From NCBI GenBank assembly GCA_042218075.1, contig JBDGRK010000005.1, positions 68,716 to 132,715 of the forward strand: a stretch of 64,000 nucleotides of DNA, written 5' to 3'. The notes beneath the pieces were generated by a model. That model had not been told where the DNA came from and made no database searches. It worked only from the letters and a program-made list of their open reading frames with translations. Source of the stretch: Candidatus Nanohaloarchaea archaeon. GTDB taxonomy: Archaea > Nanohalarchaeota > Nanosalinia > Nanosalinales > Nanosalinaceae. The position numbers were made by a program, and so were the translations under genes. Position 1 is the first letter of the stretch. Each line of letters opens with the position of its first letter. Positions 1 to 64,000 of the stretch are shown here, in pieces.

Positions 1-1341
1 TCTGGATGCGTGGACTGTATCTCCCTGGAGGTAGACATCAAGCCAGAATGCTCCTCTTGTTCCTGTCTGGATATCTAGATCGGTTGGCTCACCGTTAATC
101 ACGTAATCGAAGCCATCCCCATCCCTGTAGTAGCTCTCCACCAGTGCCTTAGTGCCGTTTTCACCTCCTATCTCTTCATCGCCAGATATCATCAACACGG
201 CTCTACCGTCAAAGTTTGGATCTCTCCTGAGGTCGACGAATGCCTTCATCATGGCCGCCACCTCGGCCTTCATATCCGTTGCTCCACGGCCGTAAAGCTT
301 TCCATCCAGAACTGTGGGATCAAACGGATCAGTTACCTCCCAACCCACTCCAGGTTCAACAACATCGAGGTGACCGTTGAAGCAGACGGAAGTGCACCCG
401 TTTCCTATCTCGGCCGTGAGGCTCTTTACACCCTGGATGTCGTGTATATCTGATTTTATCCCGTTTTCCTGCAGGTAACGCTCCATAGTTCTGAAGATTT
501 CGGGATCCTTCACCGGGGAGACTGTCTCCTGGCCTATCAGCTCTTTCGCAACATCCACAATATCTCTATCATCGGTTTCAAGCTCTTCCTCTCTGACTCT
601 GCGCCCCTTGTAGCCTATCTTGTGGGAGTAGCCCTTGGTTGACATCACTATTGGATAGAAATCTTCTTCCGCCCTGAGTTCTTCTCCCTCTTTCCTGGCG
701 AAGACCTCTCCCTCTTCAACTTTCTCGAAGTTCCTTGCTGTGAACTCGTAACCCGATCCCTTTTCCTCTCCGAATATGCTGAAAATATCCGGGTCGCTGA
801 CCCTGTAGTCCGCGTCTATAACACCTTCAGCAGCGAGGAAGTTCACCATGATATCATATGCGTTCTCCGCGGCTTCCTCTGAACCCGGCTTGCCGCATTC
901 CACTGAGATACCTCTCATGTAGTTCATCATGGTCTCCGGCATCCAGGAAAGATCCACCGCTGTATCCAGTCCGGAGTTCTTGACCAGATCTAGATCCCTC
1001 GGATCTATGAAGAAACCGAAAGGCGTGGGCTCTGACTCTGTGGAGTGGAAGTCAAGAACTTTAAGACCCTCTACTTCCTCAAGCAGTTCCGCAGCTAGCC
1101 TCTCCTCGTGTACATCGCTTTCAGGGTCTCCCGGGAAGCATCTGTTCAGGTCTTTCTCGATGTACCTTTCCCCCTCTTCCCTTGCCTCTTCATTCGCCAG
1201 AATAAACTTTACCGCTTTCTTCAGCTCGTGTTCCGACCGCTTCAGCTTCCTCATCGCCTTCAATCCGCAGTCCTCCACGCCGTGAACACATGCTATAAGC
1301 GCGTACTCCGGCTTACCCTCACCGAGAATTTCCACCTTCAT
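1..1341 (-). CDS. Fusion of succinylglutamate desuccinylase/aspartoacylase-like (M14) domain and M20 (DapE/ArgE-like) peptidase; runs off left edge
   Basis: Missing from the ORF track because there is no stop in the window. Manual translation from ATG 1341, which overlaps the upstream TGA: MKVEILGEGKPEYALIACVHGVE...DLNRCFPG...DFHST (M14-like), continuing in frame into FNGHLDVV, LYGRGATDMK, GDEEIGG, NGEPT, HAS (M20 motifs). Confidence 0.82.
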   Translation of the reverse strand, partial: MKVEILGEGKPEYALIACVHGVEDCGLKAMRKLKRSEHELKKAVKFILANEEAREEGERYIEKDLNRCFPGDPESDVHEERLAAELLEEVEGLKVLDFHSTESEPTPFGFFIDPRDLDLVKNSGLDTAVDLSWMPETMMNYMRGISVECGKPGSEEAAENAYDIMVNFLAAEGVIDADYRVSDPDIFSIFGEEKGSGYEFTARNFEKVEEGEVFARKEGEELRAEEDFYPIVMSTKGYSHKIGYKGRRVREEELETDDRDIVDVAKELIGQETVSPVKDPEIFRTMERYLQENGIKSDIHDIQGVKSLTAEIGNGCTSVCFNGHLDVVEPGVGWEVTDPFDPTVLDGKLYGRGATDMKAEVAAMMKAFVDLRRDPNFDGRAVLMISGDEEIGGENGTKALVESYYRDGDGFDYVINGEPTDLDIQTGTRGAFWLDVYLQGDTVHASR

Positions 1342-3176
1342 CAGACTCTCGCACCCTGATTCTCGCCGTATTCAGTTGCCGGCATAAGCCCAAGGACATC
1401 CTCCAGATGCGCCTCAAGATCTCCAGCGTATGATGGAGCCATCGCCCCTGCTGTATCCATAACATCTGAATCGTACACATCCCTGTAAATATCCATCCAT
1501 TTTTCCTCTTCGTCAAGTCCAGGGAGGGTCTCAGGATCTGAAGGATCTAAACCTTCTACCTCTTTCTCGAAAGCCTGCCTGATCTTTTCACCGTGAGGCA
1601 TAACTGCTGCCTTTGCAAGAGCAACCTGGTACTCGTCATCGTAGTTCTGTCTCGAGACTCTGTACTCGAATCCTCCTGTAGCTGGCTTGGGCCTTACATC
1701 GTGGTGGATGCCCGCCATATGGGCGATTGAGACGTTTCGCTTGTGGTATTCGTCTTTTCTCTCTTCGTCCATTCCCTTGAGGTCAACCTTTCCTCTGACT
1801 CTCTCAAGTTCCGGTTCCTGATCTGAACCGGAATTAACCACCTTTGTGAATTCAATATCGCCGTCTTCAATATATTCCGCCGGTGTCTTGGCATCATCTG
1901 GACTGAGAGCGAGGAGTGTTACATCTTCCAGCTCTAACTCCTCATCTCCGTAAAACTCGACATATTCCTCGTCAGGAGGCAGGACCCAGACCATGTGATG
2001 CTCTGTCATGTAGTGATCCATCATGTTCTCGAACTCTCCCATTTCTCTCTCCTCATCCAGTAGCTTTTCAATGAGAGTCCAGGGTGTTCCGACCCTGTCT
2101 TGCTTGTCTTCTCCTTCAATCTCTGAAATCACGTGCTGTGCGTAAGTGTCATGCTCCCAGTATACCTGGTTGACTGCGGTCCTGGAGGTTTCTCCCTCGT
2201 ATTCAACCTTTGTGTTCGAACTTACCGTTTCAAGACCTCTCTCGAACAGCATCCTGTAAACAATCTCGTCTGAGATTCTCTGGTCCAGATCAAGGTTGCC
2301 GTTCTCATCCGCAAAAAGTCCTGAAGTCAACTGTGTCGAGCCGCCGAACATGTTAAGAGCGACCTTCGGCCCGAATATCGTGGCCATGTAGTCGAAGTAG
2401 TACGGAACATCGGTGAAATGATCAAAGTACTGGTTCAGGAATGCAAGAGCCTCATCCCTCTCCCATTCCTCCAATTTACCTCTTTTAATTACATCTCTTC
2501 CATCTGTCTCATCCGGAACTTCTTCAGGATCTGTGAACTGCGGCGTCAGTCCTTCTTCAGCGTATTCCAGGGCAGGGAACTCTCTTTCAAGGTAATTCTT
2601 CGTGCCCTCCTTGAAGCTTTCAAGTATAGCCAGCAGAAGACCGAACTCTCCATCTTCAGTGACTCTCACTGCTCCGGAATCTATCTCCTGCTGGGCCCCA
2701 AGATCGAAGTCAATTTCGGGCGTGGAAACCGCTATATCCTGGTCCGAGTCCTCAGTTAAGTCAAGTTTTAGAGCCGCAGGTTTCTGCCCGCCATGACCTT
2801 TCTCAACTACTTTATCCAGTTCAAACTCAAATTCCTCTCCGTATTCATCGGTTCTCTCTCTTAACTCCGAGTCTATCTCGCTCCAGAGCTCCTCGTTCAG
2901 AATCTGCTGATAAACAGGTGAAAGAGGCATCACTCCCTCCTCATTTAAAATCGGATTCTCGCTCTCAATACCGATTCCGACTCCTTCCGAGGAAGAGGCA
3001 TCGACATTCGAATTTTCCTCATAGTTCTCTTCCCAGTCCTCAACAGCACTTTCTCTAAAATCATCGTAAGAAAGGGTTTCCTCTACCTGATCATCTTCTT
3101 CAAGCATCTCTTCCACTGTTTCATTCTCCGAATCTCGGCTTTGAGATTCCGAAACATTTGCTTGTGAAACTGACAT
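1341..3176 (-). CDS. Large acidic hypothetical protein (~611 aa)
   Basis: Long ORF with halophilic D/E-rich composition; ATG 3176 preceded by SD AGGTGA (3181-3186); no family recognised. Confidence 0.75.
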   Translation of the reverse strand: MSVSQANVSESQSRDSENETVEEMLEEDDQVEETLSYDDFRESAVEDWEENYEENSNVDASSSEGVGIGIESENPILNEEGVMPLSPVYQQILNEELWSEIDSELRERTDEYGEEFEFELDKVVEKGHGGQKPAALKLDLTEDSDQDIAVSTPEIDFDLGAQQEIDSGAVRVTEDGEFGLLLAILESFKEGTKNYLEREFPALEYAEEGLTPQFTDPEEVPDETDGRDVIKRGKLEEWERDEALAFLNQYFDHFTDVPYYFDYMATIFGPKVALNMFGGSTQLTSGLFADENGNLDLDQRISDEIVYRMLFERGLETVSSNTKVEYEGETSRTAVNQVYWEHDTYAQHVISEIEGEDKQDRVGTPWTLIEKLLDEEREMGEFENMMDHYMTEHHMVWVLPPDEEYVEFYGDEELELEDVTLLALSPDDAKTPAEYIEDGDIEFTKVVNSGSDQEPELERVRGKVDLKGMDEERKDEYHKRNVSIAHMAGIHHDVRPKPATGGFEYRVSRQNYDDEYQVALAKAAVMPHGEKIRQAFEKEVEGLDPSDPETLPGLDEEEKWMDIYRDVYDSDVMDTAGAMAPSYAGDLEAHLEDVLGLMPATEYGENQGARV

Positions 3177-3265
3177 TGTATCACCTTTCAATTAGGAAGT
3201 GCAGAAAGAGCGAATTCTTTTCATGGAGGCCCGCCCTTTCAACACTCCGGGTCGATGGGCCCCCT

Positions 3266-3355
3266 TCAAACGACTAAAATAATCAGCAGGATAGCGATAC
3301 CGCTGACCAGATTCACTGATCCCGGTTCAAAGTTTTCGGCCAGCGTTTCTAACAT
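3266..3355 (-). CDS. Putative Ile/Leu/Val-rich leader peptide (MLETLAENFEPGSVNLVSGIAILLIILVV)
   Basis: ATG about 21 nt after a TTTAAAT TATA-like box; 9 of the last 10 codons are I/L/V; followed by alternative GC-rich helices overlapping the downstream SD. Confidence 0.6.
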   Translation of the reverse strand: MLETLAENFEPGSVNLVSGIAILLIILVV

Positions 3356-3424
3356 ATTTGATGCATCCACAGCAAACATTTAAATAAGGTTTGACAGTAT
3401 TTTATGATCCCGAAATAGTAATAG

Positions 3425-4471
3425 CTATCCGGACCCTGTCTCCTCAAGATACTCCTTTCCCTCAGTGCAGTTTTCTCCAAATTTTTCCAGGTCAGTGTTT
3501 GCGCCACAGAGAGGCACCGCGACCTTTCTTCCCTCCAGATTCATGCCTAAATCTCTGCTGAAAAGCACAGCTGACGCAGCAACTGCTCCCGCAGGTTCAG
3601 TAACGACCTTCTGTCTCTCCGCCAGCATAGCTACAGTCGCCTTCACCTGTTCATCGGAAACATAGACCACTTCGTCGACAAGTTCCCTCATGTGCCCGGC
3701 GGGAAGATCTCCTACCCTTCTCGTAGCTATACCTTTCGCAACTGTGTCGACTGAATCTCTCTCGTACACCTTCTCCCGGTTGATAGTCTGCTTCGCGGAA
3801 CCGCACCCCTCTGTCTGTACACCGACAACTCTTGAATCAGGATTCAGGTGCTTTACTGCCGTAGCGACTCCACTTATTAGACCGCCGCCGCCGATGGCCA
3901 CAAAAACAGTGTTGAGTTCCGGGAACTGTTCCACCATCTCTTTTCCCAGTGTTCCCTGCCCTGCTATAACACCCGGATCATTGTATGGATGGACGAAGGT
4001 TAATCCCTGCTCCTTTTCCAGCTTTCTCGCATATTTCTTCGACTCCTCGAACTCCTCTCCATGGAGAACCACATCAGCACCGTAGCCGGAAGTAGCCTCA
4101 ACCTTCGCATCCGGGGTGTTCTCCGGCATCACTATCGTGGCTTCAACACCAAGCTCTCTGGCGGCGAGAGCAACTCCCTGCGCGTGGTTTCCTGAAGAAG
4201 CTGCGATCACTCCCCTCTCCTTATCTTCCCCGGAGAGCCGGGAAATCTTGTTGTAAGCTCCTCTAAGCTTGAAGGCCCCGGTCCTCTGGAAGTTTTCCAT
4301 CTTGAAACCTACTTTATCAGCTCCGGATTTCTCGGCGAAGGTTCTGGAGAAATCCATCGGAGTTTTCTTCGCGATTCCCTCAAGCCTTTCAGCTGCTCCT
4401 TTTACAGAGCTGTAGCTCACCAGTTCTTCGGATTTTGAAGTTTTCAGCGTTGCGTGGTCGTGTTTTGTCAT
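3425..4471 (-). CDS. ilvA: Threonine ammonia-lyase (threonine dehydratase), short form without C-terminal ACT domain
   Basis: KMENFQRTGAFKLRGA PLP-lysine motif, ASSGNHAQGVA, GGGGLISG; ATG 4471 preceded by SD GAGGTG. Confidence 0.92.
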   Translation of the reverse strand: MTKHDHATLKTSKSEELVSYSSVKGAAERLEGIAKKTPMDFSRTFAEKSGADKVGFKMENFQRTGAFKLRGAYNKISRLSGEDKERGVIAASSGNHAQGVALAARELGVEATIVMPENTPDAKVEATSGYGADVVLHGEEFEESKKYARKLEKEQGLTFVHPYNDPGVIAGQGTLGKEMVEQFPELNTVFVAIGGGGLISGVATAVKHLNPDSRVVGVQTEGCGSAKQTINREKVYERDSVDTVAKGIATRRVGDLPAGHMRELVDEVVYVSDEQVKATVAMLAERQKVVTEPAGAVAASAVLFSRDLGMNLEGRKVAVPLCGANTDLEKFGENCTEGKEYLEETGSG

Positions 4472-4517
4472 TTTGCGAAGCACCTCTTGGAGAATAATCT
4501 AAGAGAAAGCTCGATTT

Positions 4518-4640
4518 CTACCCAATAATACCGATAATCGAAATGATGGAAATAGATCCAGAAACTTCAGAAAAATCAGATAGAGTTGGGACTCCCGAAA
4601 CTTTACTCAGATTCAGTAGACCGAAGGATAAAGCGTCCAC
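4518..4640 (-). CDS. Putative Ile-rich leader peptide of ilvA (MDALSFGLLNLSKVSGVPTLSDFSEVSGSISIISIIGIIG)
   Basis: GTG start 22 nt after TTTATAAT (leaderless position); 7 Ile in the last 11 codons and none before; stop 46 nt upstream of the ilvA ATG. Confidence 0.68.
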   Translation of the reverse strand: MDALSFGLLNLSKVSGVPTLSDFSEVSGSISIISIIGIIG

Positions 4641-4701
4641 CCTTCATTGACGAACTCACAGAATTATAAAGAGAAATAAGAATTTAAAAAGGGAAGGGAG
4701 A

Positions 4702-5469
4702 TTACATTCCCATAGTTCCCTGAGAATCGACCTCATCTGTTTCCGGAGTTCGGTCTCGAACATAGCTATCTATAGATGTTCCCGGCATGTAGCCTCTTGA
4801 TTTAATGTACTCCTCTCTGGCTTCAACTATAACTTCATCCGGTATCTCAACATCTCTTCGAGCTTCTGGAGCCCCATCATACCTGTTAGCGGTTACAGCA
4901 TAGCGAGTATCTCCTTCGAGAAGCTGGGTTATCTGCCACTCATGAACCGGATTGATATTGCTCCCAGTGACTTCCTCAAGAAAGTTCTCATCATCTATAT
5001 CCGTCTCCTGCGCCAAGACCCTTATCATCTCCAAATCGTCCACACCAAGATATTCCTCCTCTTCAGGCACTCTATCTCCATAGATCAGAGAATCCGGCAT
5101 CTCATCTTTATAGATGAAATCTCCTTCTCCCGGATCCCACCATCTCTGATCTCTCGGATCCTGTCTGAACTCTACAGTCTCAGCACCACGATTATCAGTG
5201 CCGCTCTGAGTTTGAGTTATCACACCTCCATCGGTTCTTGCTTCATAACCCTCTTCTTCAAACATGAATTCTGAGGCGGTTTCCATATCGCTTTTCTCTT
5301 CCATGATAGAATCGTGGGGATGTTCTGTACTTGTACCGGGATCCCGGCTTTTAGCTTCATTCGGATTTGTGGGCGGAGATTCATCATGAAGAATTTCATG
5401 AACCCTGATGCCTTCTCTGAGTCTTTCATCCAATTCTTCCCTATTCTTGTACTGAGACTTACCCATCAT
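4702..5469 (-). CDS. Acidic hypothetical protein
   Basis: 255-aa ORF with halophilic composition; SD GGAGGTGA upstream. Confidence 0.7.
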   Translation of the reverse strand: MMGKSQYKNREELDERLREGIRVHEILHDESPPTNPNEAKSRDPGTSTEHPHDSIMEEKSDMETASEFMFEEEGYEARTDGGVITQTQSGTDNRGAETVEFRQDPRDQRWWDPGEGDFIYKDEMPDSLIYGDRVPEEEEYLGVDDLEMIRVLAQETDIDDENFLEEVTGSNINPVHEWQITQLLEGDTRYAVTANRYDGAPEARRDVEIPDEVIVEAREEYIKSRGYMPGTSIDSYVRDRTPETDEVDSQGTMGM

Positions 5470-5546
5470 CTCTCACCTCCTTCTACAGCTGTTTCCACGG
5501 ATTTTGAGTCGCGTTGCGTATGTTGGGTTTGGTTGTAGTTTGTCAT
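5466..5546 (-). CDS. 26-aa small ORF (MTNYNQTQHTQRDSKSVETAVEGGER) translationally coupled to the downstream gene
   Basis: Strong SD GAGGTGA before ATG 5546; its TGA overlaps the next ATG (ATGA). Confidence 0.45.
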   Translation of the reverse strand: MTNYNQTQHTQRDSKSVETAVEGGER

Positions 5547-5594
5547 AGAGTGTTCACCTCGAAATTGAGAAACGAGAAATGAACACTGCGCTTT

Positions 5595-5708
5595 TTACAG
5601 CAGCAGTGCCAGCAGAATCAAAAGTAGCAGTGAAAGTCCAAGATCAATTGAATCGGAAATCGAGAAAATAGCTGGAGCTCGTTTATCGCAATTCCAGAAC
5701 GCGTCCAC
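5595..5708 (-). CDS. Putative Leu-rich leader peptide (MDAFWNCDKRAPAIFSISDSIDLGLSLLLLILLALLL)
   Basis: GTG start with the same GTG-GAC-GCN opening as the ilvA leader; 11 Leu in the last 15 codons; stop lies inside a hairpin that competes with an SD-sequestering helix. Confidence 0.6.
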   Translation of the reverse strand: MDAFWNCDKRAPAIFSISDSIDLGLSLLLLILLALLL

Positions 5709-5750
5709 CTATAGTTAATGGCTCCATACTATTTCCCGTTTAATCAGTCT

Positions 5751-6098
5751 TTATAAATTCTTGAGGTTGGCAGTCGCACTGTGATGTCTGTCTTTGCCAT
5801 GCGCAGGATGCCTGTCTATTTCAGAATTTAGCAATCTTTCCGCTTTATTCACCTTTTTGGCATCTTCAGGTTCAAGTTCTACATTTACATCTCTGAGTTT
5901 TATTTCAGCCAAATCCATCAAGTTATACATAGAATCAGAGGGTGTATCCTGGATAAGATCATTCAAATATTCAGCAGCTTCCTCCAGAGCGTCACTTTCA
6001 TATCTATCGGCAATAGTTTCGATGTCGGCAGTCGCTTCTCTGATATCGTCATATCTATCAAGAGCTTCCTTTGGGTAGACGACCATATTACTTATCAT
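5751..6098 (-). CDS. Hypothetical protein
   Basis: 115-aa acidic helical ORF. Confidence 0.6.
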   Translation of the reverse strand: MISNMVVYPKEALDRYDDIREATADIETIADRYESDALEEAAEYLNDLIQDTPSDSMYNLMDLAEIKLRDVNVELEPEDAKKVNKAERLLNSEIDRHPAHGKDRHHSATANLKNL

Positions 6099-6133
6099 TT
6101 CATACAGTTTTTAATACTTTTTGGTAACAACAA

Positions 6134-6823
6134 TCAGAACAATCCCTTCTTTTCTGTTTCTTCAATACCGTTATCTGTTATCTTGAACTGCTTTGACTTT
6201 CCCTCCGGCATCGAGCGGTGCTTCTCCACCTCTATCTCTCGAAGACCGCTATCGACTTTCGAAAGCTTCAGGAGACACTTCGACCAGTAGCGGGGAACAT
6301 CTCTCCCCACCAGCTCGATATCATCCTCGTCAAAGGAAGTGTAGACCTGGTTGGTGACAAGAGCAGGAATATCATTCTTCCTCGCCACCTTCGAAATCTC
6401 GGAGAGCTGCTGGGATAGCTTCTGGTTCATCTCCTGGACCTGGTCTCCCTGGGCCTGTAAGCGGTAGAGCGAAACCATCGAGTCAACTATAACTGCGGAA
6501 GCGTCTTCCTCCTCCGCTATCGATTCAAGAGAGTTGATAGCCTCCTGCTGCTGCCCGAAGTCGAGAGGCTCGTTTACCACCATGTTTTCCAGCGCTTCCT
6601 CAGAGGCGATCTGGCTGAACCGCTCCGCCGAAAAACCCTTCTCGGTATCGAGGTAGATGACCTTCTCGCCTTCCGAGGCCAGATGCGCCGCGACCTGGAC
6701 GCAGAAGTTGGTCTTCCCTGATCCCGACTCTCCGAATACATTGGTGATTATACCCTTCTCGAGCCCTCCTTTTAGGAAAGAGTCGATAGGCTCGCTTCCA
6801 GTAGATACACGTTCTACTTCCAC
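6134..6823 (-). CDS. radB: DNA repair and recombination protein RadB
   Basis: Walker A GESGSGKT, VIYLDTE, IVDS, NQVY, C-terminal KHR motif; lacks the RadA N-terminal domain. Confidence 0.92.
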   Translation of the reverse strand: MEVERVSTGSEPIDSFLKGGLEKGIITNVFGESGSGKTNFCVQVAAHLASEGEKVIYLDTEKGFSAERFSQIASEEALENMVVNEPLDFGQQQEAINSLESIAEEEDASAVIVDSMVSLYRLQAQGDQVQEMNQKLSQQLSEISKVARKNDIPALVTNQVYTSFDEDDIELVGRDVPRYWSKCLLKLSKVDSGLREIEVEKHRSMPEGKSKQFKITDNGIEETEKKGLF

Positions 6824-6873
6824 ACCCGAGCTTTCACTCGAAATCTTTTATCGGTGTGTGATAGAACTTTCAT

Positions 6874-7063
6874 ATGGGCTTAATAGAGGAGGAAGTTGAA
6901 GATAAGAATCAACTTGGAAAGGATAAATACTGAAATTGGCGAGTATTCAATAGCTGTAGAAGCACTTATTTTTGATCTCGAAGGTGATCGGATTCTGATG
7001 GAAGAAGGATCCGGATGTTGAGACGAAGTTGATAAATTGGAAGTTATTGCCGCCTGTTATTGA
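6874..7063 (+). pseudogene. Possible degraded gene fragment (NUDIX-like N-terminus)
   Basis: Broken frames read ...YSIAVEALIFDLEGDRILMEEGSGC*DEVDKLE, with stops and a frameshift; adjacent to a low-GC cassette. Confidence 0.25.
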
Positions 7064-7701
7064 ACCTGTTTAATGTCTGCTTCAGTATCTCCTGATAGTT
7101 TCTGAACTTCCATATTCCATGCGACCGATTTGAAAATCTCTCCACTATCTAACTCATAATTTGTTAAAGCGTCCCTAAGAGCTTCTTGATATTCTTGTTG
7201 AGATCTCCCATATGCTTCTTTAGCAGTTTTGCCTTTCAATAGAGAGATAGGAACTTGGTTCGAGGGATAAAGACAAAGTTCAGCGACTTTATCCTCCAAA
7301 GGTTTTGTCGTTTTTTTAGTTTGTATAATGAAGTTAAACTTATCCTCATAGCCTATATATGCTTTAGCCCCGTTTTCCACACAAGAGGGCCCCAGTTCTT
7401 TCGCTGAACTACAAGTTCGTGCATATACAATTTTGTCTTTTGTTAAGTCTTCATTATCATTTTTTTGTAGCATTGGCTCTTCATCTTCGCCTTCAACGCA
7501 TGTTGTTGATCCATGACCATTTAGAACCATCAAATCCGCGTTATTAGATTCAATGTAACTTTCAAAGTTATTTCTATTTGGATTTTCAATATCAAGAACT
7601 TTAACACCAAGGTTGTTGGCCATCGAAATTATTTTTTGACTCCAAGCACTCGCATATGCGGTTGTTTTATCGTATTGTGGTAGAGTAACCAGTAATTCCA
7701 T
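7057..7701 (-). CDS. Putative caspase/gingipain-fold (clan CD) cysteine protease-like protein
   Basis: Hydrophobic strand + NGHGS and IVYARTC, matching His-Gly...Cys dyad spacing; AYIGY strand; AT-rich gene. Confidence 0.55.
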   Translation of the reverse strand: MELLVTLPQYDKTTAYASAWSQKIISMANNLGVKVLDIENPNRNNFESYIESNNADLMVLNGHGSTTCVEGEDEEPMLQKNDNEDLTKDKIVYARTCSSAKELGPSCVENGAKAYIGYEDKFNFIIQTKKTTKPLEDKVAELCLYPSNQVPISLLKGKTAKEAYGRSQQEYQEALRDALTNYELDSGEIFKSVAWNMEVQKLSGDTEADIKQVQ

Positions 7702-7704
7702 TAC

Positions 7705-7905
7705 CTACTTCACTTCTTTAAATTTTCTTAGAGCGTTCAACTCCCTTCTAGTGGCCATTTCTCCAACTTCTGATTGTTTTTCTACCTCATTTATTAGCTC
7801 CTCTTTATTAAATGACCCATGACCACCGATAGATAGCTCAAGATGCTCTGGCATAGACTTTAGTCGTTCTTTTGTCAGTTTGATTTCATCAGTAGAAAAA
7901 TTCAC
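7705..7905 (-). CDS. Small hypothetical protein
   Basis: 66 aa, GTG start with GGGAAGGA upstream, operonic with its neighbours. Confidence 0.65.
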   Translation of the reverse strand: MNFSTDEIKLTKERLKSMPEHLELSIGGHGSFNKEELINEVEKQSEVGEMATRRELNALRKFKEVK

Positions 7906-7916
7906 TTTTCCTTCCC

Positions 7917-8129
7917 CTAGATAATTTCTTGTTCAATTAGTTTTTTACCGGTTTTCTTGCCTAGAGGAGTTTTATTTTCAATATTTCTTCTCGCCATATG
8001 CCAGTTTATAGGTTCATCGTTTATTATGACTACAGTTTTATCTCGTTCTTCCGGCGGCAAATTGGTGTAAACATCCATAAACCGGGAAAGCGGGTATTCG
8101 GGTGTTTCCTCGTTGTTTTCAGCTCTCAT
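7917..8129 (-). CDS. Small hypothetical protein
   Basis: 70 aa, first gene of an AT-rich three-gene cassette. Confidence 0.65.
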   Translation of the reverse strand: MRAENNEETPEYPLSRFMDVYTNLPPEERDKTVVIINDEPINWHMARRNIENKTPLGKKTGKKLIEQEII

Positions 8130-8454
8130 AATGGTTCTCGCAAGCTTATTCGAAGTTTTCCCTCTCCCCTAAACTAGGTTTTCTAGAGCTTGTATAAAAA
8201 GCTCCATTATTAATATACCTTTCAGTAACTTTTATCATATCTTCACTAATACACATCTGTTCTAATCCTTGTGATTGAAGTATTTCCAGATAAATTCTTA
8301 ATTTTCCTCCATATTCCATACGTAAATTGATTCACTGATTTCAAAAGCTTCCAGAACTACCAGAAATATCTGTCTCAGAAATGCATACTATAGATCGAAT
8401 TTTTTACTCACGTCAATAAAAAAAGGTTTAAATGTTGGAGTTGCAAGTGAAGAT

Positions 8455-8805
8455 ATGTCCAAGGAAAAGGAGGCCTCGCTTCTCACCTACAACACTCACA
8501 GGGAAAAGTTCGAGTCCGTGTATGAAAGAAACAAGTTTTACCGCGGGCTATTCGGCTACACGCAAAAGGTGAAGAAAAACGGGAAGACCTACGAGTATGA
8601 GAAAGATGGACTGATGGACGAGATACCCAACTCAAGGATCGACGACTCTGTATTCATAATCGCAAACCACTACGTCACAAGAATCGAAGACTACTTCCAG
8701 GACTGGGGAGAAAAGGTCTCCCACCATATTTTCAAAGTCATAATCGAGGATAAGAACATCATCGAGCAGATAAGAGGAGATAATTATGAACGACAACAAC
8801 AATGA
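8455..8805 (+). CDS. Hypothetical protein (possible ferredoxin-like/Cas2-VapD-like fold)
   Basis: 116 aa; LLTYNT...SVFII strand pattern; overlaps the cdc48 start. Confidence 0.6.
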
Positions 8806-11800
8806 AGACGGAAGCAGGGCGAGGCTCCGAGTAGGAGAGGTACCGCCCAACGCACAGCAGGACATCGGAAAAGGCATAGTCAGGATAGACTCCAACGTGA
8901 TGGAGGAACTGGGAGTCTCGGAGGGTGATGCTGTAACAATAGAAGACGAGAGGGAAACCGTAGGAAGAGTCGCGAGAAGCTATCCCGCAGATAAAGGACT
9001 CGGTATCGCGAGAATGGACGGTTACATGAGAAAGAACGCAGGGACTTCTCTCGGACAGAAGGTAGAGGTTGAGAAAGCCGAGCTGAAAGAGGCTGAGAAA
9101 ATCACCCTCGCACCTGCAGAGGAAGGAGTGATGATCCAGGTCCAGAACCCGAAGATATTCCAGAGAGCTCTGAGAGGAAGGGCGGTGATGCAGGGCGACA
9201 TAGTAGTTCCGGGGGATGGAGACGATCGCAGAAAATCGATATTCGACGACGTATTCGACATGGAAGCCGATCGCTTCAGGTTCTCTTTCGGGCAGGAGAC
9301 GAAGCTGGCTGTGGTCGACACAAATCCAGGAGGAGCAGTAAAGATCACTGAAGCGACCGAGATAGAGGTCAAGCAGCAGGCAGTGGAAGACGTTGAAAAA
9401 CAGCAGGTGAGAGTACCGGAGGTAACCTACGAGGATATCGGAGGCCTCGAATCAGAGATACAGCAGGTCAGGGAGATGATCGAGCTGCCTCTAAAACACC
9501 CTGAAGTGTTCCAGCAGCTGGGGATCGAGGCTCCCTCAGGAGTACTGCTACACGGGCCTCCCGGCACCGGAAAAACTTTACTCGCGAAAGCGGTCGCAAA
9601 CGAGGCGGATGCCACATTCATGTCCATCAACGGTCCGGAGATCATGAGCAAATTCTACGGAGAATCCGAGAAACAGCTCAGAGAAAAGTTTGAGGAGGCG
9701 CAGGACAACTCTCCCGCGATAATCTTCATAGACGAGATCGACGCAATCGCCTCAAAGAGAAGCGATGTAGGAGGCGAGGTGGAGAGAAGGGTTGTGGCGC
9801 AGCTTCTTTCCCTCATGGATGGACTCGAGGAGCGCGAAAACGTTATCGTGATAGCCGCGACAAACAGGCTTGACGCTATTGACGAAGCCTTGAGAAGGGG
9901 AGGAAGATTCGACAGGGAGATCGAGATCGGTGTCCCGAACAGGGAAGGTAGAAAGGAAGTGCTCCAGATTCACACCAGAAACATGCCCCTGACAGACGAC
10001 GTCGACCTTGAAGAAGTCGCGGAGAAAACCCACGGCTATGTCGGGGCTGACATAGAGGCGATGGCGAAAGAAGCCGCGATGAGTGTTCTGAGGAGAGTTC
10101 TCCCCGAGATAGACCTCGACGAGGAGATACCTAGCGACGTGATGGACGAATTAGTAGTTGATCGGGATGCAATGCTCGAAGGAATAAGAAAGGTCCAGCC
10201 CTCAGCGATGAGAGAGGTCATGGTCGAAGTTCCGCAGGTCACCTGGGAAGAAGTCGGAGGACTGGAGAACACGAAGGAACAGCTAAGAGAGATGGTGGAA
10301 TGGCCGCAGAAGTACCCTGAAAGGTTCGAGAAGATGGGTATAGAGGTTCCTAAAGGAATACTTCTCTACGGTCTGCCGGGAACAGGAAAGACTTTACTCG
10401 CAAAGGCTGTCGCGAACGAGGCGAACGCCAACTTTATCTCCATAAAGGGGCCTGAAATTTTCTGCCTGTCCGGAGATACACCTATAGTCACAGATTTCTG
10501 CGGTAGAAGGTCAATCGAGGAGTTCTACGATAGAGCGGTTGAAATTAGTGAAAAAGTCCATAAGGATGATAGAAAGACAGTCTTCGAACCTGAGGAAGAG
10601 ATCAGGACGAAAGGCATCGACGAGAATGGAGAAATAGTTGATTCCAAGGTCGATCGGTTCTACAGCATAGAGGTGCCCAAAAGTTACAGGCTGGAGTTTG
10701 ATGATGGCAGTTCCATCCATGTATCCGGCAACCAGCCTTTCTATACGTCAGAAGGGTGGAAGAAAGCTTCAGAAATAGAAGAGAAAGAAATGGTGGCATC
10801 GCCTTCACGGATAGACTCCTTCGGGAAGGATCGGATTGAATGGGAGCAACTTGACCGGGAGAACTTCCACATTCAGAAAGAAGGAGAACTGGTAGCTCTA
10901 GGCGATACAGAAGTAGAGGAAATGAATCATATCACTTATGCTAGGAAACTAACTTCGGAGGAGAAAACTATACGGATACCGGAGGAACTTAATCCTTCGC
11001 TTTCAGAACTACTGGGATTTATCTCGGCGGAGGGAAGCCTTAAAGAAGACGAGGTAAGGATAGCAGCGAGTGATGAGGACAACAGATCAAGAATAAGAGA
11101 GCTGCTGGAGGAAATATTTGAGGAAGAAAGGATAAATGAGAGAGAAGACGGTTTAGCTGTTTACTCCAGAGCATTTGTAGAACTTCTGCATCAAGGTTTC
11201 GATATTCCAAGAGAGGATAAAACAGCAAATATCAGAGTGCCAGGACTGCTCTTCAAGGCTTCCGAGAAGAACTGGAACGGATTCCTTAAGGGAGCTTTCA
11301 GGGGGGACGGCTACATAGGCGAGAAAAAAGTGGATTACTGCTCGAAGAGCGAGGAACTTGTCGATGGAATATCGACACTGTTAAGGTTCAAGGGATTCAC
11401 TCCGAGAAAGTTTGAAGACGGAGAAGGCTACTTCCACGTCAACCTAAGCGGTAAAGGCGAGATAACAAGGTTCAGGTCGGAAGTGATGGGAGAGGAGATA
11501 GAGATTAAAGAAGACAACAGGAACAAGCAGAGACCGATGCCAGACATGCGAGAGGAGGTAGAAGAGCTTAGGGATAACCTCAGGATGACCTACGGCAGAG
11601 ATATCAAGGAGGGAGTTATAGCACCCATTATCGAGAGAGAGCAGGAATTCGGGCAGGATAGGGCCAGAAAACTCGTGAATGCTTTCAGGGAGAGAACCAA
11701 AGAAGTTGAAGAATTAGAGATTGAGGAAACAATAGGGAGCCTGAGAGAGGCGAAAGATGTGCTGAAAGTTACTTGGCCTGAACTGGAAATGGAACTCGGT

Positions 11801-12673
11801 TACAATCCAAAATACCAGCTGAACGGGAAAAATGAATACGGGGAGAAACACGAAGAGATCAGAGAATACCTGGAAAAAGTGAGGGAATCAATCCTATCGG
11901 ACCGAAACTTCGAGACCCTACAGAAGCTTGACACCGCATCCAGAGATCTCGCATGGAAACAAATTGAATCAATTGAACAAAAGGGAGAAACCACGATGTA
12001 CGACCTTGAAACCTCGACAGGTAGCCTCATAGGCGGACAAACGCCTCTGATGCTTCACAATTCCAAGTATGTTGGAGAGTCAGAGGAAGCGGTGAGAGAG
12101 GTCTTCCAGAAAGCAAGGCAGGTAGCGCCGTGCATACTCTTCATAGACGAGATCGATTCTATAGCAACGAAGAGAGGATCCAGAACAGATTCAGGAGTCG
12201 GAGACAGAGTTGTCAACCAGCTTTTGACAGAGCTCGACGGAATAGAGGATCTGGAAGGAGTTACCGTGATCGCCGCGACGAATCGGCCCGACCTGATCGA
12301 TCCCGCTCTCCTGAGGCCGGGAAGAATAGACAGAGATATTGAGGTTGAAAACCCTGACCTGGAAGCCAGGAGGAAGATCCTGAAAGTTCACACGAGGGAC
12401 ATGCCGCTCTCCGATGAAATAGATCTCGATGCTCTGGCTGAGAAGATAGACGCCTACGTTGGTAGCGACATCGAGTCTCTCTGCAGGGAGGCCGCGATGC
12501 TCGCACTTAGAGAAGATCCGGACTCGGAAGAAGTGAAGATGGAGCATTTCGAGGAAGCTATGGAAGAGATCAACCCGACCGCCACAGAGGAAAACGTCGA
12601 GCACTACAGGCAGATGATGAAAAGGATGAAAGAAATGGAAGAACCTGATGAAAGCCCGGATTACTACGCCTGA
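8786..12673 (+). CDS. cdc48: CDC48/VCP (VAT) family AAA+ ATPase containing an intein
   Basis: N-domain plus two AAA modules ([16 protein letters not shown]; IFIDEID; RPGR); D2 interrupted by a 533-aa insertion. Confidence 0.93.
10463..12061 (+). mobile_element. Intein with LAGLIDADG homing endonuclease
   Basis: Begins CLSGDT, ends LMLHN followed by Ser(+1); LAGLIDADG-like blocks LLGFISAEG and [10 protein letters not shown]; removal restores [13 protein letters not shown]. Confidence 0.92.
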
Positions 12674-12722
12674 GGTAGAGGTAACCGCAGCCTTATTAAC
12701 CTGAGGCAGGAAAGCAAGTACA

Positions 12723-13655
12723 ATGACGGGGCAAAACAAATGCGAGAAATGCGGTGAGAGCTTTGACTCCGAGCGCGGATTACATATCCACCAGTCACAG
12801 ATGCATGAGGAGCAAGAGATGAATCAAGCAGATGAAAAACTTGAGTTCGGTGTGAGAACTGCAATGTTCGGAGTCTTTATTCTTGGAATTTTCGTAGGAC
12901 TATCCTCGGGTCTGGTATTCTCCGAGATAAGTGATTCGGAATCGGCAACAAGTGTGAAAGCTCCCGAGAAATTAGATCAGAGAAAGGATAGCGCTTCAAA
13001 AAATGATTCCAATAATAACAGGGTTAAAATAAAGAAAGATATGCTAGAAGGCGAACCTTCTCTAGGAAATGCAGATGCTCCTATCACTATAGTTGAATAT
13101 TCAGATTTTGGATGTCCATGGTGTGCGGAATGGGCAGGGTTCGAAGCAATTCCCGATGATGCTGTGAGAGTCACGGGAACGATAGATGACAAGGAAACAG
13201 TCAGAAAAATAAAGCAGAATTACGTTCAAAAAGGAAAAGCAAGATTTGTTTTTAAGGATTACCCTGTTAAGGGGCTTCATCCGAAAGCTCCATCAGCTCA
13301 TAGAGCTGCGAACTGTGTGTTCAAACAGGATGAAAAAAGCTTCTGGAAGTTCCACGATCTTCTTTTTGAAAACAGGGATGAGTGGAAAAATAGCAGGAAA
13401 CCTTTGAACGAATACCTGAATTACGCGGAAAATACAGCTATCAACGTCTCAGAATTCGAAAACTGTTACATTAATTCAAACAACTCGGAAGCAGAGAAAG
13501 ATAAAAGACAGATAAAATCGCTGGCCGGCAGACTAGGGACGCCAGCAATATTTATCGGGAACACAGAGGACGGATTTGTTTCTATCCAGGGAGCTCAACC
13601 CTATTCATCCCTGAAGAATGTTATAGAGGCAGAACTTGAACGTGCCAGAAAATGA
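12723..13655 (+). CDS. DsbA-family thioredoxin-fold protein with N-terminal C2H2 zinc finger and TM anchor
   Basis: CEKC...HIHQSQMH, hydrophobic helix, EYSDFGCPWC, GTP motif. Confidence 0.85.
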   Translation: MTGQNKCEKCGESFDSERGLHIHQSQMHEEQEMNQADEKLEFGVRTAMFGVFILGIFVGLSSGLVFSEISDSESATSVKAPEKLDQRKDSASKNDSNNNRVKIKKDMLEGEPSLGNADAPITIVEYSDFGCPWCAEWAGFEAIPDDAVRVTGTIDDKETVRKIKQNYVQKGKARFVFKDYPVKGLHPKAPSAHRAANCVFKQDEKSFWKFHDLLFENRDEWKNSRKPLNEYLNYAENTAINVSEFENCYINSNNSEAEKDKRQIKSLAGRLGTPAIFIGNTEDGFVSIQGAQPYSSLKNVIEAELERARK

Positions 13656-14173
13656 CAAGGGAAATTGAAAAAATAGCAGGAATATTAAGCAGACCGTTAT
13701 ATTTCTCTATCGCTGCTATTTCCACAATTACATCCTTCATGTTTTTTTCCCTCTCAACAAATTCTTCAGCTATATTTATTTACTTCAGAAAAGGCAATTT
13801 TACACTTCTATCAAAGCTTATTCCGGATCTTATTAATGGATTTATTCTCAGTTCCTCGCTTATATCTTTGATTCTAACATTGATAACTTCAGTTCTAATA
13901 GGTCTAAACATTGTGCTCGCCGCTTTTCGGCTGGTAAATGCTTCACAGCTCAATAAGTCAGATATTGGCTCTATACCCGGAATTCTTACTTCAATAGTGG
14001 CTCCGGCCTGCCCTGCTTGTGCAACAACTTTCTTGGCTTTCGCAGGTTTTACAAGCCTTTACGCACTGCTCCCCTTCAATGGCATCTTATTCAAAGTGGT
14101 AGGTATCCTGCTTCTGAGTGGTTCGGCACTATACACTTTTACTCAAATAGACCGGGAGAGATGCAAACTCTAA
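13652..14173 (+). CDS. Membrane protein with CxxC motif
   Basis: About 4 TM helices, ACPAC motif; overlaps the DsbA gene stop. Confidence 0.7.
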   Translation: MTREIEKIAGILSRPLYFSIAAISTITSFMFFSLSTNSSAIFIYFRKGNFTLLSKLIPDLINGFILSSSLISLILTLITSVLIGLNIVLAAFRLVNASQLNKSDIGSIPGILTSIVAPACPACATTFLAFAGFTSLYALLPFNGILFKVVGILLLSGSALYTFTQIDRERCKL

Positions 14174-15057
14174 TTCCTCGTAGTGACTATATTTTCTCCA
14201 TCATCAACACCAACCAGAACCGTGTGCTCGGCCTGTGCAACAGTTCCACCCGCCTCCTCCCTCAGGACCTCGTAGGATTTCACAACACCGGAATCAACCA
14301 GCTTCTTCATCGCCATCTTCTGTCTCGCGCCAAAATCCAGCCATCTAGTGGTGAAGGGAAGGCCGTTGAACTTCTTGATCTCGCCCAGAAGCTTCCTCTG
14401 TGCCCTTCCTCTAACATTCCTGTCCTTCTTCATCTTGTAGATATTGCCGGGCTTTCCATTCTTGATCTTGCCCGATCCATCTGTTATGAAAGGTTCAATC
14501 GCGATCGCGTCACCTATCTCGAACTCATGGGAGGAGGCGTTCTCCACGTTGGGAATTGAAATACCGGCGTGCTGTGTATATTTCCCAAGGTAATGGCCTG
14601 TCAGGTTTCTCACAGGTTCATAGTCCTCAGATACCTGGCTCTCCACGAACCTTCCGAACTCCTCTATAGTTTTACCCGGCTCTATAAACTCCAGCGCTCT
14701 TTCAAGAACTTTCTCCACTTCATCCACCATTTTCCTGTAGCTTCCCGAAGGATTTACCGTTAGCGCGGTGTCAGCAATATAGCCCTCCGAATGCGCCCCT
14801 ATATCTATCTTCAGAACGTCTTCAGGCTTCAGAACACGATCCTCATCATTTGAAGGCGTGTAGTGAGCTGCCTCTTCATTGATCGAAAGATTCACTGGAA
14901 AAGCAGGTTCCAGCCCTTCTTCACGTATAACTGCTTCAATTTCCTCGGCTATGGTTTCAAGCTTGTTCCCCGGCTCGGAGATATCTCTCGCCCTCTTCCT
15001 CGCCTTCTGGATGACTTCTCCAGCTCTTATATAGTGATCCCTGACTTCCTGATCCAT
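14170..15057 (-). CDS. map: Methionine aminopeptidase type II
   Basis: AFPVNLSINEEAAHYTP, KIDIGAH, DTA, NLTGH, AIEPF, AQAEHT. Confidence 0.95.
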   Translation of the reverse strand: MDQEVRDHYIRAGEVIQKARKRARDISEPGNKLETIAEEIEAVIREEGLEPAFPVNLSINEEAAHYTPSNDEDRVLKPEDVLKIDIGAHSEGYIADTALTVNPSGSYRKMVDEVEKVLERALEFIEPGKTIEEFGRFVESQVSEDYEPVRNLTGHYLGKYTQHAGISIPNVENASSHEFEIGDAIAIEPFITDGSGKIKNGKPGNIYKMKKDRNVRGRAQRKLLGEIKKFNGLPFTTRWLDFGARQKMAMKKLVDSGVVKSYEVLREEAGGTVAQAEHTVLVGVDDGENIVTTRN

Positions 15058-15080
15058 GTTACCAAAATAAAACTAAACCG

Positions 15081-15394
15081 TTAAAACCTCTTTCTCACTC
15101 CCCAAGATATCAAGATAATCAAAGAAAACTGATTTAGCTTCCAACAAATTTTCAAGGGATCTACTATTTTCACTCATTTGCCACTGATCTAGAGCTCTGA
15201 CTACCTGAAGATAACTCAAATCGGTTTCATCATCGGCGTAATAAGCCCTCTTGAGTTTCCCGAAAATAGTTTTCCACGTGATGCTTCATGGTTTCCAGCA
15301 GCCAATATTCTTCTGAATCCTCTTCAAAATCCTGCATTTCATTCTCCAGCCATCCAGGAACCCTCCAAAGATCGTTTTTATTTCTAAGCCTCAT
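15081..15394 (-). pseudogene. Frameshifted hypothetical gene
   Basis: MRLRNKNDLWRVPGWLENEMQDFEE... continues as FGKLKRAYYADDETDLSYLQ...RKRF* if one T is removed from a TTTT run near 15263-15266. Confidence 0.4.
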
Positions 15395-15422
15395 AATTCA
15401 TAATATTCAGAAAAAGTTAAAA

Positions 15423-16559
15423 TCAGTCAGCAACTTTTTCAACTTCCTCTGCTATCTCCATCGCGAGTTCACGATCAAGTGTTTCCGGCACAATCCTGTC
15501 TCTTTCTGGCTCGATAAAATCCCTTATAGCCTCTGAAGCGGCTTTTTTCATCTCCTGGTTTATCTCGGAGGCTCGTGCATCAAGCGCGCCCCTGAAGACT
15601 CCCGGGAAGGCAAGCGAATTATTGACCTGGTTGTCGAAATCGGATCTACCTGTAGCTGTGATAAATGCTCCAGCCTCTTTGGCTTCCCCGGGTTCGATCT
15701 CGGGTTCGGGATTTGCCAGCGCAAATACTATCGGCTTATCACTCATCGACTCCACCATCTCCTTTGAGACTATCCCGGGAGCAGAAAGTCCTATGAAAAC
15801 GTCCGCACCTTCCATCACATCCTCTAGACTTCCGAACTCCTCGGAGACAAGGGTTTTCTCAGCGAGCTCTGCCTTGTATCGGTTTTCGTCATTTGTTCTC
15901 AGAATGCCGGAAGAGTCGAGCGGAACTATCTTTTCAGCTCCTGCCTCCAGGAGAAACTCTGCAACAGCGATACCTGAAGCACCGGCACCGGAAATCACAA
16001 TCCTGGAATCCTCCAGCCTTTTCCCACCAAGCTCTAGGGCGTTTTCCAGAGCAGCGAGAACAACTATAGCGGTGCCGTGCTGGTCGTCGTGGAAAACCGG
16101 TATGTCCAGCCTCTGCTTGAGCTCTCTCTCAACCTCAAAGCATTCCGGAGCCTCAATATCCTCAAGATTGATCGCACCAAACGTAGGTGCTTCTCTCTCC
16201 ACATGCTCTACAATCTCTTCGACGGAGTCCGCATTTATGCAGATAGGGAATCCGTCCACGCCACCGAACTTCTTCATCAGGTTGGCCTTTCCCTCCATCA
16301 CCGGCATCGCCGCCTCCGGCCCTATATCGCCCAGTCCCAGAACCGCAGAGCCGTTCGAAACTACTGCCACAAGATTATCCTTTGAAGTGTATTCGTAGAC
16401 CTTTTCCTCATCTTCATCTATCTGCCTGCAGGGTTCCGCCACACCAGGAGTGTATACAAGGTCAAGGTCTTCCAAACTCTCGACATCTACAGAACACTCA
16501 ACGGAAAGCTTGCCCGGATTCTCGGAGTGGAGTTCAAGAGCCTCCTGTCTATCTACCAT
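15423..16559 (-). CDS. NAD(P)-dependent malic enzyme
   Basis: YTPGVAEPC, GSAVLGLGDIG, MEGKA, INLEDI, FHDDQHGTA, GAGASG, ALANPEPE, NQVNN. Confidence 0.94.
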   Translation of the reverse strand: MVDRQEALELHSENPGKLSVECSVDVESLEDLDLVYTPGVAEPCRQIDEDEEKVYEYTSKDNLVAVVSNGSAVLGLGDIGPEAAMPVMEGKANLMKKFGGVDGFPICINADSVEEIVEHVEREAPTFGAINLEDIEAPECFEVERELKQRLDIPVFHDDQHGTAIVVLAALENALELGGKRLEDSRIVISGAGASGIAVAEFLLEAGAEKIVPLDSSGILRTNDENRYKAELAEKTLVSEEFGSLEDVMEGADVFIGLSAPGIVSKEMVESMSDKPIVFALANPEPEIEPGEAKEAGAFITATGRSDFDNQVNNSLAFPGVFRGALDARASEINQEMKKAASEAIRDFIEPERDRIVPETLDRELAMEIAEEVEKVAD

Positions 16560-16601
16560 AACCTCTATAGAAATTTCAGCTTCAAAAGAGCTGGGAAGAG
16601 G

Positions 16602-17015
16602 TCAGAAATTAGGTTCAAATTCTTCGAGATAACCAGGTTTCCCATCTTCCTCAATAAATTCTTCCACATAATCCACCAGATCCTTGCCCCTGATATTTTT
16701 CTCCAAGTCCAGCATCCTTTGAAGATACCTGCTCAAGCTCAACACATCTTTTCTGTCGTACGCCTGGTTACTTTCCCCTCTTTTAACCAAAAGCTCTGAT
16801 CTAACGTATTCGATCAGATCATCCCTTCCCCTTCCCTGATCAAGATTCTCAGAGAATTCAGGATAGAACATGTTGACTGAAACTGAGTTATCAACCTTTC
16901 TCTCATGAAAATCAACCTCAGAACCGCCTTTCAAAGCCTGCATAGCTTCAGGTATTGAGCTATCTGGATTACTTTCTTCCTTTAGTTCACCCAAATTCCC
17001 AAACACGATAAACAC
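16602..17015 (-). CDS. Hypothetical protein
   Basis: 137-aa acidic ORF. Confidence 0.55.
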   Translation of the reverse strand: MFIVFGNLGELKEESNPDSSIPEAMQALKGGSEVDFHERKVDNSVSVNMFYPEFSENLDQGRGRDDLIEYVRSELLVKRGESNQAYDRKDVLSLSRYLQRMLDLEKNIRGKDLVDYVEEFIEEDGKPGYLEEFEPNF

Positions 17016-17053
17016 AATCTAACCAAGAGATTTAAACCAGTACGATCGAAGTC

Positions 17054-17320
17054 TCACTTCCTGAACTCGTACTCCACCTCATCGCAGAAAACCTTCACAC
17101 AGTCATCCTGAAAGCTTACACTCTCAAAGCTCCCGGTACTGAAAGAGTGAAGAGGCATAGAAGCCTCAACTTCACCTTCCCTCGTAACTTTGAAACTCGA
17201 GGAACCTCCATCAAACTCTATCACATCCTCTTCCTGCGAAACTTTTCTCTCACCGAAATGCTCCCTGAACCTTTCAACCAGTTCTTTCCAGTCCTCGGAA
17301 TTCATGATAACCTCATACAA
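17054..17320 (-). CDS. Hypothetical protein
   Basis: 88-aa acidic ORF; start may be the internal ATG. Confidence 0.6.
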   Translation of the reverse strand: MYEVIMNSEDWKELVERFREHFGERKVSQEEDVIEFDGGSSSFKVTREGEVEASMPLHSFSTGSFESVSFQDDCVKVFCDEVEYEFRK

Positions 17321-17563
17321 CTGAATTGTATTTCAAATCCTAATAATTCAGCTGGTTTTGAAAACTAGATCTCCTATTAACAAGATAACTGAAATTTATA
17401 GCTTATTCACAGGTATACTCAGTTTTTGACTACATTAAATTCCCAAACATGATATTGAATGAAACTATAAACCACGAATAAATCCTTTATATAGGGAATA
17501 ACAATCCATGTGTGTAAGGATTATAAGAATTAAATTCCCCAGCTATAATCCAGGGTCAATAAG

Positions 17564-17806
17564 ATGCCAGAAACCAAAGTAACCTTCGAAAAAGATGCCA
17601 TAGAAGGCGTATTAGAAGTATTTGACAAGGAAGTGGATGAAGATGGTTACATTGTTGAATCAGAAAGCGGAGAACGAATCTTGGATAGAGAAGGAGAGAA
17701 TATCAAAAAAGATGAACTGGGGGGCGTAAAAAAAGGATCCGAAATATTCTTGAATGACAACTTTTCCTCCCTAGTAGATTTCGTAAAACGGCATACTAGG
17801 AGGTAA
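17564..17806 (+). CDS. Hypothetical protein
   Basis: 80-aa acidic ORF in an AT-rich pair. Confidence 0.65.
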   Translation: MPETKVTFEKDAIEGVLEVFDKEVDEDGYIVESESGERILDREGENIKKDELGGVKKGSEIFLNDNFSSLVDFVKRHTRR

Positions 17807-17810
17807 AAGT

Positions 17811-18686
17811 TTGCTAGAGAAGCTGAAAAACCTGGTTCAAGCAGACCTGAATATTGATTTGATTAGTAATGTAGGTAATACTGAGGAAAACCACATACAT
17901 ATTCATTCAGACGATACTAAAGGTTCCGAATCTGTATCAGTAAATAGGGAAGAAGGTAGGCTTGATGTAAATATAGCTGAACTAGATGAGGAACAGAAGA
18001 AAGAACTTTTCCAGAAAATACTGCCAGAGGAATTTGAAGAGGGAAGAGTAAAGGAATTCTATAGGACAGATGTACATCAGGATATAGAAACTATTGAAGA
18101 GAACCAAGATGACGAGGATATCGCAGATATAGTAGACTATTTCGGAGGTCTAATATCGGAAAGACATCTCGATATTCTGGAAGATGCACTTTTCCTAAGA
18201 GAGATTTGGAGGGATGGAAGACCTATAGATGAGAAGAAGAGAGATTTGAGGCAGGAATATGGGAAAGAGGGAGTAACTATCGTCAATTTCTGTACAGCTG
18301 AATATTTCGATCAAGGAGGATATTTAAGAGAATTACATAAAAAGATGAGAAGTTCCGATGAATATACTGAAGGAGATTATAGAGAGGAGTTTGAAGAAAT
18401 AGTCCGTAACGCTCCTTTCTCCGTATTCGTATCCTATGGCGATAATGAAGAAGATATCAAGGATGAAGTCAAGCAGAAACTACAGAGATATCAAAAATAC
18501 GGGGTAGATATAGAATTTGTAGATGTTCGAGGCATAGGAGGAAGAAATATACATACAATAGAGCAGGTTATAGAAGCACTGGAAGAAGAAACAGATAATT
18601 TAGAATATAGAAGAAATACAAGAAGTGACGGAGAACTTAGAATAAGAATTGATACCGACAGTGTGGAAGGTCTGACACCACTTTAA
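17811..18686 (+). CDS. Hypothetical protein
   Basis: 291 aa, TTG start with SD GGAGGT, AT-rich. Confidence 0.7.
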   Translation: MLEKLKNLVQADLNIDLISNVGNTEENHIHIHSDDTKGSESVSVNREEGRLDVNIAELDEEQKKELFQKILPEEFEEGRVKEFYRTDVHQDIETIEENQDDEDIADIVDYFGGLISERHLDILEDALFLREIWRDGRPIDEKKRDLRQEYGKEGVTIVNFCTAEYFDQGGYLRELHKKMRSSDEYTEGDYREEFEEIVRNAPFSVFVSYGDNEEDIKDEVKQKLQRYQKYGVDIEFVDVRGIGGRNIHTIEQVIEALEEETDNLEYRRNTRSDGELRIRIDTDSVEGLTPL

Positions 18687-18739
18687 GAAAATCAAACTCT
18701 TTATTTTCCTAACTCATAACTCCAGTTCGAACATCTAAC

Positions 18740-20776
18740 CTATTCTATCTCCATCGCTATATCGGTAATGTAGAGCTCTCCATCCCTCAGCATCGCGGGA
18801 TTGAGGTCGATCTCCTGAATCTCTTCGTGGTTGAGCGCCATCTCGCCGAGCCTGATGATCGCATCCTTCACCGGCTCGAGATTGTGATGCTCTCCCCTCA
18901 CACCTTCAAACATTTCATGGGATTCAAGCTCGTCTATCATGATCTCCGCCTCCTCCTCTGAGATTGGAGCGATACCAAACGAGACATCGTTCAAAACTTC
19001 TATGTAGATGCCACCGAGTCCAACCATAACCATGGGGCCGAACTGTGGATCCCTCTTCACGCCTAGAGCCACCTCAATTCCATCAAGCTGCTCCTGGAGC
19101 TGGACGCCTTTTATCTCAGATCCTGGAGCATTCCGATGCACATTTTCCACAATCTCTTGGAACGCCTGCATCACTTCTTCCCTGGTCTCAACTCCTGTCT
19201 CAACCGCTCCCAGATCAGTCTTGTGCTTTATATCCGGGGAATCGATCTTCATGACAAGAGGATACCCGATATTCGGTGCAGCCTCTGTCGCGTCTCTCGG
19301 GGCTTCCGCAACCTCCGTCAGCGCAACGCTGAAGCCGTAATAGGCAAAAAGATCCTCCTTGTCCTCAAAGTTCTCAAACTTCTCCAGAGCCTCTTCAGCT
19401 TTCTCCCTATCAAACTCGAGATCCCTGTAGCTCTCATCTCTGTCAAGAAACTCGCCGTAGCTTTTCATCGCCTCAAGCGTCGAGACCGCATCCATAGGAT
19501 CCTTGAACTCAGGAACGTGATTCTCCTCAAGTATCTCGATGCCCGACTCCACGTCCTCCTCCCCCATGAAACAGGCGAATACAGGTTTGCTTGATTCCTC
19601 TGAGATATTTGAAATCGTCTTCGCCGTCTTGTCGATCTCCGTGTTCGCCTGCGGGGTCAGAAGGACAATGATTGCGTCCACATTCTCATCCTCAACCACT
19701 GCTTCAAGCGCATTCTTGTAGCGCTCGTGTCCCGCGTCCCCGATCACATCCAGAGGATTGTGAGCGGAGGCCTCATCCGGCAGGGATTCCCCCAGCCGAT
19801 CCCTGGTTTCCGGGGAAAACTCAGCCAGCTCCAGTCCATGCTCGGATATCTCGTCGGTTGTTATCACGCCAGGACCTCCAGCGTTCGTGACCACCGCGAT
19901 GCTATCTCCTTCAGGGAGAGGCTGGTAGTTGAAGGCCCTCCCGAAGTCGAGCAGCTCCCGGTTGGACTCCGCCTCGATTATTCCTGACTTCCGGAAAGCT
20001 GCCTTATAAGCCTCGTAGCTCCCTGCGATCGATCCAGTGTGAGAGGATGCTGCGTCACCCCCCTGGTCGGTCCTCCCCGACTTTACCATCACGATCGGCT
20101 TTTGCTCCGAGGTCTTCTTCGCCTCTTCTATGAACTCCCTGCCGTTCTCTATTCCTTCCGTGTATGAAAGTATAGTTTCTGTTTCATCCTCCCTCCACTT
20201 CCTCAGGAAGTCAACCTCGTCCAGCATCGACTTGTTTCCAAGGGAGACGAAATGCCTGAATCCTATGTGCTCCGCCTTCGCGTAATCGAGAATCGCGGTG
20301 CAGAACGCACCGGACTGGCTCATAAAGCTAATTTCGCCCTCCTCAGGCATCTTGGAGGCAAAGGAGGCGTTCATGGAGTTCTCAGTGTTGATCAATCCCA
20401 GGACGTTCGGTCCAAGCAGATCGATGCCGTGGTCCTCCGCCTTCTGCAGAAGCTGCTGCTCAAGCTCCTCGCCGCCGGACTCGGAAAAGCCAGCAGAAAC
20501 AACAATCGCTGCCTCCACTCCCTTCTCTCCACAATCCTCAATCACTGATGGAACGATCTTCGCCGGAACAGCTATAACCGCCATATCCGCGTCTTCCGGG
20601 ACTTCATCTTCGCATTCGACTCCATGTATCTCATTTGCCTTTGGATTCACCGGAACTACATCTCCCTCAAACTCGTGGAGAAGATTGTCAAAGATTTCAT
20701 GGCCGGTCTTCCCCTCCTGCCTCGAAGCTCCGACCACCGCCACAGTTTCCGGCAGAAACAGCTTTTCCAGTTTCAC
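18740..20776 (-). CDS. acd: Acetate--CoA ligase (ADP-forming), fused alpha/beta
   Basis: VAVVGAS, GPNVLG, SQSGA, SLGNK, SSHTGSIAG, NPLD, ATP-grasp KIDSPDIKHKTD, DLNP. Confidence 0.92.
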   Translation of the reverse strand: MKLEKLFLPETVAVVGASRQEGKTGHEIFDNLLHEFEGDVVPVNPKANEIHGVECEDEVPEDADMAVIAVPAKIVPSVIEDCGEKGVEAAIVVSAGFSESGGEELEQQLLQKAEDHGIDLLGPNVLGLINTENSMNASFASKMPEEGEISFMSQSGAFCTAILDYAKAEHIGFRHFVSLGNKSMLDEVDFLRKWREDETETILSYTEGIENGREFIEEAKKTSEQKPIVMVKSGRTDQGGDAASSHTGSIAGSYEAYKAAFRKSGIIEAESNRELLDFGRAFNYQPLPEGDSIAVVTNAGGPGVITTDEISEHGLELAEFSPETRDRLGESLPDEASAHNPLDVIGDAGHERYKNALEAVVEDENVDAIIVLLTPQANTEIDKTAKTISNISEESSKPVFACFMGEEDVESGIEILEENHVPEFKDPMDAVSTLEAMKSYGEFLDRDESYRDLEFDREKAEEALEKFENFEDKEDLFAYYGFSVALTEVAEAPRDATEAAPNIGYPLVMKIDSPDIKHKTDLGAVETGVETREEVMQAFQEIVENVHRNAPGSEIKGVQLQEQLDGIEVALGVKRDPQFGPMVMVGLGGIYIEVLNDVSFGIAPISEEEAEIMIDELESHEMFEGVRGEHHNLEPVKDAIIRLGEMALNHEEIQEIDLNPAMLRDGELYITDIAMEIE

Positions 20777-20873
20777 AACTCAGAATTGTCGATATCCGTT
20801 ATTTAGGTTGTTGAGTTCACCGGAAGGTCGCAAACCACCTTTTTTATTCGAGTCTGGTCGATTCTCAAACATA

Positions 20874-21929
20874 ATGTCCAGGGAACAGGTATTCTCCACG
20901 GAGATAGAAAAGATCGAGGTCATGGACTCGGACGAGGAACTGGAACTCGAGGAAGAAGAGATGAAAGAACTCTACAGGAACATGATGGTGGCGAGAAAGT
21001 TCGACGAGAAAGCTTTCTCACTCCAGAGAAGGGGCGAGATTTCCACCTACGCGCCCCACAAGGGGCAGGAAGCTGCCCAAATAGGAGCGATGTTCGCTCT
21101 CGGAGACGAAGACTGGATGACCCCCTCTTTCAGGGAGACCGCCGCCTTCATAATGAGAGGAGCACCCCTAGAAAAGATATTCAGGAGGTGGATGGGTGAC
21201 GCGAACGGCCAGAAAGGTCTTTCCGAGCTGTATACTCTTCCTGTCGCAATACCGGTCGGAACCCAGAACCTCCACACAGCGGGAATAGGAATGGCGATGG
21301 AGTTTGAAGACGATGATAAGGCGGTACTTGGATTCACAGGTGACGGAAGCACCAGCCAGGGAGACTTCCACGAGGCGCTCAACTTCTCGGGGGTCTATGA
21401 TGCACATTCCATCTTCCTCGTGCAGAACAACCAGTACGCGATATCGATGCCTGTTGAGAGACAGACCAACTCGGAGACGCTGGCACAGAAGGCCATCGCC
21501 TACGGGATCGAGGGAGTCCAGGTGGATGGAAACGATATACTTGCGGTGATCAAGGCGGTTAGGGAAGCTCTTGAGAAAGCGAGAAACGGAAATCCAGTTC
21601 TGATCGAGGCCCTGACCTACAGGCTTGAAGACCACACGACCTCGGACGACTCGACACGCTACCGGGATGAAGAAGAGGTGGAGGAGTGGAAGAAACACGA
21701 TCCAATAGAACGGTTTAGAGAATACCTGAAGCAGAAAGACATCTGGAGCGAAGAACTGGAAAAATTCGAAGAGGAAGCCGAAGAAAAAGTTGACGAAGCC
21801 GCCCAAGAGGCTATTGAATCGGAAGACCCCGGCTTCGACGAGTTATTCGACTACGTCTACGACGAAATGCCGGATCTGCTGGAAAAAGAGAAAGAACATT
21901 TCAGGAAGGAACTGGAGGTTGATTCGTAA
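20874..21929 (+). CDS. pdhA: Pyruvate (2-oxoacid) dehydrogenase E1 alpha
   Basis: GQEAAQ, TPP motif GDGSTSQGDFHEALN...NN, HTTSDD; true start is ATG 20874. Confidence 0.93.
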   Translation: MSREQVFSTEIEKIEVMDSDEELELEEEEMKELYRNMMVARKFDEKAFSLQRRGEISTYAPHKGQEAAQIGAMFALGDEDWMTPSFRETAAFIMRGAPLEKIFRRWMGDANGQKGLSELYTLPVAIPVGTQNLHTAGIGMAMEFEDDDKAVLGFTGDGSTSQGDFHEALNFSGVYDAHSIFLVQNNQYAISMPVERQTNSETLAQKAIAYGIEGVQVDGNDILAVIKAVREALEKARNGNPVLIEALTYRLEDHTTSDDSTRYRDEEEVEEWKKHDPIERFREYLKQKDIWSEELEKFEEEAEEKVDEAAQEAIESEDPGFDELFDYVYDEMPDLLEKEKEHFRKELEVDS

Positions 21930-22939
21930 TGGCGCCTACCGGAGCCTCAGATGGTGATGGAACTTCCAGAAGTTCCGAAGAGATGAACATAGTTGAAGCG
22001 GTCAACGCGGCGCTCCACGACGAGATGGAGGAAGATGAAAAAGTGATAGCCTATGGAGAGGACGTTGGAGAGGATGGAGGAGTTTTCCGGGCGACGGAAG
22101 GACTTCAGGAGGAGTTCGGTGAGAAAAGGTGTTTCTCGAGTCCTCTGGCGGAGTCGGGAATTGCCGGGACAGCAATAGGAATGAGCATCTACGGTTTTCG
22201 TCCGGTGGTGGAGATGCAGTTCTCAGGCTTTTCCTATCTCGCTTTCTACCAGATCAAGGAACACGCTTCAAGGATGAGAATCAGGAGCAGGGGCGATTAC
22301 GAAGTTCCGATGACTGTTAGAGCTCCGTACGGAGGAGGTATAAACGCCCTCGAGCACCACCAGGAATCTCCTGAGGCTTACTTCGCTCACGCTGAAGGTC
22401 TTCACGTCGTGATTCCCAGCAACCCCCAGGATACCTACTCTCTTCTCAGAAAATCGATCCAGATGGATGATCCCGTGGTATTCCTTGAGCCCAAGAAGAT
22501 TTACAGGGCATTCTCAGAGGAAGTCGACCGTGAGAAAGAAGTCGAGCTGGAAGAAGCGAAAGTAGTTGAAGAGGGAGAAGAAGTTACCCTGATCTCCTGG
22601 GGAGCTATGATCCCGGTTGCGGAAGACGCAGCAGACAAGGTAGATGCTGACGTGGAGATCATCGACCTGAGAACCATATATCCCACAGACTTCGATACAG
22701 TGCATGAATCGGTCAGGAAAACAGGGCGAGCTATGGTGTTGCATGAAGCGCCAAGAAGCGCTGGTTTTGGAGCTGAAGTGGCTTCAAGGATACAGGAGGA
22801 AGACATACTCAAGATGGAGGCGCCGGTGGAGAGAGTCACTGGACCGGATGTTCCCTACCCCCTGTACACTCTGGAAGACTACTACATGCCTAACAAGAAG
22901 AGAGCCGTAAAAGGACTTGAAAGAGTTCTGGAATTCTAG
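21929..22939 (+). CDS. pdhB: Pyruvate (2-oxoacid) dehydrogenase E1 beta
   Basis: GEDVG..GGVFRAT, PLAESG, EMQF, HHQESPE, IDLRTI. Confidence 0.93.
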   Translation: MAPTGASDGDGTSRSSEEMNIVEAVNAALHDEMEEDEKVIAYGEDVGEDGGVFRATEGLQEEFGEKRCFSSPLAESGIAGTAIGMSIYGFRPVVEMQFSGFSYLAFYQIKEHASRMRIRSRGDYEVPMTVRAPYGGGINALEHHQESPEAYFAHAEGLHVVIPSNPQDTYSLLRKSIQMDDPVVFLEPKKIYRAFSEEVDREKEVELEEAKVVEEGEEVTLISWGAMIPVAEDAADKVDADVEIIDLRTIYPTDFDTVHESVRKTGRAMVLHEAPRSAGFGAEVASRIQEEDILKMEAPVERVTGPDVPYPLYTLEDYYMPNKKRAVKGLERVLEF

Positions 22940-24355
22940 GTGATCGAGATCAAGTTCAAGTTTCCCGACACAGGTGAAGGAGTTACAGAGGGACAGTTCC
23001 TTGAATGGGAAGTGGATGAAGGAGATGAAGTGGAAGAAGACCAGGTTGTGGGAGAGGCGGAGACCGATAAAGCCGTGGTCGAAATTCCAGCTCCTTCAGA
23101 TGGAACCGTGGATGAACTTCTCGCTGATCCCGGCGACAAGGTGGAAGTCGGAGACGTCATAATGATACTTGATACTGATGGGGGAGAGGAAGGAGATGCC
23201 GGGAAAGAGAAGGAACAGAACGAGGAGCAAAAAAAGCATGAGGAAGGGAAAAGGGAGAGTGAAGGAGGAGATGATGAGGATGTAGATATAGAAAATAGCT
23301 CCGGTGGAGATGTCCTCGCACTACCTAAGGTCAGGAAGCTCGCTCAGGAGAAAGGAGTTCAACTATCGGAGATAAAGACCGGGGAAAGGATAAACGAGGA
23401 AGAAGTGCTGGAAGCCGCGGAGGACGAAGATGCTGGAACTGAAGAGGTTGAAGAAAAAGAAGTTCAGGATTCTGTAAGCGAAGAAGTCAAGGCAACTCCG
23501 GCGGTGAGAAAGCTGGCCAGGGAGAAAGGAGTCGAGATTCAAAGTATAGACGGTTCTGGAAGAGGCGGAAAGATCACCAGGGAAGATGTTCTGGAAGCGT
23601 CGAAGGAGGAAGCTTCGGAAAATTCTGGAGAAGAACATGGAAAAGATAAAGTGGAGATTGAAGGAAAGGAGAAAAGGATAGAACTTTCGAAAGTCAGGAA
23701 AACTGTGGGAGACAGGATGGAGGAATCAAGGTTCACAGCCCCGCATGTGACACATTTTGATACCGCTGACGTCACCGAGCTGGTGGAGCTGAGAGAGGAG
23801 AAGAAGGATGGGGTGGAAGCACACCTTACATACCTGCCTTTCATAATGAAGGCGGTCCAGCTCTCGATGGAGAAGCACCCGAGGATCAACTCTGAGCTGG
23901 ACGAGGAGGATGAAAGCCTGATCATGAAGAACCACTACGACTTCAATATTGCTGTGGATACAGATGAAGGCCTGATGATCCCTCTGATAGAAGAGGTCGA
24001 CGAGAAAAACATAGTGGAGCTGGCGGAGGAGATAGGTGAAAAGGCAGAAAAGGCGAGAGAAAACGAATTATCGCCTGAAGATATGAGAAACGGGACGTTC
24101 TCCATCACCAACCTGGGAGTCATAGGCGGAGAGGAGTTCACACCGATAATCAACTATCCGCAGGCCGCCATACTCGGCGTGGGAAAGATACAGCAGACAG
24201 CGGAAGTGGTAGAGAGAGAGGTACAGCCTCGGAGTACTGTGAAGCTATCTCTCAGTTACGATCACAGGATAATTGACGGCGCAGATGCCACAAGATTCCT
24301 GAACGAAGTCATTCAAAACCTTCAAGACCCGGAAAACATGATACTCGAGCTCTAA
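22940..24355 (+). CDS. pdhC: Dihydrolipoamide acyltransferase E2 (one lipoyl domain, two E3-binding domains)
   Basis: ETDKA lipoyl site, PKVRKLA and PAVRKLA, DHRIIDGA. Confidence 0.93.
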   Translation: MIEIKFKFPDTGEGVTEGQFLEWEVDEGDEVEEDQVVGEAETDKAVVEIPAPSDGTVDELLADPGDKVEVGDVIMILDTDGGEEGDAGKEKEQNEEQKKHEEGKRESEGGDDEDVDIENSSGGDVLALPKVRKLAQEKGVQLSEIKTGERINEEEVLEAAEDEDAGTEEVEEKEVQDSVSEEVKATPAVRKLAREKGVEIQSIDGSGRGGKITREDVLEASKEEASENSGEEHGKDKVEIEGKEKRIELSKVRKTVGDRMEESRFTAPHVTHFDTADVTELVELREEKKDGVEAHLTYLPFIMKAVQLSMEKHPRINSELDEEDESLIMKNHYDFNIAVDTDEGLMIPLIEEVDEKNIVELAEEIGEKAEKARENELSPEDMRNGTFSITNLGVIGGEEFTPIINYPQAAILGVGKIQQTAEVVEREVQPRSTVKLSLSYDHRIIDGADATRFLNEVIQNLQDPENMILEL

Positions 24356-25764
24356 TGGTAGTAGGAGACATAGAGGAGGGAACTGACCTTCTTGTCATCG
24401 GTGCAGGACCTGGAGGTTATACAGCAGCTATAAGAGCTGCACAGAAAGGGCTCGATGTGGTGCTGGTTGACAAGGAGAAAGTCGGAGGTATCTGCCTGAA
24501 CCATGGATGCATCCCCGCAAAGTCACTGATACATGCGGCAAACTTCGAACAGGATATACTGCACTGGAACCAGATAGGGATTCACACAGGGGAGCTTGAA
24601 GTTGACTTCGGAGAGATACAGGAGTGGAAGGACAGTGTTGTCAAGAGGCTTGACAGCGGGATAGAGAGTCTGCTGCAGAAGCACGGTGTGAAGTTCAAGA
24701 AGGGAGAGGCGTTCTTCCAGGACTCGGAGACTGCGAGAATAGAGATGGAGCACAACGCCGAGACTATCAAGTTCGACAATGCGATCATCGCGACAGGTTC
24801 CCAGCCGATAGAGGTTCCCGGACTGGAGTTCGACAAGGAGAGGATTATATCTTCGAGACAGCTGCTGCAGCTTGAGGAGATCCCTGACGAGATAGTGGTG
24901 GTCGGCGGAGGATACATAGGCATGGAGGCGGTCACAAAGTTCTGCAAGTTTGGAGCCACTGTCAAGGTCGTTGAGGCTCTCGACCAGGTTCTGCCCGCAT
25001 TCGACCGGGAACTGGGGGACAATATCCAGGAGGCCAGCGCCTGTTACGACGACGAGATCTACACGAATACGGAGGCGAAGAAAGTGGAGTACGAGGAAGA
25101 TAAGGCGATACTGGTGGCGGATAGAGATGGAGAGGAGGAAAGAATAGAGGGAGATCAGATTCTTGTCGCGGTCGGGAGAACCCCTGAGCCGGGCCTCGAA
25201 TCATTGAATCTTGAGAATACGGGAGTTGAGCTTGAGAATGGTTTCGTCCAGACAGATAAACGGATGAGAACAACTGATGACAGCATATTCGCGATAGGAG
25301 ATGCCGCAGGAGATCCGATGCTCGCTCACAAGGCTTACAGGGAGGGAAAAGTCGCCGCTAATGTAATAGCTGGAGAGAATGATGCGATGGACAACCAGTA
25401 CATTCCTAAGGTCACCTACACCGATCCGGAACTGGCTGTTGTTGGAATGAATCCAGAAGAGGCTGAAGAAAAGTACGATGAGGTTAAGGTCGGGAGGTTT
25501 CCATTCTCTGCGTCTGGCAGAGCGCTCACGACAGAGCAGGAGGACGGTTTTGTAAGGGTGGTTGCCTCGATAGAGGGAGAACTGCTTGGGGTACAGATAG
25601 TGGGTCCAAGAGCCTCCGACATAATAGCCGAGGCCACCCTTGCTCTTGAAATGCAGGCCTACCTCGATGACATCATCAGAACCGTTCACGCCCACCCTAC
25701 TTTCCCTGAGGCACTGGCGGAGGCCTGCGAGGACGCGAAAGGGGAGAGCATACACACCGCGTGA
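24355..25764 (+). CDS. lpdA: Dihydrolipoyl dehydrogenase E3
   Basis: GAGPGG, CLNHGCIP, GGGYIG, HAHPT. Confidence 0.94.
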   Translation: MVVGDIEEGTDLLVIGAGPGGYTAAIRAAQKGLDVVLVDKEKVGGICLNHGCIPAKSLIHAANFEQDILHWNQIGIHTGELEVDFGEIQEWKDSVVKRLDSGIESLLQKHGVKFKKGEAFFQDSETARIEMEHNAETIKFDNAIIATGSQPIEVPGLEFDKERIISSRQLLQLEEIPDEIVVVGGGYIGMEAVTKFCKFGATVKVVEALDQVLPAFDRELGDNIQEASACYDDEIYTNTEAKKVEYEEDKAILVADRDGEEERIEGDQILVAVGRTPEPGLESLNLENTGVELENGFVQTDKRMRTTDDSIFAIGDAAGDPMLAHKAYREGKVAANVIAGENDAMDNQYIPKVTYTDPELAVVGMNPEEAEEKYDEVKVGRFPFSASGRALTTEQEDGFVRVVASIEGELLGVQIVGPRASDIIAEATLALEMQAYLDDIIRTVHAHPTFPEALAEACEDAKGESIHTA

Positions 25765-25797
25765 CTATTATTAACAAAGTTCTCGCATTGCAAGACA

Positions 25798-28497
25798 ATG
25801 TCCTGGCACGAAATGGGCGAGGAAGAAGTACTTTCAAGCCTTGATACTTCCAGCGAAGGCCTTTCTGGAGAGGAAGCCAGAGAAAGGCTGGAGGAGCAGG
25901 GGCAGAACGAGATAAGCAAGGAGGAATCCGCGTCTCCCGTAAAGATTTTTCTCAGCCAGTTCCACGATTTTCTGATCTACATCCTTATACTTGCGGCGCT
26001 TCTCTCGCTCGCTGTGGGTTTTCTACCCGGGCACTCGCCCGAGTACACCGAGGCAGGACTGATATTTCTTATACTGGCTGCGAACGGGATTTTCGGTTTC
26101 ATACAGGACTACAAGGCGGAGAAATCGATAGAAGCTCTTAAAGATCTCTCAACTCCAAAAACCACGGTGCTTAGAGATGGAGAGAAGAAAAAGATTGATT
26201 CAAGGAAGGTTGTTCCAGGCGATATTATTTTCCTGGAACAGGGAGACGCGGTGCCCTCGGACGCGAGGCTCATCGAACAGCACAGCCTGGAGACAGACGA
26301 GTCGGCGCTTACAGGAGAGAGCACTTCGGTATCGAAGAAAACCGGAACTCTGGACGAAGCTACCTCGCTGGCTGAGAGACAAAACATGGTCTACATGAAC
26401 ACCAACGTGGTCAGGGGTAGAGGAAAGGCTACAGTGGTCGAGACAGGCATGGATACGCAGGTTGGGGATATAGCCTCCCAGATAGAGGAGGCTGACGAGA
26501 AAAAGACCCCCTTCCAGAAGGAGGTGGATGAGCTGGGCAGGAAGATAGGTTACGGTATTTTCGGTGTTATCGGGCTTGTAGCCGCGATACAGTTCTTCTT
26601 CACTTCCGCTGGCCCGATATCGATACTTTTAGTGGCGATAACTCTGGCTGTTGCGGCTGTGCCTGAAGGTTTACCAGCAGTGGTCACTCTCACACTCGCC
26701 CTCGGCTCCAAGAAGATGCTGGAAAAGGACGCGCTGGTCAGGAGGCTGCCGGTGGTGGAGTCGCTGGGATCGGTTGACGTTATCGTGACTGACAAGACAG
26801 GCACCCTGACTGAGGGCACGATGACCGTGAAGAAGGCCTACTTTTCGGGCGAGGAGTACGAGGTGACTGGAGAGGGTGCCGACACGGATGGAGAGTTTCT
26901 GCTGGATGGAGAAGAAAACATGGATCTGAAGCCGATGCTCGAGTGCGGCTACATCTGCAATAACGCGGAGAGAGCTCCTGAAGACGAGGATAAAGACTTT
27001 TACGGTGATCCGACAGAGGTAGCGCTTCTCGTATCGGCGATGAAGGCGGATGCAACACCCTACTTCGAGAGGCAGAAGAGCATTCCCTTCTCATCCGACA
27101 GGAAAAGGATGACGGTGATAACAGGAGAGAAAGAGGCCTACATGAAGGGAGCTCCGGAGACAGTGCTTGAGAGGTGTGACAGAGTTCTGATTGATGGAGA
27201 GGAAGAAAAACTTACAGATCAGAAGAGACAGGAAATACGGCAAAAAAATACAGAATTTGCGGAGGAAGCGCTGAGAGTTCTCGGGTTTGCTAAAAAGGGG
27301 GTTGAAAATCCTGAAGCCCCGGATGAAGAGATCGAATCCGGTATGGTATTCCTCGGACTCCAGGGCATGATAGACCCGCCGAGAAGTGAGGTAAAGGGAG
27401 CGGTTGACGACTGCCGTAATGCCGGAATCGATGTTGTCATGGCTACAGGCGACAACATCGAGACTGCGAAGGCTGTAGGAGGACAGATAGGATTCGATCC
27501 GGAAGGGGCGATGACAGGTAAAGAAGTTGAAGAGTTAAGCGACAGGCAACTGGAGGAGAAAGTCGGGGAGGTAGAGATATTCGCACGCGTCTCCCCGGAA
27601 CACAAGGTGAGGATACTCCAGGCTCTGCAATCAAACGGATACAACGTGGCGATGACAGGCGACGGTGTGAACGACGCTCCAGCTCTGAAGAACTCTGACG
27701 TAGGAGTCGCTATGGGGCAGAGAGGGACAGACGTTGCGAAGCAGAGCGCCGACATGGTGCTCCAGGATGACAATTTTGTGACTATCAGGGACGCGATAGC
27801 AGAGGGCAGGGGAATCTTCGACAACATCAGGAAGTTCGTGAACTACCTGCTATCGGCCAACGCCGGAGAGGTGATGGTTGTATTCTTCGGGATACTGCTG
27901 GGCACCGCCTTATTCCCGCAGGTATTCAGCTCAAGCTCGGAGGCACTTATACTGACACCTATAATGCTTCTATGGATCAATTTTGTTACCGATGGGCTCC
28001 CCGCACTAGCTCTGGGTACAGATCCCAAGTCAGAGGGTATAATGGAGAGAGAACCGAGAGGCAAAGAAGAACCGGTTATAAACAGGAGGATGATGGCGTC
28101 GATAATCGGTATCGGAGGAATTATGGCTGTGGCCGGCATACCTCTATTCTTCCAGGCTCTCAGAAGATCTCTAGGAAGTATGGGAATTGGAGAATCTCTT
28201 GTCGTGGCCCAGACCGTGCTTTTCACCTTCCTGGTTCTGGTGGAGATGATCAGGATACAGGTGATAAGATCAAGGTACAATCAATCCATACTTTCCAACA
28301 ACTGGTTGATTGCTGCGCTTGTATTATCGATCGTGCTGCAGCTAATGGTGCTTTACACGCCGCTGAGAACCTACTTCGAAACTGCGGCGCTAGGAATACG
28401 TAGCTGGATGCTTATGGGAACCGGGGTTACAGGATTTTTGGCCCTAGCCTATGGCATGAGCAAAGTACTGGACTGGTACTCCAGCGATCATCTTTAA
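25798..28497 (+). CDS. P-type cation-transporting ATPase (type IIA, Ca2+-like)
   Basis: TGES, PEGL, DKTGTLT, KGAPE, TGDGVNDAPALK. Confidence 0.92.
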   Translation: MSWHEMGEEEVLSSLDTSSEGLSGEEARERLEEQGQNEISKEESASPVKIFLSQFHDFLIYILILAALLSLAVGFLPGHSPEYTEAGLIFLILAANGIFGFIQDYKAEKSIEALKDLSTPKTTVLRDGEKKKIDSRKVVPGDIIFLEQGDAVPSDARLIEQHSLETDESALTGESTSVSKKTGTLDEATSLAERQNMVYMNTNVVRGRGKATVVETGMDTQVGDIASQIEEADEKKTPFQKEVDELGRKIGYGIFGVIGLVAAIQFFFTSAGPISILLVAITLAVAAVPEGLPAVVTLTLALGSKKMLEKDALVRRLPVVESLGSVDVIVTDKTGTLTEGTMTVKKAYFSGEEYEVTGEGADTDGEFLLDGEENMDLKPMLECGYICNNAERAPEDEDKDFYGDPTEVALLVSAMKADATPYFERQKSIPFSSDRKRMTVITGEKEAYMKGAPETVLERCDRVLIDGEEEKLTDQKRQEIRQKNTEFAEEALRVLGFAKKGVENPEAPDEEIESGMVFLGLQGMIDPPRSEVKGAVDDCRNAGIDVVMATGDNIETAKAVGGQIGFDPEGAMTGKEVEELSDRQLEEKVGEVEIFARVSPEHKVRILQALQSNGYNVAMTGDGVNDAPALKNSDVGVAMGQRGTDVAKQSADMVLQDDNFVTIRDAIAEGRGIFDNIRKFVNYLLSANAGEVMVVFFGILLGTALFPQVFSSSSEALILTPIMLLWINFVTDGLPALALGTDPKSEGIMEREPRGKEEPVINRRMMASIIGIGGIMAVAGIPLFFQALRRSLGSMGIGESLVVAQTVLFTFLVLVEMIRIQVIRSRYNQSILSNNWLIAALVLSIVLQLMVLYTPLRTYFETAALGIRSWMLMGTGVTGFLALAYGMSKVLDWYSSDHL

Positions 28498-28520
28498 TAA
28501 CGGCCTGACAAACCATACTT

Positions 28521-28682
28521 ATGGGACTCTTAAGCGGCGGTGAGGAATGCTACGTCTGCGGGAAGGAAATAGACTCGGATACCTGTATAGAGAAGGATGG
28601 AAAGAAGTTCTGCTGCGAGAAATGCAGGGAGAGGTTCGAGGAAGAGCAGGGTGAACCTGATGAAGTATGCCAGTTCTGCTAG
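28521..28682 (+). CDS. Small Cys-rich TRASH/YHS-like metal-binding protein (53 aa)
   Basis: Manual translation MGLLSGGEECYVCGKEIDSDTCIEKDGKKFCCEKCRERFEEEQGEPDEVCQFC; below the ORF-track cut-off. Confidence 0.75.
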   Translation: MGLLSGGEECYVCGKEIDSDTCIEKDGKKFCCEKCRERFEEEQGEPDEVCQFC

Positions 28683-28691
28683 GCTGATAGT

Positions 28692-29567
28692 ATGAGAGCG
28701 CTCCACAGGATAATCGGGTCGACTCTAGTCGCGATACTGCTGACAGCCTTATCGATATTCGTGGCGCCGGAGTTCAACTTCACCCGGTACGTAGTCCCGC
28801 TTTTGTTACTTGGACTGCTGGCCACGCTGACTCTGACTTCACTGGCGTTCTACCGGGAGGACAGCCTGACACTCCACGACAAGGACATACTTATGAACGG
28901 ATTCCTGATAGCTGTGCTTGTTCCCTCATTCTACACCGCTGGAGCATTCATGCATGAAAGTGCAACCTCCTGGTCTGGCGGCGAAATCCACTACCATGCG
29001 GATTATGAAGTTATCGTGGAGAGGAACGGGGAACTCCAGACACTGGACCTGATAGATCCGGGCAAGTTCTGCGGTGACAGCTACATGTGCAACCTGAACG
29101 ACAGGACCGGGATCACGAAGTACCATGAGCACAACGACAACAGGATACACCTGGAGGGAATCTTCGAGAAGAGGGAAGACGCCACTCTCGCGGCCTACTT
29201 CGAGACTTTTGGCGGGAAACTCACGAACTCTAAACTGGTATACCCCACGAACAACGGAACGGTAAAAGTCTCAGAGAAAGACGAGAAGCAACTGAAAGTT
29301 ATTGTCAGAAAAGGCACGGGAGGAAACAGGCACTGGTGCATAATAGGCAACAATGTGCCTGAAGGAAACATATGCAGGGATCAGTACACCGGGGAACTGG
29401 CAAACTCCCCCTCAGAGTACGTTGTCTCGCCGCACAAGAAGGGACCGAGCCTAGACGACATATTCGTTATCTATGACAGTTCCTCGAAACTCGAAGCACT
29501 GCAAGACCTCCAGAAAGACGGAAAATACAGGGGCACAGGTCTAAGCAAGAAGGGTGAGGGCTTCTAA
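28692..29567 (+). CDS. Membrane-anchored protein with His-rich putative metal-binding domain
   Basis: Three N-terminal TM helices, HYHAD and HEHNDNRIH motifs. Confidence 0.7.
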   Translation: MRALHRIIGSTLVAILLTALSIFVAPEFNFTRYVVPLLLLGLLATLTLTSLAFYREDSLTLHDKDILMNGFLIAVLVPSFYTAGAFMHESATSWSGGEIHYHADYEVIVERNGELQTLDLIDPGKFCGDSYMCNLNDRTGITKYHEHNDNRIHLEGIFEKREDATLAAYFETFGGKLTNSKLVYPTNNGTVKVSEKDEKQLKVIVRKGTGGNRHWCIIGNNVPEGNICRDQYTGELANSPSEYVVSPHKKGPSLDDIFVIYDSSSKLEALQDLQKDGKYRGTGLSKKGEGF

Positions 29568-30331
29568 TGGTGACCGCTACTCTACCTACACTGACCGCTG
29601 TGATTATCACCGCTGCAGTCGACTCGGTAAACCCCTGCGCTATAGGTGTGGCTCTGCTGCTGGTCGCGACACTGGTCAAGCAGGACAGGAGGGGCGACAT
29701 ACTGAAGGTCGGATTGATCTACGTTACTTTCGTCTACCTCACATACTTCACGGCAGGACTTGGAATACTGTTCGGGCTGACATCGATACCCACACAGGTC
29801 GCCAACTACATAACCGTATTCGTATCGCTCATAGTCATAGCGGGAGGTTTACTGGAGATCAAGGACTTCTTCTGGTACGGAGAAGGATCCTCTCTCATGA
29901 TACCGGAGAAGTACTCGGAAAAGATTGCGGAGAAGATGGAGAATATAACGACTCCCGCGGCTGTACTGCTCGGAATCTTCGTGGCGGCGGTGGAACTACC
30001 CTGCACAGGAGGCCCATATCTGGCGATACTGACAGTTGTTCACCAGGCTCTCGTGCAGCCGGCGACCGCCTCAACAGCGGTGATGGTGAACATATTCGGC
30101 TTCAATCTGCCCCTGACAGCTCTGCTGATGATGGCGCTATACAACCTGATCTTCGTGATGCCGCTGATAATCATAGTACTGATGTCATACTTCGGGTCGA
30201 AGAAAGTCCAGGAGATGAAAAAGTGGAAGCACATGAACAGGGCCAGGATGAGATTGGCGGCGGGACTGCTGATGATCTACCTCGGCTGGATCCTGCTTCT
30301 CCTGGCGACCGGGATCGTGAGGCTTGGATAG
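29567..30331 (+). CDS. CcdA/DsbD-like (cytochrome c biogenesis-type) membrane protein
   Basis: DSVNPCA and ELPCTGGPY intramembrane Cys motifs, multiple TM helices. Confidence 0.8.
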   Translation: MVTATLPTLTAVIITAAVDSVNPCAIGVALLLVATLVKQDRRGDILKVGLIYVTFVYLTYFTAGLGILFGLTSIPTQVANYITVFVSLIVIAGGLLEIKDFFWYGEGSSLMIPEKYSEKIAEKMENITTPAAVLLGIFVAAVELPCTGGPYLAILTVVHQALVQPATASTAVMVNIFGFNLPLTALLMMALYNLIFVMPLIIIVLMSYFGSKKVQEMKKWKHMNRARMRLAAGLLMIYLGWILLLLATGIVRLG

Positions 30332-30332
30332 C

Positions 30333-30608
30333 ATGGGAAAGATCGTGAAGAGTCAAGGAGAGAAAGAAGAGTTCGACGAGGGAAAGCTGTGGCACTCGAT
30401 TTACTATCCCGCGAGAGAAGCACACTACACGGAGGAAGAGGCTGTAGAGCTGGCGGATGATGCAAAGCAGGAAGTTATGGGATGGATGGACGAACATGAG
30501 GACGATGTACTGACCTCTAAAGAGCTGAGGCAGAAAATATCTGAAATACTGTCGCGCAAGGACGAGGATGTGGAGTTCCTCTACAGGAAGCACCTGGATC
30601 TCAACTAG
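30333..30608 (+). CDS. Stand-alone ATP-cone domain protein
   Basis: IVKSQGEKEEFDEGKL...LTSKELR ATP-cone pattern. Confidence 0.7.
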   Translation: MGKIVKSQGEKEEFDEGKLWHSIYYPAREAHYTEEEAVELADDAKQEVMGWMDEHEDDVLTSKELRQKISEILSRKDEDVEFLYRKHLDLN

Positions 30609-31132
30609 TCGTATCTCCAGAGGATCACTGCTATAGCCAGGAATGCGGTAAGAGCCATAACAGGCACAGTGATGTATCCGTAGTGGAAAGTGTACTGTGT
30701 CTCGCAGCTCACCTCCATTATCGAGCAGCCCGCTGAGTGGAACTGTTCTATCCTCTGGATTATGGAGTGGTATAGAGCTATAGGTATTCCGATCAGCGCC
30801 AGCGGCATTACGTAGTCCTTCAGGTCATCCTTCCTCAGATATATAGCTGATGCTGAAAGAACCACGATCGGGTACATGAAAATCCTCTGGAACCAGCAGA
30901 GGCGACACGGAGTCCAGCCGAGAACGTTAGAAAGGTAGAGACTTCCTGCTGTCGCTATAGATGCGACAGTCAAGACAATATAGTATTTCCGATCCGAAAT
31001 AAACCCATCAGCAGGCTCCAGGAACTCTAGCTCTTTGCCCATTTTCCTCGCTAAAAATACGATCAATGCAGCTATCAATCCCAGATCCAGTAGAAAAACA
31101 GTGGTAGCTAACGCAGAGGTAACCACTCCCAT
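30605..31132 (-). CDS. Disulfide bond formation protein DsbB/BdbC family
   Basis: PCRLCWFQRIFMYP plus a second Cys pair; 4-5 TM helices. Confidence 0.9.
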   Translation of the reverse strand: MGVVTSALATTVFLLDLGLIAALIVFLARKMGKELEFLEPADGFISDRKYYIVLTVASIATAGSLYLSNVLGWTPCRLCWFQRIFMYPIVVLSASAIYLRKDDLKDYVMPLALIGIPIALYHSIIQRIEQFHSAGCSIMEVSCETQYTFHYGYITVPVMALTAFLAIAVILWRYD

Positions 31133-31184
31133 GGGAGAAAGATGGTAGGTTTAAAATAAAAACCTGTCTACACCAGAATCCCAC

Positions 31185-31997
31185 ATGGTCGACTGCAAAT
31201 ACTGTGAAGAAGAGTTCGATTCTGAAAGAGAGATGCACATCCACTGGGGAGAAGAGCACGAGGACGAGCTCAACTCACACGACGAAGAGAAAGTGAAGAA
31301 GGCGGAGAGAAAGAAGGAGGAGGAAAAGCAGAAGAAGATGTCGAGAAGGAAGAAGCTTGCTGGACAGGGACTCGCTTTAGGGGGAGCGCTGGTGCTAGTC
31401 GCGGTACTGGGATACCAGGCGCTTGGAGCTTTCGGCGGATCAACAGGGTCAGGTAATGCAGAGTTCGAGCTCAAGGGAGAACCCATGCTCGGAAATCCTG
31501 GAGCCAATGTTACAGTGGTCGAGTTCGGAGACTACAAGTGTCCGTTCTGCAGGGACTTCGAGGCAAACCACTTCCAGAGGCTGGAGAAGAATTACATCGA
31601 AAAAGGCAAGGTTAAGTTCTACTTCATGAATTACGCTTTCCTAGGCCAGAGCTCAACCAGGGCGGCGGTAGCGGCCGAGTGCGTCCTGAGGCAGAACGAA
31701 TCCCAGTTCTGGAAATTCCACAAGGCTATATACCAGAACCAGGGGCCGGAATCCCAGGACTGGGCGACTCAGAGCGTGCTCATGAACATTGCCAGACAGA
31801 ACACCCAGGGACTTGACTATCAGAAGCTCAGGAGCTGTATTTCCAATCGGAAAACCATCAACGAGGTTCAGTCCGACAGGAGTCAGGGAGCCGAAAATGG
31901 AGTTTCGGGAACGCCCAAGATATTTGTCAATGGAAGGAAACTTCCGGGATACGAGTACTCGACGATCAAGGCAGCAATAGAGCAGGAGCTGCGATGA
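31185..31997 (+). CDS. DsbA/BdbD-family protein with N-terminal C2H2 zinc finger and TM anchor
   Basis: CKYC...HIHWGEEH, TM helix, EFGDYKCPFC, GTP. Confidence 0.88.
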   Translation: MVDCKYCEEEFDSEREMHIHWGEEHEDELNSHDEEKVKKAERKKEEEKQKKMSRRKKLAGQGLALGGALVLVAVLGYQALGAFGGSTGSGNAEFELKGEPMLGNPGANVTVVEFGDYKCPFCRDFEANHFQRLEKNYIEKGKVKFYFMNYAFLGQSSTRAAVAAECVLRQNESQFWKFHKAIYQNQGPESQDWATQSVLMNIARQNTQGLDYQKLRSCISNRKTINEVQSDRSQGAENGVSGTPKIFVNGRKLPGYEYSTIKAAIEQELR

Positions 31998-32653
31998 AAA
32001 GAGAAGACCTCATGGAGCAGTACAGAGAGAGAAGGAAAGAGATAGACTCCCGGCTTGAAGATTTCGAAAAGCTGAGGCAGGCAAGCGACATCAGAATGTT
32101 CAAAGAACTTGTATTTGTGATCCTGACCTCCCAGACAGAGGCAGAGAAAGCATGGGAAGCAACCGGAGAGCTGGATGACAGAGGTCTCCTTGATGAGGGA
32201 GGAGAACAGAGGATTGCAGAAGTTCTGAGAGATCACGATGTCAGCTACGAGGAGAACAAGTCCAGTTACATAGTGGAGAACAGGAAGAAGCTCTCCCAGC
32301 CGACACTGGATGATCCTTCAGGCGAACTCAAGTTGAAAAATAGAATTGATCCGGAGAATCTGGAGAAAACAAGGAAGTGGCTTGTCGACAGTGTATCCGG
32401 AATAAGCTGGAAAGGAGCCTCCCATTTCCTCAGGAATATCGGTTACGGTAACGGTTTTGCGATAATCTCCAGCCACATACTCAAGGTTATGTCGCAGCTC
32501 GACCTGATAGAGAGCCCGAGCGCCCCTGAGAACAGGGAAGAATACATGGAATACGAGGAGAAACTCCGCCGGCTTTCAGAAGAACTTGGAATCGACATCA
32601 AAGCCCTGGATCTTGTCACATGGTCTCTCAGGACAGGAGAGGTTTTCAAGTAG
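31994..32653 (+). CDS. ogg: 8-oxoguanine DNA glycosylase/AP lyase (archaeal Ogg2 type), catalytic Asp apparently replaced
   Basis: ELVFVILT, KGASHFLRNIG, LDL..W..RTGEVFK C-terminus; AIISSH in place of AI(I/L)DRH. Confidence 0.82.
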   Translation: MKREDLMEQYRERRKEIDSRLEDFEKLRQASDIRMFKELVFVILTSQTEAEKAWEATGELDDRGLLDEGGEQRIAEVLRDHDVSYEENKSSYIVENRKKLSQPTLDDPSGELKLKNRIDPENLEKTRKWLVDSVSGISWKGASHFLRNIGYGNGFAIISSHILKVMSQLDLIESPSAPENREEYMEYEEKLRRLSEELGIDIKALDLVTWSLRTGEVFK

Positions 32654-32912
32654 TATACTCTCCAAATACTCCGCCTTCACTCATTCTTTCATCCATAAAT
32701 TGTTGATAAACTTCCTCTACTCTTTCTTCCAACTGGTATCTTCCTACCTCTAACTCAATGCTTTCATAAACGCTTTCCAGATGATCAGCTAATTGATCTT
32801 TGTTGATCTCATCGATATCTTCTGTCATCGAAAGAATCTGTTTTACATCATTCTCAATAAATTCTTCGACCTTTTCTCTTTTTCTCTCGCGATCTTCAAT
32901 TGCAATTGCCAT
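32646..32912 (-). CDS. Hypothetical protein
   Basis: 88-aa acidic ORF. Confidence 0.6.
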   Translation of the reverse strand: MAIAIEDRERKREKVEEFIENDVKQILSMTEDIDEINKDQLADHLESVYESIELEVGRYQLEERVEEVYQQFMDERMSEGGVFGEYTT

Positions 32913-32954
32913 AGCATTCTAACTGAACGAGTCAAAACTTTATAAACACTTCAA

Positions 32955-33137
32955 CTATGTCAGGTCGCTCATCCTGAGGAGTCCAAACGTGGTAAGTATC
33001 ACACCCAGCAGGGCTCCAAACAGCTCGTAAAGGTAGAATGTTGAGGGAGATTCCAGGGTATAAATTCCTACTCCCGCAGATGCAAGCAGCAGGGATTCCA
33101 GTGAAAGAGCCGCGAGAAGCAGTTTTCTAGTCTCCAC
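32955..33137 (-). CDS. Small two-TM membrane protein
   Basis: 60-aa hydrophobic ORF. Confidence 0.5.
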   Translation of the reverse strand: METRKLLLAALSLESLLLASAGVGIYTLESPSTFYLYELFGALLGVILTTFGLLRMSDLT

Positions 33138-33168
33138 GCCATGTTATTAAATCCGGCTTTTTGTAAAA

Positions 33169-34440
33169 TTAGGCAAAGTCGTACTGGAAGTAGGTGAACC
33201 TGACATAGAGGTAGAAGAAGTAAAGTACTACCAGAAGAAGTGCCCCAGCGATCGAAATGACCCTGTTCTCCGTGGCTTCCAGTCTCTCCGCCACCGAACC
33301 TACTCCAGCATACCTGAAAGGTTTTGCAAGCGCATTGCCGATGTCTTCCTTCGAAAACATATAGAGCAGAAGTATGCCCGCAGTCACTGTCTCAACCGGC
33401 AGATCCCAGAGAACCAGCGGTCTCGGAACAGCATAGGTTGAAATTACAGCCCCGGATCCTATAGCCAGCAGAGGATTCGTTATATTGCTCCCGATCAAGG
33501 TTCCGAGAGAAACACCTTCGCTGCCATGCCTGAGGCCTGTTATAGCGGTTATCATCTCAGGGAACGCTGAAACTATTCCAACCGAGGCAACACCTATCAT
33601 CGACTCCGATAGTCCTGTCTTCGCGACAGCGACCTCGACCACTCTCAGGAAAACCTCCGCAGATCCCAGGACCAGCGCCATCGCCCCCAGGCCAATCGCA
33701 AGATCGAACCACGGTCTACTCGAAGGCTCAACGTCTCCCTGTTCCGCCAGTTCCTCTCCTCTAGTCGTGTAAAGGTAATACATGTAGGCCGCGAAACTTC
33801 CGACAAGTACAATCCCATCCAGTCTCGTCAGGGTTCCCGAAACCGCCAGAGAACCGCCCGATAAAAAGTTCAGTACTCCTTTCCAGTTTAGAGCCAGAAT
33901 CATGGTCATGAGTGTAGTTCCCATCATCGGAGCGTAATCCCTGATCAGGAACTTCCTTGAGAACCGGAAGCTGTGCCTGTCAGCCAGGAGAGCGGAGGAG
34001 AAAATGACCAATCCCAGAACGAGGGTCTGCTGTACGACATCGCTACCAATGTTGGCTCCGAGGACTGCACCTGACTTTCCTCTAAAAGTTTCAGTCGAAG
34101 CAGATGCTGTCTCCGCACCCATCCTCCCAGCCTCCACCAGAGAATTAAGCGCCGCGGAGTGGCTCTCAAGTAAAACCGTGGAAAGATCAAGCGAGAATAG
34201 TTCAAGAGGTAGTGTTGAGCTCATAAGTATCTTTACAGAGCCTATAAGATGGAGTGCAAGCTCAGGAAGTGAAGTGCCTACCGCCACAATAGTCATCGCT
34301 ATAACCACCTCAGAAACACCGAAGTGCTTCGCCACTCCTTCCATCTTTGAAACCACAATTTCAGCGCCGAAGACAAGAGTGATAATCGAGAGAATACCGA
34401 TGACGGCTGTTGCCGCTACACCGGTAAAGCCAAGGACCAT
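33169..34440 (-). CDS. Na+/Ca2+ antiporter (CaCA, YrbG-like)
   Basis: Alpha-repeat motifs GTSLPE and SAFPE, GSNITN. Confidence 0.87.
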   Translation of the reverse strand: MVLGFTGVAATAVIGILSIITLVFGAEIVVSKMEGVAKHFGVSEVVIAMTIVAVGTSLPELALHLIGSVKILMSSTLPLELFSLDLSTVLLESHSAALNSLVEAGRMGAETASASTETFRGKSGAVLGANIGSDVVQQTLVLGLVIFSSALLADRHSFRFSRKFLIRDYAPMMGTTLMTMILALNWKGVLNFLSGGSLAVSGTLTRLDGIVLVGSFAAYMYYLYTTRGEELAEQGDVEPSSRPWFDLAIGLGAMALVLGSAEVFLRVVEVAVAKTGLSESMIGVASVGIVSAFPEMITAITGLRHGSEGVSLGTLIGSNITNPLLAIGSGAVISTYAVPRPLVLWDLPVETVTAGILLLYMFSKEDIGNALAKPFRYAGVGSVAERLEATENRVISIAGALLLVVLYFFYLYVRFTYFQYDFA

Positions 34441-34473
34441 ATCCAAATTAAATAAAAAACGGCTTAAAACTCT

Positions 34474-36879
34474 TTAGCCAAACTTGTCAAGTCCGCTCTG
34501 CTTTCCCTCTCCTTTCAGCTGTCCCTCTGTGTAGTCGAATACTTTCAGCACTCTAAGTGTGGCGGGAAGAACCTGGTTCTCTATGTAGTAGTCAGAGTCG
34601 TAATCCTCCGCGTACTTCAGTATCTCGGCTCGTGAGGAAATGCTTCCCCCTCCCCGCGTAATCACGTAGGCAATTGTCTCACCAGGTGAAATTTCATCAC
34701 CTCTATCGATAGCTTTCTTCGCCGCCTCGACATGCGGTGCTGTGGATTCATAGTTCTCCGGCTTCTTCTTCATCTGGGTGTAAATTCGCAGCTTCTCCAC
34801 CGGTATCTCTCCCTGTCTCAGCTTCTCTACAGTCTGCTTAACTATCTCAGCCGCCTCTTCTACTTCATTTTCCAGTACCTTCCTCAGCACCTTCTTCTGC
34901 GTGTCCTTAGCCACAGGACTCCAGTCCCTCCTCACTTGCTCGAAGCCGGTTATCTTCATTTCTCCATCAGGTGAGATCAGCGCGTACTTCTTCTTCGCTC
35001 CCTCCCCGGAATCGGTCGAGGTGAAGAAACCTCTCCTGAAGAATCCCTCGAACTCAAGCTGCATGAACTCGGGTAGATCCGAATTCACTTTCTCCAGGAA
35101 TTCATCGATCCTTTCCCGGATATTTTCTCCCTTCAGGAACACCGAATCAGTGTCGCCATAGCTCACCTCGAAGCCCATCTCCTCAGCTGTCTCGATCGAA
35201 TCCTGTATATACTCTCTGCCGAGGTAGGTGGTGGCCTCCGCGCTCTCCCTGGAATACCATCGAGCACCGTTGTATCCGAGGTAGCCGTAGAAGCTATTTG
35301 CAAGTATTTTTTCAGCCTGTTGGCGGTTGTCGAGAGACTCGTATTTGGGGTCATCTTTATCCAGATTTTTCATCTCCTGCTTTATCTTTGAACGATCCTC
35401 GACAAGTGATTCCACCAGCTCCGGGAAGAAACCCTGCTGATCCTGGCAGAAGTCGTAGCCGAACTCTTCCACCTCAAATCTTTCATCACAGCCTTCGAGA
35501 TTCAGTGTGTCGGGAGATATATTGTGTGCCACCATTACGGTAGGATACAGAGACTTGTAGTCGAAAAGGGCTACATTTTCGTGAAGTCCCGGCTCAGGAG
35601 TGTATACGAATCCGCCGGAATAGGCTCCCTTCCTCCTTCTTTTCTGCTGCTCCTGATGAGAAGGTCGATTCGGAGCCAGCATCTTCCTCTCGTGAGCCTC
35701 TCTCAGCAGGTAGTTTTCAGTAAGCTGTCCGTAGGTCAGGCGGCATGCATCGAAGGGAATAAGTCCGACTATCCTGGATAGCTCCATGACCTGTGGAACG
35801 ATCTCCTCCCCTAGCCTGAATGCCAGTTCTGAGTCTCTAAGAGCGTAGTCTGCGAAGCTCTCAAGATCCTGCTTCTCCCTCCAGGATTCCTTCATATCCT
35901 CCCAGCTCATTTCGTCCTTGTTCTCTCCCAGTAGCTCCTCCGCCACTGAATCAAGGTCCAGGGTCTCGGATTCCAGTCCTGGAGACATGATGTGTGAGAT
36001 GAAAGGATAGAGATCCAGGTGCATCCTGCCCTTCAGCCGCGCACCGGAGAACCTTCCCCTCCTGTTGAATTTCATCCTCTCACCGTTCCTTCCCAGCTTC
36101 AGCTCCAGGCCGTTTTCGTTGGCTCTCCTCCTGAGAACATCGAAATCGTACTCGTCGGTGTTGTAACCTGTCAGGATGTCGATATCTTTTTCCTTCACAA
36201 TCTCGATCAGCCTTTCGATAATCTCCCTCTCCGATTCCACTTTTTCGGCAAAATCTCTATCAATTTTCTCAGTTGAGACCACTTTCTCAAACCCTTCCGA
36301 GTAAAAGGATGCCATTATTATCCTGTCCTGGTAAACTTCAAGGTCAAAAGCCAGTCTGTTCCACTCAGTTTCTCCAGGTTCTATTCCGGTTTCAACTTGC
36401 CTTAATTCGATCTCGACATCCAAGTCCCCGCTCTTCTTTTTCTCACCACTCGCCCTTATCCACTCACCCGGTTTGATACCCTTATCGATGAGATAGCGCT
36501 TGTAGAACGGAATATCGAACTCCCTGCATTCTTTAACTTCATCAAGCTCCTCCACCTCGCCCTTCAGCTTGGGGATTCTCGGAGGAATGTTGGTGTGAAC
36601 TTTCAAAACTTCCTTTTCTTCGTTTTCATCGACCATCCTGATTCTCTGAATTTCCTCGACAGGAAGAGGCTCGCCTTCCTCCTCGAAATTGGAATCCTGC
36701 AGTTCTCCCTTGAGGTTTTCAATCTCTCCCTCCTCTGGAACCGCGTAGAAGTAGGGGAGGAAATTCCTCTCCTCGCTCAGAACGTTTTTCCCTTCCTTTG
36801 ACTTGCCGAAAAGCCGGAGAACCACCTCTCCATCTTCAATACGGTAGTCAGCGTCCACCACCTTCAGTTCCTGCTTCAT
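34474..36879 (-). CDS. polB: Family B DNA polymerase
   Basis: Exo FDLE, DYKSLYP, KILANSFYGY, YGDTDS, KKKYA, VRRDW. Confidence 0.96.
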   Translation of the reverse strand: MKQELKVVDADYRIEDGEVVLRLFGKSKEGKNVLSEERNFLPYFYAVPEEGEIENLKGELQDSNFEEEGEPLPVEEIQRIRMVDENEEKEVLKVHTNIPPRIPKLKGEVEELDEVKECREFDIPFYKRYLIDKGIKPGEWIRASGEKKKSGDLDVEIELRQVETGIEPGETEWNRLAFDLEVYQDRIIMASFYSEGFEKVVSTEKIDRDFAEKVESEREIIERLIEIVKEKDIDILTGYNTDEYDFDVLRRRANENGLELKLGRNGERMKFNRRGRFSGARLKGRMHLDLYPFISHIMSPGLESETLDLDSVAEELLGENKDEMSWEDMKESWREKQDLESFADYALRDSELAFRLGEEIVPQVMELSRIVGLIPFDACRLTYGQLTENYLLREAHERKMLAPNRPSHQEQQKRRRKGAYSGGFVYTPEPGLHENVALFDYKSLYPTVMVAHNISPDTLNLEGCDERFEVEEFGYDFCQDQQGFFPELVESLVEDRSKIKQEMKNLDKDDPKYESLDNRQQAEKILANSFYGYLGYNGARWYSRESAEATTYLGREYIQDSIETAEEMGFEVSYGDTDSVFLKGENIRERIDEFLEKVNSDLPEFMQLEFEGFFRRGFFTSTDSGEGAKKKYALISPDGEMKITGFEQVRRDWSPVAKDTQKKVLRKVLENEVEEAAEIVKQTVEKLRQGEIPVEKLRIYTQMKKKPENYESTAPHVEAAKKAIDRGDEISPGETIAYVITRGGGSISSRAEILKYAEDYDSDYYIENQVLPATLRVLKVFDYTEGQLKGEGKQSGLDKFG

Positions 36880-37032
36880 GTAGATGTATGGGTGCTGGAA
36901 AGTTAAGAATAGGTTGGGAAAGCCCCGATTCCCACAAAAAAAACTAAAGAAGATTATAGATGTTTAGTAACTGTGAAATACTTTCTGGATACTAACAACC
37001 CTGTTGGAGGGGCTCTATTCTACTTTGTAAGA

Positions 37033-37785
37033 ATGGCGGAGATATCGGAAGAATATGTAATCAAGTTCGATACATCTGAACTGCGTTCAAGCTTTGGAGA
37101 TGATTCAAATCTTTACGATATCGTAAATTCCAACCTAGATAGGAAGGCTGGAGGAAGAATTTTTGAAGGAAACAGTCATTTTTCAGGAGATATGCCTGAG
37201 AAAGTCACTAGGTGCCTCTCTGAAAACCAAGATGAAATCAGGTACCTGGATTTGATTGAGGTTATTGAGGGAGATGAGACAGTGTGCAGGATAGAGTTCG
37301 ATGAATATAATGGAGTCTACACTGAATTCAAGATTAACGAAGAACTGGCGGATTTTCACTCGGATTTCCTGGAGGAATTCAATTCAGAACCCGAAAATGT
37401 GGCGCAAATACTTCCAAGGTGGAGGATGAAGTGGGAGTCTCGAGAAACGAAGTATGTGTTCGGGGGGGAGTACCTGAATCCAACCACAATCTGCACGAGG
37501 GAAGATCGCAAATACTTCGACTTAAGGGAAATTAAGGACTTTGAAGAAAATCCTGACGAGTTGATGATCAAGCTGAAGTATCCTATCCACATGAATATCC
37601 TAGGAAACATCTTGAAACCGATAGTATGGCTAATCATAAGGGAATCGGATCTGAGGTGGGACCACAGACCTCAGGAAATTTACTTTGATGAAAGAGAACG
37701 GATGGAGAAATTTTCCGAGATACTTGAGTTGATTAATAATAGGAGGGAAAGATTGGTACTTGAAGAAGAACTTGGCAGGAGTTAA
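37033..37785 (+). CDS. Hypothetical protein
   Basis: Acidic ORF; ATG 37033 preferred to the upstream GTG. Confidence 0.65.
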   Translation: MAEISEEYVIKFDTSELRSSFGDDSNLYDIVNSNLDRKAGGRIFEGNSHFSGDMPEKVTRCLSENQDEIRYLDLIEVIEGDETVCRIEFDEYNGVYTEFKINEELADFHSDFLEEFNSEPENVAQILPRWRMKWESRETKYVFGGEYLNPTTICTREDRKYFDLREIKDFEENPDELMIKLKYPIHMNILGNILKPIVWLIIRESDLRWDHRPQEIYFDERERMEKFSEILELINNRRERLVLEEELGRS

Positions 37786-37823
37786 TCCAATTCAATTAAA
37801 ATCTCCAGTTCAAATCTATTAAC

Positions 37824-38477
37824 ATGAGACTTCTACTCCTGACCGACATTCACGGGCACACCGAGAAGCTGGAGAAAATCGTTAAGAAAGAGGATTTCGA
37901 TGCTATCCTCTGCGCGGGAGACCTATCGGATGCCACCGAATACGACGATTACTCCGGAAAGCTGGAGCAGGTTCTGGAGGCAATGCAGAAGCAGGGCAAC
38001 ATGGCGAAGGCAGTTCCCGGGAACATGGATCCGGAGGAGAAATGCCTGGAACAGCTGATCGAGAGAAGGATGAATATCCACAAGAAGATCGCCAGCTTTG
38101 AAGACTTTGAAGTAGTCGGCTTTGGAGGCGGAATCACACCGTTCGGAACTCCCTTCGAGCCATCTGGGGGAGAGATCAAGAGTGCTCTGGAACAACTCTA
38201 CGGAAGGATGAACACGGAGAGAAAATTCGCGGTTATACACCAGCCACCACACGATACACAGCTCGATCTTGCCGAAGGCAATCACGTGGGAAGCCAGGAA
38301 GTGAGAGACCTGATAGAGAAGAAAGACTTCGAGCTGGTTCTGACTGGACACATCCACGAGGCAAGAGGAAAAGACACTGTAGGAGACACACTGATTGTTA
38401 ACCCGGGGCCTGTACTTGAAGGCTACTATGCGATCCTTGACACATCAGGCAATCTGGAGATGAAGAGCCTGAACTAG
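37824..38477 (+). CDS. Metallophosphoesterase (calcineurin-like)
   Basis: DIHG, GDL, GNMD, HQPP, GHIHE, NPG. Confidence 0.9.
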   Translation: MRLLLLTDIHGHTEKLEKIVKKEDFDAILCAGDLSDATEYDDYSGKLEQVLEAMQKQGNMAKAVPGNMDPEEKCLEQLIERRMNIHKKIASFEDFEVVGFGGGITPFGTPFEPSGGEIKSALEQLYGRMNTERKFAVIHQPPHDTQLDLAEGNHVGSQEVRDLIEKKDFELVLTGHIHEARGKDTVGDTLIVNPGPVLEGYYAILDTSGNLEMKSLN

Positions 38478-38660
38478 CACACCACTCAAATCTCATCTTA
38501 ACCCGGACTCAGCATGCAAAGACAGTCTGTTCGACAGAAACGAACGCAAATAGTTTGATGAAACAAAATAAAGCTGCAGAAGTCAACCTGTTTTTATAAG
38601 GCAGCTAATACAATTTTATTATAGAATAAAAGAACTTTCCATAAAAGGAGGTGAAACGAA

Positions 38661-38858
38661 ATGGCAGAACTACCACTTGCACCGGTGAAGAGAATCATCA
38701 AACAGGCAGGAGCTCACAGAGTTTCCGAAGACGCAGTAGAGGAGCTGAGAGACGAGCTAGAGGACTACGCTGAAGAGAGAGCGAGGGATGCGAAGGAATT
38801 CGCCGAGCACGCTGGAAGGAAAACGGTGCAGGCAGACGACGTAAAAGCATCAAGCTAG
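38661..38858 (+). CDS. Archaeal histone (HMf-like)
   Basis: [18 protein letters not shown]...HAGRKTV..DD; SD GGAGGTGA. Confidence 0.95.
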
Positions 38859-38896
38859 ATGCTTTCTTAACACTATTCCACTATCTTTCTTTTCTT

Positions 38897-39646
38897 ATGA
38901 GGCTGGAAAATAGCTTTATACTGGTTCCCGGAGTAGGAGAGAAGACGGAGAGGAAACTCTGGAAAAACGGAGTAAGACACTGGGATCAAGTTTCCAGCGC
39001 TGAAAAAATAGGCGGACGAAAGAGGAAGAGGATTGAAAGTTTTCTGGAGAAAGCGAGGAAGAACCTTGAGGTTGGAAACAGCTACTTCTTCGGCGACAAG
39101 CTGCCGAACAGTGAGCTATGGAGGGCCTACAGGAATTTCGAGCAGGAAGCGTGTTTTTTCGACATTGAAACTACTGGACTCGACAGGGAGAAGAACAGGG
39201 TCACAACAGTGAGCTTTCACCGCAACGGAGATACTAGAACACTGGTGAGAGGTGAAGATCTCACTTTTGAAAATATCAGACAGGAGATAGAGAGCTCCAG
39301 CATACTGGTATCTTTCAACGGAAAGAGGTTCGACCAGCCATTCCTGGAGCACAACTTTGATCTGGAGATAGAAATTCCACATCTCGACCTGATGTATCCC
39401 TGCAAGAGGCTGGGATTGACAGGAGGTCTCAAGAAGGTCGAGAAAGAACTCGGTATTGGAAGAAATCTCGAGGATATAGATGGAAGAGAAGCAGTAAAGC
39501 TGTGGAAGAGATACGAGAAGGGAGATCAGGAAGCACTCGAAAAGCTGGTTAGGTACAACGGCTATGACGCGGAGAACTTGAGGCAGGTTCTGGAAAACGT
39601 CCACAGAAGGCTTGAGAGCAAGTTTTTCCGGCCTCACGTTGATTGA
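38897..39646 (+). CDS. YprB-like RNase H-fold (DEDD) exonuclease with N-terminal HhH
   Basis: PGVGEKTE, FFDIETTGL, FNGKRFD, HLDL, YN..D. Confidence 0.85.
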   Translation: MRLENSFILVPGVGEKTERKLWKNGVRHWDQVSSAEKIGGRKRKRIESFLEKARKNLEVGNSYFFGDKLPNSELWRAYRNFEQEACFFDIETTGLDREKNRVTTVSFHRNGDTRTLVRGEDLTFENIRQEIESSSILVSFNGKRFDQPFLEHNFDLEIEIPHLDLMYPCKRLGLTGGLKKVEKELGIGRNLEDIDGREAVKLWKRYEKGDQEALEKLVRYNGYDAENLRQVLENVHRRLESKFFRPHVD

Positions 39647-39655
39647 CAGGAAATA

Positions 39656-39663
39656 TTTATAAA
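39656..39663 (+). promoter_or_regulatory. TATA box of the structured-RNA transcription unit
   Basis: TTTATAAA with purine-rich BRE-like upstream sequence, just after the exonuclease stop. Confidence 0.6.
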
Positions 39664-39695
39664 CTTCACTTCACAATAGTTAGGTGAAGATTCAC

Positions 39696-39812
39696 ATGGC
39701 CCTGAATAACCTGAACTGGAACACTAATGTGCATGTGTCTCCGGTGAGCTATAGCTTTGCCAGGGCCAAGGCCAAATACTTCTCCACCAACACCATTAAC
39801 CTGGCAGAGTAG
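39696..39812 (+). CDS. 38-aa small ORF (MALNNLNWNTNVHVSPVSYSFARAKAKYFSTNTINLAE), possible leader peptide
   Basis: ATG preceded by AGGTGA; final codons lie in a 9-bp helix with 39976-39984. Confidence 0.45.
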   Translation: MALNNLNWNTNVHVSPVSYSFARAKAKYFSTNTINLAE

Positions 39813-40184
39813 AGCGGGATGACGCCTTGGCACCTGACAGGTGCCGACTCGCGCCGACCGCGAAAAACTAAAACACAGGGAAAATCCACACCTGCCATCT
39901 CTACACCGTGGAAATTCTCAGGGCGACTGTCGCTTGCAAGGTGGCGGTCGTCCCCGGAACATTTTCAGCCATCCAACTCTGCCAACTGAAAAAGGTGTCT
40001 ACAATCGACGCGAACACACGAAACTTCGAGACCGAGCTTCAGGCCCAGGAAGAAACAGGAGTGAGAATGGAAACTCAGCTCCACCAGGAAGCCACGGTCT
40101 TGACCGCGACAGCCCTTTAAAACAAACGGCCGGAGAACCATTTTTCCTCCTCTCAAGACGTAATGCTTTTACACACCTCCGGCC

Positions 40185-40217
40185 ACAGGGAGAAATCCCT
40201 GTCATCCCTCTTTTTTT
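40185..40217 (+). terminator. GAAA-loop hairpin plus oligo-T
   Basis: ACAGGGA-GAAA-TCCCTGT then T7; may also serve as a T-arm-like element. Confidence 0.5.
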
Positions 40218-40689
40218 ATTCGGATGCAGCCGACTCGAAAGCCGCCCAGCCGTTCGCTATTGAATCAAGAATTGAGGTGAAGGATCTGGCCGGTTTGATG
40301 ATTTTTCTCCTGCCTTTCTCCCCCTCGTTCCTGCCCCGGTACTCAAGGTAGTCGTACTTTATCACGCCAAGCCTTCTGAGCTTGGGGAGTATATTGTTCT
40401 TCAGGTTGCTCTTGCCCTTCTCATGACCCCATTCATCGAAGGAATTCAGCTTCTCAGAGTCTATTTCTCCCTCATCCTTGAGTTCCCGGAGAAAAATCTT
40501 CGCGTACTTGTTCCTCTTCGGCGACTGCTCCTGGGGGAAGAAGAGATCAACGATCTTCTCCCAGTTCCACGCCCTCTCCGACTTCTTGTACTTCTGCCGG
40601 TCCTCCGGGATCGCGATCGAATGTTTTGTTACGATAGTGGAAGTCTTTCTCGCGGTTTCGTCCACGAAAGGATGATCGTCTTCGGTCAT
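40216..40689 (-). CDS. Putative winged-helix DNA-binding protein
   Basis: 157 aa, unusually basic for this proteome; ILPKLRRLGVI helix followed by a wing-like hairpin. Confidence 0.65.
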   Translation of the reverse strand: MTEDDHPFVDETARKTSTIVTKHSIAIPEDRQKYKKSERAWNWEKIVDLFFPQEQSPKRNKYAKIFLRELKDEGEIDSEKLNSFDEWGHEKGKSNLKNNILPKLRRLGVIKYDYLEYRGRNEGEKGRRKIIKPARSFTSILDSIANGWAAFESAASE

Positions 40690-40699
40690 GTAACTCTCT

Positions 40700-40717
40700 T
40701 AACAAAGGAGGTATATC
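40700..40717 (-). promoter_or_regulatory. 18-bp box GATATACCTCCTTTGTTA just upstream of the wHTH gene start
   Basis: Matches GATATACCTTCTTTATTA at 51977-51994 at 16 of 18 positions. Confidence 0.55.
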
Positions 40718-40737
40718 AATTTTTCACACCTTCCCAG

Positions 40738-41228
40738 CTAAACCAGAATCAGAAAAAATACTAGGCCGGATAACGTCAGAAAAAGCTCATAAGTTATTAT
40801 AAAACGATTCTGGATGTAGAAAGAAACGTAATCCCCCAGTCTTTCCAGGTTGCTTATTGAGAAATCTCCTTTCGAGATTTTATTTGAAATAGACTGTATT
40901 CATTTTCCCTGAAAGGATAGAAAAAGAAAACACCTGTAGTCCTGGCGCACAAATAATCATTAAATAGGTGAAAAAATGTATGAAGCAGTAGTCTCACACC
41001 CAGAACTGAATTGAAAATTGAGACAATAGAGGAAATAACTATCCAGAACCCGGGAGCATGGAAAAGAGACCTGTGATGGTCCCTGACCGTTCTTGCAGTA
41101 AGTATATCAAGATCCGGTAGCATGGAGAAAAGAAATGCTGACGCCATTACTGGAACTGAAACCTCCAGAAAACCTGATTCAGAGAGAAGAAACGTAATCA
41201 AAAATCCGGAAGTGCCGTGGAAAAGCGT
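40738..41228 (-). pseudogene. Disrupted YdjM-like metal-dependent hydrolase membrane protein
   Basis: FHG, SMLPDLD, HHRSLFH, HLFND motifs; probable start is ACG and the C-terminal TM segment lies in the +1 frame. Confidence 0.55.
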
Positions 41229-41265
41229 GAAAATGCTATATTTTAGGAATTCAAACAGTTATAAT

Positions 41266-41838
41266 TCAGTGTTTTCTGTTCACATACTTTATCTTCCAGC
41301 CATCCCTGAATCTCTCCAGCCCGGTTACAGAGCAGTTGTCAAGCTCCAGCCTCCATACCTGCCTAGAATCACAGTTGAGTATGTAGGCGATCATCGCCCT
41401 TATAGTGCCTCCATGACAGACTACCAGAACTCTCTCGTAATCTTCTTCAGTCACTTCACCCAGTACCTCTGAAGCTCTATCCTTGTGCTCTTTCAGGCTC
41501 TCTCCCTCCTCAGGTTTCCATTCGTGGTGATCCTCTGTTTCAATCTCGTGCCACCTCTGGCTCGGCTCGTCGTGAAGCTCTCCGAGATGTCGCTCCCTGA
41601 GTTTTTCCGTCTCTTTGATTTCAATAGCTCTATCCTCAACAAGGATTTCCGCGGTTTCATATGCTCTGCTGAGGTCGCTTGAGTAAACCCCATCGAACTC
41701 AATATCCGAAAGCTTTTCTCTCAAGTTTTTCGCCTGCAGCCTTCCTCTCTGTGTAAGCTCCGAGTTGATCTGTCCCTGTATCAGATTCCTGCTATTATGC
41801 TCGGATTCTCCGTGCCTGACAAGGTAAACTTCCGTCAT
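41266..41838 (-). CDS. Histidine phosphatase (phosphoglycerate mutase family)
   Basis: LVRHGES, SSDLSRA, LRE, GES, CHGG. Confidence 0.92.
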   Translation of the reverse strand: MTEVYLVRHGESEHNSRNLIQGQINSELTQRGRLQAKNLREKLSDIEFDGVYSSDLSRAYETAEILVEDRAIEIKETEKLRERHLGELHDEPSQRWHEIETEDHHEWKPEEGESLKEHKDRASEVLGEVTEEDYERVLVVCHGGTIRAMIAYILNCDSRQVWRLELDNCSVTGLERFRDGWKIKYVNRKH

Positions 41839-41904
41839 GTAAATAAGTTCTCGGCCAGCTTTTGATAGATTGGCTTAAAAATTTCAGATTCGATTCCTGA
41901 AAAT

Positions 41905-42408
41905 ATGGATAATCAATACGAGGAACTTTCCAGAGAACAGCTTGCGGAGGTTCTCAGTGAGCTGGAAGAGAAAATAATGGAACTGGAAGAGGAAAGAGAT
42001 GAAATGGAAGAGAAAGCGAAGAAAGTGAAGGCCGACTTTGAAAATTACAGGAAAGAAGAGGATGAAAGGAAAGAAAAATGGAGGAAAGAGGCTGAGAGAG
42101 AACTTGCGGAGGGCATGATCGAAGTGATCGACAACCTGGAGAGGGCGATCGCATCAGCGGAAGAGGAGACCGGAGTTGTGCAGGGAGTGAAGATGGTGGC
42201 CGACCAGCTCTACGAGGAACTGAAGAAACGCGGGCTGAAAAAGATTGATGCGGAGGGAGAAGAGTTTGATCCGGAACTCCATAAAGCCGTGGAGACCAGG
42301 GAGCACGATGAACAAAACAGGGTTCTCGAGCAGAAGAGGAAGGGATACATGTTTGAGGACGAAGTGCTGAGAGAGGCAGAAGTCGTTGTGGGTGAAAGCG
42401 ATGGGTGA
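41905..42408 (+). CDS. grpE: Nucleotide exchange factor GrpE
   Basis: ADFENYRK, DNLERA, FDPELHKAV, GY...VLREAEVVV. Confidence 0.94.
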   Translation: MDNQYEELSREQLAEVLSELEEKIMELEEERDEMEEKAKKVKADFENYRKEEDERKEKWRKEAERELAEGMIEVIDNLERAIASAEEETGVVQGVKMVADQLYEELKKRGLKKIDAEGEEFDPELHKAVETREHDEQNRVLEQKRKGYMFEDEVLREAEVVVGESDG

Positions 42409-42646
42409 AAATCCCCTGAAATTTCTGAGGGATATGGAAATAGAGGATTCAGATCCGTACGAGCAGATCACTAGCGAGCTTGAGAAAAGGGCTATCGGCT
42501 TCTTTGAAAGGGAATGGGAAGTTGAGGAAGATGCCGCAATGGGACCCTACCACGGCTACAGCCTGGATCTTGAGGATGGCAGAAAAATCGAGATCATACT
42601 GGAATCAGGTACAGAAGATGCGCCTACTTACAGATTGAGGGATTGA
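42401..42646 (+). CDS. Small hypothetical protein
   Basis: Acidic 81-aa ORF between grpE and dnaK. Confidence 0.6.
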   Translation: MGENPLKFLRDMEIEDSDPYEQITSELEKRAIGFFEREWEVEEDAAMGPYHGYSLDLEDGRKIEIILESGTEDAPTYRLRD

Positions 42647-42700
42647 ACCTTCGTGTTTAAAAATTTTTATTGTTGTGTATAAAAACAGGTGTATTGTAAA

Positions 42701-44605
42701 ATGTCAAAGATAATCGGTATCGATCTCGGTACAACCAGAAGTGCAGTTGCAACAATCAAAAACGGAGAACCTCAGATTCTAGAAAACTCGGAAGGGGACA
42801 GAATCACGCCCTCAATAGTAGCTTTCGACGATGGAGAGAGACTGGTCGGGAAGCCAGCTAAAAATCAGATGCTCACAAACGAGGAAAACACTGTCAAGTC
42901 GATCAAGAGGCACATGGGAGAGGAATACGAGGTCGAGCTCGAGGGAGAGGAATACACGCCGCAGGAGATCTCCGCCATGATACTGCAGAAGCTGAAAAGC
43001 GATGCAGAAGATAAACTTGGAGAGGAAGTGGATAAAGCAGTCATCACAGTTCCAGCCCACTTCGACGACACGCAGAGACAGGCAACAAAGGATGCCGGAG
43101 AAATAGCAGGACTCGAGGTTGAAAGGATACTAAACGAGCCTACGGCTGCCTCGCTCGCCTACGGCCTCGACGATGAGAGGGAGCAGACAGTACTTGTGTA
43201 TGACTTCGGTGGCGGAACTTTCGATGTAACGATTCTTGAGATGGGAGACGGAGTGTACGAAGTCCAGTCAACCGAGGGAGACAACGACCTTGGTGGAGAC
43301 GACTTCGACCAGGAGATAGTCGACTGGATACTCGAAATCTTCGAGGAAGAGAACGGAATTGACCTTAGCTCGAACGATGAAGCGATGCAGAGACTTAGAG
43401 AGAACGCTGAAGAGGCGAAGAAAGAGCTATCCTCTAGAAAACAGACAAAGATCAACATTCCTTTCATCCACCAGGAGGATGGAGAGACTTACAATATAGA
43501 CTACGAGCTTACAAGGTCAAAGTTCGAGAATCTTGTTGAGGACCTGATCCAGAGGACCACAGAACCCACAGAGACAGCGATAGAGGACGCTGGAATCGAG
43601 AAGAGCAGTATCGACGAGGTTATACTTGTTGGAGGAACCACCAGAGTTCCGGCTGTGAGGGAGCACGTCCAGGCCATCACCGGACAGGAGCCCAGCAAGG
43701 AAGTCTCACCTGATGAAGCAGTGGCGATAGGAGCAGCGATCCAGGCAGGATCGATCTCGGGAGAGATGGACGACATCCTGCTTCTGGACGTCGCGCCTCT
43801 CTCACTGGGGGTCGAGGTCAAAGGTGGCCTGACGGAGACGCTGATCGAGAAGAACACCACAATTCCCGCAGAAGAGTCAAAGACCTTCACTACAGCACAG
43901 GACAACCAGTCAATGGTTACCGTTCACGTTGTACAGGGGGAAAGAGAGATGGCGAAAGACAACAAGTCGCTCGGCCAGTTCAATCTTGAAGGATTACCTC
44001 CTGCACCAGCGGGAAGGCCAAAGATCGAAGTGACATTCGAGATAGACGCCGACGGCATCCTCAACGTCTCCGCGGAAGAGCAGGAGTCGGGAGAGGAAGC
44101 CTCCATAACTATAGATGATGCCTCGAGACTCGATGAGGATGAGATCGAGGAAATGAAAGAAGAGGCAGAGAAACACGAGGAAGAGGACCGGAAGAGAAGA
44201 GAGTTTATAGAGACGAAGAACAAGGCGGATCAGATAATCTCCCAGGCAGACACCCAGATCGAGAACTTCGAGGACCAGGTTGATGAAGAAATCATAGATT
44301 CAGTTGAAGAAGCGATTGATAAAGTCGAGGAGGCGAAGCAAGATTCAGAAGAGATGGAAGATCTTGAGGAGGCGAAGCAAACTATTGATGAAGCGGTGGA
44401 AAAGCTCGAGGAAGAACTCCAGCAGATCGGACAGGAAATGTATGGAGGAGAAGGAGCAAGACCTGGTTTCGATCCCTCGAACATGAGCGAGGAAGACCTG
44501 AAGCAAGCAGCACAGAATATAGGTGGAGATCAACAAGGCTCTGAGGAAGTGGTTGACGCCGACTACGAGGAAGTAGATGAGGAGGAAGAAGAAAGCCAGT
44601 CCTGA
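42701..44605 (+). CDS. dnaK: Chaperone DnaK (Hsp70)
   Basis: [39 protein letters not shown]. Confidence 0.97.
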
Positions 44606-44662
44606 TCTTTTACGATCCCGGAATAATAATATAAAGGAAGAGAGTAGTTGAGTTAATACAGG

Positions 44663-45727
44663 ATGCTCCAGAGTATCAGGGATAAAATCGACAGGTATAA
44701 CACGGACAGGGCCGGACAGGTATTCTGGGCAGTAGTCGCCACGATAATTCTAGGAATCCTTCTCCACATGTCCGATGTCAGCAAGATGGTGGATGCCTTC
44801 CGGAGGGCGAACAAGGATTACATGTCACTATCAATTATCTTCGGTGCAACCGCGTTTGGTATATGGTCGATGAACTGGCACAACTTTTTCGAGATAACCG
44901 GTATAAAGGCAGGATTCGCAAGGACATTCCAGATATTCACCGCCAGCAGATTCCTGAACCTTGTGACACCCCTAGGACAGTTCGGCGGACAGCCAATCAT
45001 GTCGTACCTGGTCTGGAAGGAATCTAACGCCTCCTACGAGGAGGCTCTAGCGACGCTCTCATCCGCGGACCTGATAGTGATAATGCCTATAACCATCTAC
45101 ACGGGGATAGGATACCTTTACCTCAAGGCAAATGGCGTGGTACCGGCGGAGGTCCAGCAGGCCTCGACCCTGGCTTTGAGCCTGGCGACATTTGGTGTTT
45201 TCATGGGTTACATGGGATGGAGAAGACCCGCCATACTAAAGGATATACTATTCTTTATCGCAAGACAGGTGAGATTCTTCACAGGCAAGGACTCCAACCT
45301 GGTGGAAAAGATAGATCGCTTCTTAACCAACCTTGAGGACTCGTACAGGCATATTGGAAAGCATCCAAGAGGCATCTACACTTCATTCGCATTTGTCCAT
45401 GCATCGTATCTCTGCAAGATAATCGCTTTCTTCATAATCACGGTATCGCTCGGGATGAACATGAGCTTCTTCGAGGCGCTGATACTGATTCCCCTGGTGA
45501 GCATTGCAAACTTCAGCCCGACTCCAGGCGGAACAGGGGCGGTGGAAGCAGCTCTATCCGGGCTCACGGTAGTGGTGGTCGGTGCATCGCTCTCCACAGC
45601 ACTGCTGGCCACACTGATTTACAGGATAGCCACCTACTGGCTCGGCGTCGTTCTGGGTTACGTTTCAATGGCTACTTTGAGCTTCGATGCGGACGAGTAC
45701 GCAGACTTCATGGCCCAGAGAAACTGA
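44663..45727 (+). CDS. Lysylphosphatidylglycerol synthase TM-domain / flippase-like membrane protein (UPF0104)
   Basis: NLVTPLGQFGGQP, PTPGGTGAVE, IYRIATYW. Confidence 0.82.
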   Translation: MLQSIRDKIDRYNTDRAGQVFWAVVATIILGILLHMSDVSKMVDAFRRANKDYMSLSIIFGATAFGIWSMNWHNFFEITGIKAGFARTFQIFTASRFLNLVTPLGQFGGQPIMSYLVWKESNASYEEALATLSSADLIVIMPITIYTGIGYLYLKANGVVPAEVQQASTLALSLATFGVFMGYMGWRRPAILKDILFFIARQVRFFTGKDSNLVEKIDRFLTNLEDSYRHIGKHPRGIYTSFAFVHASYLCKIIAFFIITVSLGMNMSFFEALILIPLVSIANFSPTPGGTGAVEAALSGLTVVVVGASLSTALLATLIYRIATYWLGVVLGYVSMATLSFDADEYADFMAQRN

Positions 45728-45769
45728 GAGCTGTAGAATCTTTTTATTCCTCAGGAATAATCATTAGTC

Positions 45770-46489
45770 ATGGAACTTAAGCCACTGATACCAAGCAGGA
45801 GACATTTATTTGAGCTGGGTTTCCTCTTTCTGGTATCACTAGTACTTCTCAACCCTCTGGAAATATCATTTTCGCTCGCATCAATAGATCTATCTCCAGA
45901 GTCGATCAAGAATGCGGTGCTGGGACTTGGAATGCTGGCACCGGTAGGGATGATTTTCCTTGACTGGCTGCAGGTAGTTATCGCCCCGATGCCTCCCGTC
46001 ACGATGGTGGCGAGCGGCTACACTTTCGGATTCCTGTTCGGAAGTCTCTACAGCTTTATAGGCATGTCTCTCGGGAGCCTGACTGCTATACTGCTTGGGA
46101 GAAAGTTTGGACAGAAAGTGGTGGAAAAAGTGGTCAGCGAGGAGCACATGGAAAAGTTCCACGACCTGACTCAAAGGCACGGTCTGATAGTCTTCACCGT
46201 TATATTCCTGTTTCCAGGCTTCCCGGACGATGTTGTGTGTTACCTCGCGGGTCTGACCGATCTTGACCTGAAAAAACTGTATCTTTCTGCATCACTTGGA
46301 AGGATACCCACTGTTTTGACCCTTACACTTACAGGAAACAGCATCGCCGTTGCAAACATAAAACTGATGGTTGGAGCGCTCGGGGTGTTCGGCGGCCTGA
46401 GTTACGTATCCGTCAGGAACGAGGAGAGAATTATACAGAGAGCTTCCAACCTTGAGAAGTCTCTAGAAGGTTTCATACCTGGATTCTGA
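45770..46489 (+). CDS. TVP38/TMEM64 (DedA/VTT) family membrane protein
   Basis: LQVVIAP, G..FG...G, FPGFPDD..CYLAGLT, GRIP. Confidence 0.85.
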   Translation: MELKPLIPSRRHLFELGFLFLVSLVLLNPLEISFSLASIDLSPESIKNAVLGLGMLAPVGMIFLDWLQVVIAPMPPVTMVASGYTFGFLFGSLYSFIGMSLGSLTAILLGRKFGQKVVEKVVSEEHMEKFHDLTQRHGLIVFTVIFLFPGFPDDVVCYLAGLTDLDLKKLYLSASLGRIPTVLTLTLTGNSIAVANIKLMVGALGVFGGLSYVSVRNEERIIQRASNLEKSLEGFIPGF

Positions 46490-46538
46490 ACAGATTCTTG
46501 GAAGGAATAAAAGTTTTAATGACGACAATTAAAATAAA

Positions 46539-47624
46539 ATGTCCAAGAAATACTACGAGCTCCTTGGTGTATCAGAGGACGCCTCACAGGAAGAGATAAA
46601 GAAAGCATACCGGGAAAAGGCTAAAAAGTACCACCCGGACTCCAATTCGGAGAAGGCGGACGAGGAAAAGTTCAAGAAGATCAACGAGGCCTACGATGTT
46701 CTTTCGGATGAAGATAAGAGGAAGAAGTACGACCAGTTTGGCGAGCAGGGAGTAGAAGGTCATGCTGGCAGAGGCCAGAGAAGAGCAGCATCCAACTTTC
46801 AGGATATCTTCGAACAGATCTTCGGCGGAGGAGGATTTGGTGGAAGGAGACAGAGACAGAAGAGCGGGGAAGACCTGAAGATGCATACAACCATCAGCCT
46901 AGAGGAAGCCTATCACGGGGTTGAGAAAACTTTCGAAGTGGAGAGGAAGGTAGAATGCTCCGAATGCAGTGGAACCGGTGCGGAAGGAGGAGAGACCCGT
47001 TCATGTGGAGAGTGCGGTGGAAGCGGAAGAGTCGAGAAGATGCAGAGGACACCTCTGGGTCGAGCGAGAACTGTAACCGAGTGCCCCAAATGCGGTGGAA
47101 GGGGTGAAATCCCTGAAGAGAAATGCAGTTCATGCGGAGGTGAAGGACTCGAAAGGAAGAAGGATAAGTTGAGCGTGGATATTCCAGCGGGCGCGAGAGA
47201 TGGTCAGGGGATGAAGATGCGTGGAGAGGGTAATGAATCTAGGACGGGAAGATCTGGAGACCTCTACCTGTATGTCAATATTGAAGAACACAATATATAC
47301 GAGAGGCGACAGGACGACCTATTCACGACAGTAAAGATCGGGGTTGGAGATGCAGCTCTTGGCACCTCCATCGAACTTGAACATCCTGACTCGGACATAG
47401 TCGGGGAGATTCCTGCTGGAACCCAGCCGGGACAGGTGCTGAAGTTTGAAGAAAAGGGAATGCCTCGACAGAGAGGCAGGGGAAATGGAGACATCTACAT
47501 AAAGATAGATGTTGAAATCCCCGAAGAACTCTCGGAGCATCAGAGAGAAATTATGGAAGAAATGAGGATTCAAAAGCAGAAAGATAAGTCTTTCTTTGAA
47601 ACTGTGAAAGACTTTATCTCCTAG
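46539..47624 (+). CDS. dnaJ: Chaperone DnaJ
   Basis: J domain HPD, G/F region, four CxxCxGxG repeats. Confidence 0.96.
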
Positions 47625-48355
47625 ATCGCCTGTTTGATATAAGGAATAATGTACATTCCAAATACTCCGACTGAAAACACGATCAGGTGTCTTATCCACT
47701 GATCGCTCTGCTTGAACTCGGGAAGTAGGTCGCTGCCGGCTATATAGACAAAGTTTCCAATCACCAGTGGGAGGAGTATAGGAACTGTGGAGGCGGATAC
47801 CTCTGACAACACTATCACCATTCCAGCCCCCAGAAACATGAAAAGGCTAACTCCGACATTCACTGCGAGAGCCTTCAAGCGGGAGAAACCTCCATCAACC
47901 ATCACACCAAAGTCCCCAAGTTCTTTAGGAATCTTGTGAGCGATCACTGCTACAGTGGCGGCAACTCCTGTAGACACAGAGGCAAGAAAGCTTGCAGCTA
48001 TAAGAATCCCATCAAGAATATTGTGGAGAGAATCTCCGACAGCAAGCACATAGGGAATAGGTTCAGCATGGTTCTCCCGATGATGGCAGTGCCAGTGAAT
48101 CAGTCTCTCGAGTACAAAAGAACCTCCCATTCCAACCAGTATAAGCAGACCTGTGAACCTGCCGTAGCTGAACTTATTCGCCAGCCTGAAAACAAGGTGG
48201 ATGAAAACGCCTCCGAAGATTGTTCCTGCGGATAGTGAAATCAGGTATGGCATGAGAGAATCAAACTCTTCCCTGGAAACGAAAAGCAGGAAAGCTCCGA
48301 TAGCCGATAACAGAGACGTCACAATAAGGCTCAAAAACACCTCTCTCATTACCAT
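47621..48355 (-). CDS. ZIP family metal transporter
   Basis: HWHCHH loop, [21 protein letters not shown]. Confidence 0.88.
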
Positions 48356-48437
48356 AAAATTCACTTTGCTCGCAATCTTTTAACATCTCAAAAAAACGAA
48401 AGTGGAATAAGGTTTCTCGCATAATTAACTAGATATT

Positions 48438-48815
48438 ATGAAACTCGCACACACGATGCTCCGGACTGGTTCCCCACAGCAAATGATAGATTTCTACAGA
48501 GAGGCCTTTGGATTCGAGTTAAGAGAGAAGAAAGAGATGGACACATTCACGCTCTACTTCCTCAGGCATCCGGATCAGACAGCTGAACTTGAACTGACCT
48601 ACAACCATGGAAAAGACGATAAGTACGAGAAGGGAGAGGGATTCGGACACATTGCGATCCGTTCAGACGAAGATCAATCACTCGAGGAGGCGTTCCAGAA
48701 AGCGGTGGAAGCGGGAGGAGAGGATTACCGACCCCCGGAAGAATGTCCCGGCAACTACGCCTTCGTCAAGGATCCGGAAGGCTACGAGGTGGAGATACTG
48801 GGGAGAAGCGCCTAA
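48438..48815 (+). CDS. Lactoylglutathione lyase / VOC family protein
   Basis: HTMLR, LELTYN, GFGHIA, FVKDPEGYEVE. Confidence 0.88.
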   Translation: MKLAHTMLRTGSPQQMIDFYREAFGFELREKKEMDTFTLYFLRHPDQTAELELTYNHGKDDKYEKGEGFGHIAIRSDEDQSLEEAFQKAVEAGGEDYRPPEECPGNYAFVKDPEGYEVEILGRSA

Positions 48816-48855
48816 AGGCCAGGCGAATTTTAAAATTTGAGGGGTTTTTCACTTT

Positions 48856-50205
48856 ATGGTAGCTAAAGCTGAATTTTCCAGTGATCTCGGAGGGGAGTCC
48901 GGAAGTAGTATTGAAGATATAGGGTTCACATCAGTGTCCGGAGCTGAATTCATAGTCGAGCTTGACCGGATTACCGATTTTGATACCCCTAGTCATGAAA
49001 GTTTGAGGGATATTGTAAAAGCAACTATCAATCTACAAAAGAACAAATCGGGTGATGAAGAAATATCTACCGGTATAGATGATAAAACGGAAGACTGGGA
49101 GGAATTTTTCGTAGATTATGAACAAGTTATAACGATATATGGAAATATAGTGGAGGAAGGAGGTCAAGAGTTTGATCGTAATGATATTGATCAGAAAATC
49201 CAAGATCATGTTTCTTCAAATAGAGAGTCACAAGAGAATTTGGATGGCGACTCACTTGCGATCCAAAAAGGTTCAGAAGAACTGAGCGATATCATTCCTG
49301 AAAATATCTCTGTAAATATTCTGGATGGAGGTCTAATTCTAACCTCTTTAGCGAATACTTTCAACTACGATGTATCTGAGGAAGTACTAAGAAGTGAACT
49401 AGAAGATTATAGTAGGGGAGATAAAATCTCTGGTGAAAAATTGCTTGAAATCCTTGATAATATAACTCAAACGGCTGAAGAGCGGATCGTATACGATCTT
49501 GAAAGCCTTAAAGGGGTTTCTCTCAAAACAGATGAAAAATGCAAAAGTACGGAGGAAGTCGAATCATGGCTGAAAGAAGAAGAGTTGGACTGGAAAAAGG
49601 TTGATGAGGATAATGTAATTGAAAGGGATGAATCAAAAAATAATGAATTCGTCTGGAAAGAACTGGAAAGGAATAATTCAGATAAATATTCTACCTTGAT
49701 GCAAATAGAAGGGATCGATGAAGATGAAGCCGAGGAAATTATGGAACATGATGGGAACAGCAAGATGGCCAGAAAGATTCTGGAAACAGAATACAAGAAG
49801 GAGAATCTAGAAAAATTTATCGACTGGGATACTTTTGCCAAGGGATCCACATACAGTGAATCTGAATATCTGTTTGCCGAAATGGATGAAGATGAGAGAC
49901 ATGAAGTGATCGATAAAATGGTGGAGAATAGTAGCATAACCAAGACATGGACCCAAGGAGATACACTAATGGGATACGATGAGGATAAAGGGCATCCGGT
50001 TGCGCTGATATATTCTTACGAGCAGAAAATGGAAAATATGGCAAATAGCTCTAGTGGTATCTCAGAGATGCTGGAAGATGCGGGTCAATACGTCAATGAC
50101 TACGGGAAGTCTGCTCTTAAATCACTGGAAGTTGAAGAAGCTACAGGAAGTATAGAGGAAGAAAAGCTTGTCGAATATATAAATTCTGAATGGCGGATGT
50201 ATTAG
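48856..50205 (+). CDS. Very acidic hypothetical protein
   Basis: 449-aa ORF, AT-rich; possible HhH-like LMQIEGIDEDEAEEI. Confidence 0.7.
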   Translation: MVAKAEFSSDLGGESGSSIEDIGFTSVSGAEFIVELDRITDFDTPSHESLRDIVKATINLQKNKSGDEEISTGIDDKTEDWEEFFVDYEQVITIYGNIVEEGGQEFDRNDIDQKIQDHVSSNRESQENLDGDSLAIQKGSEELSDIIPENISVNILDGGLILTSLANTFNYDVSEEVLRSELEDYSRGDKISGEKLLEILDNITQTAEERIVYDLESLKGVSLKTDEKCKSTEEVESWLKEEELDWKKVDEDNVIERDESKNNEFVWKELERNNSDKYSTLMQIEGIDEDEAEEIMEHDGNSKMARKILETEYKKENLEKFIDWDTFAKGSTYSESEYLFAEMDEDERHEVIDKMVENSSITKTWTQGDTLMGYDEDKGHPVALIYSYEQKMENMANSSSGISEMLEDAGQYVNDYGKSALKSLEVEEATGSIEEEKLVEYINSEWRMY

Positions 50206-50276
50206 TCAGAAACCTTACTAGTACTATAGATCAAAAAACTGTTTATGAGCAGTTTTTCAATCTAATACCGAGATAA

Positions 50277-50672
50277 TTAAGTTAAATCAGTTTCTATTGC
50301 TCTCAATTCTTCCTTAATAGTATTTAACCTTTTTCTGGCAGCCTCACTCTTATTCTCAATTTCATTTATTGCAGATTTAAGTTCTTCCACAGTCTTAATC
50401 GCATCCTGTTCATCGGCTATCATGCTCTTAACTTCGTTTCTATTAATACTTCCGCTCCTCAGAACGTTTCTGTTATCAACTTCCTCTATGTGACTATCTA
50501 AAAATTCAACTACTTCCGTCACATCTCCCATCACTTCCTTTGCGTCTGATTTCCAGATATCTATGAAACTTTGTATTGCGCCAATATACTCATCATTCAA
50601 TTTATCAAACTGACCATGAATCTTCCTGTTACCATTATAGACTTCCATCAACGGTTCTTTAGCCTGAGACAT
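50277..50672 (-). CDS. Hypothetical coiled-coil protein
   Basis: 131-aa ORF, AT-rich. Confidence 0.6.
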   Translation of the reverse strand: MSQAKEPLMEVYNGNRKIHGQFDKLNDEYIGAIQSFIDIWKSDAKEVMGDVTEVVEFLDSHIEEVDNRNVLRSGSINRNEVKSMIADEQDAIKTVEELKSAINEIENKSEAARKRLNTIKEELRAIETDLT

Positions 50673-50944
50673 AAAACATATTACGCTGTTTATTTATAAA
50701 AAACGTTGACAAAGAATTTTAGCAGAACTTTTTTGGATGTAATTTAGATAATCTTAAGATATCCTGGCGGGTCATAAAACTTCCAGAAACCAAGTAGATC
50801 ATCTCTAGGGAATTAAATATTTGAGCTTTATTATGTCGTGATAATTTTCATTCGAATAAAGTTTTTTAGCCTCTAATCCTAAATCCTCCATCCCTGATTT
50901 GAAGTTATAAATATATACATCAAAATAGCTAATCAAATTATAGT

Positions 50945-51610
50945 ATGAAACGTAGAAGATTATTGGGTCTTGCGGCCTCTGCGTCTGTATTATCAGGATG
51001 TAATGAAGCGAGGGAGCAGGATCAAGAACTGGAAACCCAGAAAACTGCTTCAAGCAATTCCACATCAGCTTTGGATCTGTCTCCTCCGAAAGACAGAAGT
51101 TATGAAGTAGCTCATGTCTCATGGCCCGATCCGATAAAAGATGCCGTGAATCGATTGGAAAAAGAGATAGATATCCACATATTTGAAGATAGAGAAATAC
51201 TGGCCAGGAAAAAAGGTTATACAGAGATCAGTAAAATGATCGGTCTGAAGCTGAGTGAAATCGATAAAGATATCTACGAAGTTGAGATATCCTTATCTGT
51301 GGATAAATCAGATTTTGATGACAACTTAGATTATAATCTAGGGCCTGTTTCGGCAAGAAACATTTTGCGACCGATTAACGTCATTTGTTATAATGAATTG
51401 AACGATATATGTTACGGAGACGAAGATGCAAAAAGTTTCGAACATGTCTTAGGTTCTCTCTCAATTCAGCTAAATGGATGGGAAAGAAGTTATGAAATCG
51501 AATATGCCATAGAAAGACTTGAAACAGACGAGTACTCACTCCAGGATTTTGTAAATTTCGATGACAGGAGAGAATTTGAAGAAATATTTCAGGCAAAGAT
51601 GGATGAATGA
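50945..51610 (+). CDS. Putative Tat-exported lipoprotein
   Basis: MKRRRLLGLAASASVLSGC: twin-arginine plus lipobox. Confidence 0.7.
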   Translation: MKRRRLLGLAASASVLSGCNEAREQDQELETQKTASSNSTSALDLSPPKDRSYEVAHVSWPDPIKDAVNRLEKEIDIHIFEDREILARKKGYTEISKMIGLKLSEIDKDIYEVEISLSVDKSDFDDNLDYNLGPVSARNILRPINVICYNELNDICYGDEDAKSFEHVLGSLSIQLNGWERSYEIEYAIERLETDEYSLQDFVNFDDRREFEEIFQAKMDE

Positions 51611-51830
51611 ATCAGCCGGGAAATATGAGCTTCACATTTAGGGAAGTTCGATTGAAACACACAAACTACTGTTTGAACTTTATGAACATCGTATACCTTT
51701 TAATCCATGATGTTTTGATCAAAATAAAACAAAAATTATTACCTGCCCATTGGGATATTGAGGTAAAAATGAGTGTGAATAATTAATGAACACTCATAAA
51801 ATTTTCTGACTTACACCAAAGAATCCCACC

Positions 51831-51996
51831 ACAAAGAAGGTATACAAGATACCTGCTGACCGACTCACTCGCCACCCGTGAAGAAAATATACCTTCTTTA
51901 TTATTACCCTTTTCCACCTCGCCTACCCAAGCCAGTTTACTGAGAAAGTGGTGAAAACGAGAATAAGATTGATTCTGATATACCTTCTTTATTATT
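51831..51996. repeat. Three copies of the TATACCTTCTTT box (one inverted, two direct 19-mers)
   Basis: ATATACCTTCTTTATTATT at 51887-51905 and 51978-51996; inverted ACAAAGAAGGTATA at 51831-51844. Confidence 0.75.
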
Positions 51997-52050
51997 TGAT
52001 ATTGGCCAAGATTCTGAAGAATTGGCTAAAAAATAGTAAAAGAAATTATA

Positions 52051-52689
52051 ATGTTTTCAGAGAGAATTGATATTATGTCTGCTCAAAGTCCGACCGAAGA
52101 ACTTCTCGATGATATAAGAAATCTAGAAGATGATATCGAAGGGCTAGAGAACCAATATCGCAATCTGAACCACTCTATACCTTTATACCTGCAGAAACTC
52201 GCAAAAGGAATGAGAAAGCATGAAAGAACTTTAATTGACAAAAAAAATAGAAAAACTGTGATTGGCTATAGAAAAGGTATTATAGAAGTTTTAGAAATTG
52301 TAAAGGAACTTTATAGGAATAATAATTATCATATAATGCTTAGACAAGTCCAAGACTTGACATGTTCGATTCAAAAACATGAAAACTTTAGTTCGGATCT
52401 GCAAAAGTTGTTAGAACATTTTTCAGCCAAAGAGATAGACAAATTCATCAATACAAACAGAGCGAAACTGTTGGATATAGGCAGAGAAGAAGGCTATAAT
52501 GTGGAAATTCCGCGACTTATTCTGAATAAATCTGAAACAATGCGAAATACAGCAGAAAAGCTGGGAGAAAAGGGAAAAAAATCCGAGGCAGAAGGTTTAC
52601 TTATAATTGGAGCTCTACTTCTGAAGGCGCTAGAGAATTTATATGAGGATAAATGTGGCCAATATATTTTGAAAGAATTAGCCGCATAA
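52051..52689 (+). CDS. Hypothetical protein (non-halophilic composition)
   Basis: 212 aa, AT-rich and K-rich; start may be ATG 52075. Confidence 0.6.
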   Translation: MFSERIDIMSAQSPTEELLDDIRNLEDDIEGLENQYRNLNHSIPLYLQKLAKGMRKHERTLIDKKNRKTVIGYRKGIIEVLEIVKELYRNNNYHIMLRQVQDLTCSIQKHENFSSDLQKLLEHFSAKEIDKFINTNRAKLLDIGREEGYNVEIPRLILNKSETMRNTAEKLGEKGKKSEAEGLLIIGALLLKALENLYEDKCGQYILKELAA

Positions 52690-52918
52690 AGCTTCTGAAG
52701 AGTAAAAATTGGAAAAGTGGGAAAAATAGATAAAGGTTGTTCGTTAAATTATAACACTCATTGATCGAATAAACTACTAACTAGTTAGAACGATATTTTT
52801 AAAATAACTTTGAATGTTCAATATAGTTAAACATAATATTGTTCAGATTCTATGCACACTCAAGTACGCTGTGAGTTTTCAGAGAGGATTTATCAGTATA
52901 ATTTCTGAATAATCAGGT

Positions 52919-53187
52919 GTGAAGCGAGTAGATACCACCTTCCCGGAGGAGAACAGGGATGAAGTAGAGGAAGTGCTCGGGGATTAAGGTGAGAAGAAGG
53001 CTGTGTTCAGTGAGGTTGAGAGGAGGGGAAGGATTTCCTGAGATGCGAGATCGTATGGAAGTCGACGGAGATAGACGAGTTGATAGAGGAGATTGAAGGA
53101 TTTATAGAGATAGAGTCAGGCGACCTGCTGGTCGAGGTTCTGGAGCAGACTACTTGAATCGAGAAGGGAAAGAGCCACAGGGTTTAA
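52919..53187 (+). pseudogene. Degraded gene fragment (resembles the N-terminus of TIGR00341/DUF389-type proteins)
   Basis: MKRVDTTFPEENRDEVEEVLGD*GEKK... host-like codon usage with in-frame stops and a frameshift. Confidence 0.4.
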
Positions 53188-53212
53188 ATATTAGAAAGCA
53201 AATAGATGAAAT

Positions 53213-53734
53213 ATGTCTAAAATCTTTGAGGAGATGACCGGGTACCAGCTGATGATAGTCTGGGGTGCCGCCGTTGTCGCGGGATGGCTGGGTTCCCAGA
53301 TTCTGGCTTCCACGGGCTACTTTGGCGCGAACACCGTGCTTGCGATAACCACTCTGTGGCTGATCGGTGCGCTGATACCAGTGATAGCTTCATACCTGTG
53401 GACCCGGGAAAACGATTTCGAGTGGATCCTGGCTATCTGGCCGGCTGTAGGAGTTGCAGGGATACTGGCAACGTACGCAGTGGCGCTCAACTACCTGACA
53501 GTCAACCCGATGCACATGTACGGTACTTTCTGGTTCGTGGCTCCGGCTGTTGGATTTCTTGCTACGGTTTACTACGTAGATGACTGGAGCAGAAATCTCT
53601 ATCTTGGCGCTGCTTTACTGAACCTTGGGGGGGCATACGCTCTGCTACAGGTTCCATCCTTCGCTACCTACTACTACACGTTCGCTGCGGTAGCACAGGG
53701 AGTGCCGATGCTGGTGCACGGTTACAGGGGCTAG
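53213..53734 (+). CDS. Multi-pass membrane protein
   Basis: 173 aa, about 6 TM helices. Confidence 0.75.
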   Translation: MSKIFEEMTGYQLMIVWGAAVVAGWLGSQILASTGYFGANTVLAITTLWLIGALIPVIASYLWTRENDFEWILAIWPAVGVAGILATYAVALNYLTVNPMHMYGTFWFVAPAVGFLATVYYVDDWSRNLYLGAALLNLGGAYALLQVPSFATYYYTFAAVAQGVPMLVHGYRG

Positions 53735-53820
53735 AACCGCTGGAGAATTTTTACTTTTTCTTTTTTCTTGATAACCACTCTATTTAAATAGATAGGAGAT
53801 TAGTGGTTTGACGTGGTAGA

Positions 53821-54018
53821 ATGGAGTTTTCTGTATCAAAGATGAAGGAAATGATCAAAAATGAAGGCGACAAGAGGGTGTCAGAGGAGGCCGCAGAACA
53901 CCTTGGAGATCTCCTGGAGATGTTCGCGGGCGATGTGGCAGAGGAGGCAATAGCGGTCGCCAGAGACGATAACAGGAAGACTGTGAGAGCCGATGACGTC
54001 AGGGAGGCATTAAACTGA
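53821..54018 (+). CDS. Second archaeal histone
   Basis: KRVSEEA...A....RKTVRADDV histone-fold pattern. Confidence 0.88.
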   Translation: MEFSVSKMKEMIKNEGDKRVSEEAAEHLGDLLEMFAGDVAEEAIAVARDDNRKTVRADDVREALN

Positions 54019-54075
54019 GTTTTCGAATTTTCACGCATCGCCACGGATTTAAGTTTTCCATCTCAACTGTTTTCT

Positions 54076-55071
54076 ATGGAGCAGGAACAAATAATCGAAA
54101 AGATAGTTGAAGAGACAGAGCTTGAAGAGGAAGAAGTAGAGGAAAAAGTGGAGGAAAAGATGGAAGAATTCGAGGGGCTGGTGTCAGAGGAAGGCGCCGT
54201 CCACCTTGTTGCGAAAGAAGCAGGAGTTCAACTCGCGGAGACCTCGAGCCAGGACCTGAAGGTGGATAACATCGTCCCGGAGATGAGAAAGGTTAACATC
54301 AAGGCAAGAATAGTCGACATATCCGATGTAAATACCTTCGAGAGGGACGATGGAGACGAGGGAAAGGTTCAGAACATAGTTCTGGGAGATGATACCGGAA
54401 CGATTAGACTCACGCTATGGGACGAGCAGACAGAGATAGCGGAGAAAGTTGAAGAAGGGGATGCTATAAGCATATCAGGAGCCTACTCGGTGGAGGACAA
54501 CCAGGGAAGAGCCGAATTGAGGCTGGGAGACTCGGCCCAGGTTAAGATGGCGGAGGAAGATGAAGTCCCAGAAGTAGAGAGTTCAGGAAGCATGGATACC
54601 ACCGAGGCAGATATACGAGAAGTAAGATCTGAAAACGCCAGCTACGAGGTAGAAGGAATGATAGTGGATGTCTATACCAGCAACCCCTTCTACTCTACAT
54701 GCCCGGAATGCGGATCGACCGTGAGGGAAAACGATGATGGAGAGTTTGTCTGCGAGGAAGACGGAGAGGTTGAGCCTGACAAGGCGCTGGCAGTGTCGGC
54801 TGTGATCGATGATGGAACTGATAATATCAGGACTGTATTCTTCAGGGATCGTGCCAGGGATCTACTTGGCGTTGAAGAGAAGCAGGAGAAGGAAGGAGAC
54901 AAGGAAGCAGTCGAGAAAGGAGCCGAGGAGACTATTGGGAAAAAGCTGCGGCTGGAGGGAAGGACTCGCTACAACGATTACTTCGGCACTCTGGAGATAC
55001 TGGCAAATGGATTCGAGGAAATTGATACGGTAGATCAGATCAAGGAAATGCTGGAGACACTCAAGGCATGA
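54076..55071 (+). CDS. rpa: Replication protein A (OB-fold ssDNA-binding, zinc finger)
   Basis: GDDTGTIRLTLW, CPEC...C, DDGTDNIRTVFF; directly upstream of radA. Confidence 0.85.
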   Translation: MEQEQIIEKIVEETELEEEEVEEKVEEKMEEFEGLVSEEGAVHLVAKEAGVQLAETSSQDLKVDNIVPEMRKVNIKARIVDISDVNTFERDDGDEGKVQNIVLGDDTGTIRLTLWDEQTEIAEKVEEGDAISISGAYSVEDNQGRAELRLGDSAQVKMAEEDEVPEVESSGSMDTTEADIREVRSENASYEVEGMIVDVYTSNPFYSTCPECGSTVRENDDGEFVCEEDGEVEPDKALAVSAVIDDGTDNIRTVFFRDRARDLLGVEEKQEKEGDKEAVEKGAEETIGKKLRLEGRTRYNDYFGTLEILANGFEEIDTVDQIKEMLETLKA

Positions 55072-55138
55072 CCCAAGCACTAAAAAGATTAAAAAGTATT
55101 TTACAGTTTAGAAGATCTTTAAACGAGGCAAAGATACT

Positions 55139-56089
55139 ATGACAGAAGAAAAAGAGGTAGAACTCGAGGACTTGAAAGGAGTTGGAAGCAAAACAGCGGA
55201 AAAGCTGCGGGAAGCAGGATATGACGACCTGATGTCGATCGCAACAATGAGCTCCGGAGACCTTGGTGAAGTTGCGGATCTTGGCGATAAGAAGGCCCAG
55301 AAGATTATTACAGCGGCCAGACAGGAGCTCGACATAGGATTCCAGACCGGGAAGCAGAAGTACGAGACCAGGAAGGATATGGGAAGGATATCCACGGGAT
55401 CGGATAACCTGAACGAGGTGCTCGGCGGAGGAGTTGAGACCCAGGCCATAACCGAATTCTACGGGGAGTACGGCTCCGCGAAGACCCAGATCTCTCACCA
55501 GCTATCCGTCAACGTCCAGATGCCGGAAGAGGAAGGCGGACTGGAGAAAGGCGTGGTTTACATCGATACCGAAGACACGTTTATTCCTGAAAGAGTGGAG
55601 CAGATGGCCGATGACACAGGGCTTGAGGCGGAAGAGGTTCTGGACAACATCCACGTCGCCAGAGCGTACAACTCCGACCACCAGGTGCTGCTTGCTGAGG
55701 AGGCACAGGATATCTGCCAGCAGCAGGACATCGGCCTGATAGTCGTTGATTCATTGACCTCACAGTTCCGGGCAGATTACGTGGGCAGGGGCGAACTCGC
55801 GCCGAGACAGCAGAAGCTTAACAGGCACATGAACACTCTTCTGAGGCTAGCTAACTCCCACAACGCCGCTGTAGTTGTAACCAACCAGGTTATGAGCAAT
55901 CCCGACCAGATGTTCGGTGATCCGACAAAGGCGATAGGAGGACACATCGTGGCTCACAACTCGGCTATAAGAGTCTACCTCAGGAAGGGAAAAAAGGACA
56001 AGAGAGTCGCCCGACTGGTGGACTCGCCCTACATGCCGGAGGCAGAGGCCGTCTTCAAGGTGAAGGATGAAGGGATAATTGATGGGTAA
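55139..56089 (+). CDS. radA: DNA repair and recombination protein RadA
   Basis: HhH N-domain, GGGVETQAITE, GEYGSAKT, YIDTE, GRGELA.RQQ, DSPYMPEAE. Confidence 0.96.
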   Translation: MTEEKEVELEDLKGVGSKTAEKLREAGYDDLMSIATMSSGDLGEVADLGDKKAQKIITAARQELDIGFQTGKQKYETRKDMGRISTGSDNLNEVLGGGVETQAITEFYGEYGSAKTQISHQLSVNVQMPEEEGGLEKGVVYIDTEDTFIPERVEQMADDTGLEAEEVLDNIHVARAYNSDHQVLLAEEAQDICQQQDIGLIVVDSLTSQFRADYVGRGELAPRQQKLNRHMNTLLRLANSHNAAVVVTNQVMSNPDQMFGDPTKAIGGHIVAHNSAIRVYLRKGKKDKRVARLVDSPYMPEAEAVFKVKDEGIIDG

Positions 56090-56098
56090 TTGAATCAA

Positions 56099-56593
56099 TT
56101 ATGAGGAAATGAGTTCTGCTAATTCTTCTGCGCTCATTCCCTTTATTTCCTCTTTAAACTCATCTCTAGACCAATCCTTGTCGGCCTTTGAAGGAAACTC
56201 TATATCAGATTCCTTGCGAGCTTGATTCAAAGATTCCCTTTTTTGACTAAGGGCCTGATGAACATCTTGAATCGTAGATGCCTCTTGCTCAAGTTTTTCA
56301 ATTTTCTGGACTATATCATAAACCTCTTCAGCAACTACATGTAACAGAGCATTAAAAATGTCATATTGTTTGGCAATTTCCTTTCTTTCCTTGTTATTAA
56401 CTCTTCTCTCAGTTCTTAATCTATTCTCAAGGCTTTCAACACGATGTAATTCGTCCTTTAGAATTTCTGCCTTCTTCAATGCATCTCCTTCTTCACGAGC
56501 TAGAGATTCATGCTTCTCTCTTAAATTTTCAAGGTGTCTCTCTAGTTCATTCACATTTCCCTCAAAAGCATCTTCAATATCATCTATTCCCAT
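56099..56593 (-). CDS. Hypothetical coiled-coil protein
   Basis: 164 aa with heptad pattern. Confidence 0.65.
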   Translation of the reverse strand: MGIDDIEDAFEGNVNELERHLENLREKHESLAREEGDALKKAEILKDELHRVESLENRLRTERRVNNKERKEIAKQYDIFNALLHVVAEEVYDIVQKIEKLEQEASTIQDVHQALSQKRESLNQARKESDIEFPSKADKDWSRDEFKEEIKGMSAEELAELISS

Positions 56594-56602
56594 TTTTTCA
56601 CC

Positions 56603-56863
56603 TCAGACTATATCGTCTTCGCTCACGATAACAAAATCTCCTATGCTTCTTACTGCGGAGAAAGGAATGATGTTTCTGCCCTTCCGGTCTTCCTGGAGTT
56701 TTACTTCATCGATATGCTCTGTAGTACCGGATATCAGTAGGTTCATGAGTTCTCCCGTGTCGGCCACAAAGGAAATATCGTTGACCTCTCCATACTTTTT
56801 GCCGTGTTCTTCGGAAACAATCGTCTTGCCGACCAGTTGAGAGCCTCGGGGTCTGTCCGCCAT
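56603..56863 (-). CDS. PRC-barrel domain protein (CdpB-like, possible cell division role)
   Basis: LVGKTIVSEEHGKKYGEVNDI...IPFSAVRSIGDFVIV. Confidence 0.85.
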   Translation of the reverse strand: MADRPRGSQLVGKTIVSEEHGKKYGEVNDISFVADTGELMNLLISGTTEHIDEVKLQEDRKGRNIIPFSAVRSIGDFVIVSEDDIV

Positions 56864-56914
56864 TTAATCTTACCTCGTGTAAAACTTTTAGCACCTGATC
56901 ATTAAAAACTTAAC

Positions 56915-57451
56915 ATGGTGAGAGCCTTCACCGCCGTGGAAATCAGCGACCGGGATTTACTTGAAGAGCTTTCAAGGGTAAGGGACAGACTTGACCTAGG
57001 TTTTTCCCCAGTCGAGGCTGGAAAAATGCACATGACTCTGGAGTTCTTCAGTGATATAGATCAGGAAGAGCTGGAAAAAGTCAAAGAATCGATGGACCAG
57101 GTTTCGATAGGAGGTTTCAATGGCGAGGTAAGAGGGGTTGGATGTTTTCCCAACAGGGACTACATCAGGGTAGTCTGGGCAGGTGTAGAGTCGGAGAAGA
57201 TTTACGATCTAGAACGCAAAGTATCTGATAACGGTGTTGTATCCGACAACGATCACGATTTTCATCCGCACGTCACTCTAATGAGAGTAAAAAATATAAG
57301 TCAGAAACAGAAAAACAAGTTACAGAGAAGTCTTAGAGAGTTTGAAGACCATTACATCGGCGAAATAGAGATAAAGCGTCTGAAACTTTTCAAGTCAGAG
57401 TTTAAAGGCGGTGAATCTGTATATACGGAATTGCACAGCTCCAGGATCTGA
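56915..57451 (+). CDS. thpR: RNA 2',3'-cyclic phosphodiesterase (2H family)
   Basis: RAFTAV, HMTL and HVTL motifs, RVVWAG. Confidence 0.92.
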   Translation: MVRAFTAVEISDRDLLEELSRVRDRLDLGFSPVEAGKMHMTLEFFSDIDQEELEKVKESMDQVSIGGFNGEVRGVGCFPNRDYIRVVWAGVESEKIYDLERKVSDNGVVSDNDHDFHPHVTLMRVKNISQKQKNKLQRSLREFEDHYIGEIEIKRLKLFKSEFKGGESVYTELHSSRI

Positions 57452-57792
57452 AGCACCGAGAGCTCTACTTTCTGTCCCTAATTTTCGCAGCAGTTGGAAT
57501 AACGGTTCTGTATTTTACTACCGTGTGGATGGAACCGGAAAAAGTGAGAGTTGACGAGATCAAAACATCTATGGTGGGGGACGTCGTGGGGGTCAGTGGA
57601 GAGGTCGCCAACTACAGTTATTATGGCGGGAACAGTTTCTTTCAGCTGAAAGACGGGAATTCAAGCATCAAGGCTGTTCAATTCGATTCTGAGAAAAGGC
57701 TGGAGGAAGGTAAAGAAGTAAGAGTTAAGGGCGAACTGGCTATTTACAAGGGGAAGATGGAGATAATCGTGGATTCTGTAGAGAAGAAATAG
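57448..57792 (+). CDS. Membrane-anchored OB-fold protein, probable CTG start
   Basis: OB fold (F.LKDG..SIKAV.F, YKGKMEI); the frame extends upstream through a TM helix to a CTG overlapping the thpR TGA. Confidence 0.65.
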   Translation: MKHRELYFLSLIFAAVGITVLYFTTVWMEPEKVRVDEIKTSMVGDVVGVSGEVANYSYYGGNSFFQLKDGNSSIKAVQFDSEKRLEEGKEVRVKGELAIYKGKMEIIVDSVEKK

Positions 57793-57821
57793 TTTTAACG
57801 ATCATACTCTCATCCGGAATT

Positions 57822-58208
57822 ATGCTGCTCTACCTTGTTATAATCCTACTGGCGCTCCCATTCCTAGACCTCTATATCCTGATCCAGGCAGCGGACTTTA
57901 TCGGAATTGTCCCGACACTGGGCCTGATACTTGCTACAGGTTTGATCGGTGCAGCGATCCTGAAGCGGGAGATGGAAAGGGTGGGCAGAAAACTTTTCAC
58001 ATCGGTAACTGCCAGGGAGATTTCAAGAAACATGCTGGAAGGTTTTCTTCTACTGGTGGGCGGAATAATGCTTCTGACTCCTGGCTTTTTAACAGATTTT
58101 ACCGGTTTTTTGCTGCTTGTGAGGCCTCTCAGGGTTAAGCTGATGCTGAGGATCGAGGAAAAACTGGAGAACAGCTCTAACGTCAGTGTGCAGGTCGGAA
58201 CTATTTAG
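57822..58208 (+). CDS. fxsA: FxsA family membrane protein
   Basis: GGIMLLTPGFLTDFTG motif. Confidence 0.85.
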   Translation: MLLYLVIILLALPFLDLYILIQAADFIGIVPTLGLILATGLIGAAILKREMERVGRKLFTSVTAREISRNMLEGFLLLVGGIMLLTPGFLTDFTGFLLLVRPLRVKLMLRIEEKLENSSNVSVQVGTI

Positions 58209-58899
58209 CTCGATAAGAAATTATGAATGAAGCGGCGAAGACCGCCAGGCCAAGCTCTGAGGGAACGCTAAATCCGTATAGCGACATTGCTATCAGCAAG
58301 AGTACAATAGAGGAACCCTTTCTTATGTAATCGAGCTCCAGGCCTGAGATATTAATTCTGGCCGCGAGATACAGTGCAGCAAGCGAAATAATCGAAGTCA
58401 ATAGCGCCGGCATTACGTATTCAAAACTGAACTGGAGAGAGCCCGGGTTCTTTACTGATAGCATCAGTCCGGTCACAAGTATGGCCGGAACGGAGAGTTT
58501 ATCCGCCAGCCTGAGCTCTGACAATTTCATTGCTATCGAAATCAGCGCAAGCCCGGCCGCGTATCTAAATCTCTGGATGTGGAACAGCTGCTCGTAGATC
58601 GGCGCCACAAGAGACACTATCAGGGCTCCCAGTAGAAGGTATGGAGCTGCCTGCTTCACCATATATATTGCTTCTTCAGTGTCTCTTGAACAGGAGTAAA
58701 GAACTGCGAGCGTTCCAGCACCTGTGAAAACTGTAAGTGAAATCGCTACAACATCGGAGAAAGTCTCCATCGCTCCAGTGACGAGTAAAGTGGCGAAAAC
58801 TCCATCGATAAGAGGGAGGCAGAGTATAAATATCAGTCTCCTCGTATCGTGATCCGGCAAGTGCCGTGAAGCGCCGTCCCTGTACTCCTCCAGAACCAT
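58201..58899 (-). CDS. Multi-pass membrane protein (DUF5794-like, possible transporter)
   Basis: LPLIDGVFATL motif, about 8 TM helices; ATG 58899. Confidence 0.7.
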   Translation of the reverse strand: MVLEEYRDGASRHLPDHDTRRLIFILCLPLIDGVFATLLVTGAMETFSDVVAISLTVFTGAGTLAVLYSCSRDTEEAIYMVKQAAPYLLLGALIVSLVAPIYEQLFHIQRFRYAAGLALISIAMKLSELRLADKLSVPAILVTGLMLSVKNPGSLQFSFEYVMPALLTSIISLAALYLAARINISGLELDYIRKGSSIVLLLIAMSLYGFSVPSELGLAVFAASFIISYRAK

Positions 58900-58941
58900 G
58901 CAGAAAACCTCATACGAGAACGGCTCTGGAACCAAGCAACT

Positions 58942-59049
58942 CTATTTCCAGTTAAACTTGGTTCCTGTAAACTTCAGAAAGAACTTCTTGGATACTTCAG
59001 CAGCTGTCGGGATTGATACAGTAACCGAATTCAGGACAGCTGCTCGCAT
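58942..59049 (-). CDS. Putative Lys/Phe-rich leader peptide (MRAAVLNSVTVSIPTAAEVSKKFFLKFTGTKFNWK)
   Basis: ATG about 23 nt after a TTAAATA TATA-like box; 5 Lys and 4 Phe in the last 15 codons; stop lies inside a 9-bp hairpin. Confidence 0.55.
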   Translation of the reverse strand: MRAAVLNSVTVSIPTAAEVSKKFFLKFTGTKFNWK

Positions 59050-59072
59050 ATTAATTTTCATTTAGCTAAAAT

Positions 59073-60038
59073 CTATTTAAAGTCTTTCTCGAGAAAAATT
59101 GGATCGCCTTCATCAAGAACCTTCTCACCGTCAAACCATACAGTGGGATCTTTACAGATAGCATCCCAGTGTAGATCACACGGGTTTCTTTCCTTCCTAC
59201 CTTCCTGAACGTAACTAGTGTTGTCCCCGAAGGCTATATGCACAGTGCCAAGCACCTTCTCATCCTGCAACACATTTCCTATCAAAGTTGCTTCAGGATT
59301 TGTTCCAAAACCAAATTCTGCAATCTTTTTTGAGCACGGCATTTGATTGAATTTCTGCTCCAGATTGGATTTCTTCTCATTTTCGTTCTCTATAGATACG
59401 ACTACACCATCTTCTATCTCCACTTTCCTAGCTTCCGGAGAGAAAGGGAAATGATCTAAAAATAGAGTGCCACTTATTCCCTCAGGATAACCGTTTGGTT
59501 CCCCATCAGGCAGATTGGAGCATTTACCCGGCTTCTTTATCATACCCTCGCTTTGATGATATGTTTCAATATCCACCCTGAAGCTGAGATCTGTTCCCGA
59601 AGGAGTTTCTATCCTTACTTTTTCTGTAACCTCCAGCAGTTCATAGACTTTTCGAGTAATCCTTGAAATTTCCCCGTAATCAGCCTGGAGAGATGAATTC
59701 CATATTTTTTTGGATATTTTCGGCATTGATGCCATTCTGGCCCCAGCCTCACAGGCTTTACCTGTTGCATCTGTATGGGTTAAAGACTTCAGAGTTGGAG
59801 CTATAATTACGTCAACCTCTCTCATCCTTTCCGCAACTCTCTCCGGAGGTTCCTCGCCTTGATTTCCCAGCTCCTCGTACTCCAGCAGCTCGTACTCAGC
59901 ACCGTTATCTTCCAGTACTTCAAGTAGCGCGTCTATCAAATCCTGGTCGTTCCCATCGTTCAGGACAAGAACTTCTTCTTCCGGCTGTATCTTCAGGCAC
60001 TGGTCAACTACAGTTTCGGCTCCCTCTATGAGAGACAT
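59073..60038 (-). CDS. Aminopeptidase (M29/AmpT-like)
   Basis: NLPDGE, IAEFGFGTNP, DEKVLGTVHIAFG, HWD. Confidence 0.85.
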   Translation of the reverse strand: MSLIEGAETVVDQCLKIQPEEEVLVLNDGNDQDLIDALLEVLEDNGAEYELLEYEELGNQGEEPPERVAERMREVDVIIAPTLKSLTHTDATGKACEAGARMASMPKISKKIWNSSLQADYGEISRITRKVYELLEVTEKVRIETPSGTDLSFRVDIETYHQSEGMIKKPGKCSNLPDGEPNGYPEGISGTLFLDHFPFSPEARKVEIEDGVVVSIENENEKKSNLEQKFNQMPCSKKIAEFGFGTNPEATLIGNVLQDEKVLGTVHIAFGDNTSYVQEGRKERNPCDLHWDAICKDPTVWFDGEKVLDEGDPIFLEKDFK

Positions 60039-60069
60039 AAATACTGTTGAAGAAAACAGACTTTAATTC

Positions 60070-60267
60070 CTATCCCAGGGAAAAAGTTGCGCCTCGACCC
60101 TTCGTGTCGAAATCAAGCTTCCCCTCTCTGGCCAGCCATCCGATAGCCATGCAAACCTTGGAGCGAGGAGCATCAACATTTTTGTCAATCTGTCTCAGAG
60201 ATGTCTCCCCCTCTTCATCCAGAAACCTCCAAACCTCTCCCGCGGTCTCGCCTATCTCATCGTACAT
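60070..60267 (-). CDS. Small winged-helix protein (DUF2582-like)
   Basis: IGETAGEVWRFL...MAIGWLAREGKL. Confidence 0.82.
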   Translation of the reverse strand: MYDEIGETAGEVWRFLDEEGETSLRQIDKNVDAPRSKVCMAIGWLAREGKLDFDTKGRGATFSLG

Positions 60268-60425
60268 AAACCTTCCTTGGGGAATAATAACGCAGAGCTG
60301 TTTAAAAAACTAGCTAAAGCCTAGAAAACTGATCAATTTGTACTAACTCTCTATTCGATAAAAATTCAAAATATATTAAAGTAAGATCGATCCTTGAATA
60401 ATTGTACTTAAGCTGCAACTTTGAA

Positions 60426-60686
60426 GCCTCGGTGGCTCAGCTTGGCTAGAGCGGTCCCCTCGTAAGGTTACGCTCTTCGCGAAACTCCTTCTGGAGTTTC
60501 TGTGAACGCACAAAATCGCCTCCAGCGATTTTGGAGTACATCGCAACAAGCCATGCGCGTTGCGCATCGCTTCTGGATTCTTCAGGACTCGAGGCGGCAG
60601 CCGAGAGTGGAACCCGGTTGAACCAGAAGTGGAAGGGCTACCTCTTAGGTAGGGACAGATCCCGGGTTCAAATCCCGGCCGGGGCT
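60426..60686 (+). tRNA. tRNA-Thr(CGU) with a 186-nt intron
   Basis: Acceptor GCCTCGG/CCGGGGC, U73, D-stem GCTC/GAGC, anticodon stem GTCCC/GGGAC with CT-CGT-A, T-arm CCGGG-TTCAAAT-CCCGG. Confidence 0.92.
60465..60650 (+). other. tRNA intron at 37/38 (register ambiguous up to 40/41)
   Basis: Removal restores a canonical 7-nt anticodon loop; the intron contains several perfect hairpins. Confidence 0.85.
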
Positions 60687-60824
60687 TACCAAGGTTAATT
60701 TGGGAAGTCCCAAGCGTCCAAATAAGCACCGGTTACCGGCCGGGGGCTTAGCTTTGGCTTTTTCACCGCTTTTAGAGCCTGAAGTCTTAGAATTTTAATT
60801 TGAAACTCTGAGGATTTGAACCTG

Positions 60825-61376
60825 TCAACTACTTTTTATGCTGATTAAAATTGGAGAGCAATTCAAGGTATCTCTCAGATTTTCGATAGAATCCATAAAC
60901 CTTGATTTTGGAATCTGTATCTCTCGTCCAGTCCAGGAATCATTCACAGTAAATTTGCCGTTTTGATAATCACTCAAAACCACCCAATGTGCAAAATGTG
61001 TATACATATCCAAATTCCATTTATCAAGTAAAACTATAGCGAAACCTGTTTCAACAGATTCTATGTAATTATCTGCTGATAATATTTCATGTTTAGGTTC
61101 AATGTTATTCTCCAGAGTTTCTGAAAGTTTTTGATATTTCCAGACAAGATAATCTGATTCTATGAAAACATTGACACTATGCTCCTTCATTAGTTCACTA
61201 ATCAAGTAAGGCTCGTAGCACTCTCTGTCAAATCTAAATGACCTCTCCATCAACTCAAGTTCTTTGTCCTTGTCAAACTCAAAATCTTCATCGTAGTAAG
61301 ATTTTATCATTCCGTAGCAATTCATGAAACAACCGAAAGGCGTAGCCTGTTCTAATGTATTTAATTCGTTTTCCAT
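60825..61376 (-). CDS. C39-like cysteine peptidase
   Basis: EQATPFGC (Q..C), HWVVL, VNDSW. Confidence 0.65.
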   Translation of the reverse strand: MENELNTLEQATPFGCFMNCYGMIKSYYDEDFEFDKDKELELMERSFRFDRECYEPYLISELMKEHSVNVFIESDYLVWKYQKLSETLENNIEPKHEILSADNYIESVETGFAIVLLDKWNLDMYTHFAHWVVLSDYQNGKFTVNDSWTGREIQIPKSRFMDSIENLRDTLNCSPILISIKSS

Positions 61377-61526
61377 CTTTACAAGGAGCTTAAGTAACCT
61401 CAAATTTTTTCAATCTTACTAAAAATAAATTAAATCAATTAATTTATATTTTATAGCTAATTTCTAGCTTTACATATTTTAGCCGCAAGGTATGAACTCT
61501 TAGGTCTTGTAGCTGAGAAAATATCT

Positions 61527-61844
61527 TTAAGCCGGCTGTCCTGTAATGCCTCTCATAGGTAGGTTAAGAGATGTTTCTTTTTCATCCCTTCTTAACGTGA
61601 TAGTCACCATCATAGATTCTTCATCGTCCTTGACGACTATCTCTATATCCTCTATATTAGAGAGTTCTTCCTTAGTGAGAGGCAGTCTTTCACTAGCACC
61701 TATAACTTCAAGACCAAGAAAGTCGCCCTCCGAGTTAACATCTACCACAAAGTTTGCGATATCAATACTTCTCTCGTAATCATCGTAGTCTCCATACTCG
61801 AATACTGCAATATCATCTTTTTCATGGTATTCAAATCTTGTCAT
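61527..61844 (-). CDS. DUF2283-like protein (putative antitoxin)
   Basis: YHEKDDIA...VVDVNSEGDFLGLEVIGAS. Confidence 0.75.
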   Translation of the reverse strand: MTRFEYHEKDDIAVFEYGDYDDYERSIDIANFVVDVNSEGDFLGLEVIGASERLPLTKEELSNIEDIEIVVKDDEESMMVTITLRRDEKETSLNLPMRGITGQPA

Positions 61845-61861
61845 AAAAGGCCTTCATTCTA

Positions 61862-62155
61862 TTATTTGTTCCATACGCTTTTAACATATATTTCATTTCC
61901 GTCCATATTGAAGTAGATAGGCATCTCGTAGAAACTGCCTTTAGAAGTCTCGATGGTTACTTTGTATGTTTTGTTATACCTCGGGTCTTCCTGGTCATTC
62001 GGGCGGACACTGTGAATATCTAAATCCTTTAGTTTCTGCTTTATCTGTTTCAAGTTGACATTTCTCTGTTTAACTCTTCTATGAGAATATGGAGCAATAC
62101 GGACTTCACTATCAACCGTCTTTAATTCAGAAATTACCTCTTCAACTGAAACCAT
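61862..62155 (-). CDS. DUF4258-like protein (putative RelE/BrnT-type toxin)
   Basis: YSHRRVKQRNV...YVKSVW; directly upstream of the DUF2283-like gene. Confidence 0.6.
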   Translation of the reverse strand: MVSVEEVISELKTVDSEVRIAPYSHRRVKQRNVNLKQIKQKLKDLDIHSVRPNDQEDPRYNKTYKVTIETSKGSFYEMPIYFNMDGNEIYVKSVWNK

Positions 62156-62248
62156 AAAGTAAAACTCTATTCTTTTGCTTAAATTAACTGACTAATCCTA
62201 CTATTAGCCTTAAGGTATGAACTAAGAGTTCACCGACCGGCCGGGGCT

Positions 62249-63394
62249 TCATTCCTTTATCTCCGGTTTCTCGAGGTCTTTCCTGGTCAGTATCTTGACT
62301 GAGCCGGAGGTAGCTCTTCCTGTTTTCTCCATTCCAATAATGTAGGAAGCACCGGATTCTTCAACAGTTTCAATCTCTTCCACGTCTATTTCGCCGTCGA
62401 AAACTATCGACTCGCATTCCCCTATATTCCGAACCTGCTCAAAGTCGCTTCCTGGCATTCTATCCACCTCCTCAAGATTCTCGTCCAGAACGCAGACTGC
62501 TCGAGTCCCGACCAGATCCTCCAGAATTTGGCTCATTCTTTCAAGTTTTTCATCCGCCATCTTTTCCTGCTCAACTTCCTTCTCCCTAACGAACTTCAAA
62601 GGCTGCTTGTCCCTGATGCATTCGAAGACCTTCTCCTTTCCAAGCTCCTCCACCTCTTTTTTATCAGGGGCTCTCGCGATGTATTCCACCGATGCTTTCT
62701 GCCTGAGCTCCTTAAGTATAAGTTCTCCCCCCCTGTCTCCGTCAAGGAATGCCGTTACAGTCTTCCCATCCGAAATCTCTTCTATATCCTCGGGTATCGA
62801 GGTGCCGCCTATAGCGACAGCATTCTTGATGCCGTAACTCATCAGGTTCAGCAGGTCGGCCTTGCCCTCCACCAGGACAACTTCGTCCGATACCTCTGCT
62901 TCCGGTCCGGCCTGGAAGCCACGATACTCTGTAATCTCTGAGGTTCTCACCTCTCTCTTGACCTCATCAGTTATCCTGTTCTTCTCCGGTTTTTCGTCCT
63001 TTATATCCTTGAGAAGCTGCTTCGCCCTCTTGACTATAAAGTCTCTCTTCGATGTTCTCTGATCCTGTATTTCTTTAACTTTAATATCCGCAGAGCTTGG
63101 TCCAACCCTCTCTATAGTCTCCAGGGATGCCGCTAGAAGAGCAGTCTCGGTAGAATCAAGTGAAGAAGGTATCTTTATCTCCGCACTCGAGCTTCCCTCA
63201 TCAACCTCAACCTGGACATCAATCCTTCCAACCCTGCCTTTCTCCTGTAGTTCCCTTAGATCGAGCTCTTCACCCAGCAGTCCTTCAGTCTGGCCGAAAA
63301 TGGCTCCAACAATATCCGGCTTTTCAACAAGGCCTCCCGCCCTCATTTCGACCTTTATCACGTATTTTGCAGAGTTCTGGGCGACCTTTCCCAT
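62249..63394 (-). CDS. dnaG: Archaeal DnaG
   Basis: VEKPDIVGAIFGQTEGLLG, TOPRIM VEGKAD and FLDGDRGG. Confidence 0.95.
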   Translation of the reverse strand: MGKVAQNSAKYVIKVEMRAGGLVEKPDIVGAIFGQTEGLLGEELDLRELQEKGRVGRIDVQVEVDEGSSSAEIKIPSSLDSTETALLAASLETIERVGPSSADIKVKEIQDQRTSKRDFIVKRAKQLLKDIKDEKPEKNRITDEVKREVRTSEITEYRGFQAGPEAEVSDEVVLVEGKADLLNLMSYGIKNAVAIGGTSIPEDIEEISDGKTVTAFLDGDRGGELILKELRQKASVEYIARAPDKKEVEELGKEKVFECIRDKQPLKFVREKEVEQEKMADEKLERMSQILEDLVGTRAVCVLDENLEEVDRMPGSDFEQVRNIGECESIVFDGEIDVEEIETVEESGASYIIGMEKTGRATSGSVKILTRKDLEKPEIKE

Positions 63395-63639
63395 CAGAAA
63401 TCCCCCAGTGCTTCCATGAATTCTTTTTCGTCAAGAGATGTTTTCAGCTTTTTCCTCCCTGACCTATGGCCGGAAACGATAGCCGGTCTCTCATCCAGGA
63501 TATTTTCTAGCCTGTTCAGGAGCTCTGAGTTTGCTCTACCGTTCTCTGGCTTATTTTCAAGGAAAATCTCCGGCATACTGTTTAACTCTACATCAAATTC
63601 ATCGGACCCTGGAACCACCTTGATGTAGATTTCACTCAT
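63394..63639 (-). CDS. DUF167 (UPF0235) protein
   Basis: IKVVPGS...PENGRANSEL...IVSGHRSGRK. Confidence 0.85.
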   Translation of the reverse strand: MSEIYIKVVPGSDEFDVELNSMPEIFLENKPENGRANSELLNRLENILDERPAIVSGHRSGRKKLKTSLDEKEFMEALGDF

Positions 63640-63660
63640 TTGATCACCAGGAAAATAGGT

Positions 63661-63748
63661 TAATCTGGCTGCCCTGTAACACAGCCGATCATGCCGCCTA
63701 CCCTCTCGGGGGCGAACTCACGGCCGCTGACCGCGGGACAGCCACGCA
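63661..63748 (-). ncRNA. Box H/ACA guide RNA, predicted target 23S rRNA helix 69 (U1915, E. coli numbering)
   Basis: P1 GGCUGUCC/GGGCAGCC, pocket arms CGCGGUCA and GUUACA, P2 GCGGCCG/CGGCUGU, K-turn-like UGA/AUGA, AGA box 14 nt from the pocket top; own TTTAAG TATA box. Confidence 0.78.
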
Positions 63749-63776
63749 TACTAGTCCAACCCAAGGCTTAAAGTAT

Positions 63777-64000
63777 TCAGAAAATACCGTCCCATCTTCC
63801 GCTCCTGTACGAAGCAGTTTCAAATAATTCTTCAAAACCTCTGTCAGAATAAAACTCGGATAATCCCGGATCAGTCACAATATATACTTCGTCCCTCCTT
63901 TCCAAAGCCTTTTCCAGTAGTCTGCGCATTATCTCTGTAGCAATTCCCCGCCCCCTGTACTCTTCAACGGTGGAAAGCGTATAGATGTAAGCGCCATCTG
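63777..64000 (-). CDS. GNAT acetyltransferase, C-terminal part (starts beyond the right edge)
   Basis: IYTLSTVEEYRGRGIAT motif A and FYSDRGF motif B. Confidence 0.8.
   Translation of the reverse strand, partial: DGAYIYTLSTVEEYRGRGIATEIMRRLLEKALERRDEVYIVTDPGLSEFYSDRGFEELFETASYRSGRWDGIF

What the first reader, a model, noticed from the sequence alone, without database searches (positions are those of the whole stretch)
3176..5760. Cluster of amino-acid-sensing leader peptides: candidate archaeal translational attenuation system
Seen: three consecutive minus-strand transcription units each begin with an unannotated 29-40 codon ORF whose 3' end is a run of one amino acid class: Ile/Leu/Val (3266-3355), Ile (4518-4640) and Leu (5595-5708). 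Each is followed by overlapping alternative helices, one of which buries the downstream GAGGTG/AGGTGA SD. All three frames contain GTG-GAY-GCN at or near the 5' end. A fourth example lies at 58942-59049. Established: codon-run leader peptides are the hallmark of bacterial ribosome-mediated attenuation (ilvGMEDA, leu, thr). I know of few characterised archaeal cases and none in DPANN. Inference: this symbiont senses branched-chain amino acid supply by ribosome stalling and switches translation through SD sequestration, with no U-tract terminator after the leaders.
Basis: partly seen in the sequence, partly recalled or inferred. Interest (0 to 1): 0.92.

Follow-up and report, generated by a model that had tools for sequence, protein, structure and literature searches.

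The report
Codon-specified amino-acid-sensing archaeal leaders
The three small reading frames belong to a conserved leader system of salt-loving archaea in which one codon, placed after a fixed 12-base cassette, names the amino acid of the downstream tRNA-charging or biosynthesis gene, a gene switch that my literature searches did not find described.

Summary
The fourth does not fit. The shared GTG-GAY-GC is the core of a 12-base cassette, GGTGGAYGCKTT and variants. It gave 142 hits in 46 of 50 genomes of the family, against 5 hits for the reversed control.

In the frame GGT-GGA-YGC-KTT the cassette lies in a short ORF that starts about 30 nt after a TATA box, so the ORF is probably leaderless. 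The next codon, X, matches the downstream gene. All 36 tRNA-synthetase genes behind the 118 kept sites carried their cognate codon. Ile sits before threonine dehydratase, Leu before LeuA, and Trp before TrpE, TrpB and TrpD.

In ThrRS leaders it stays open up to the gene's start in 20 of 20 cases, usually ending in a stop/start overlap. Frame 0 does so in 0 of 20 and frame +2 in 4 of 20.

Best reading: a ribosome reads X. When its charged tRNA is scarce the ribosome shifts +1 and carries translation into the gene. This is inferred, not shown. The Ile and Leu runs are a conserved extra layer found only in the Ile and Leu classes.

A Thr version sits before ThrRS in Halobacteria (73 of 301 genomes). 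My searches found no prior description.

The parts
5750..5757 (-). TATA box of the Leu leader (TTTATAAA), invariant in 8 orthologous loci
   Evidence: It starts 30 nt before the ATG at 5727, the spacing that is typical across the family (peak at 29-32 nt).
5683..5727 (-). Frame-0 mini-ORF of the Leu leader (MEPLTIGGRVLELR, then stop); probably leaderless
   Evidence: (site 2).
5698..5709 (-). Cassette GGTGGACGCGTT: an SD-like GGTGG, three bases, then the codon GTT
   Evidence: GGTGG is complementary to the 16S 3' end found in contig C28.
5695..5697 (-). Specifier codon CTG (Leu)
   Evidence: 43 L-class sites carry CTG or CTA at this position.
5583..5609 (-). Hairpin 1. The 5' arm is the last Leu codons and the ORF's stop codon lies in the loop.
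   Evidence: (8 pairs, 3 with double changes).
5554..5582 (-). Hairpin 2. Its 3' arm holds the SD GAGGTGA of the next small ORF.
   Evidence: (SD paired in 12 of 13 orthologues).
5466..5546 (-). Third small ORF (MTNYNQTQHTQRDSKSVETAVEGGER). It is CA-rich, contains the box TCAAAATCC, and its stop overlaps the ATG of the main gene.
4702..5469 (-). Regulated gene of the Leu leader: a 255-aa acidic protein of unknown family
   Evidence: no Pfam match.
4682..4689 (-). Probable TATA box of the Ile leader (TTTTAAAT), 30 nt before the GTG at 4659
   Evidence: assigned from spacing; inference.
4603..4659 (-). Frame-0 mini-ORF of the Ile leader (VSSSMKGGRFILRSTESE, then stop)
   Evidence: site 3. Orthologues read MSSATKGGRFI and MSSAMKGGRFI.
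4630..4641 (-). Cassette GGTGGACGCTTT
4627..4629 (-). Specifier codon ATC (Ile)
   Evidence: 4 of 4 threonine dehydratase loci carry ATC or ATT here.
   Evidence: 10 of 11 I-class +1 peptides end Ile-rich.
3425..4471 (-). Regulated gene of the Ile leader: threonine ammonia-lyase (PLP enzyme)
3266..3355 (-). Third leader ORF (MLETLAENFEPGSVNLVSGIAILLIILVV). It has no intact cassette and its ATG lies 29 nt after TTTAAA (3379-3384). Its tail codons pair with the SD of the next gene in the predicted fold.
   Evidence: z -2.42. It was not found at DNA level in 31 relatives.
1341..3176 (-). Gene behind the third leader: a 611-aa acidic protein of unknown family. In other genomes its homologues carry a Leu cassette.
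   Evidence: 5 L-class sites.

Best explanation
The elements are translated sensors of charged-tRNA supply, built from a reusable cassette.

Shown:
- A TATA box lies about 30 nt before a short ORF, so its mRNA is probably leaderless.
- That ORF reads GGT-G(G/A)N-YRY-(TTT, GTT, ATT, CCY)-X and stops 2 to 15 codons later.
- X is a codon for the amino acid that the downstream gene charges or makes.
- The frame one base to the right starts at the GTG inside the cassette. It stays open, and in the tRNA-synthetase classes it stops on or within a few bases of the gene's start codon, often as ATGA.

Inferred mechanism:
- The ribosome loads at the 5' AUG.
- When X is in the A site, the SD-like GGTG(G/A) lies five bases upstream of the P-site codon and can pair with the 16S 3' end, holding the ribosome there.
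- If charged tRNA for X is plentiful, the ribosome reads on and stops early. The gene, which has little or no SD of its own, is then not translated from this mRNA.
- If that tRNA is scarce, the peptidyl-tRNA on the slippery U-ending codon slips one base forward.
- The ribosome then translates the +1 ORF up to the gene's start and re-initiates there, switching the gene on.

Several cassettes in series (Val, Ile and Leu) give OR logic. In the Ile and Leu classes the +1 ORF also ends in a run of the same codons. That run forms one arm of a hairpin just before an SD-hiding hairpin, a second attenuator-like layer whose direction of effect is unresolved.
For: Specificity:
- Among 118 kept cassette sites, 36 have a tRNA-synthetase gene downstream, and X is cognate in 36 of 36: Gly 2, His 2, Lys 1, Pro 7, Ser 6, Thr 6, Val 7, Trp 2, Tyr 3 (annotations).
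- Further matches: Phe before PheRS and Tyr before TyrRS in G000; Cys before CysRS 3 times and His before HisRS in other families; Ile before threonine dehydratase 4 of 4; Leu before LeuA; Trp before TrpE, TrpB and TrpD.
- In an unbiased ThrRS set, 20 of 30 loci have a cassette, and X is Thr in 20 of 20 through three synonymous codons.

Enrichment:
- 142 hits against 5 for the reversed control in 50 genomes.
- About 205 against 4 in 70 genomes of the class.

Frame 0 is translated:
- An upstream in-frame ATG without an intervening stop occurs in 118 of 118 kept sites, against 9 and 7 of 118 in the other frames.
- TATA-like hexamers peak 29-32 nt before that ATG.

The +1 frame is used:
- In ThrRS leaders it is open from the cassette to the gene's start in 20 of 20. 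Frames 0 and +2 are open in 0 and 4 of 20, and shuffles give a mean chance of 0.27.
- In synthetase-type sites it is open in 30 of 35, against 0 and 6 of 35.
- An ATGA or GTGA overlap occurs in many classes.

The cassette is a nucleotide unit:
- Neither encoded peptide is conserved: GGRF, GGCV, GESV, GDCI, GGHP.
- GGTG, the YRY triplet and a U-ending P-site codon are kept.
- TTT followed by C, which would be perfectly slippery, is avoided: 1 of 58 sites whose X starts with C.
- Each X in a multi-sensor leader has its own full cassette.
- TTT is the minor Phe codon, at a fraction of 0.31.

Precedent: the Atkins 2016 review (PMC5009743; passages read) says no natural use of hungry-codon frameshifting is known.
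Against: - No RNA, ribosome-profiling or protein data exist for any of these organisms, and one search listed no RNA run.
- The GTG inside the cassette is kept in every variant seen. Internal initiation at GTG could therefore feed the +1 ORF without any frameshift.
- In two loci the +1 frame has its own ATG instead (G003; L052).
- The SD-like element is 5 bases from the P-site codon, a spacing like that of initiation. It is not the very short spacing of the prfB shift site (recalled), so no forward strain can be argued from analogy.
- GTT followed by C re-pairs poorly in the +1 frame.
- In the Ile and Leu classes the +1 ORF stops 35-130 nt before the next ORF and contains runs of the very amino acid that is scarce. 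Those runs would stall a shifted ribosome.
- In Halobacteria the +1 stop lies within 12 nt of the ThrRS start in only 2 of 20 loci. Open frames mean little in such GC-rich DNA.
- Sites are phylogenetically related, so raw counts overstate independence. The independent evidence is the number of different gene families, at least 11 synthetases.
Confidence: 0.5

Rival explanations
1. Stalling without frameshift. The frame-0 ribosome pauses at X when its tRNA is scarce. The pause alone changes the fate of the message, through RNA refolding, protection from termination or decay, or control of access to the GTG inside the cassette. The +1 ORF is started independently at that GTG and couples to the gene.
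For: - GTG is kept in all cassette variants.
- In W-type loci a 240-400 aa protein begins exactly at this GTG.
- Two loci replace it with an ATG in the +1 frame.
- A short helix starts right after X in ThrRS leaders (seen by eye).
- Halobacterial leaders have a covarying helix that hides the 5' AUG and the cassette.
Against: - A ribosome stalled with X in the A site covers the GTG 10 nt upstream. Stalling should therefore block the +1 ORF and give the wrong sign for synthetase and biosynthesis genes.
- There is no SD at a usable distance before the GTG.
- Each X needs its own 12-base cassette, which plain stalling would not require.
- No consensus structure beyond a 5-pair hairpin was found in 20 ThrRS leaders, and no long-range helix.
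Confidence: 0.25
2. The reader's model is the main mechanism for the window's elements. The Ile, Leu or ILV codon runs at the end of the small ORFs are the sensors. A ribosome stalled on the run remodels the hairpins and frees the SD, or prevents termination.
For: - The runs are conserved: 10 of 11 I-class +1 peptides end Ile-rich, and 26 L-class loci picked by eye end Leu-rich, with synonymous codon variation.
- The run forms the 5' arm of a covarying hairpin.
- The next SD is paired in 12 of 13 orthologues.
- In the third element the tail codons pair directly with the SD.
Against: - The runs are absent from all synthetase-class leaders, which share the cassette and the specificity.
- The run ORF has no start signal of its own other than the cassette GTG.
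- In the Leu element, melting hairpin 1 should lengthen the SD-hiding hairpin, which is the wrong direction (reading).
- Single-sequence energies are not above shuffles for two of three elements.
- No T-run terminator was flagged.
Confidence: 0.1
3. A T-box-like riboswitch. Uncharged tRNA binds the leader RNA directly, its anticodon pairing with X and its 3' end with the GGTGG element, without translation.
For: - The logic is that of T-boxes: one specifier triplet per gene, on synthetase and biosynthesis genes.
- The cassette core loosely resembles the T-box core (recalled, not tested).
Against: - No Rfam family, T-box included, matches 8 leader loci at E up to 1 or the window at gathering score.
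- X lies only 7 bases after GGTGG, too close for the two ends of one tRNA.
- 118 of 118 kept sites have an in-frame ATG at TATA distance.
- X varies among synonymous codons.
- Variants have GGTGA or GGTGT, which cannot pair with a CCA end.
- No conserved stem I-like structure was found.
Confidence: 0.04
4. The small ORFs encode small hydrophobic membrane peptides, or are chance ORFs, and the cassette is a DNA site for a transcription factor.
For: - The tails are hydrophobic.
- The cassette lies close to promoters.
Against: - A DNA site does not explain a triplet that tracks the amino acid of 14 different gene classes.
- It does not explain the frame-specific ATG or the open +1 frame ending at start codons.
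- The peptide sequences between start and tail are not conserved.
- Most +1 ORFs have no hydrophobic tail.
Confidence: 0.03

Closest known systems
T-box riboswitches of Gram-positive bacteria
   Same: It is a regulon-wide leader system on tRNA-synthetase and amino-acid biosynthesis genes. One specifier triplet in each leader names the amino acid, and a shared conserved sequence element accompanies it.
   Different: Here the triplet lies in a translated, probably leaderless ORF. There is no stem I, antiterminator or Rfam match. The system is archaeal.
Ribosome-mediated attenuation by leader peptides (thr, leu, ilv, his, trp, phe operons of bacteria)
   Same: A short leader ORF carries codons for the regulated amino acid, and sensing is by the translating ribosome. 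In the Ile and Leu classes there are codon runs and hairpins after the ORF.
   Different: - There is usually a single sensing codon, always preceded by a conserved 12-base cassette.
- An overlapping +1 ORF ends at the gene's start.
- There is no hairpin-plus-T-run terminator.
- The targets are mainly synthetase genes.
- No Rfam leader family matches.
Autoregulatory +1 frameshifting of bacterial release factor 2 (prfB) and of antizyme
   Same: An SD-like element lies upstream of a slippery P-site codon, followed by a slowly decoded A-site codon. The shift frequency reports the supply of the factor that decodes that codon. The early frame-0 stop gives the off state.
   Different: - The slow codon is a sense codon that differs from gene to gene.
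- The product of the shift is a coupling ORF rather than the protein itself, except in Trp-class fusions.
- The SD-like spacing is 5 bases, not the very short prfB spacing (recalled).
- Frameshifting here is inferred, not shown.
Hungry-codon frameshifting in starved E. coli (Gallant and Lindsley; cited in PMC8211752 and PMC5009743)
   Same: An empty A site at a codon whose charged tRNA is scarce lets the P-site tRNA slip.
   Different: It is known as an error phenomenon. The Atkins 2016 review states that no natural utilised example is known (passage read). Here it would be a conserved regulatory device.

Membership tests
T-box riboswitch (Rfam RF00230) | Match to the covariance model (stem I with specifier loop, T-box or antiterminator) | tested here: not met
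   There was no match at gathering score in the window. There was none at E up to 1 in 8 leader loci.
T-box riboswitch (Rfam RF00230) | The specifier triplet matches the amino acid of the regulated gene | tested here: met
   36 of 36 synthetase sites.
T-box riboswitch (Rfam RF00230) | Acts as untranslated RNA that binds tRNA | not testable with these tools
   The frame-specific ATG at TATA distance argues for translation. tRNA binding was not tested.
Bacterial leader-peptide attenuators | A short translated ORF with regulatory codons for the controlled amino acid | tested here: met
Bacterial leader-peptide attenuators | Tandem or clustered regulatory codons | tested here: inconclusive
   Synthetase classes have a single codon. 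The Ile and Leu classes have runs, but in the +1 ORF. Some Cys leaders are Cys-rich in frame 0.
Bacterial leader-peptide attenuators | Alternative hairpins ending in an intrinsic terminator (hairpin plus T run) | tested here: not met
   The scan flagged no terminator-like site at the leaders' hairpins. Hairpin 1 is followed only by a pyrimidine-rich stretch.
Bacterial leader-peptide attenuators | Match to the Rfam leader families | tested here: not met
prfB-type programmed +1 frameshift site | An SD-like element complementary to the 16S 3' end, upstream of the shift codon | tested here: met
   GGTGG or GGTGA pairs with the ...GGATCACCTCC end found in G000 contig C28. It is kept in all variants.
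prfB-type programmed +1 frameshift site | Very short spacing between the SD-like element and the P-site codon | tested here: not met
   The spacing is 5 bases from GGTG to the P-site codon. The prfB spacing is recalled, not taken from a call.
prfB-type programmed +1 frameshift site | A slippery P-site codon, a slow A-site codon and an early frame-0 stop | tested here: inconclusive
   TTT, CCC and CCT fit, but GTT before C fits poorly. The frame-0 stop lies 18-75 nt after the cassette. Slowness of X is inferred.
prfB-type programmed +1 frameshift site | Ribosomes actually change frame | not testable with these tools
   No RNA or ribosome data are available.
Translational coupling by overlapping stop and start | The stop of the upstream ORF overlaps or abuts the start of the downstream gene | tested here: met
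   - ThrRS: the +1 stop lies 0 to 8 nt from the ATG in 20 of 20, and as ATGA in 11.
- Many other classes behave the same way.
- In the window, the third small ORF overlaps the main gene as ATGA.

The most novel reading that the evidence does not exclude
This is a natural regulon built on hungry-codon +1 ribosomal frameshifting. A portable 12-base cassette plus one exchangeable codon turns the charging level of any chosen tRNA into translation of the gene behind it. The shift feeds a coupling ORF. Cassettes can be chained, in one frame as OR gates (Val, Ile, Leu) or in successive frames as cascades (the two-step Pro leaders).

It would be the first utilised hungry-codon frameshift, the first regulatory +1 frameshift shown in Archaea, and the functional counterpart in halophilic archaea of the bacterial T-box regulon.
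Probability: 0.5. Interest if true: 0.97.

Novelty: new variant of a known kind. Interest (0 to 1): 0.93.

Why it matters
How archaea match tRNA-synthetase and amino-acid supply genes to demand is largely unknown. Bacteria use T-boxes and attenuators, and eukaryotes use Gcn2 with uORFs.

These data show a sequence-defined, amino-acid-specific leader system. It covers at least 11 synthetase genes and Trp, Leu and Ile pathway genes in Nanohaloarchaea. It also covers ThrRS in about a quarter of the sampled Halobacteria, some of which are cultivated. The open question therefore becomes directly testable with reporters.

The system also gives annotators a rule. The specifier codon predicts which amino acid an unknown downstream gene is tied to. 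Examples are the acidic 255-aa and 611-aa proteins of this window, tied to Leu and branched-chain supply, and an N-acyl-amino-acid salvage operon tied to Trp.

If the frameshift reading holds, it is a compact programmable sensor of tRNA charging.

Tried and rejected
- Rfam: there was no family in the window at gathering score. At E up to 1 on 8 leader loci the only match was an unrelated tRNA. There are no tRNA genes in the window.
- T-box reading: rejected for the reasons given under rivals.
- Expression data: no RNA holder was listed for window 3100-6200.
- Consensus folding of 20 ThrRS leaders gave only a 5-pair hairpin inside the cassette. A variable hairpin just before the CAAAACC box is visible by eye but was not aligned well enough to count.
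- A long-range helix between cassette and downstream leader was not found in Nanohaloarchaeal ThrRS leaders: mean z +0.37 and 0 of 20 below -2. It is present in Halobacteria.
- The CAAAACC box occurs in 63 of 118 leaders against 12 of 118 control stretches. I first took it for an RNA partner of the cassette. Cassette-less ThrRS genes keep it directly before a TATA-like box about 21 nt from the ATG, so it is more likely part of the gene's own promoter. In the Leu and Ile leaders a similar box lies inside the third small ORF with no TATA after it. This is unresolved.
- Terminator scan: nothing was flagged at the leader hairpins.
- The 16S rRNA family search on G000 found nothing. The 3' end was found by a word search instead.
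- A loose architecture scan of G000 gave 28 hits, most of them inside genes. Its reversed-genome control (0 hits) is not a fair control because reversed DNA has no long ORFs. Only the hits confirmed by annotation were used.
- The second half of script (I-class folds) crashed and was not repeated.
- Rows dropped: of 140 parsed pattern sites, 118 were kept. The rule was a frame-0 start codon upstream without a stop, and a frame-0 stop within 75 nt. Thirteen sites had no such ORF; most of these lie inside genes such as EF-2. Five were removed by hand as in-gene or very long (numbers 49, 74, 115, 118, 122). The rest failed the 75-nt rule. One edge site (G041 C12) was not fetched.
- Papers: search listings showed nothing describing this system. 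Passages only were read from PMC8211752, PMC5009743 and PMC10117724. Supplements were not seen and may list uORFs of Haloferax.
- Structure, complex and atlas tools were not used.

Full report
**1. The observation**

- ORF 5595..5708 reads MDAFWNCDKRAPAIFSISDSIDLGLSLLLLILLALLL.
- ORF 4518..4640 reads MDALSFGLLNLSKVSGVPTLSDFSEVSGSISIISIIGIIG.
- ORF 3266..3355 reads MLETLAENFEPGSVNLVSGIAILLIILVV.

They precede, in turn, a 255-aa acidic protein, a threonine ammonia-lyase and a 611-aa acidic protein.

The fourth ORF (58942..59061) has no run and no GTGGAYGC. I drop it.

The window has no Rfam match at gathering score and no tRNA gene.

**2. Conservation**

The window lies in a 1.1-Mb genome, G000. 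Its ThrRS relatives carry names such as Nanohaloarchaea, Nanosalina and Nanohalobium.

In G012, a different genus, the same order is found:
- a small ORF MDAFW...LLLLL;
- a small ORF ...SKTVETAVEGG;
- an acidic gene;
- a small ORF MDALS...IISIIAIIG;
- threonine dehydratase.

A DNA search showed that the stretch around the Leu ORF is the best-conserved DNA of the region, at 73-82% identity in seven further genomes.

The alignment shows these invariant features:
- TTTATAAA;
- an ATG about 23 nt after the end of that box;
- GGTGGAYGCGTTCTG;
- a hairpin around the stop of the Leu ORF;
- the SD and start of a second small ORF.

**3. The cassette**

GGTGGAYGCKTT occurs 8 times in G000.

Read as GGT-GGA-YGC-KTT, each intergenic copy has an in-frame start a few codons upstream and a stop a few codons downstream. 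The codon after the cassette tracks the gene behind it:

| Codon after cassette | Gene behind it |
|---|---|
| ACC | ThrRS |
| GTT | ValRS |
| TCC | SerRS |
| CCA | ProRS |
| ATC | threonine dehydratase |

Across 50 genomes of the family the pattern has 142 hits, against 5 for the reversed control. I fetched the sites and parsed 140 of them. I kept 118; the rule and the dropped rows are given under Tried and rejected.

Downstream genes were clustered, annotated with NCBIfam and assigned by BLAST to the annotated references. The results:
- 36 kept sites have a synthetase gene downstream, and all 36 carry the cognate codon: Gly 2, His 2, Lys 1, Pro 7, Ser 6, Thr 6, Val 7, Trp 2, Tyr 3.
- Trp codons also precede TrpE, TrpB and an operon of an unknown 244-aa protein, an M20 deacylase and an N-acylamino-acid racemase-like enzyme.
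- Leu codons precede LeuA, a class I glutamine amidotransferase, homologues of the window's 611-aa protein and varied acidic proteins.
- Ile codons precede threonine dehydratase (4 sites) and unassigned proteins.
- Pattern hits inside genes such as EF-2 have no mini-ORF and serve as negative examples.

Relaxed scans of G000 added TTC before PheRS alpha and TAC before TyrRS.

In two other families of the class the same rule holds:
- TGT precedes CysRS (3 loci);
- CAT precedes HisRS;
- ACC precedes ThrRS (3 loci);
- TCC precedes SerRS (3 loci);
- TGG precedes a TrpD ORF that is fused in the +1 frame.

**4. Frame 0 is a real, probably leaderless ORF**

An upstream in-frame ATG with no stop is present in 118 of 118 kept sites. 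In the other two frames the counts are 9 and 7 of 118. Note that the keeping rule already demanded some start codon in frame 0.

TATA-like hexamers pile up 29-32 nt before the nearest such ATG. 58 of 114 sites have one within 26-36 nt under a narrow expression. This puts the transcript start at or next to the ATG, as in leaderless archaeal mRNAs (established knowledge).

In the window:
- the Leu leader has TTTATAAA 30 nt before the ATG at 5727;
- the Ile leader has TTTTAAAT 30 nt before the GTG at 4659;
- the third element has TTTAAA 29 nt before the ATG at 3355.

It also leaves its GTGGATGC outside the transcript.

**5.

From the cassette, frame 0 stops after 18-75 nt. The +1 frame (G-GTG-GAY-GCK-TTx) runs on.

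In an unbiased set of 30 ThrRS loci, 20 have a cassette. In those 20:
- X is Thr, as ACC 15 times, ACT 4 times and ACA once;
- the +1 frame is open up to the gene in all 20, with its stop 0-8 nt from the ATG and an ATGA overlap in 11.

Frames 0 and +2 are open in 0 and 4 of the 20. Shuffled leaders give a mean chance of 0.27.

Among 35 synthetase-type sites of the pattern set, the +1 frame is open to within 12 nt of the start in 30. Frames 0 and +2 manage 0 and 6.

The ten cassette-less ThrRS loci have short open stretches there, with a median near 27 nt.

In Trp-class loci the +1 frame simply continues as a long protein.

**6. The cassette is a nucleotide-level unit**

Variants read GGT-G(G/A/T)N, then CGC, CGT, TGC, TGT, CAC, CAT, TAC or TAT, then TTT, GTT, ATT, GTC, CCC or CCT, then X. 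Neither the frame-0 peptide nor the +1 peptide is conserved.

Three features are kept.
- **An SD-like GGTG(G/A).** It is complementary to the 16S 3' end found in G000 and lies five bases before the P-site codon.
- **A pyrimidine-purine-pyrimidine triplet.**
- **A U-ending or homopyrimidine P-site codon.**

The ninth base is G almost only when X starts with C: G-C 57 sites against T-C 1 site. TTT followed by C, which would re-pair perfectly one base on, is therefore avoided. TTT is the minor Phe codon (0.31), while the X codons are ordinary ones.

Leaders can chain cassettes:
- Val, Ile and Leu sit in one mini-ORF at 18-nt period in G000 contig C36, just outside the window.
- Ile and Leu sit together in many loci.
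- In Pro leaders a first, degenerate cassette has a +1 frame that is frame 0 of a second cassette.

**7. Mechanism**

Shown: codon specificity, the frame architecture, the promoter spacing and the coupling geometry.

Inferred: ribosomes load at the 5' AUG. When the charged tRNA for X is short they move into the +1 frame and carry translation to the gene's start, where they re-initiate. This gives the right sign for synthetase and biosynthesis genes. It also explains why every X needs its own cassette and why the +1 frame is kept open.

Weak points:
- The conserved GTG leaves internal initiation possible.
- The SD-like spacing resembles initiation rather than the prfB site.
- GTT before C re-pairs poorly in the +1 frame.
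- There is a complete lack of RNA or protein data.

I put this reading at 0.5. Stalling without frameshift gets 0.25.

**8. The runs and helices of the window's elements**

Runs occur only in the Ile and Leu classes.
- 10 of 11 I-class +1 peptides end Ile-rich.
- 26 L-class loci picked by eye end Leu-rich.
- No synthetase class has a run.

In the Leu element the last Leu codons form the 5' arm of hairpin 1 (5583-5609), with the stop codon in the loop. It has 8 pairs, 3 of them with double changes.

Hairpin 2 (5554-5582) pairs the SD of the third small ORF, and does so in 12 of 13 orthologues. The stop of that third ORF overlaps the main ATG.

A ribosome stalled on the run would free the 3' arm of hairpin 1. 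That arm can extend hairpin 2, which would be repression. A ribosome reaching the stop abuts hairpin 2 but does not clearly open it. I therefore cannot say which way this layer works.

Single-sequence energies are unremarkable for the Leu and Ile tails and notable for the third element, whose tail codons pair with the next SD.

**9. Reach beyond DPANN**

ThrRS of these genomes is 60-69% identical to ThrRS of Halobacteria. Several haloarchaeal ThrRS genes carry ATG-GCA or ATG-GTA, then GGT-G(A/G/T)C-YGY-TTT-ACA upstream.

In 301 evenly drawn Halobacteria genomes, 73 have exactly one hit to ATGNNNGGTGNNYGYTTTAC. None has a reversed-control hit.

All 20 fetched hits lie 66-179 nt before a ThrRS gene.

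There the +1 stop is mostly 13-43 nt past the ATG, and lies within 12 nt in only 2 of 20. Open frames are weak evidence in GC-rich DNA.

These leaders also have a covarying helix between the 5' AUG plus cassette and a segment about 40 nt downstream: mean z -2.2, with 14 of 20 below -2. The Nanohaloarchaeal ThrRS leaders lack it.

**10. Novelty**

Eight literature searches returned nothing describing this cassette or codon rule.
- The 2016 recoding review says no natural utilised hungry-codon frameshift is known (PMC5009743; passage).
- A Haloferax small-proteome paper notes 5'-UTR small ORFs in general terms only (PMC10117724; passage).

**11. Verdict**

Noticed in passing
window 8786-12673 (+): The 1295-aa CDC48/VCP-like AAA ATPase ORF carries a long insertion between its ATPase motifs. 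The insertion begins CLSGDTPIV and ends HNS, which looks like an intein.
   Followed up: no
L292-L311 (Halobacteria ThrRS leaders): The leaderless AUG plus cassette pairs with a complementary CACCUACC-like segment about 40 nt downstream, with compensatory changes between lineages. This helix would hide the 5' start codon. It is absent from Nanohaloarchaeal ThrRS leaders.
   Followed up: partly
window 5466-5546 (-) and 4420-4471 (-); loci: A CA-rich module, ATGACAACACACAAC...ACGCA...TCAAAAYC, recurs. It appears either as a separate 26-30 codon ORF (MTTHN...) coupled by ATGA to the main gene, or as the first ~17 codons of threonine dehydratase. Its function is unknown; it may be an unstructured translation enhancer.
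   Followed up: partly
leaders: The box CAAAACC is enriched (63 of 118 leaders against 12 of 118 controls). In ThrRS loci without a cassette it sits directly before a TATA-like box about 21 nt from the ATG. Cassette-bearing genes may therefore keep a second promoter of their own inside the leader.
   Followed up: partly
L198, L204, L205 (another family of the class): Cys-class leaders upstream of a Nudix-like gene combine the cassette (X = TGC) with a frame-0 peptide very rich in Cys and Gly-Asp, for example MKGGRVCRGGDDDESCGCGDGCGCC. In these, the codon run is in frame 0.
   Followed up: no
G000 C10:47700-50830 (L158): A Trp cassette heads an operon of an unknown 244-aa protein that starts at the cassette's GTG, an M20 (ArgE/DapE-type) deacylase and an o-succinylbenzoate-synthase or N-acylamino-acid-racemase-like enzyme. 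This suggests salvage of an aromatic amino acid from N-acyl forms.
   Followed up: partly
window 3425-4471 (-): The threonine dehydratase is patchy among relatives. Close matches occur only in G000 and G012 among 31 genomes, with more distant PLP enzymes elsewhere. Wherever it was seen it carries the Ile leader.
   Followed up: partly
G000 C40:12843-13042 (L034): ProRS has two Pro cassettes in tandem about 190 nt apart. A 72-codon ORF lies between the second cassette and ProRS in the +1 frame. A tRNA gene lies just downstream of ProRS.
   Followed up: partly
G000 contig C28, near one end: The 3' end of a 16S rRNA gene is present (word search). The archaeal SSU covariance model found no match in the genome. 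The rRNA gene may be fragmentary or interrupted in this assembly.
   Followed up: no
It has none of the leader features.
   Followed up: yes

What the first reader, a model, noticed from the sequence alone, without database searches (positions are those of the whole stretch)
4471..4670. Ile-run leader and SD switch upstream of an ACT-less threonine dehydratase
Seen: the leader ends ISIISIIGIIG*. Helix 1 UCGAUU/AAUCGA (4536-41 with 4511-16) spans the stop codon. Helix 2 GAGC-UUU-CUCUU/AAGAG-GU-GCUU covers the SD and shares the GAG with helix 1's 3' strand. Established: IlvA makes 2-oxobutyrate, the Ile precursor, and is usually Ile-feedback-inhibited through a C-terminal ACT domain, which this 348-aa protein lacks. 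Inference: stalling at Ile codons leaves helix 1 intact and frees the SD, so the leader replaces allosteric control. The match between the sensed amino acid and the enzyme's pathway is the best internal evidence for the system.
Basis: partly seen in the sequence, partly recalled or inferred. Interest (0 to 1): 0.85.

Follow-up and report, generated by a model that had tools for sequence, protein, structure and literature searches.

The report
Isoleucine-sensing two-frame leader in Nanohaloarchaea
The isoleucine-rich mini-gene in front of this threonine dehydratase is real and belongs to a previously undescribed family of archaeal leaders in which one codon after a fixed 13-base motif names the amino acid that controls the downstream gene.

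Summary
On the minus strand a 40-codon ORF (4640..4518) ending ISIISIIGIIG* lies 46 nt before a 348-aa, ACT-less threonine dehydratase, and an Ile-rich ORF precedes every close ortholog I could read (6 of 6 loci).

It is only half of the element. Its first bases are a 13-mer, GGGTGGACGYTTT, with 102 exact copies in 38 of 70 genomes of the phylum against 1 control hit. Read one base earlier, the motif encodes a short ORF, M..KGGRF-X-stop. X is the codon of the amino acid served by the downstream gene. This held for 63 of 63 aminoacyl-tRNA synthetase leaders covering 10 amino acids, and for TrpB, TrpE and LeuA. Here X is ATC (Ile).

My best model is that a hungry Ile codon causes a +1 frameshift at UUU-AUC. 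Ribosomes then stall in the Ile run and favour dehydratase translation. This step is inferred.

The proposed helix 1 / helix 2 switch is not supported. ilvB, ilvC and ilvD were not found, so a biosynthetic role is doubtful. I found no published description.

The parts
4683..4690 (-). TATA-like box TTTTTAAA, 23 nt upstream of the first codon of the sensor ORF
   Evidence: The same box lies 22-23 nt before the sensor ORF's ATG in L002, L003, L026 and L027. Geometry was calibrated on leaderless IleRS genes, TTTTAA + 23 nt + ATG.
4603..4659 (-). Frame-0 sensor ORF (uORF1): GTG(4659) SSS ATG(4647) KGGRF-I-LRSTESE TAA. It is probably the 5'-terminal ORF of a leaderless mRNA.
   Evidence: Orthologs: MSSAMKGGRFIVGSARLR*, MSSATKGGRFIVRATRF*, MSSATKGGRFIVRAAGF*, MNSAPISGGRFMGGCPILE..*
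4630..4642 (-). Family-defining 13-mer GGGTGGACGCTTT. It comprises an SD-like (A/G)GGUGG, the spacer ACGY and the P-site codon UUU.
   Evidence: 102 exact copies in 38 of 70 genomes against 1 reversed-control hit. GGGUGG can pair with the 16S 3' end ..GAUCACCUCCA.
4627..4629 (-). Specifier codon X = ATC (Ile)
   Evidence: X matches the downstream aaRS in 63 of 63 leaders. X is ATC or ATT in 4 of 5 readable dehydratase leaders and ATG in L027/L028.
   Evidence: From X the +1 frame stays open for a median of 38 codons, against 8 in frame 0 and 11 in frame +2, over 102 leaders.
4521..4553 (-). Ile run: 7 ATT/ATC codons among the last 11 sense codons of the +1 ORF
   Evidence: The Ile fraction in the last 12 residues of +1 ORFs is 0.43 when X = Ile (n = 17) and 0.04 in other leaders (n = 67).
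4511..4541 (-).
   Evidence: Orthologs have a different small hairpin with the stop codon in its loop (5 pairs, -2.7 kcal/mol).
4481..4512 (-).
   Evidence: P(unpaired) of the SD is 0.00-0.21 in all 6 orthologous leaders. Shuffle controls are marginal (0.02-0.79). The hairpin persists under ribosome masks.
3425..4471 (-). Threonine/serine dehydratase-family PLP enzyme, 348 aa, with no ACT-like C-terminal domain
   Evidence: Pfam PALP 6.8e-78. NCBIfam TIGR01127 scores 361.9 bits, below its cut-off of 378.75.
5595..5757 (-). Second leader of the same family, specific for Leu. TATA TTTATAAA 5757-5750; sensor ORF 5727..5683 MEPLTIGGRV-L(CTG 5697-5695)-ELR*; motif AGGTGGACGCGTT 5710-5698; +1 ORF 5708..5595 ending LSLLLLILLALLL*
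4702..5546 (-). Genes behind the Leu leader: a 26-codon ORF (5546..5466, MTNYNQTQHTQRDSKS..) whose stop overlaps the ATG of a 255-aa acidic protein of unknown family (5469..4702)

Best explanation
The region 4690-4471 (minus strand) is an isoleucine-specific translational leader. It belongs to a family found, in the genomes searched, almost only in Nanohaloarchaeota.

Shown by comparison:
1. Translation most likely starts at the 5' end of a leaderless mRNA, on a short frame-0 ORF that reads M..K-G-G-R-F and then a 'specifier' codon. Here that codon is AUC (Ile).
2. Frame 0 stops 8 codons after the specifier.
3. The overlapping +1 frame stays open and ends in a run of Ile codons 46 nt before the dehydratase start. 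The dehydratase SD is predicted to be paired.

Inferred mechanism:
4. When Ile-tRNA is charged, ribosomes decode AUC, terminate early and leave the dehydratase poorly translated.
5. When Ile-tRNA is scarce, the ribosome waits with tRNA-Phe on UUU and an empty A site, held by the SD-like GGGUGG, and shifts +1.
6. This favours initiation of the dehydratase.

In aaRS members of the family the +1 ORF instead runs to the main start codon, giving termination-reinitiation. In some Trp members the +1 frame is fused to the main ORF.
For: Conservation of the leader:
- All 6 readable ortholog loci have it. More distant homologs at 38-50% identity (L004, L029, L030) do not.

Family:
- The 13-mer has 102 exact hits in 38 of 70 genomes against 1 control hit.
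- The GTT variant has 49 hits; the control for the threefold-degenerate pattern gave 10. Together the two forms occur in 45 of 70 genomes.
- A 20-nt form scanned over 185,579 species genomes gave 35 stretches. 31 are nanohaloarchaeal or 'uncultured archaeon' records and 4 are bacterial.

Specifier rule:
- Cognate X in 50 of 50 aaRS leaders of the TTT set, 11 of 11 of the GTT set, and in TyrRS and ProRS of G000.
- Representatives were annotated with NCBIfam or Pfam.
- Trp codons precede TrpB and TrpE. A Leu codon precedes a LeuA-type synthase.

Frame 0 is read:
- An in-frame ATG lies 0-17 codons upstream of the motif.
- A TATA-like hexamer ends 18-28 nt before an in-frame start in 56 of 102 leaders, and at 23-24 nt in 41 of those 56.

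The +1 frame is read:
- It stays open longer than frame 0 in 101 of 102 leaders and longer than frame +2 in 95 of 102.
- Its stop lies within 10 nt of the aaRS start in 40 of 46 leaders.
- In non-aaRS leaders it ends in cognate runs (Ile fraction 0.43 against 0.04).

For a shift rather than a second initiation:
- After UUU, X starts with A (27), G (24), U (51) and never C.
- After GUU, X starts with C (29), U (10) and never A or G.
- By my own base-pair counting, the observed combinations are exactly those that leave 2 of 3, or a neutral 3 of 3, anticodon pairs after a +1 slip. The combination that would improve pairing (UUU_C) and those that would leave 1 of 3 (GUU_A, GUU_G) are absent.
- Orthologous SerRS leaders (14 UUU, 2 GUU) and TrpRS leaders (5 UUU, 3 GUU) use either P-site codon.
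- UUU_Ynn is a known +1-prone site, and drug-induced frameshifting in the ermC leader ORF opens downstream mRNA structure (passages read in PMC5009743).
Against: - No RNA, ribosome-profiling or protein data were available, so neither the transcription start nor a trans-frame product has been seen.
- The SD-like GGGUGG is spaced from the P-site codon as in initiation: by my own count from the sequence, 7 nt after the partner of C1535 (E. coli numbering, recalled). It is not at the 3 nt that stimulates +1 shifting in prfB (recalled), so the analogy is imperfect.
- The GUG inside the motif is invariant and could be an ordinary start codon. AUG and GGGAGG variants occur only at chance level, which fits a dual-coding constraint as well as an RNA-level one.
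- The P-site / X1 rule could partly reflect common descent of leaders.
- One dehydratase leader (L027/L028) has AUG (Met), not Ile, at X.
- In G000 the sensor ORF's 5' codon is GTG, not ATG.
- The SD hairpin is not opened by a masked ribosome at the Ile run or at the stop codon in silico.
- ilvB, ilvC and ilvD were not found in the 5 genomes that carry the gene, so why Ile should govern this enzyme is unexplained.
- tRNA-Val(GAC) was not found in the 92%-complete G000.
Confidence: 0.5

Rival explanations
1. Two separately initiated, overlapping upstream ORFs. The leaderless frame-0 ORF senses Ile at AUC. The +1 ORF starts at the GUG inside the motif. A ribosome stalled at AUC covers that GUG 11 nt upstream and so changes how often the +1 ORF is translated. 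The +1 ORF in turn masks, unmasks or couples to the main start.
For: - GUG is invariant and the +1 peptide start (V/M)-D-(A/V)-(L/F) is kept even in the GTT variant.
- No GGGAGG or AUG variants occur above chance. This is expected if both frames constrain these bases.
- 31 of 46 aaRS starts have at least a 4-nt SD and could initiate on their own, so a repressive overlapping uORF would give the right polarity.
Against: - The GUG has no usable SD of its own and sits 8-25 nt from the 5' end.
- A stall at X would block entry into the +1 ORF exactly when its cognate-codon run should be sensing, which makes the Ile, Val and Trp tails pointless.
- The model does not explain why UUU is never followed by C, or GUU never by A or G.
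Confidence: 0.3
2. A single GUG-initiated Ile-run leader peptide, whose stalling chooses between helix 1 and an SD-masking helix 2, with no role for the upstream motif.
For: - Both helices exist in the window.
- An SD-masking hairpin is predicted in all 6 orthologous leaders.
Against: - Helix 1 and helix 2 coexist in the MFE.
- The SD remains paired under ribosome masks: P(unpaired) is 0.02-0.13 in the window.
- Helix sequences are not conserved, and only a 5-bp stop-codon hairpin survives RNAalifold.
- The overall fold has z = -0.25.
- The model ignores the 13-mer, which recurs at 102 + 49 loci with a matching specifier codon.
Confidence: 0.05
3. The 13-mer is a binding site for a protein or an RNA (a repressor at the transcription start, or a T-box-like tRNA contact). 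The ORFs would then be by-products.
For: - Conservation is at nucleotide level, including CAA at -7..-5 and AA at -2/-1.
- GGGUGG resembles the start of the bacterial T-box sequence (recalled, not tested).
Against: - No Rfam family, T-box included, matches at E <= 10.
- A specifier codon directly adjacent to the motif cannot span a tRNA the way a T-box does.
- The in-frame ATG, the early frame-0 stop, the open +1 frame and the cognate tails are coding signatures.
- A single factor could not give 10 or more amino-acid specificities.
Confidence: 0.08
4. The Ile-rich ORF encodes a small hydrophobic-tailed protein with a function of its own.
For: The peptide is conserved at both ends in 6 orthologs.
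Against: - Tail composition tracks the specifier codon across the family: Ile, Val, Leu or Trp.
- The middle of the peptide is variable.
- An 11-residue tail is too short to span a membrane.
Confidence: 0.02

Closest known systems
Bacterial leader-peptide attenuators of amino-acid operons (e.g. ilvGMEDA, ilvBN, trpL, pheL)
   Same: - A short upstream ORF is read by the ribosome, and its cognate codons report tRNA charging.
- The regulatory codons cluster near the C-terminus of the leader. The Ile run here is an example.
   Different: - Archaeal, and probably on a leaderless mRNA.
- No terminator/antiterminator pair was found.
- A shared 13-nt motif plus a single specifier codon is used for 10 or more amino acids.
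- Two overlapping reading frames are involved.
- It also controls aaRS genes.
ermC-type translational attenuation, including ketolide-induced frameshifting in the ermC leader ORF (passage read in PMC5009743)
   Same: - A leader ORF lies upstream of a masked SD.
- In the ketolide case, ribosomes that change frame read on and unfold the mRNA so that the downstream gene is initiated.
   Different: - The signal here would be an uncharged tRNA at one codon, not a drug.
- The SD hairpin does not overlap the leader ORF in most orthologs.
prfB (RF2) +1 programmed frameshift; antizyme (largely recalled)
   Same: - An SD-like element lies upstream of a shift-prone P-site codon.
- A slowly decoded A-site codon acts as the sensor.
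- Frame 0 stops early and the product or effect is encoded in +1.
   Different: - The sensor is a sense codon that varies from gene to gene.
- The SD-like spacing resembles initiation rather than the 3 nt of prfB.
- In most members the +1 frame is a leader, not the protein.
T-box riboswitches of Gram-positive bacteria
   Same: - Functional logic: one conserved scaffold plus a variable specifier codon.
- The specifier codon matches the downstream aaRS or biosynthetic gene.
   Different: - No Rfam match.
- The codon is read by the ribosome in an ORF rather than by direct tRNA-RNA pairing.
- No Stem I or antiterminator.
IlvA / TdcB threonine ammonia-lyases
   Same: A PALP fold-type II catalytic domain. 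The best NCBIfam similarity is to ilvA_1Cterm.
   Different: - Below every equivalog cut-off.
- No ACT-like regulatory domain.
- The host genomes show no ilvB, ilvC or ilvD.

Membership tests
Leader-peptide transcription attenuator (ilv/trp type) | Short upstream ORF with a cluster of codons for the regulating amino acid | tested here: met
   7 Ile in the last 11 codons. Conserved in 6 ortholog loci.
Leader-peptide transcription attenuator (ilv/trp type) | Mutually exclusive terminator and antiterminator hairpins followed by a U run | tested here: not met
   No conserved alternative helices. T6 runs occur only in L002 and L027. Window fold z = -0.25.
ermC-type translational attenuation | SD of the main gene sequestered in a hairpin | tested here: inconclusive
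   The SD is predicted paired in 6 of 6 leaders (P unpaired 0.00-0.21), but shuffle controls range from 0.02 to 0.79.
ermC-type translational attenuation | A ribosome stalled in the leader ORF physically opens that hairpin | tested here: not met
   With a ribosome masked at the Ile run or at the stop codon, the SD stays paired in 5 of 6 leaders. This is an in-silico test only.
T-box riboswitch (RF00230) | Match to the covariance model (Stem I, specifier loop, antiterminator) | tested here: not met
   0 Rfam matches at gathering score over the window. None in 4400-5800 at E <= 10.
prfB-like +1 programmed frameshift | Early frame-0 stop and an extended +1 frame from the shift site | tested here: met
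   Median open length is 8 codons in frame 0 and 38 in +1. The +1 frame is longer in 101 of 102 leaders.
prfB-like +1 programmed frameshift | Shift-prone P-site codon with re-pairing potential in +1 | tested here: met
   UUU is followed by A, G or U but never C. GUU is followed by C or U but never A or G. UUU_Y is known as +1-prone (PMC5009743 passage).
prfB-like +1 programmed frameshift | SD-like stimulator 3 nt upstream of the shift codon | tested here: not met
   GGGUGG pairs with the 16S 3' end. It lies 4 nt before UUU, in a register equal to initiation spacing by my own count from the sequence.
prfB-like +1 programmed frameshift | Trans-frame protein product | not testable with these tools
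   No proteomic or ribosome-profiling data were available. No RNA run was listed.
Biosynthetic threonine ammonia-lyase IlvA | Score above the curated equivalog cut-off | tested here: not met
   TIGR01127 scores 361.9 against a cut-off of 378.75. All other models are further below their cut-offs.
Biosynthetic threonine ammonia-lyase IlvA | C-terminal ACT-like regulatory domain | tested here: not met
   PALP only, residues 39-327 of 352. The match covers profile positions 1-290 of 380.
Biosynthetic threonine ammonia-lyase IlvA | Genomic presence of the downstream Ile pathway (IlvB, IlvC, IlvD) | tested here: not met
   None over cut-off in G000, G023, G057, G012 or G052. Controls gave 14 of 14.

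The most novel reading that the evidence does not exclude
Nanohaloarchaeota use one portable cassette: a leaderless start, the SD-like GGGUGG, a slippery UUU or GUU, and one 'hungry' specifier codon. A stalled ribosome shifts +1 there, and only the shifted ribosomes activate the downstream gene. This would be a ribosome-based functional analogue of the T-box. It would also be the first amino-acid-specific cis-control of aaRS genes in Archaea and the first natural regulatory frameshift that senses charging of many different tRNAs. The Ile leader of this dehydratase would be a two-stage version, with a frameshift followed by a stall in the Ile run.
Probability: 0.45. Interest if true: 0.97.

Novelty: new variant of a known kind. 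Interest (0 to 1): 0.92.

Why it matters
Amino-acid-specific control of aaRS and biosynthetic genes is textbook in bacteria (attenuators, T-boxes). As far as I recall it is essentially unknown in Archaea.

This window exposes a modular archaeal solution. It appears at about 150 loci in 45 of 70 genomes and covers at least 12 amino-acid specificities.
- aaRS leaders: Thr, Ser, Gly, Val, Trp, Cys, Phe, His, Pro, Tyr.
- Other leaders: Ile and Leu.

It makes testable predictions. Swapping the specifier codon should swap the specificity. Removing the frame-0 start should abolish +1 translation if the frameshift model is right.

It offers a way to read which unannotated nanohaloarchaeal genes respond to which amino acid. 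It would also be a compact, programmable sensor part if the mechanism is confirmed.

For annotation, it warns that proteins starting 'VDAFG..' and many small ORFs in these genomes are mis-called.

Tried and rejected
- Rfam at gathering score over the whole window gave no match. Rfam at E <= 10 over 4400-5800 gave only three weak snoRNA-like hits outside the leaders, so the T-box idea was dropped.
- The fold of 4440-4660 is no more stable than shuffles.
- Ribosome-mask folds and shuffle controls of SD accessibility do not support the helix switch.
- RNAalifold on the 6 leaders gave only a 5-bp stop-codon hairpin.
- No tRNA genes were found in the window.
- The metagenome scan with the dehydratase gave 4 loci. 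Only 2 are close orthologs, and they share one leader sequence.
- The 48% homolog in G027 (L004) and L029 and L030 have no leader.
- The phylum-level pattern search returned the same 70 genomes as the order, so it added nothing.
- Start-codon and SD variants of the motif (GGATGG, GGGAGG, GGTTGG, GGAAGG) occur only at chance level.
- The 16S 3' end could not be found in G000. It was taken from G021, G005 and G023 instead.
- aragorn with default settings found only 9 tRNAs. In intron mode it found 37, and some of those are probably false.
- The look-up of sequencing runs listed no RNA holder.
- Supplements of papers were not consulted because they are closed.
- Six literature searches found no description of this element. 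For all of them I saw search listings and abstract starts only. For PMC5009743 I also read passages.
- Nine of 48 GTT-variant hits and the ATT and CTT hits failed the frame filters. Most lie inside long ORFs of high-GC contigs. They were dropped before the counts.
- In one search, 4 of 50 aaRS leaders had no start candidate near the +1 stop and were left out, giving n = 46.
Full report
WHAT IS THERE.

The feature lies on the minus strand. A PLP enzyme of the threonine/serine dehydratase family runs from ATG 4471 to 3425 and is 348 aa long. Pfam finds only PALP, residues 39-327. The best NCBIfam model, ilvA_1Cterm, matches profile positions 1-290 of 380 at 361.9 bits. That is below its cut-off of 378.75, and the TdcB, hydroxyaspartate-lyase and other models lie further below theirs. 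'ACT-less threonine dehydratase' is therefore a fair description, but the substrate is not established.

Helix 1 and helix 2 exist as described, and helix 2 appears in the minimum-energy folds. As a whole the region is no more stable than shuffled sequence: z = -0.25, with 78 of 200 shuffles folding at least as well.

ORGANISM.

The assembly has 1.10 Mb in 40 contigs and is 92% complete. Proteins are acidic, and RadB lies next door. Records that share the leader motif are titled Candidatus Nanohaloarchaea, Nanohalarchaeota, Nanosalina or Nanosalinarum. The phylum and the order hold the same 70 species genomes in the collection.

CONSERVATION OF THE ILE ORF.

Orthologs of the dehydratase at 63-70% identity occur in only 4 other genomes of the 70: G023, G057, G012 and G052. 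Two metagenome contigs carry orthologs at 71-72%. Every one is preceded by an ORF that begins (V/M)DAL and ends in an Ile-rich tail.

| Locus | End of the ORF |
|---|---|
| L002 | ..ISAIGIISIIGMIMG* |
| L025 (5' part masked by N) | ..VIGIIGIIGMIMG* |
| L003 | ..GSIISIIAIIG* |
| L026 | ..SAIISIIGIIAIIG* |
| L027 / L028 | ..SISIIGIIGMIMG* |

Codons differ synonymously between lineages, so the frame is under selection. More distant homologs (G027 at 48%, L029 at 50%, L030 at 38%) have no such ORF.

THE ORF IS PART OF A LARGER, RECURRENT ELEMENT.

The first 15 bases of the ORF region are identical in all readable orthologs, third codon positions included. This prompted a pattern search.

- GGGTGGACGCTTTAT with at most 1 mismatch occurs 33 times in 23 of 70 genomes, against 3 reversed-control hits.
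- The exact 13-mer GGGTGGACGYTTT occurs 102 times in 38 of 70 genomes, against 1 control hit.
- I fetched all hits and parsed them.

The codon that follows TTT, which I call X, tracks the downstream gene. Cluster representatives of the downstream ORFs were annotated.

| X | Downstream gene | Loci |
|---|---|---|
| Thr | ThrRS | 9 |
| Ser | SerRS | 14 |
| Gly | GlyRS | 9 |
| Val | ValRS | 8 |
| Trp | TrpRS | 5 |
| Cys | CysRS | 3 |
| Phe | PheRS-alpha | 2 |

That is 50 of 50 cognate. X = Trp also precedes TrpB, anthranilate synthase I, an M20 deacylase and several unknowns.

X = Ile (17 loci) precedes:
- the dehydratase at 4 loci;
- a class I/II aminotransferase at 1 locus;
- a 393-aa protein of unknown family at 4 loci;
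- 7 other unknown ORFs;
- 1 locus where the nearest long ORF is a DEAD-box helicase 717 nt away.

A variant with GTT in place of TTT has 49 hits in the order; together with 2 ATT and 2 CTT hits the pattern matched in 31 of 70 genomes, against 10 control hits for the threefold-degenerate pattern. After frame filters 39 of 48 fetched hits remain. Their aaRS are again all cognate: HisRS 2, ProRS 4, SerRS 2, TrpRS 3, so 11 of 11. X = Leu precedes a LeuA-type synthase, a class-I glutamine amidotransferase and acidic unknowns.

A relaxed scan of G000 adds a TyrRS leader (X = TAC) and a ProRS leader (X = CCA), both confirmed by NCBIfam. In total 63 of 63 aaRS leaders, for 10 amino acids, carry their own codon at X.

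A 20-base form of the motif, scanned over 185,579 species genomes, hit 35 stretches. 31 are nanohaloarchaeal or 'uncultured archaeon' records and 4 are bacterial. By my own estimate from the length of the pattern, about 9 chance hits would be expected.

Not every aaRS uses the leader. IleRS in the five dehydratase genomes has a plain TTTTAA + 23 nt + ATG promoter.

BOTH FRAMES ARE READ.

Frame 0:
- The specifier rule itself shows this frame is decoded at X.
- A TATA-like box lies 22-23 nt before the sensor ORF's first codon in all five readable dehydratase leaders.
- Over the family, 56 of 102 leaders have a TATA-like hexamer ending 18-28 nt before an in-frame start. In 41 of those 56 it ends at 23-24 nt.
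- This is the spacing of the leaderless IleRS genes.
- In the window the box is TTTTTAAA (4690-4683). The ORF is GTG 4659 (ATG 4647)..TAA 4603, reading VSSSMKGGRF-I-LRSTESE*.

- From X it stays open for a median of 38 codons, against 8 in frame 0 and 11 in frame +2. It is longer than frame 0 in 101 of 102 leaders and longer than frame +2 in 95 of 102.
- In aaRS leaders its stop overlaps or abuts the main start (ATGA and similar). The start lies within 10 nt of the stop in 40 of 46 leaders.
- In some Trp and Lys leaders it is fused to the main ORF.
- In the remaining leaders it ends in a run of the cognate residue. Ile/Leu-rich tails occur in 15 of 17 X = Ile leaders. Val-rich tails follow X = Val in non-ValRS leaders. 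A conserved ..ISSVxxFSW.. end follows X = Trp.
- The Ile fraction in the last 12 residues is 0.43 for X = Ile and 0.04 for the other leaders.

The Ile run of the finding is thus a regular feature of the non-aaRS branch of the family.

HOW THE TWO FRAMES ARE LINKED (INFERENCE).

My preferred reading is a +1 ribosomal frameshift at UUU-X when X is 'hungry'.

Arguments for:
1. The polarity is sensible. Starvation would raise aaRS, TrpB, TrpE and LeuA.
2. In the non-aaRS leaders a stall at X would otherwise block entry into the very ORF that carries the second, cognate-codon sensor.
3. The tetranucleotide rule fits slippage.
   - After UUU, X begins with A (27), G (24) or U (51) and never C.
   - After GUU, X begins with C (29) or U (10) and never A or G.
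   - Orthologous SerRS and TrpRS leaders use either P-site codon.
   - By my own count of anticodon pairs, for tRNA-Phe GAA (found in G000) and an assumed tRNA-Val GAC, the combinations in use keep 2 of 3, or an unchanged 3 of 3, pairs after a +1 slip.
   - UUU_C would pair better after slipping. GUU_A and GUU_G would keep only 1 of 3. None of these three occurs.
4. UUU_Y is a known +1-prone site. Frameshifting within the ermC leader ORF is known to open downstream structure (passages of PMC5009743).
5. GGGUGG can pair with the 16S 3' end ..GAUCACCUCCA.

Arguments against:
- That pairing places UUU at initiation-like spacing, not the short spacing that drives prfB (recalled).
- The invariant GUG could simply be a start codon.
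- AUG and GGGAGG variants are at chance level, which fits dual coding as well.
- The rule in point 3 may be inflated by shared descent.
- There are no expression data.

I give the frameshift link about 0.45-0.5, separately initiated overlapping uORFs about 0.3, and other links the rest. I put the higher-level statement, that this is an Ile-specific ribosome-read leader of this family, at about 0.85.

THE LAST STEP, FROM ILE RUN TO DEHYDRATASE.

In all six orthologous leaders the SD is predicted to be paired with a pyrimidine-rich stretch just upstream, with P(unpaired) between 0.00 and 0.21. Several observations weaken the switch:
- The hairpins differ in sequence between lineages.
- They are only marginally better than shuffled controls (0.02-0.79).
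- They persist when a ribosome at the last Ile codons or at the stop codon is masked.
- RNAalifold retains only a 5-bp hairpin with the stop codon in its loop.

The specific helix 1 / helix 2 competition is therefore not supported. How a stalled or terminating ribosome helps initiation 46 nt downstream remains open.

PHYSIOLOGY.

ilvB, ilvC and ilvD are not found over cut-off in any of the five genomes that carry the gene. G023 among them is a single contig and 99% complete, and the controls gave 14 of 14. Only G000 has an Aminotran_4 gene.

The regulatory logic says 'isoleucine', and the neighbouring leader says 'leucine'. Yet the canonical route from 2-oxobutyrate to Ile is absent. 'The leader replaces ACT feedback in Ile biosynthesis' is therefore unproven. 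The enzyme may serve another Ile-linked need of a host-dependent cell.

NEIGHBOURHOOD.

A second leader of the family lies 1 kb upstream in the window:
- TATA at 5757-5750.
- Sensor ORF 5727..5683, MEPLTIGGRV-L-ELR*.
- +1 ORF 5708..5595, ending LSLLLLILLALLL*.

It precedes a 26-codon ORF coupled to a 255-aa acidic protein, and the Ile leader and the dehydratase follow. The main ORFs behind such leaders share an A/C-rich start, MT(N/Q/K)..T(Q)H... This suggests that the whole cassette has been duplicated as a unit.

NOVELTY.

Six full-text searches returned nothing on this element. Rfam has no model for it. The sensing principle, a leader ORF that reports tRNA charging, is known. New here are a universal motif with a single specifier codon, two overlapping frames, a leaderless archaeal context and control of aaRS genes. 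I file it as a new variant of a known kind. It would be categorically new if the frameshift link is confirmed.

Noticed in passing
window 5595-5757 (-): A second leader of the same family, specific for Leu. The sensor ORF is MEPLTIGGRV-L(CTG)-ELR*, the motif is AGGTGGACGCGTT, and the +1 ORF ends LSLLLLILLALLL*. It lies upstream of a 26-codon ORF and a 255-aa acidic protein with no Pfam or NCBIfam family.
   Followed up: partly
window 4469-4471, 5544-5546; L234 2412-2504 (-): Main ORFs behind non-aaRS leaders start with a similar A/C-rich peptide (MTKHDH.., MTNYNQTQHTQRDSKS.., MTNTTHHNHDANVKNQ.., MTQQKYTTTQHDSAKP..). It is either fused to the enzyme or forms a separate 26-30-codon ORF coupled to the next gene. 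The leader and this start appear to move as one cassette.
   Followed up: no
window 1341-3191 (-): The 616-aa acidic protein downstream of the dehydratase has no known family. By eye (motif ..G(I/M)G(I/V)ESE.P...E(E/D)G(V/I)MP..), it resembles proteins that sit directly behind Leu or Ile leaders in other genomes (G010:C1:745965, G053:C16:6910, G066:C67:2658).
   Followed up: no
G000 C36:53781 (+), C36:54964 (+), C36:64178 (-), C14:68729 (-), C23:22632 (-), C10:44943 (-), C10:50652 (-), C40:12843 (-): Other leaders in the same genome. They precede TyrRS, SerRS, an Ile/Leu double-motif leader with the tail ..SIILIVLLLIV*, ThrRS, ValRS, PheRS-alpha, a Trp leader fused to a ~240-aa unknown protein, and ProRS.
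   Followed up: partly
L165 1272-1511 (-), L164 1344-1511 (-): In His and Tyr leaders of some genomes the +1 ORF encodes an AbrB/MazE-type (PF04014) DNA-binding-like domain of 56-80 aa. A possible regulator may therefore itself be made under codon control.
   Followed up: no
many Ile leaders, e.g. L111, L112, L123: Tandem motifs occur in one sensor ORF, KGGRF-I ... KGG(R/C/H)V-L, both in register with the same +1 frame. This suggests combined Ile and Leu sensing.
   Followed up: no
Trp leaders: Short +1 ORFs of Trp leaders end in a conserved peptide..(I/L)SS(V/I)xx(L/F)SW(R)xx*, with a single Trp near the stop. It looks like a nascent-peptide motif.
   Followed up: no
L140-L144: IleRS genes of the five dehydratase genomes lack the leader. 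They have a conserved CTTTTAACTTTCA promoter 23 nt before the ATG.
   Followed up: yes
L027 / L028: In the metagenome orthologs the specifier after the first motif is ATG (Met). A degenerate second motif follows 15 nt later. The tails of this lineage mix Ile and Met (..IIGMIMG*).
   Followed up: no
window 50001-52000: G+C drops to 0.357, against 0.42-0.53 elsewhere in the window.
   Followed up: no
L025 (G057:C17): The 5' half of the leader is withheld as a run of N, so this ortholog's motif and specifier codon could not be read.
   Followed up: no

Follow-up and report, generated by a model that had tools for sequence, protein, structure and literature searches.

A leucine leader of a nanohaloarchaeon belongs to an archaeal mRNA leader family in which one codon beside a fixed motif names the amino acid

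The stretch of DNA studied here (the window; 64,000 nt of Candidatus Nanohaloarchaea archaeon, assembly GCA_042218075.1, contig JBDGRK010000005.1, positions 68,716–132,715) carries on its minus strand a Leu-rich leader. It is a member of a widespread archaeal family of mRNA leaders whose amino acid, the one that the downstream gene serves, is named by a single codon next to a fixed motif. In the reading that we favor, and regard as reasonably likely, the leaderless mRNA carries a Leu sensor that works in two tiers and is read by the ribosome, and a +1 frameshift at a hungry specifier codon would feed an open reading frame (ORF) that ends in a Leu run. To our knowledge, it is not known how archaea match the expression of synthetase and amino-acid genes to tRNA charging, and we know of no T-box and no described leader-peptide attenuator among them. 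We document below the anatomy and conservation of the leaders, the rule that ties specifier to gene, and the +1 frame that stays open, and show that the run agrees with the specifier and that the controlled proteins are poor in the sensed residue.

The features of the Leu leader, and of a second leader for Ile directly downstream, are collected in Table 1. The first-pass annotation of this DNA had described a Leu-run leader with two helices that share a segment, a Shine–Dalgarno (SD) sequence hidden in the second of them, and a 26-aa coupling ORF whose stop overlaps the start of a 255-aa protein; all of these are present, and the coupling is conserved. The helices overlap at 5587–5582 and are consequently mutually exclusive. 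In an alignment of 10 orthologues, uORF3 is 25–27 codons long with a conserved peptide pattern. The uORF2 frame is likewise kept in the orthologues, where length differences are multiples of three, and the middle of its peptide is not conserved. The DNA at 5440–5760 matches 22 of the 49 other family genomes with 68–100% identity over the matched stretches. No tRNA gene lies within the 64-kb window; aragorn output for the 40-contig assembly parsed to nine tRNA genes, and the repertoire analysis was dropped.

Table 1. Features of the Leu and Ile leaders, in window coordinates
Feature	Position	Strand	Remarks
TATA box TTTATAAA	5750..5757	-	overlaps stop of upstream 115-aa ORF; starts 30 nt 5' of ATG 5727
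uORF1, leaderless sensing ORF	5683..5727	-	14 codons + stop; ..GGT GGA CGC GTT CTG..
Conserved motif GGTGGACGC GTT	5698..5709	-	SD-like stretch, presumed E-site codon CGC, presumed P-site codon GTT
Specifier codon CTG (Leu)	5695..5697	-	in uORF1 frame; directly 3' of motif
uORF2, the +1-frame ORF (GTG leader of the first-pass annotation)	5595..5708	-	37 codons + TAA (5597-5595)
Leu run	5598..5642	-	11 Leu among final 15 codons of uORF2
Helix 1	5582..5610	-	5610-5599 pairs with 5592-5582; uORF2 stop inside
Helix 2	5549..5587	-	5587-5576 pairs with 5560-5549; pyrimidine-rich anti-SD loop; SD GAGGTGA 5560-5554
uORF3	5466..5546	-	ATG 5546, 26 codons; TGA overlaps main ATG as ATGA (5469-5466)
255-aa protein, controlled gene	4702..5469	-	Leu-poor, acidic
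uORF1 of second leader (Ile)	4603..4647	-	ATG AAG GGT GGA CGC TTT ATC..; specifier ATC 4629-4627
+1-frame ORF of Ile leader	4518..4640	-	Ile run at its end
Threonine ammonia-lyase-like PLP enzyme	3425..4471	-	protein-family match; follows Ile leader

The motif occurs at 142 sites in 46 of the 50 family genomes, compared with 5 sites for the reversed control, and it is also found in all 8 genomes of a second family and in 3 of 10 genomes of a third. The 5' module common to the family consists of a TATA box ∼30 nt 5' of a leaderless ATG, followed by uORF1 with an in-frame GGT GGA YGC KTT and then by the specifier. A TATA-like hexamer lies 24–36 nt 5' of the in-frame ATG in 72 of 110 leaders, with a peak at 30–32 nt. 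GGT GGA YGC is in frame with the closest ATG on its 5' side at 103 of 130 motif sites; the ATG-to-motif distances range from 6 to 81 nt, all multiples of three, and a TATA-like box lies 29–34 nt 5' of that ATG. Judged from these sequence patterns, frame 0, that of uORF1, is evidently read. The first-pass annotation had seen that ATG 5727 opens a 14-codon ORF in a frame other than that of the GTG, which is correct, and had taken that ORF for a nuisance; it is instead the conserved sensing ORF of the family, and the GTG frame is more likely entered from uORF1 by a +1 shift than by initiation at the GTG.

The specifier names the amino acid of the downstream aminoacyl-tRNA synthetase in all 33 cases typed by NCBIfam, a number which, like the other family counts, overstates the statistical weight because the genomes are related rather than independent. 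These cases span nine amino acids (thrS 6, serS 6, valS 5, proS 7, tyrS 4, glyS 2, lysS 1, hisS 1, and pheS 1), and four more thrS leaders, found by homology, also match. The rule extends to pathway genes, with hisG following His, proC/proB following Pro, leuA following Leu, trpE following Trp, and an ilvA-like gene following Ile (4 genomes) specifiers. The leader is absent ahead of thrS at four of the eight thrS loci whose upstream region was read, which counts against the favored reading; a ninth locus (L146), which has no N-terminal match, was left out.

From the motif onward, the +1 frame stays open as far as the main start codon or is itself the frame of the main protein. The distances from the +1 stop to the main ATG include −4 in nine cases, −8 in six, and −1 in five, where negative values denote overlap; alternatively, what the +1 frame encodes is the conserved N-terminal part of the main protein or a domain of the AbrB/MazE type. 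Downstream of the motif this frame, too, gives every appearance of being read. At the presumed P/A junction, specifiers that start with C take GTT (45/46), and those that start with A or G take TTT (31/31), so that TTT-C is avoided. Neither encoded peptide accounts for this avoidance, and a slip site does. In other lineages, CTT and CCT appear at the NTT position with the Thr specifier retained. GGTGGA is invariant, and 4 nt separate the paired GGTGG from the NTT codon; the motif is calculated to pair with the 3' end of the 16S rRNA of its own genome at −7.1 to −7.3 kcal/mol (−7.1 for the motif in the window), and the true SDs of the Leu leader pair with the 16S tail at −11.8 and −15.5 kcal/mol. 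At several sites, for example GTT-C, re-pairing of the P-site tRNA after a +1 slip would be poor, which counts against slippage.

In the mechanism that we propose, a first tier would operate throughout the family. A ribosome would start at the 5'-terminal ATG 5727, translate the short ORF, and bring first the fixed motif and then the specifier into its decoding center; the motif would supply an SD-like AGGTGG stretch, a YGY codon, and a shift-prone NTT codon, and CTG is the specifier in this leader. A shortage of charged Leu-tRNA would leave the A site empty, and the ribosome would slip by +1, much as in release-factor-2 (prfB) frameshifting with a hungry sense codon in place of the stop, and so enter the frame of the GTG leader. 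In synthetase leaders the +1 frame would reach the main start and drive it by translational coupling, or would be the main protein. A second tier would be added in the Leu, Ile, and Val leaders, whose +1 frame closes with a run of the same amino acid. There, the last codons of the run would form helix 1 around the stop, and helix 2 would hide the ribosome-binding site of the 26-codon ORF, which is ATGA-coupled to the Leu-poor 255-aa protein; the net outcome would be that this protein is made when Leu is short. From this arrangement we infer the frameshift itself, the direction of the response, and the way in which a stall in the run acts through the helices. Among the 10 sequencing runs listed, none is registered as RNA. 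A ribosome shifted by Leu scarcity would still have to cross 11 Leu codons, which looks self-defeating and speaks against the model.

Folded alone, helix 1 reaches −15.1 kcal/mol (z −3.07, 0/200 shuffles as good) and helix 2 −14.1 kcal/mol (z −3.46, 1/200 shuffles as good); the entire 301-nt leader is not more stable than its shuffles (z 0.30). Over a 13-sequence alignment, helix 1 is 93% paired, and five of its pairs have changed on both sides. Covariation is 0.39 vs 0.24 for shuffled alignments (0/500), the structure counted being helix 1 together with the inner anti-SD:SD stem; helix 2 is 75% paired on the same alignment, and its covariation is not significant. In a partner-swap test on 18 leaders, the pairing of each arm with its own partner was compared with its pairing with partners from other leaders over 5000 permutations. 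Helix 1 pairs at −13.9 kcal/mol with its own partner and −10.8 kcal/mol with foreign ones, and helix 2 at −13.1 and −9.6 kcal/mol, respectively, with 0/5000 permutations as good in either case. The leader features of the first-pass annotation are conserved across genera, with compensatory changes in both helices and, for each, a bias toward the own partner. Some orthologues keep the run and lack the helices, a point against the proposed model; in L045 and L046, just 22–24 nt lie between the stop and the ATG.

Folding of 13 leaders with a ribosome footprint constrained to the late run, which is a thermodynamic model only, predicts that the footprint blocks helix 1 and favors the SD-hiding helix 2. 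The SD is paired in both helix states. Its predicted accessibility under the late-run footprint falls in four leaders (L003, L070, L072, and L013), is unchanged at ∼0.22–0.27 in the Leu leader of the window, and rises in only two (L007 and L017); in most of the 13 it drops or is flat, and no consistent opening of the SD is seen. The helix wiring in this folding runs against simple induction, and to that extent against the proposed model.

Two other routes from the run to the downstream genes were considered and set aside. In transcription attenuation, the structure under control would be an intrinsic terminator. No site resembling a terminator was called within 5549–5610, and no T4 run lies between helix 1 and the SD in the window; the gene ends of this genome carry T runs without hairpins, so that its terminators look like plain T runs, and helix 2 hides the SD. 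Stop-codon read-through from the run ORF into uORF3 fails as a general route, as the two share a frame in just 9 of 16 leaders (22–64 nt spacer). Of 31 leaders, 8, among them the Leu leader of the window, have a next frame that ends at the TGA over ATG3; in 6 it ends at a TGA 9–20 nt 5' of ATG3, and in another 6 close to the stop of uORF3. We treat a second +1 shift within the run as no more than a speculation, since these TGAs have other reasons to be there and CTG repeats are not prone to slippage.

The main alternative to a sensor entered by frameshift is the classical leader peptide of the first-pass annotation, initiated at GTG 5708, in which a stall in the Leu run would toggle helices 1 and 2 to induce the 26-codon ORF and the 255-aa protein, and in which the ATG ORF would be irrelevant. 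This we consider unlikely. There is no SD 5' of the GTG, which sits 6–81 nt inside a leaderless mRNA; the in-frame ATG found at most motif sites and the avoidance of TTT-C are left unaccounted for, and the specifier makes sense in the ATG frame only. A ribosome stalled at the specifier would moreover cover the GTG, 8 nt 5' of the P-site codon, so that starvation would lower, not raise, GTG initiation, and a late-run stall is predicted to favor the helix that hides the SD. On the other side, the model builds on elements that do exist and are conserved, namely the run, the two helices, and the coupling ORF, and in the L008 orthologue, which has lost the GTG, the ATG is directly in frame with the run ORF. 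The GTG is also invariant inside the motif, which makes its conservation compatible with initiation there.

The composition of the controlled proteins bears on the sign of the response. The 255-aa protein contains 3.9% Leu, compared with a genome mean of 8.7% and a first percentile of 4.2%, and this low content supports its synthesis during Leu starvation. Relative to background, the products downstream of the leaders contain sensed residues at 0.39-fold and branched-chain residues that are not sensed at 0.97-fold; ProRS contains 0 Pro in 410 aa. The data support an element that senses Leu, and the 255-aa protein is probably made when Leu is short. Induction by Leu starvation, as originally proposed, is favored by the CTG specifier, the matching run, the low Leu content, and the conservation of the helices and the coupling ORF, but the helix wiring gives no simple induction.

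Among 467 scored candidates (140–447 aa) from a collection of 5.8 billion proteins, the only homologue of the 255-aa protein was itself, and it has no Pfam or NCBIfam match. Its earlier description as an ORFan holds in that no relative was found outside the lineage, but fast-evolving relatives occupy the same position in other genera. The structure prediction suggested for 4702–5469 yielded models too poor to use: the ESM Atlas model has a pLDDT of 0.37 and gave no usable look-alike, and AlphaFold2 on a 4-sequence alignment reached a pLDDT of 45.1 and a pTM of 0.22. No fold search was run with the latter, since so poor a model yields meaningless matches. The specifier does predict the amino acid to which an unknown gene is tied; in this way, it links the 255-aa orphan and a class-I amidotransferase with Leu, and a 244-aa orphan, an M20 deacylase, and an aminotransferase with Trp.

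The Ile leader precedes a threonine ammonia-lyase-like enzyme whose start is probably ATG 4471 and whose N-terminus resembles uORF3; its Ile content is 2.6% vs a genome mean of 6.3%. In this genome (92% completeness), a search of the Ile pathway returned 0 matches to PF00920 for IlvD, weak KARI-like matches of only 24 bits, and a class-IV aminotransferase, so that the sign of Ile control is not readable from the pathway, and with IlvD absent the ammonia-lyase need not be biosynthetic. The latter point would suit a version in which the same sensor has the opposite sign in run-type leaders: a stall over helix 1 would let helix 2 lock the ribosome-binding site, and scarcity of Leu or Ile would switch off both the 255-aa protein and the ammonia-lyase. 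The predicted loss of SD accessibility under a late-run stall in four leaders agrees with it as well. However, the depletion of the products is specific to the sensed residue and spares the other branched-chain residues, as expected for products made during that starvation, and the directly coupled members of the family (synthetases, leuA, and hisG) must be starvation-induced. We judge the opposite sign to be somewhat less probable again than initiation at the GTG.

An RNA-only device, in which the specifier would pair with the tRNA anticodon in the manner of a T-box without a ribosome and the motif would contact the tRNA, shares its specifier-codon logic with T-boxes but is very improbable. 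An Rfam scan of 4000–7500, which holds both leaders, gave no match at E values up to 1, the T-box included, and no conserved stem lies 5' of the specifier, which is 18–93 nt from the 5' end. A ribosome is indicated by the link in frame to the ATG and by the open +1 frame, and the base after the TGG of the motif is always A and so does not vary with the tRNA. We give equally little credence to the Leu-rich ORF as a small hydrophobic membrane peptide without a sensing role and with incidental helices: its C-terminal 15 residues are hydrophobic, and runs are found for Leu, Ile, and Val only, but in 34 run-type leaders the composition of the run agrees with the specifier(s) of that leader (Leu, Ile, Ile+Leu, Val+Leu, and Val), the Ile runs are interrupted by Ser and Gly and do not reach the length of a membrane helix, and the middle of the peptide is not conserved.

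Returning to the two-tier, ribosome-read sensor, we lean slightly toward a broader proposal, in which the leaders make up a general amino-acid-supply regulon of nanohaloarchaea, built on one portable +1-frameshift cassette with the A-site sense codon as its sole specificity determinant. If so, a one-codon swap would retarget a gene, for example from Thr to Pro control. This one sensor would drive synthetases through coupling, as well as biosynthetic enzymes, AbrB-like regulators translated directly from the +1 frame, and, behind the second-tier Leu, Ile, and Val runs, proteins purged of the sensed residue. The passages of a 2016 review that deal with hungry-codon frameshifting still call its natural use unclear (PMC5009743), and the system proposed here, if true, would be the first natural regulatory sensor based on it, as well as the first amino-acid-specific cis-regulator of synthetase genes in Archaea. 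The cassette offers a directly testable answer for a whole phylum of host-dependent, small-genome archaea, and its small size and a specificity that could change by a single-codon swap make it attractive for synthetic biology. A full-text literature search (Nanohaloarchaea; archaeal attenuation, leaders, and T-boxes; hungry-codon frameshifting; titles and abstracts) found no published account of such a leader system. The relevant passages of two reviews (PMC8211752 and PMC5009743) do not mention one, and PMC4209129 turned up in a search on cognate amino-acid bias, not on such a leader system.

Several known systems resemble the Leu leader in part. In the leu, ilv, trp, and his leaders of bacteria, which act by leader-peptide attenuation, a ribosome senses charged tRNA. 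As in these, a short translated leader ORF carries a run of regulatory codons, here clustered cognate codons that are kept in the orthologues; its stop adjoins mutually exclusive helices, one of which overlaps the leader end, and the ribosome would be the sensor of charged tRNA. Unlike them, the element is archaeal and lies on a leaderless mRNA, its output helix hides a ribosome-binding site where theirs forms a terminator, a single specifier and a fixed motif lie 5' of the run, and the 5' ATG and the run ORF are in different frames. Synthetase genes, moreover, are served by the same cassette without a run.

The gene for release factor 2, prfB, is autoregulated by +1 frameshifting. Our leaders share with it a short zero-frame ORF, an internal SD-like stretch a few nt 5' of a shift-prone NTT codon, a slow A-site codon directly after it, and an open +1 frame from which a functional product or downstream effect would arise. 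The slow codon here is not a stop but a sense codon that varies from gene to gene, the system is archaeal, and it would constitute a whole regulon where prfB is one gene controlling itself. Frameshift sensors, including the context for the prfB comparison, are treated in passages of the review cited above (PMC5009743), which also describe drug-induced stalling on the ermC leader and a ketolide-induced frameshift that unfolds the mRNA. As far as those passages go, ermC is similar in that a leader ORF precedes a hidden ribosome-binding site and ribosomes that have changed frame continue into the spacer and affect how accessible the downstream start is, as we propose here. Its trigger, however, is an antibiotic, whereas ours would be uncharged tRNA, and by that account it has neither a specifier codon nor a family-wide cassette.

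Finally, the T-box riboswitch of Gram-positive bacteria is made up of Stem I with a specifier loop and a T-box sequence with an antiterminator. As with the T-box, many synthetase and amino-acid genes are preceded by the same cassette, and one codon, which names the amino acid, sets the specificity. No T-box RNA was detected here, and there is neither Stem I nor an antiterminator; the specifier shares its frame with a start codon, and its reader is evidently a ribosome, whereas the T-box binds free tRNA on the RNA. By analogy, then, the leader family looks like a ribosome-based counterpart of the bacterial T-box.

Scanning the genome that holds the window, G000, with the motif of the Leu leader shows the leader's 5′ module in front of thrS, serS, valS, proS, pheS and tyrS. 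We counted 142 copies of the motif GGTGGAYGCKTT in the family, spread over 46 of its 50 genomes, versus 5 for its reversed control, and across the 70 genomes of the phylum set it is present in 45/49, 8/8, 3/10, 0/1 and 0/1 genomes of the five families. We retrieved 100 motif regions and tabulated 130 sites. At 110 of these there is an in-frame ATG, a stop of the ATG-started uORF1 within 30 codons, and a +1-frame ORF of 20 codons or more; among the other 20 are VDAF matches inside genes (EF-2, Dph2 and a DNA polymerase), which have neither the ATG nor the short ORF.

The codon directly after GGT GGA YGC KTT, read in the ATG frame and here called the specifier, corresponds to the downstream gene. 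It encodes the amino acid of the synthetase in all 33 NCBIfam-typed cases (thrS-Thr 6, serS-Ser 6, valS-Val 5, proS-Pro 7, tyrS-Tyr 4, glyS-Gly 2, lysS-Lys 1, hisS-His 1, pheS-Phe 1); the genomes are related and these counts are not independent, yet each of the nine synthetase types has its own codon. In front of pathway genes the specifier names the end product: His for hisG, Pro for proC/proB, Leu for 2-isopropylmalate synthase, Trp for anthranilate synthase, and Ile for ilvA-like genes in four genomes. Less obvious pairs are Leu with a class-I amidotransferase (5 genomes) and Trp with an M20 deacylase, a hisC-like aminotransferase, an inositol-monophosphatase-like protein and a 244-aa orphan. 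The leader is absent at four of the eight thrS loci whose upstream region was read (L142, L147, L149, L150), a count that leaves out a ninth, L146, which has no N-terminal match. The serS genes of another family (L138, L139) have a different conserved leader, beginning ATG ACA GGG TTT T.. CGC CAA TCA, which may be a variant cassette with its Ser codon after CGC CAA; at both loci the serS ATG is overlapped by the end of a long ORF in a different frame. Tandem leaders with identical specifiers (Trp+Trp, Pro+Pro), 190-370 nt apart, also stand ahead of single operons (G000 contigs C10, 50939 + 50663, and C40, 13042 + 12854; L036, L056, L033, L111, L117). On G000 contig C36, outside the window (~57700-58100, minus strand), a degenerate leader that lacks the GGTGGACGC motif consists of a TATA box, a 34-codon ORF that opens with ATG and closes with a short hydrophobic tail, an SD and a uORF3-like 23-codon ORF, and precedes a 130-aa acidic protein and a branched-chain aminotransferase.

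The first-pass annotation had described the window element as a GTG-started leader with a Leu run, two mutually exclusive helices and a coupling ORF ahead of a 255-aa protein. Sequence reading and ORF listing recover each of these parts on the minus strand, together with the ATG-started ORF in another frame.

Coordinates of the Leu and Ile leader units and their neighbors in the window
Feature	Position	Strand	Detail
radB-like gene	6134-6823		
Acidic ORF	5751-6098	-	115 aa; between radB-like gene and Leu leader
Leu leader, uORF1	ATG 5727	-	14 codons; frame other than that of the GTG ORF
Leu leader, GTG ORF (+1 frame)	5708..5595	-	37 codons; Leu at 11 of the final 15
Specifier	5697-5695	-	CTG
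Helix 1	5610-5599 with 5592-5582	-	Encloses leader stop, TAA in loop
Helix 2	5587-5576 with 5560-5549	-	Sequesters Shine-Dalgarno (SD) GAGGTGA
Segment common to both helices	5587-5582	-	Makes them mutually exclusive
Coupling ORF (uORF3)	ATG 5546	-	26 codons; TGA overlaps ATG of 255-aa ORF
255-aa ORF	4702-5469	-	
TATA-like boxes, Ile leader	4690-4681; 4670-4663		
Ile leader	from 4647	-	ATG AAG GGT GGA CGC TTT ATC..
Hairpin, Ile leader	4635-4655	-	7 bp
Ile leader, +1-frame ORF	4640..4518	-	Ile run at end
Ammonia-lyase-like gene, listed start	GTG 4483		
Ammonia-lyase-like gene, more likely start	ATG 4471		AGAGGTG 8 nt upstream

Conservation is higher in the leader DNA (5440-5760), with matches in 22 of 49 family genomes, than in the gene behind it, whose 255-aa product matches only weakly and only in 3 of the 60 related genomes. 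An alignment of 11 loci shows a constant order of parts: a TATA box, ~22 nt, the leaderless ATG, an in-frame stretch of variable length, GGTGGACGCGTTCTG, a variable linker, the Leu run with its stop, helix 1, a pyrimidine-rich stretch, GAGGTGAAC, an ATG opening an ORF of 25-27 codons, TGATG, and a main gene whose identity depends on the genome. Covariation gives good support to helix 1; for helix 2 it is not significant in the MAFFT alignment. For both helices, pairing within leaders beats pairing between leaders (18 leaders), and both are kept with different sequences in the divergent leaders L003, L070, L072 and L017. In isolation, helices 1 and 2 fold at -15.1 kcal/mol (z -3.07 against shuffled sequence) and -14.1 kcal/mol (z -3.46); the entire 301-nt leader folds no better than its shuffles (z 0.30), and an Rfam scan of the region holding both leaders (4000-7500) matched no family. 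Whichever state the leader adopts, its SD is base-paired: a pyrimidine-rich anti-SD binds it in a weak inner hairpin, which helix 2 lengthens once helix 1 opens. Upstream, the stop codon of the 115-aa ORF falls within the TATA box of the Leu leader; the sole match of this ORF, to a DnaB N-terminal domain, is sub-threshold (E 0.008).

At 103 of the 130 sites the closest ATG upstream of the motif shares its frame, and a TATA-like hexamer begins 29-34 nt upstream of that ATG, which fits a leaderless mRNA. The +1 frame stays open up to the main start, with stop-to-ATG distances of -4 (9 times), -8 (6 times) and -1 (5 times), negative values denoting overlap. Elsewhere it encodes, from the motif on, a conserved protein (the 244-aa orphan, the M20 deacylase, the amidotransferase) or an AbrB/MazE-like DNA-binding domain protein (L082, L085 and L092, His; L034, Tyr; Pfam PF04014, E 7e-5 to 3e-9), a regulator that may be produced only under starvation. 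Judged from sequence, a +1 shift at the specifier is the more likely link. The first-pass annotation had entered the +1 frame by initiation at the GTG. This codon starts 8 nt before the P-site codon, so that a ribosome stalled at the specifier would cover it and initiation there would drop on starvation, whereas synthetases and biosynthetic genes call for a rise. If the stalled ribosome instead shifted by +1, the response would have the direction that both need. The SD-like stretch of the motif pairs with the 16S tail of the window's genome. Specifiers with an initial C are preceded by GTT in 45 of 46 cases and those with an initial A or G by TTT in 31 of 31, so that TTT-C is avoided; such a site would allow perfect re-pairing of the Phe tRNA and hence a constitutive shift. 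In other lineages CTT or CCT replaces KTT, and the Thr specifier is retained.

Among 34 run-type leaders, the composition of the run tracks the leader's own specifier or tandem specifiers: Leu with Leu, Ile with Ile, Ile+Leu with mixed Ile/Leu, Val+Leu with mixed Val/Leu, and Val with Val/Ala. The run therefore appears to be a codon sensor and not only a hydrophobic tail. The window holds a second copy directly downstream of the Leu unit, with an Ile run, ahead of the minus-strand gene of a threonine ammonia-lyase-like enzyme whose residues 1-18 resemble the separate uORF3 of the Leu leader. Because there are two TATA-like boxes, the start site of the Ile leader is uncertain. Its hairpin, called terminator-like, pairs GGTGGAC with sequence just upstream of the leader ATG and is possible only if transcription begins upstream of that ATG.

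The window's genome (1.1 Mb, 40 contigs, 92% complete, 46.9% G+C) encodes very acidic proteins, and window DNA is found in metagenome runs from salt lakes and hypersaline sites; the organism is probably a nano-haloarchaeon. At this completeness dihydroxy-acid dehydratase seems to be missing; a branched-chain aminotransferase is present. For the 255-aa protein no family was found, and a large protein collection held no relative besides itself. Its positional relatives are fast-evolving (44% identity over 185 residues in L026; 45% over the first 82 residues in L002). Structure prediction, proposed earlier as a check, gave no more than a low-confidence model; the protein is probably largely disordered, and we can say only that it is acidic, Leu-poor and tied to Leu supply.

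Induction of this protein by Leu starvation, as first proposed, finds support in composition and not in the helix wiring. As modeled, the helix structure would argue against simple induction: when a ribosome footprint is placed on the late run, the computed accessibility of the SD goes down in L003, L070, L072 and L013, is unchanged at 0.22-0.27 for the Leu leader of the window, and among 13 leaders goes up only in L007 and L017. Composition argues for induction. In proteins behind run leaders the sensed residue stands at 0.39x genome background and the other branched-chain residues at 0.97x (36 values each; relatives are not independent). The 255-aa protein has 3.9% Leu, under the genome's 1st percentile (4.2%), in one orthologue Leu is absent from all 171 residues, and ammonia-lyases have 1.6-4.5% Ile versus a mean of 6.3%. 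Depletion is extreme in prolyl-tRNA synthetase (L132:920-2149, G000 contig C40; no Pro in 410 residues versus a genome mean of 3.5%), hisG (L054; no His), and trpE (L117) and Trp-linked proteins (no Trp). Taking composition as the stronger clue, we consider that the 255-aa protein is probably made when Leu is short. The stall might then act through a gate that keeps ribosomes ending in frame at the TAA from leaky re-initiation, combined with a further frame change in the run; the next frame of the run ends at a TGA over the coupling-ORF ATG in the window and likewise in 7 other leaders. Alternatively, a parked ribosome might protect the mRNA. Control of transcription through the leader is a weak candidate, since there is no T4 run and gene ends in this genome show T runs without hairpins.

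Full-text literature searches (Nanohaloarchaea; archaeal attenuation, leaders and T-boxes; hungry-codon frameshifting) returned no report of such a system, and the passages available from two reviews (PMC8211752, PMC5009743) mention none, those of the latter stating that it is unclear what role hungry-codon frameshifting plays in nature. The window element resembles a leader-peptide attenuator in its working and a T-box in its logic, but has neither the terminator that defines the former nor the T-box RNA that defines the latter. A prfB site consists of an SD-like stretch, an NTT codon shortly downstream and a slow A-site codon. At the level of sequence, the leader family has what a prfB-type shift site has: an SD-like stretch, an NTT codon a few nucleotides later, and then a slow A-site codon. 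The resemblance extends to frameshift sensors as described in passages of one review (PMC5009743). We class the window element as related to known leader-ORF sensing and to frameshift sensors.
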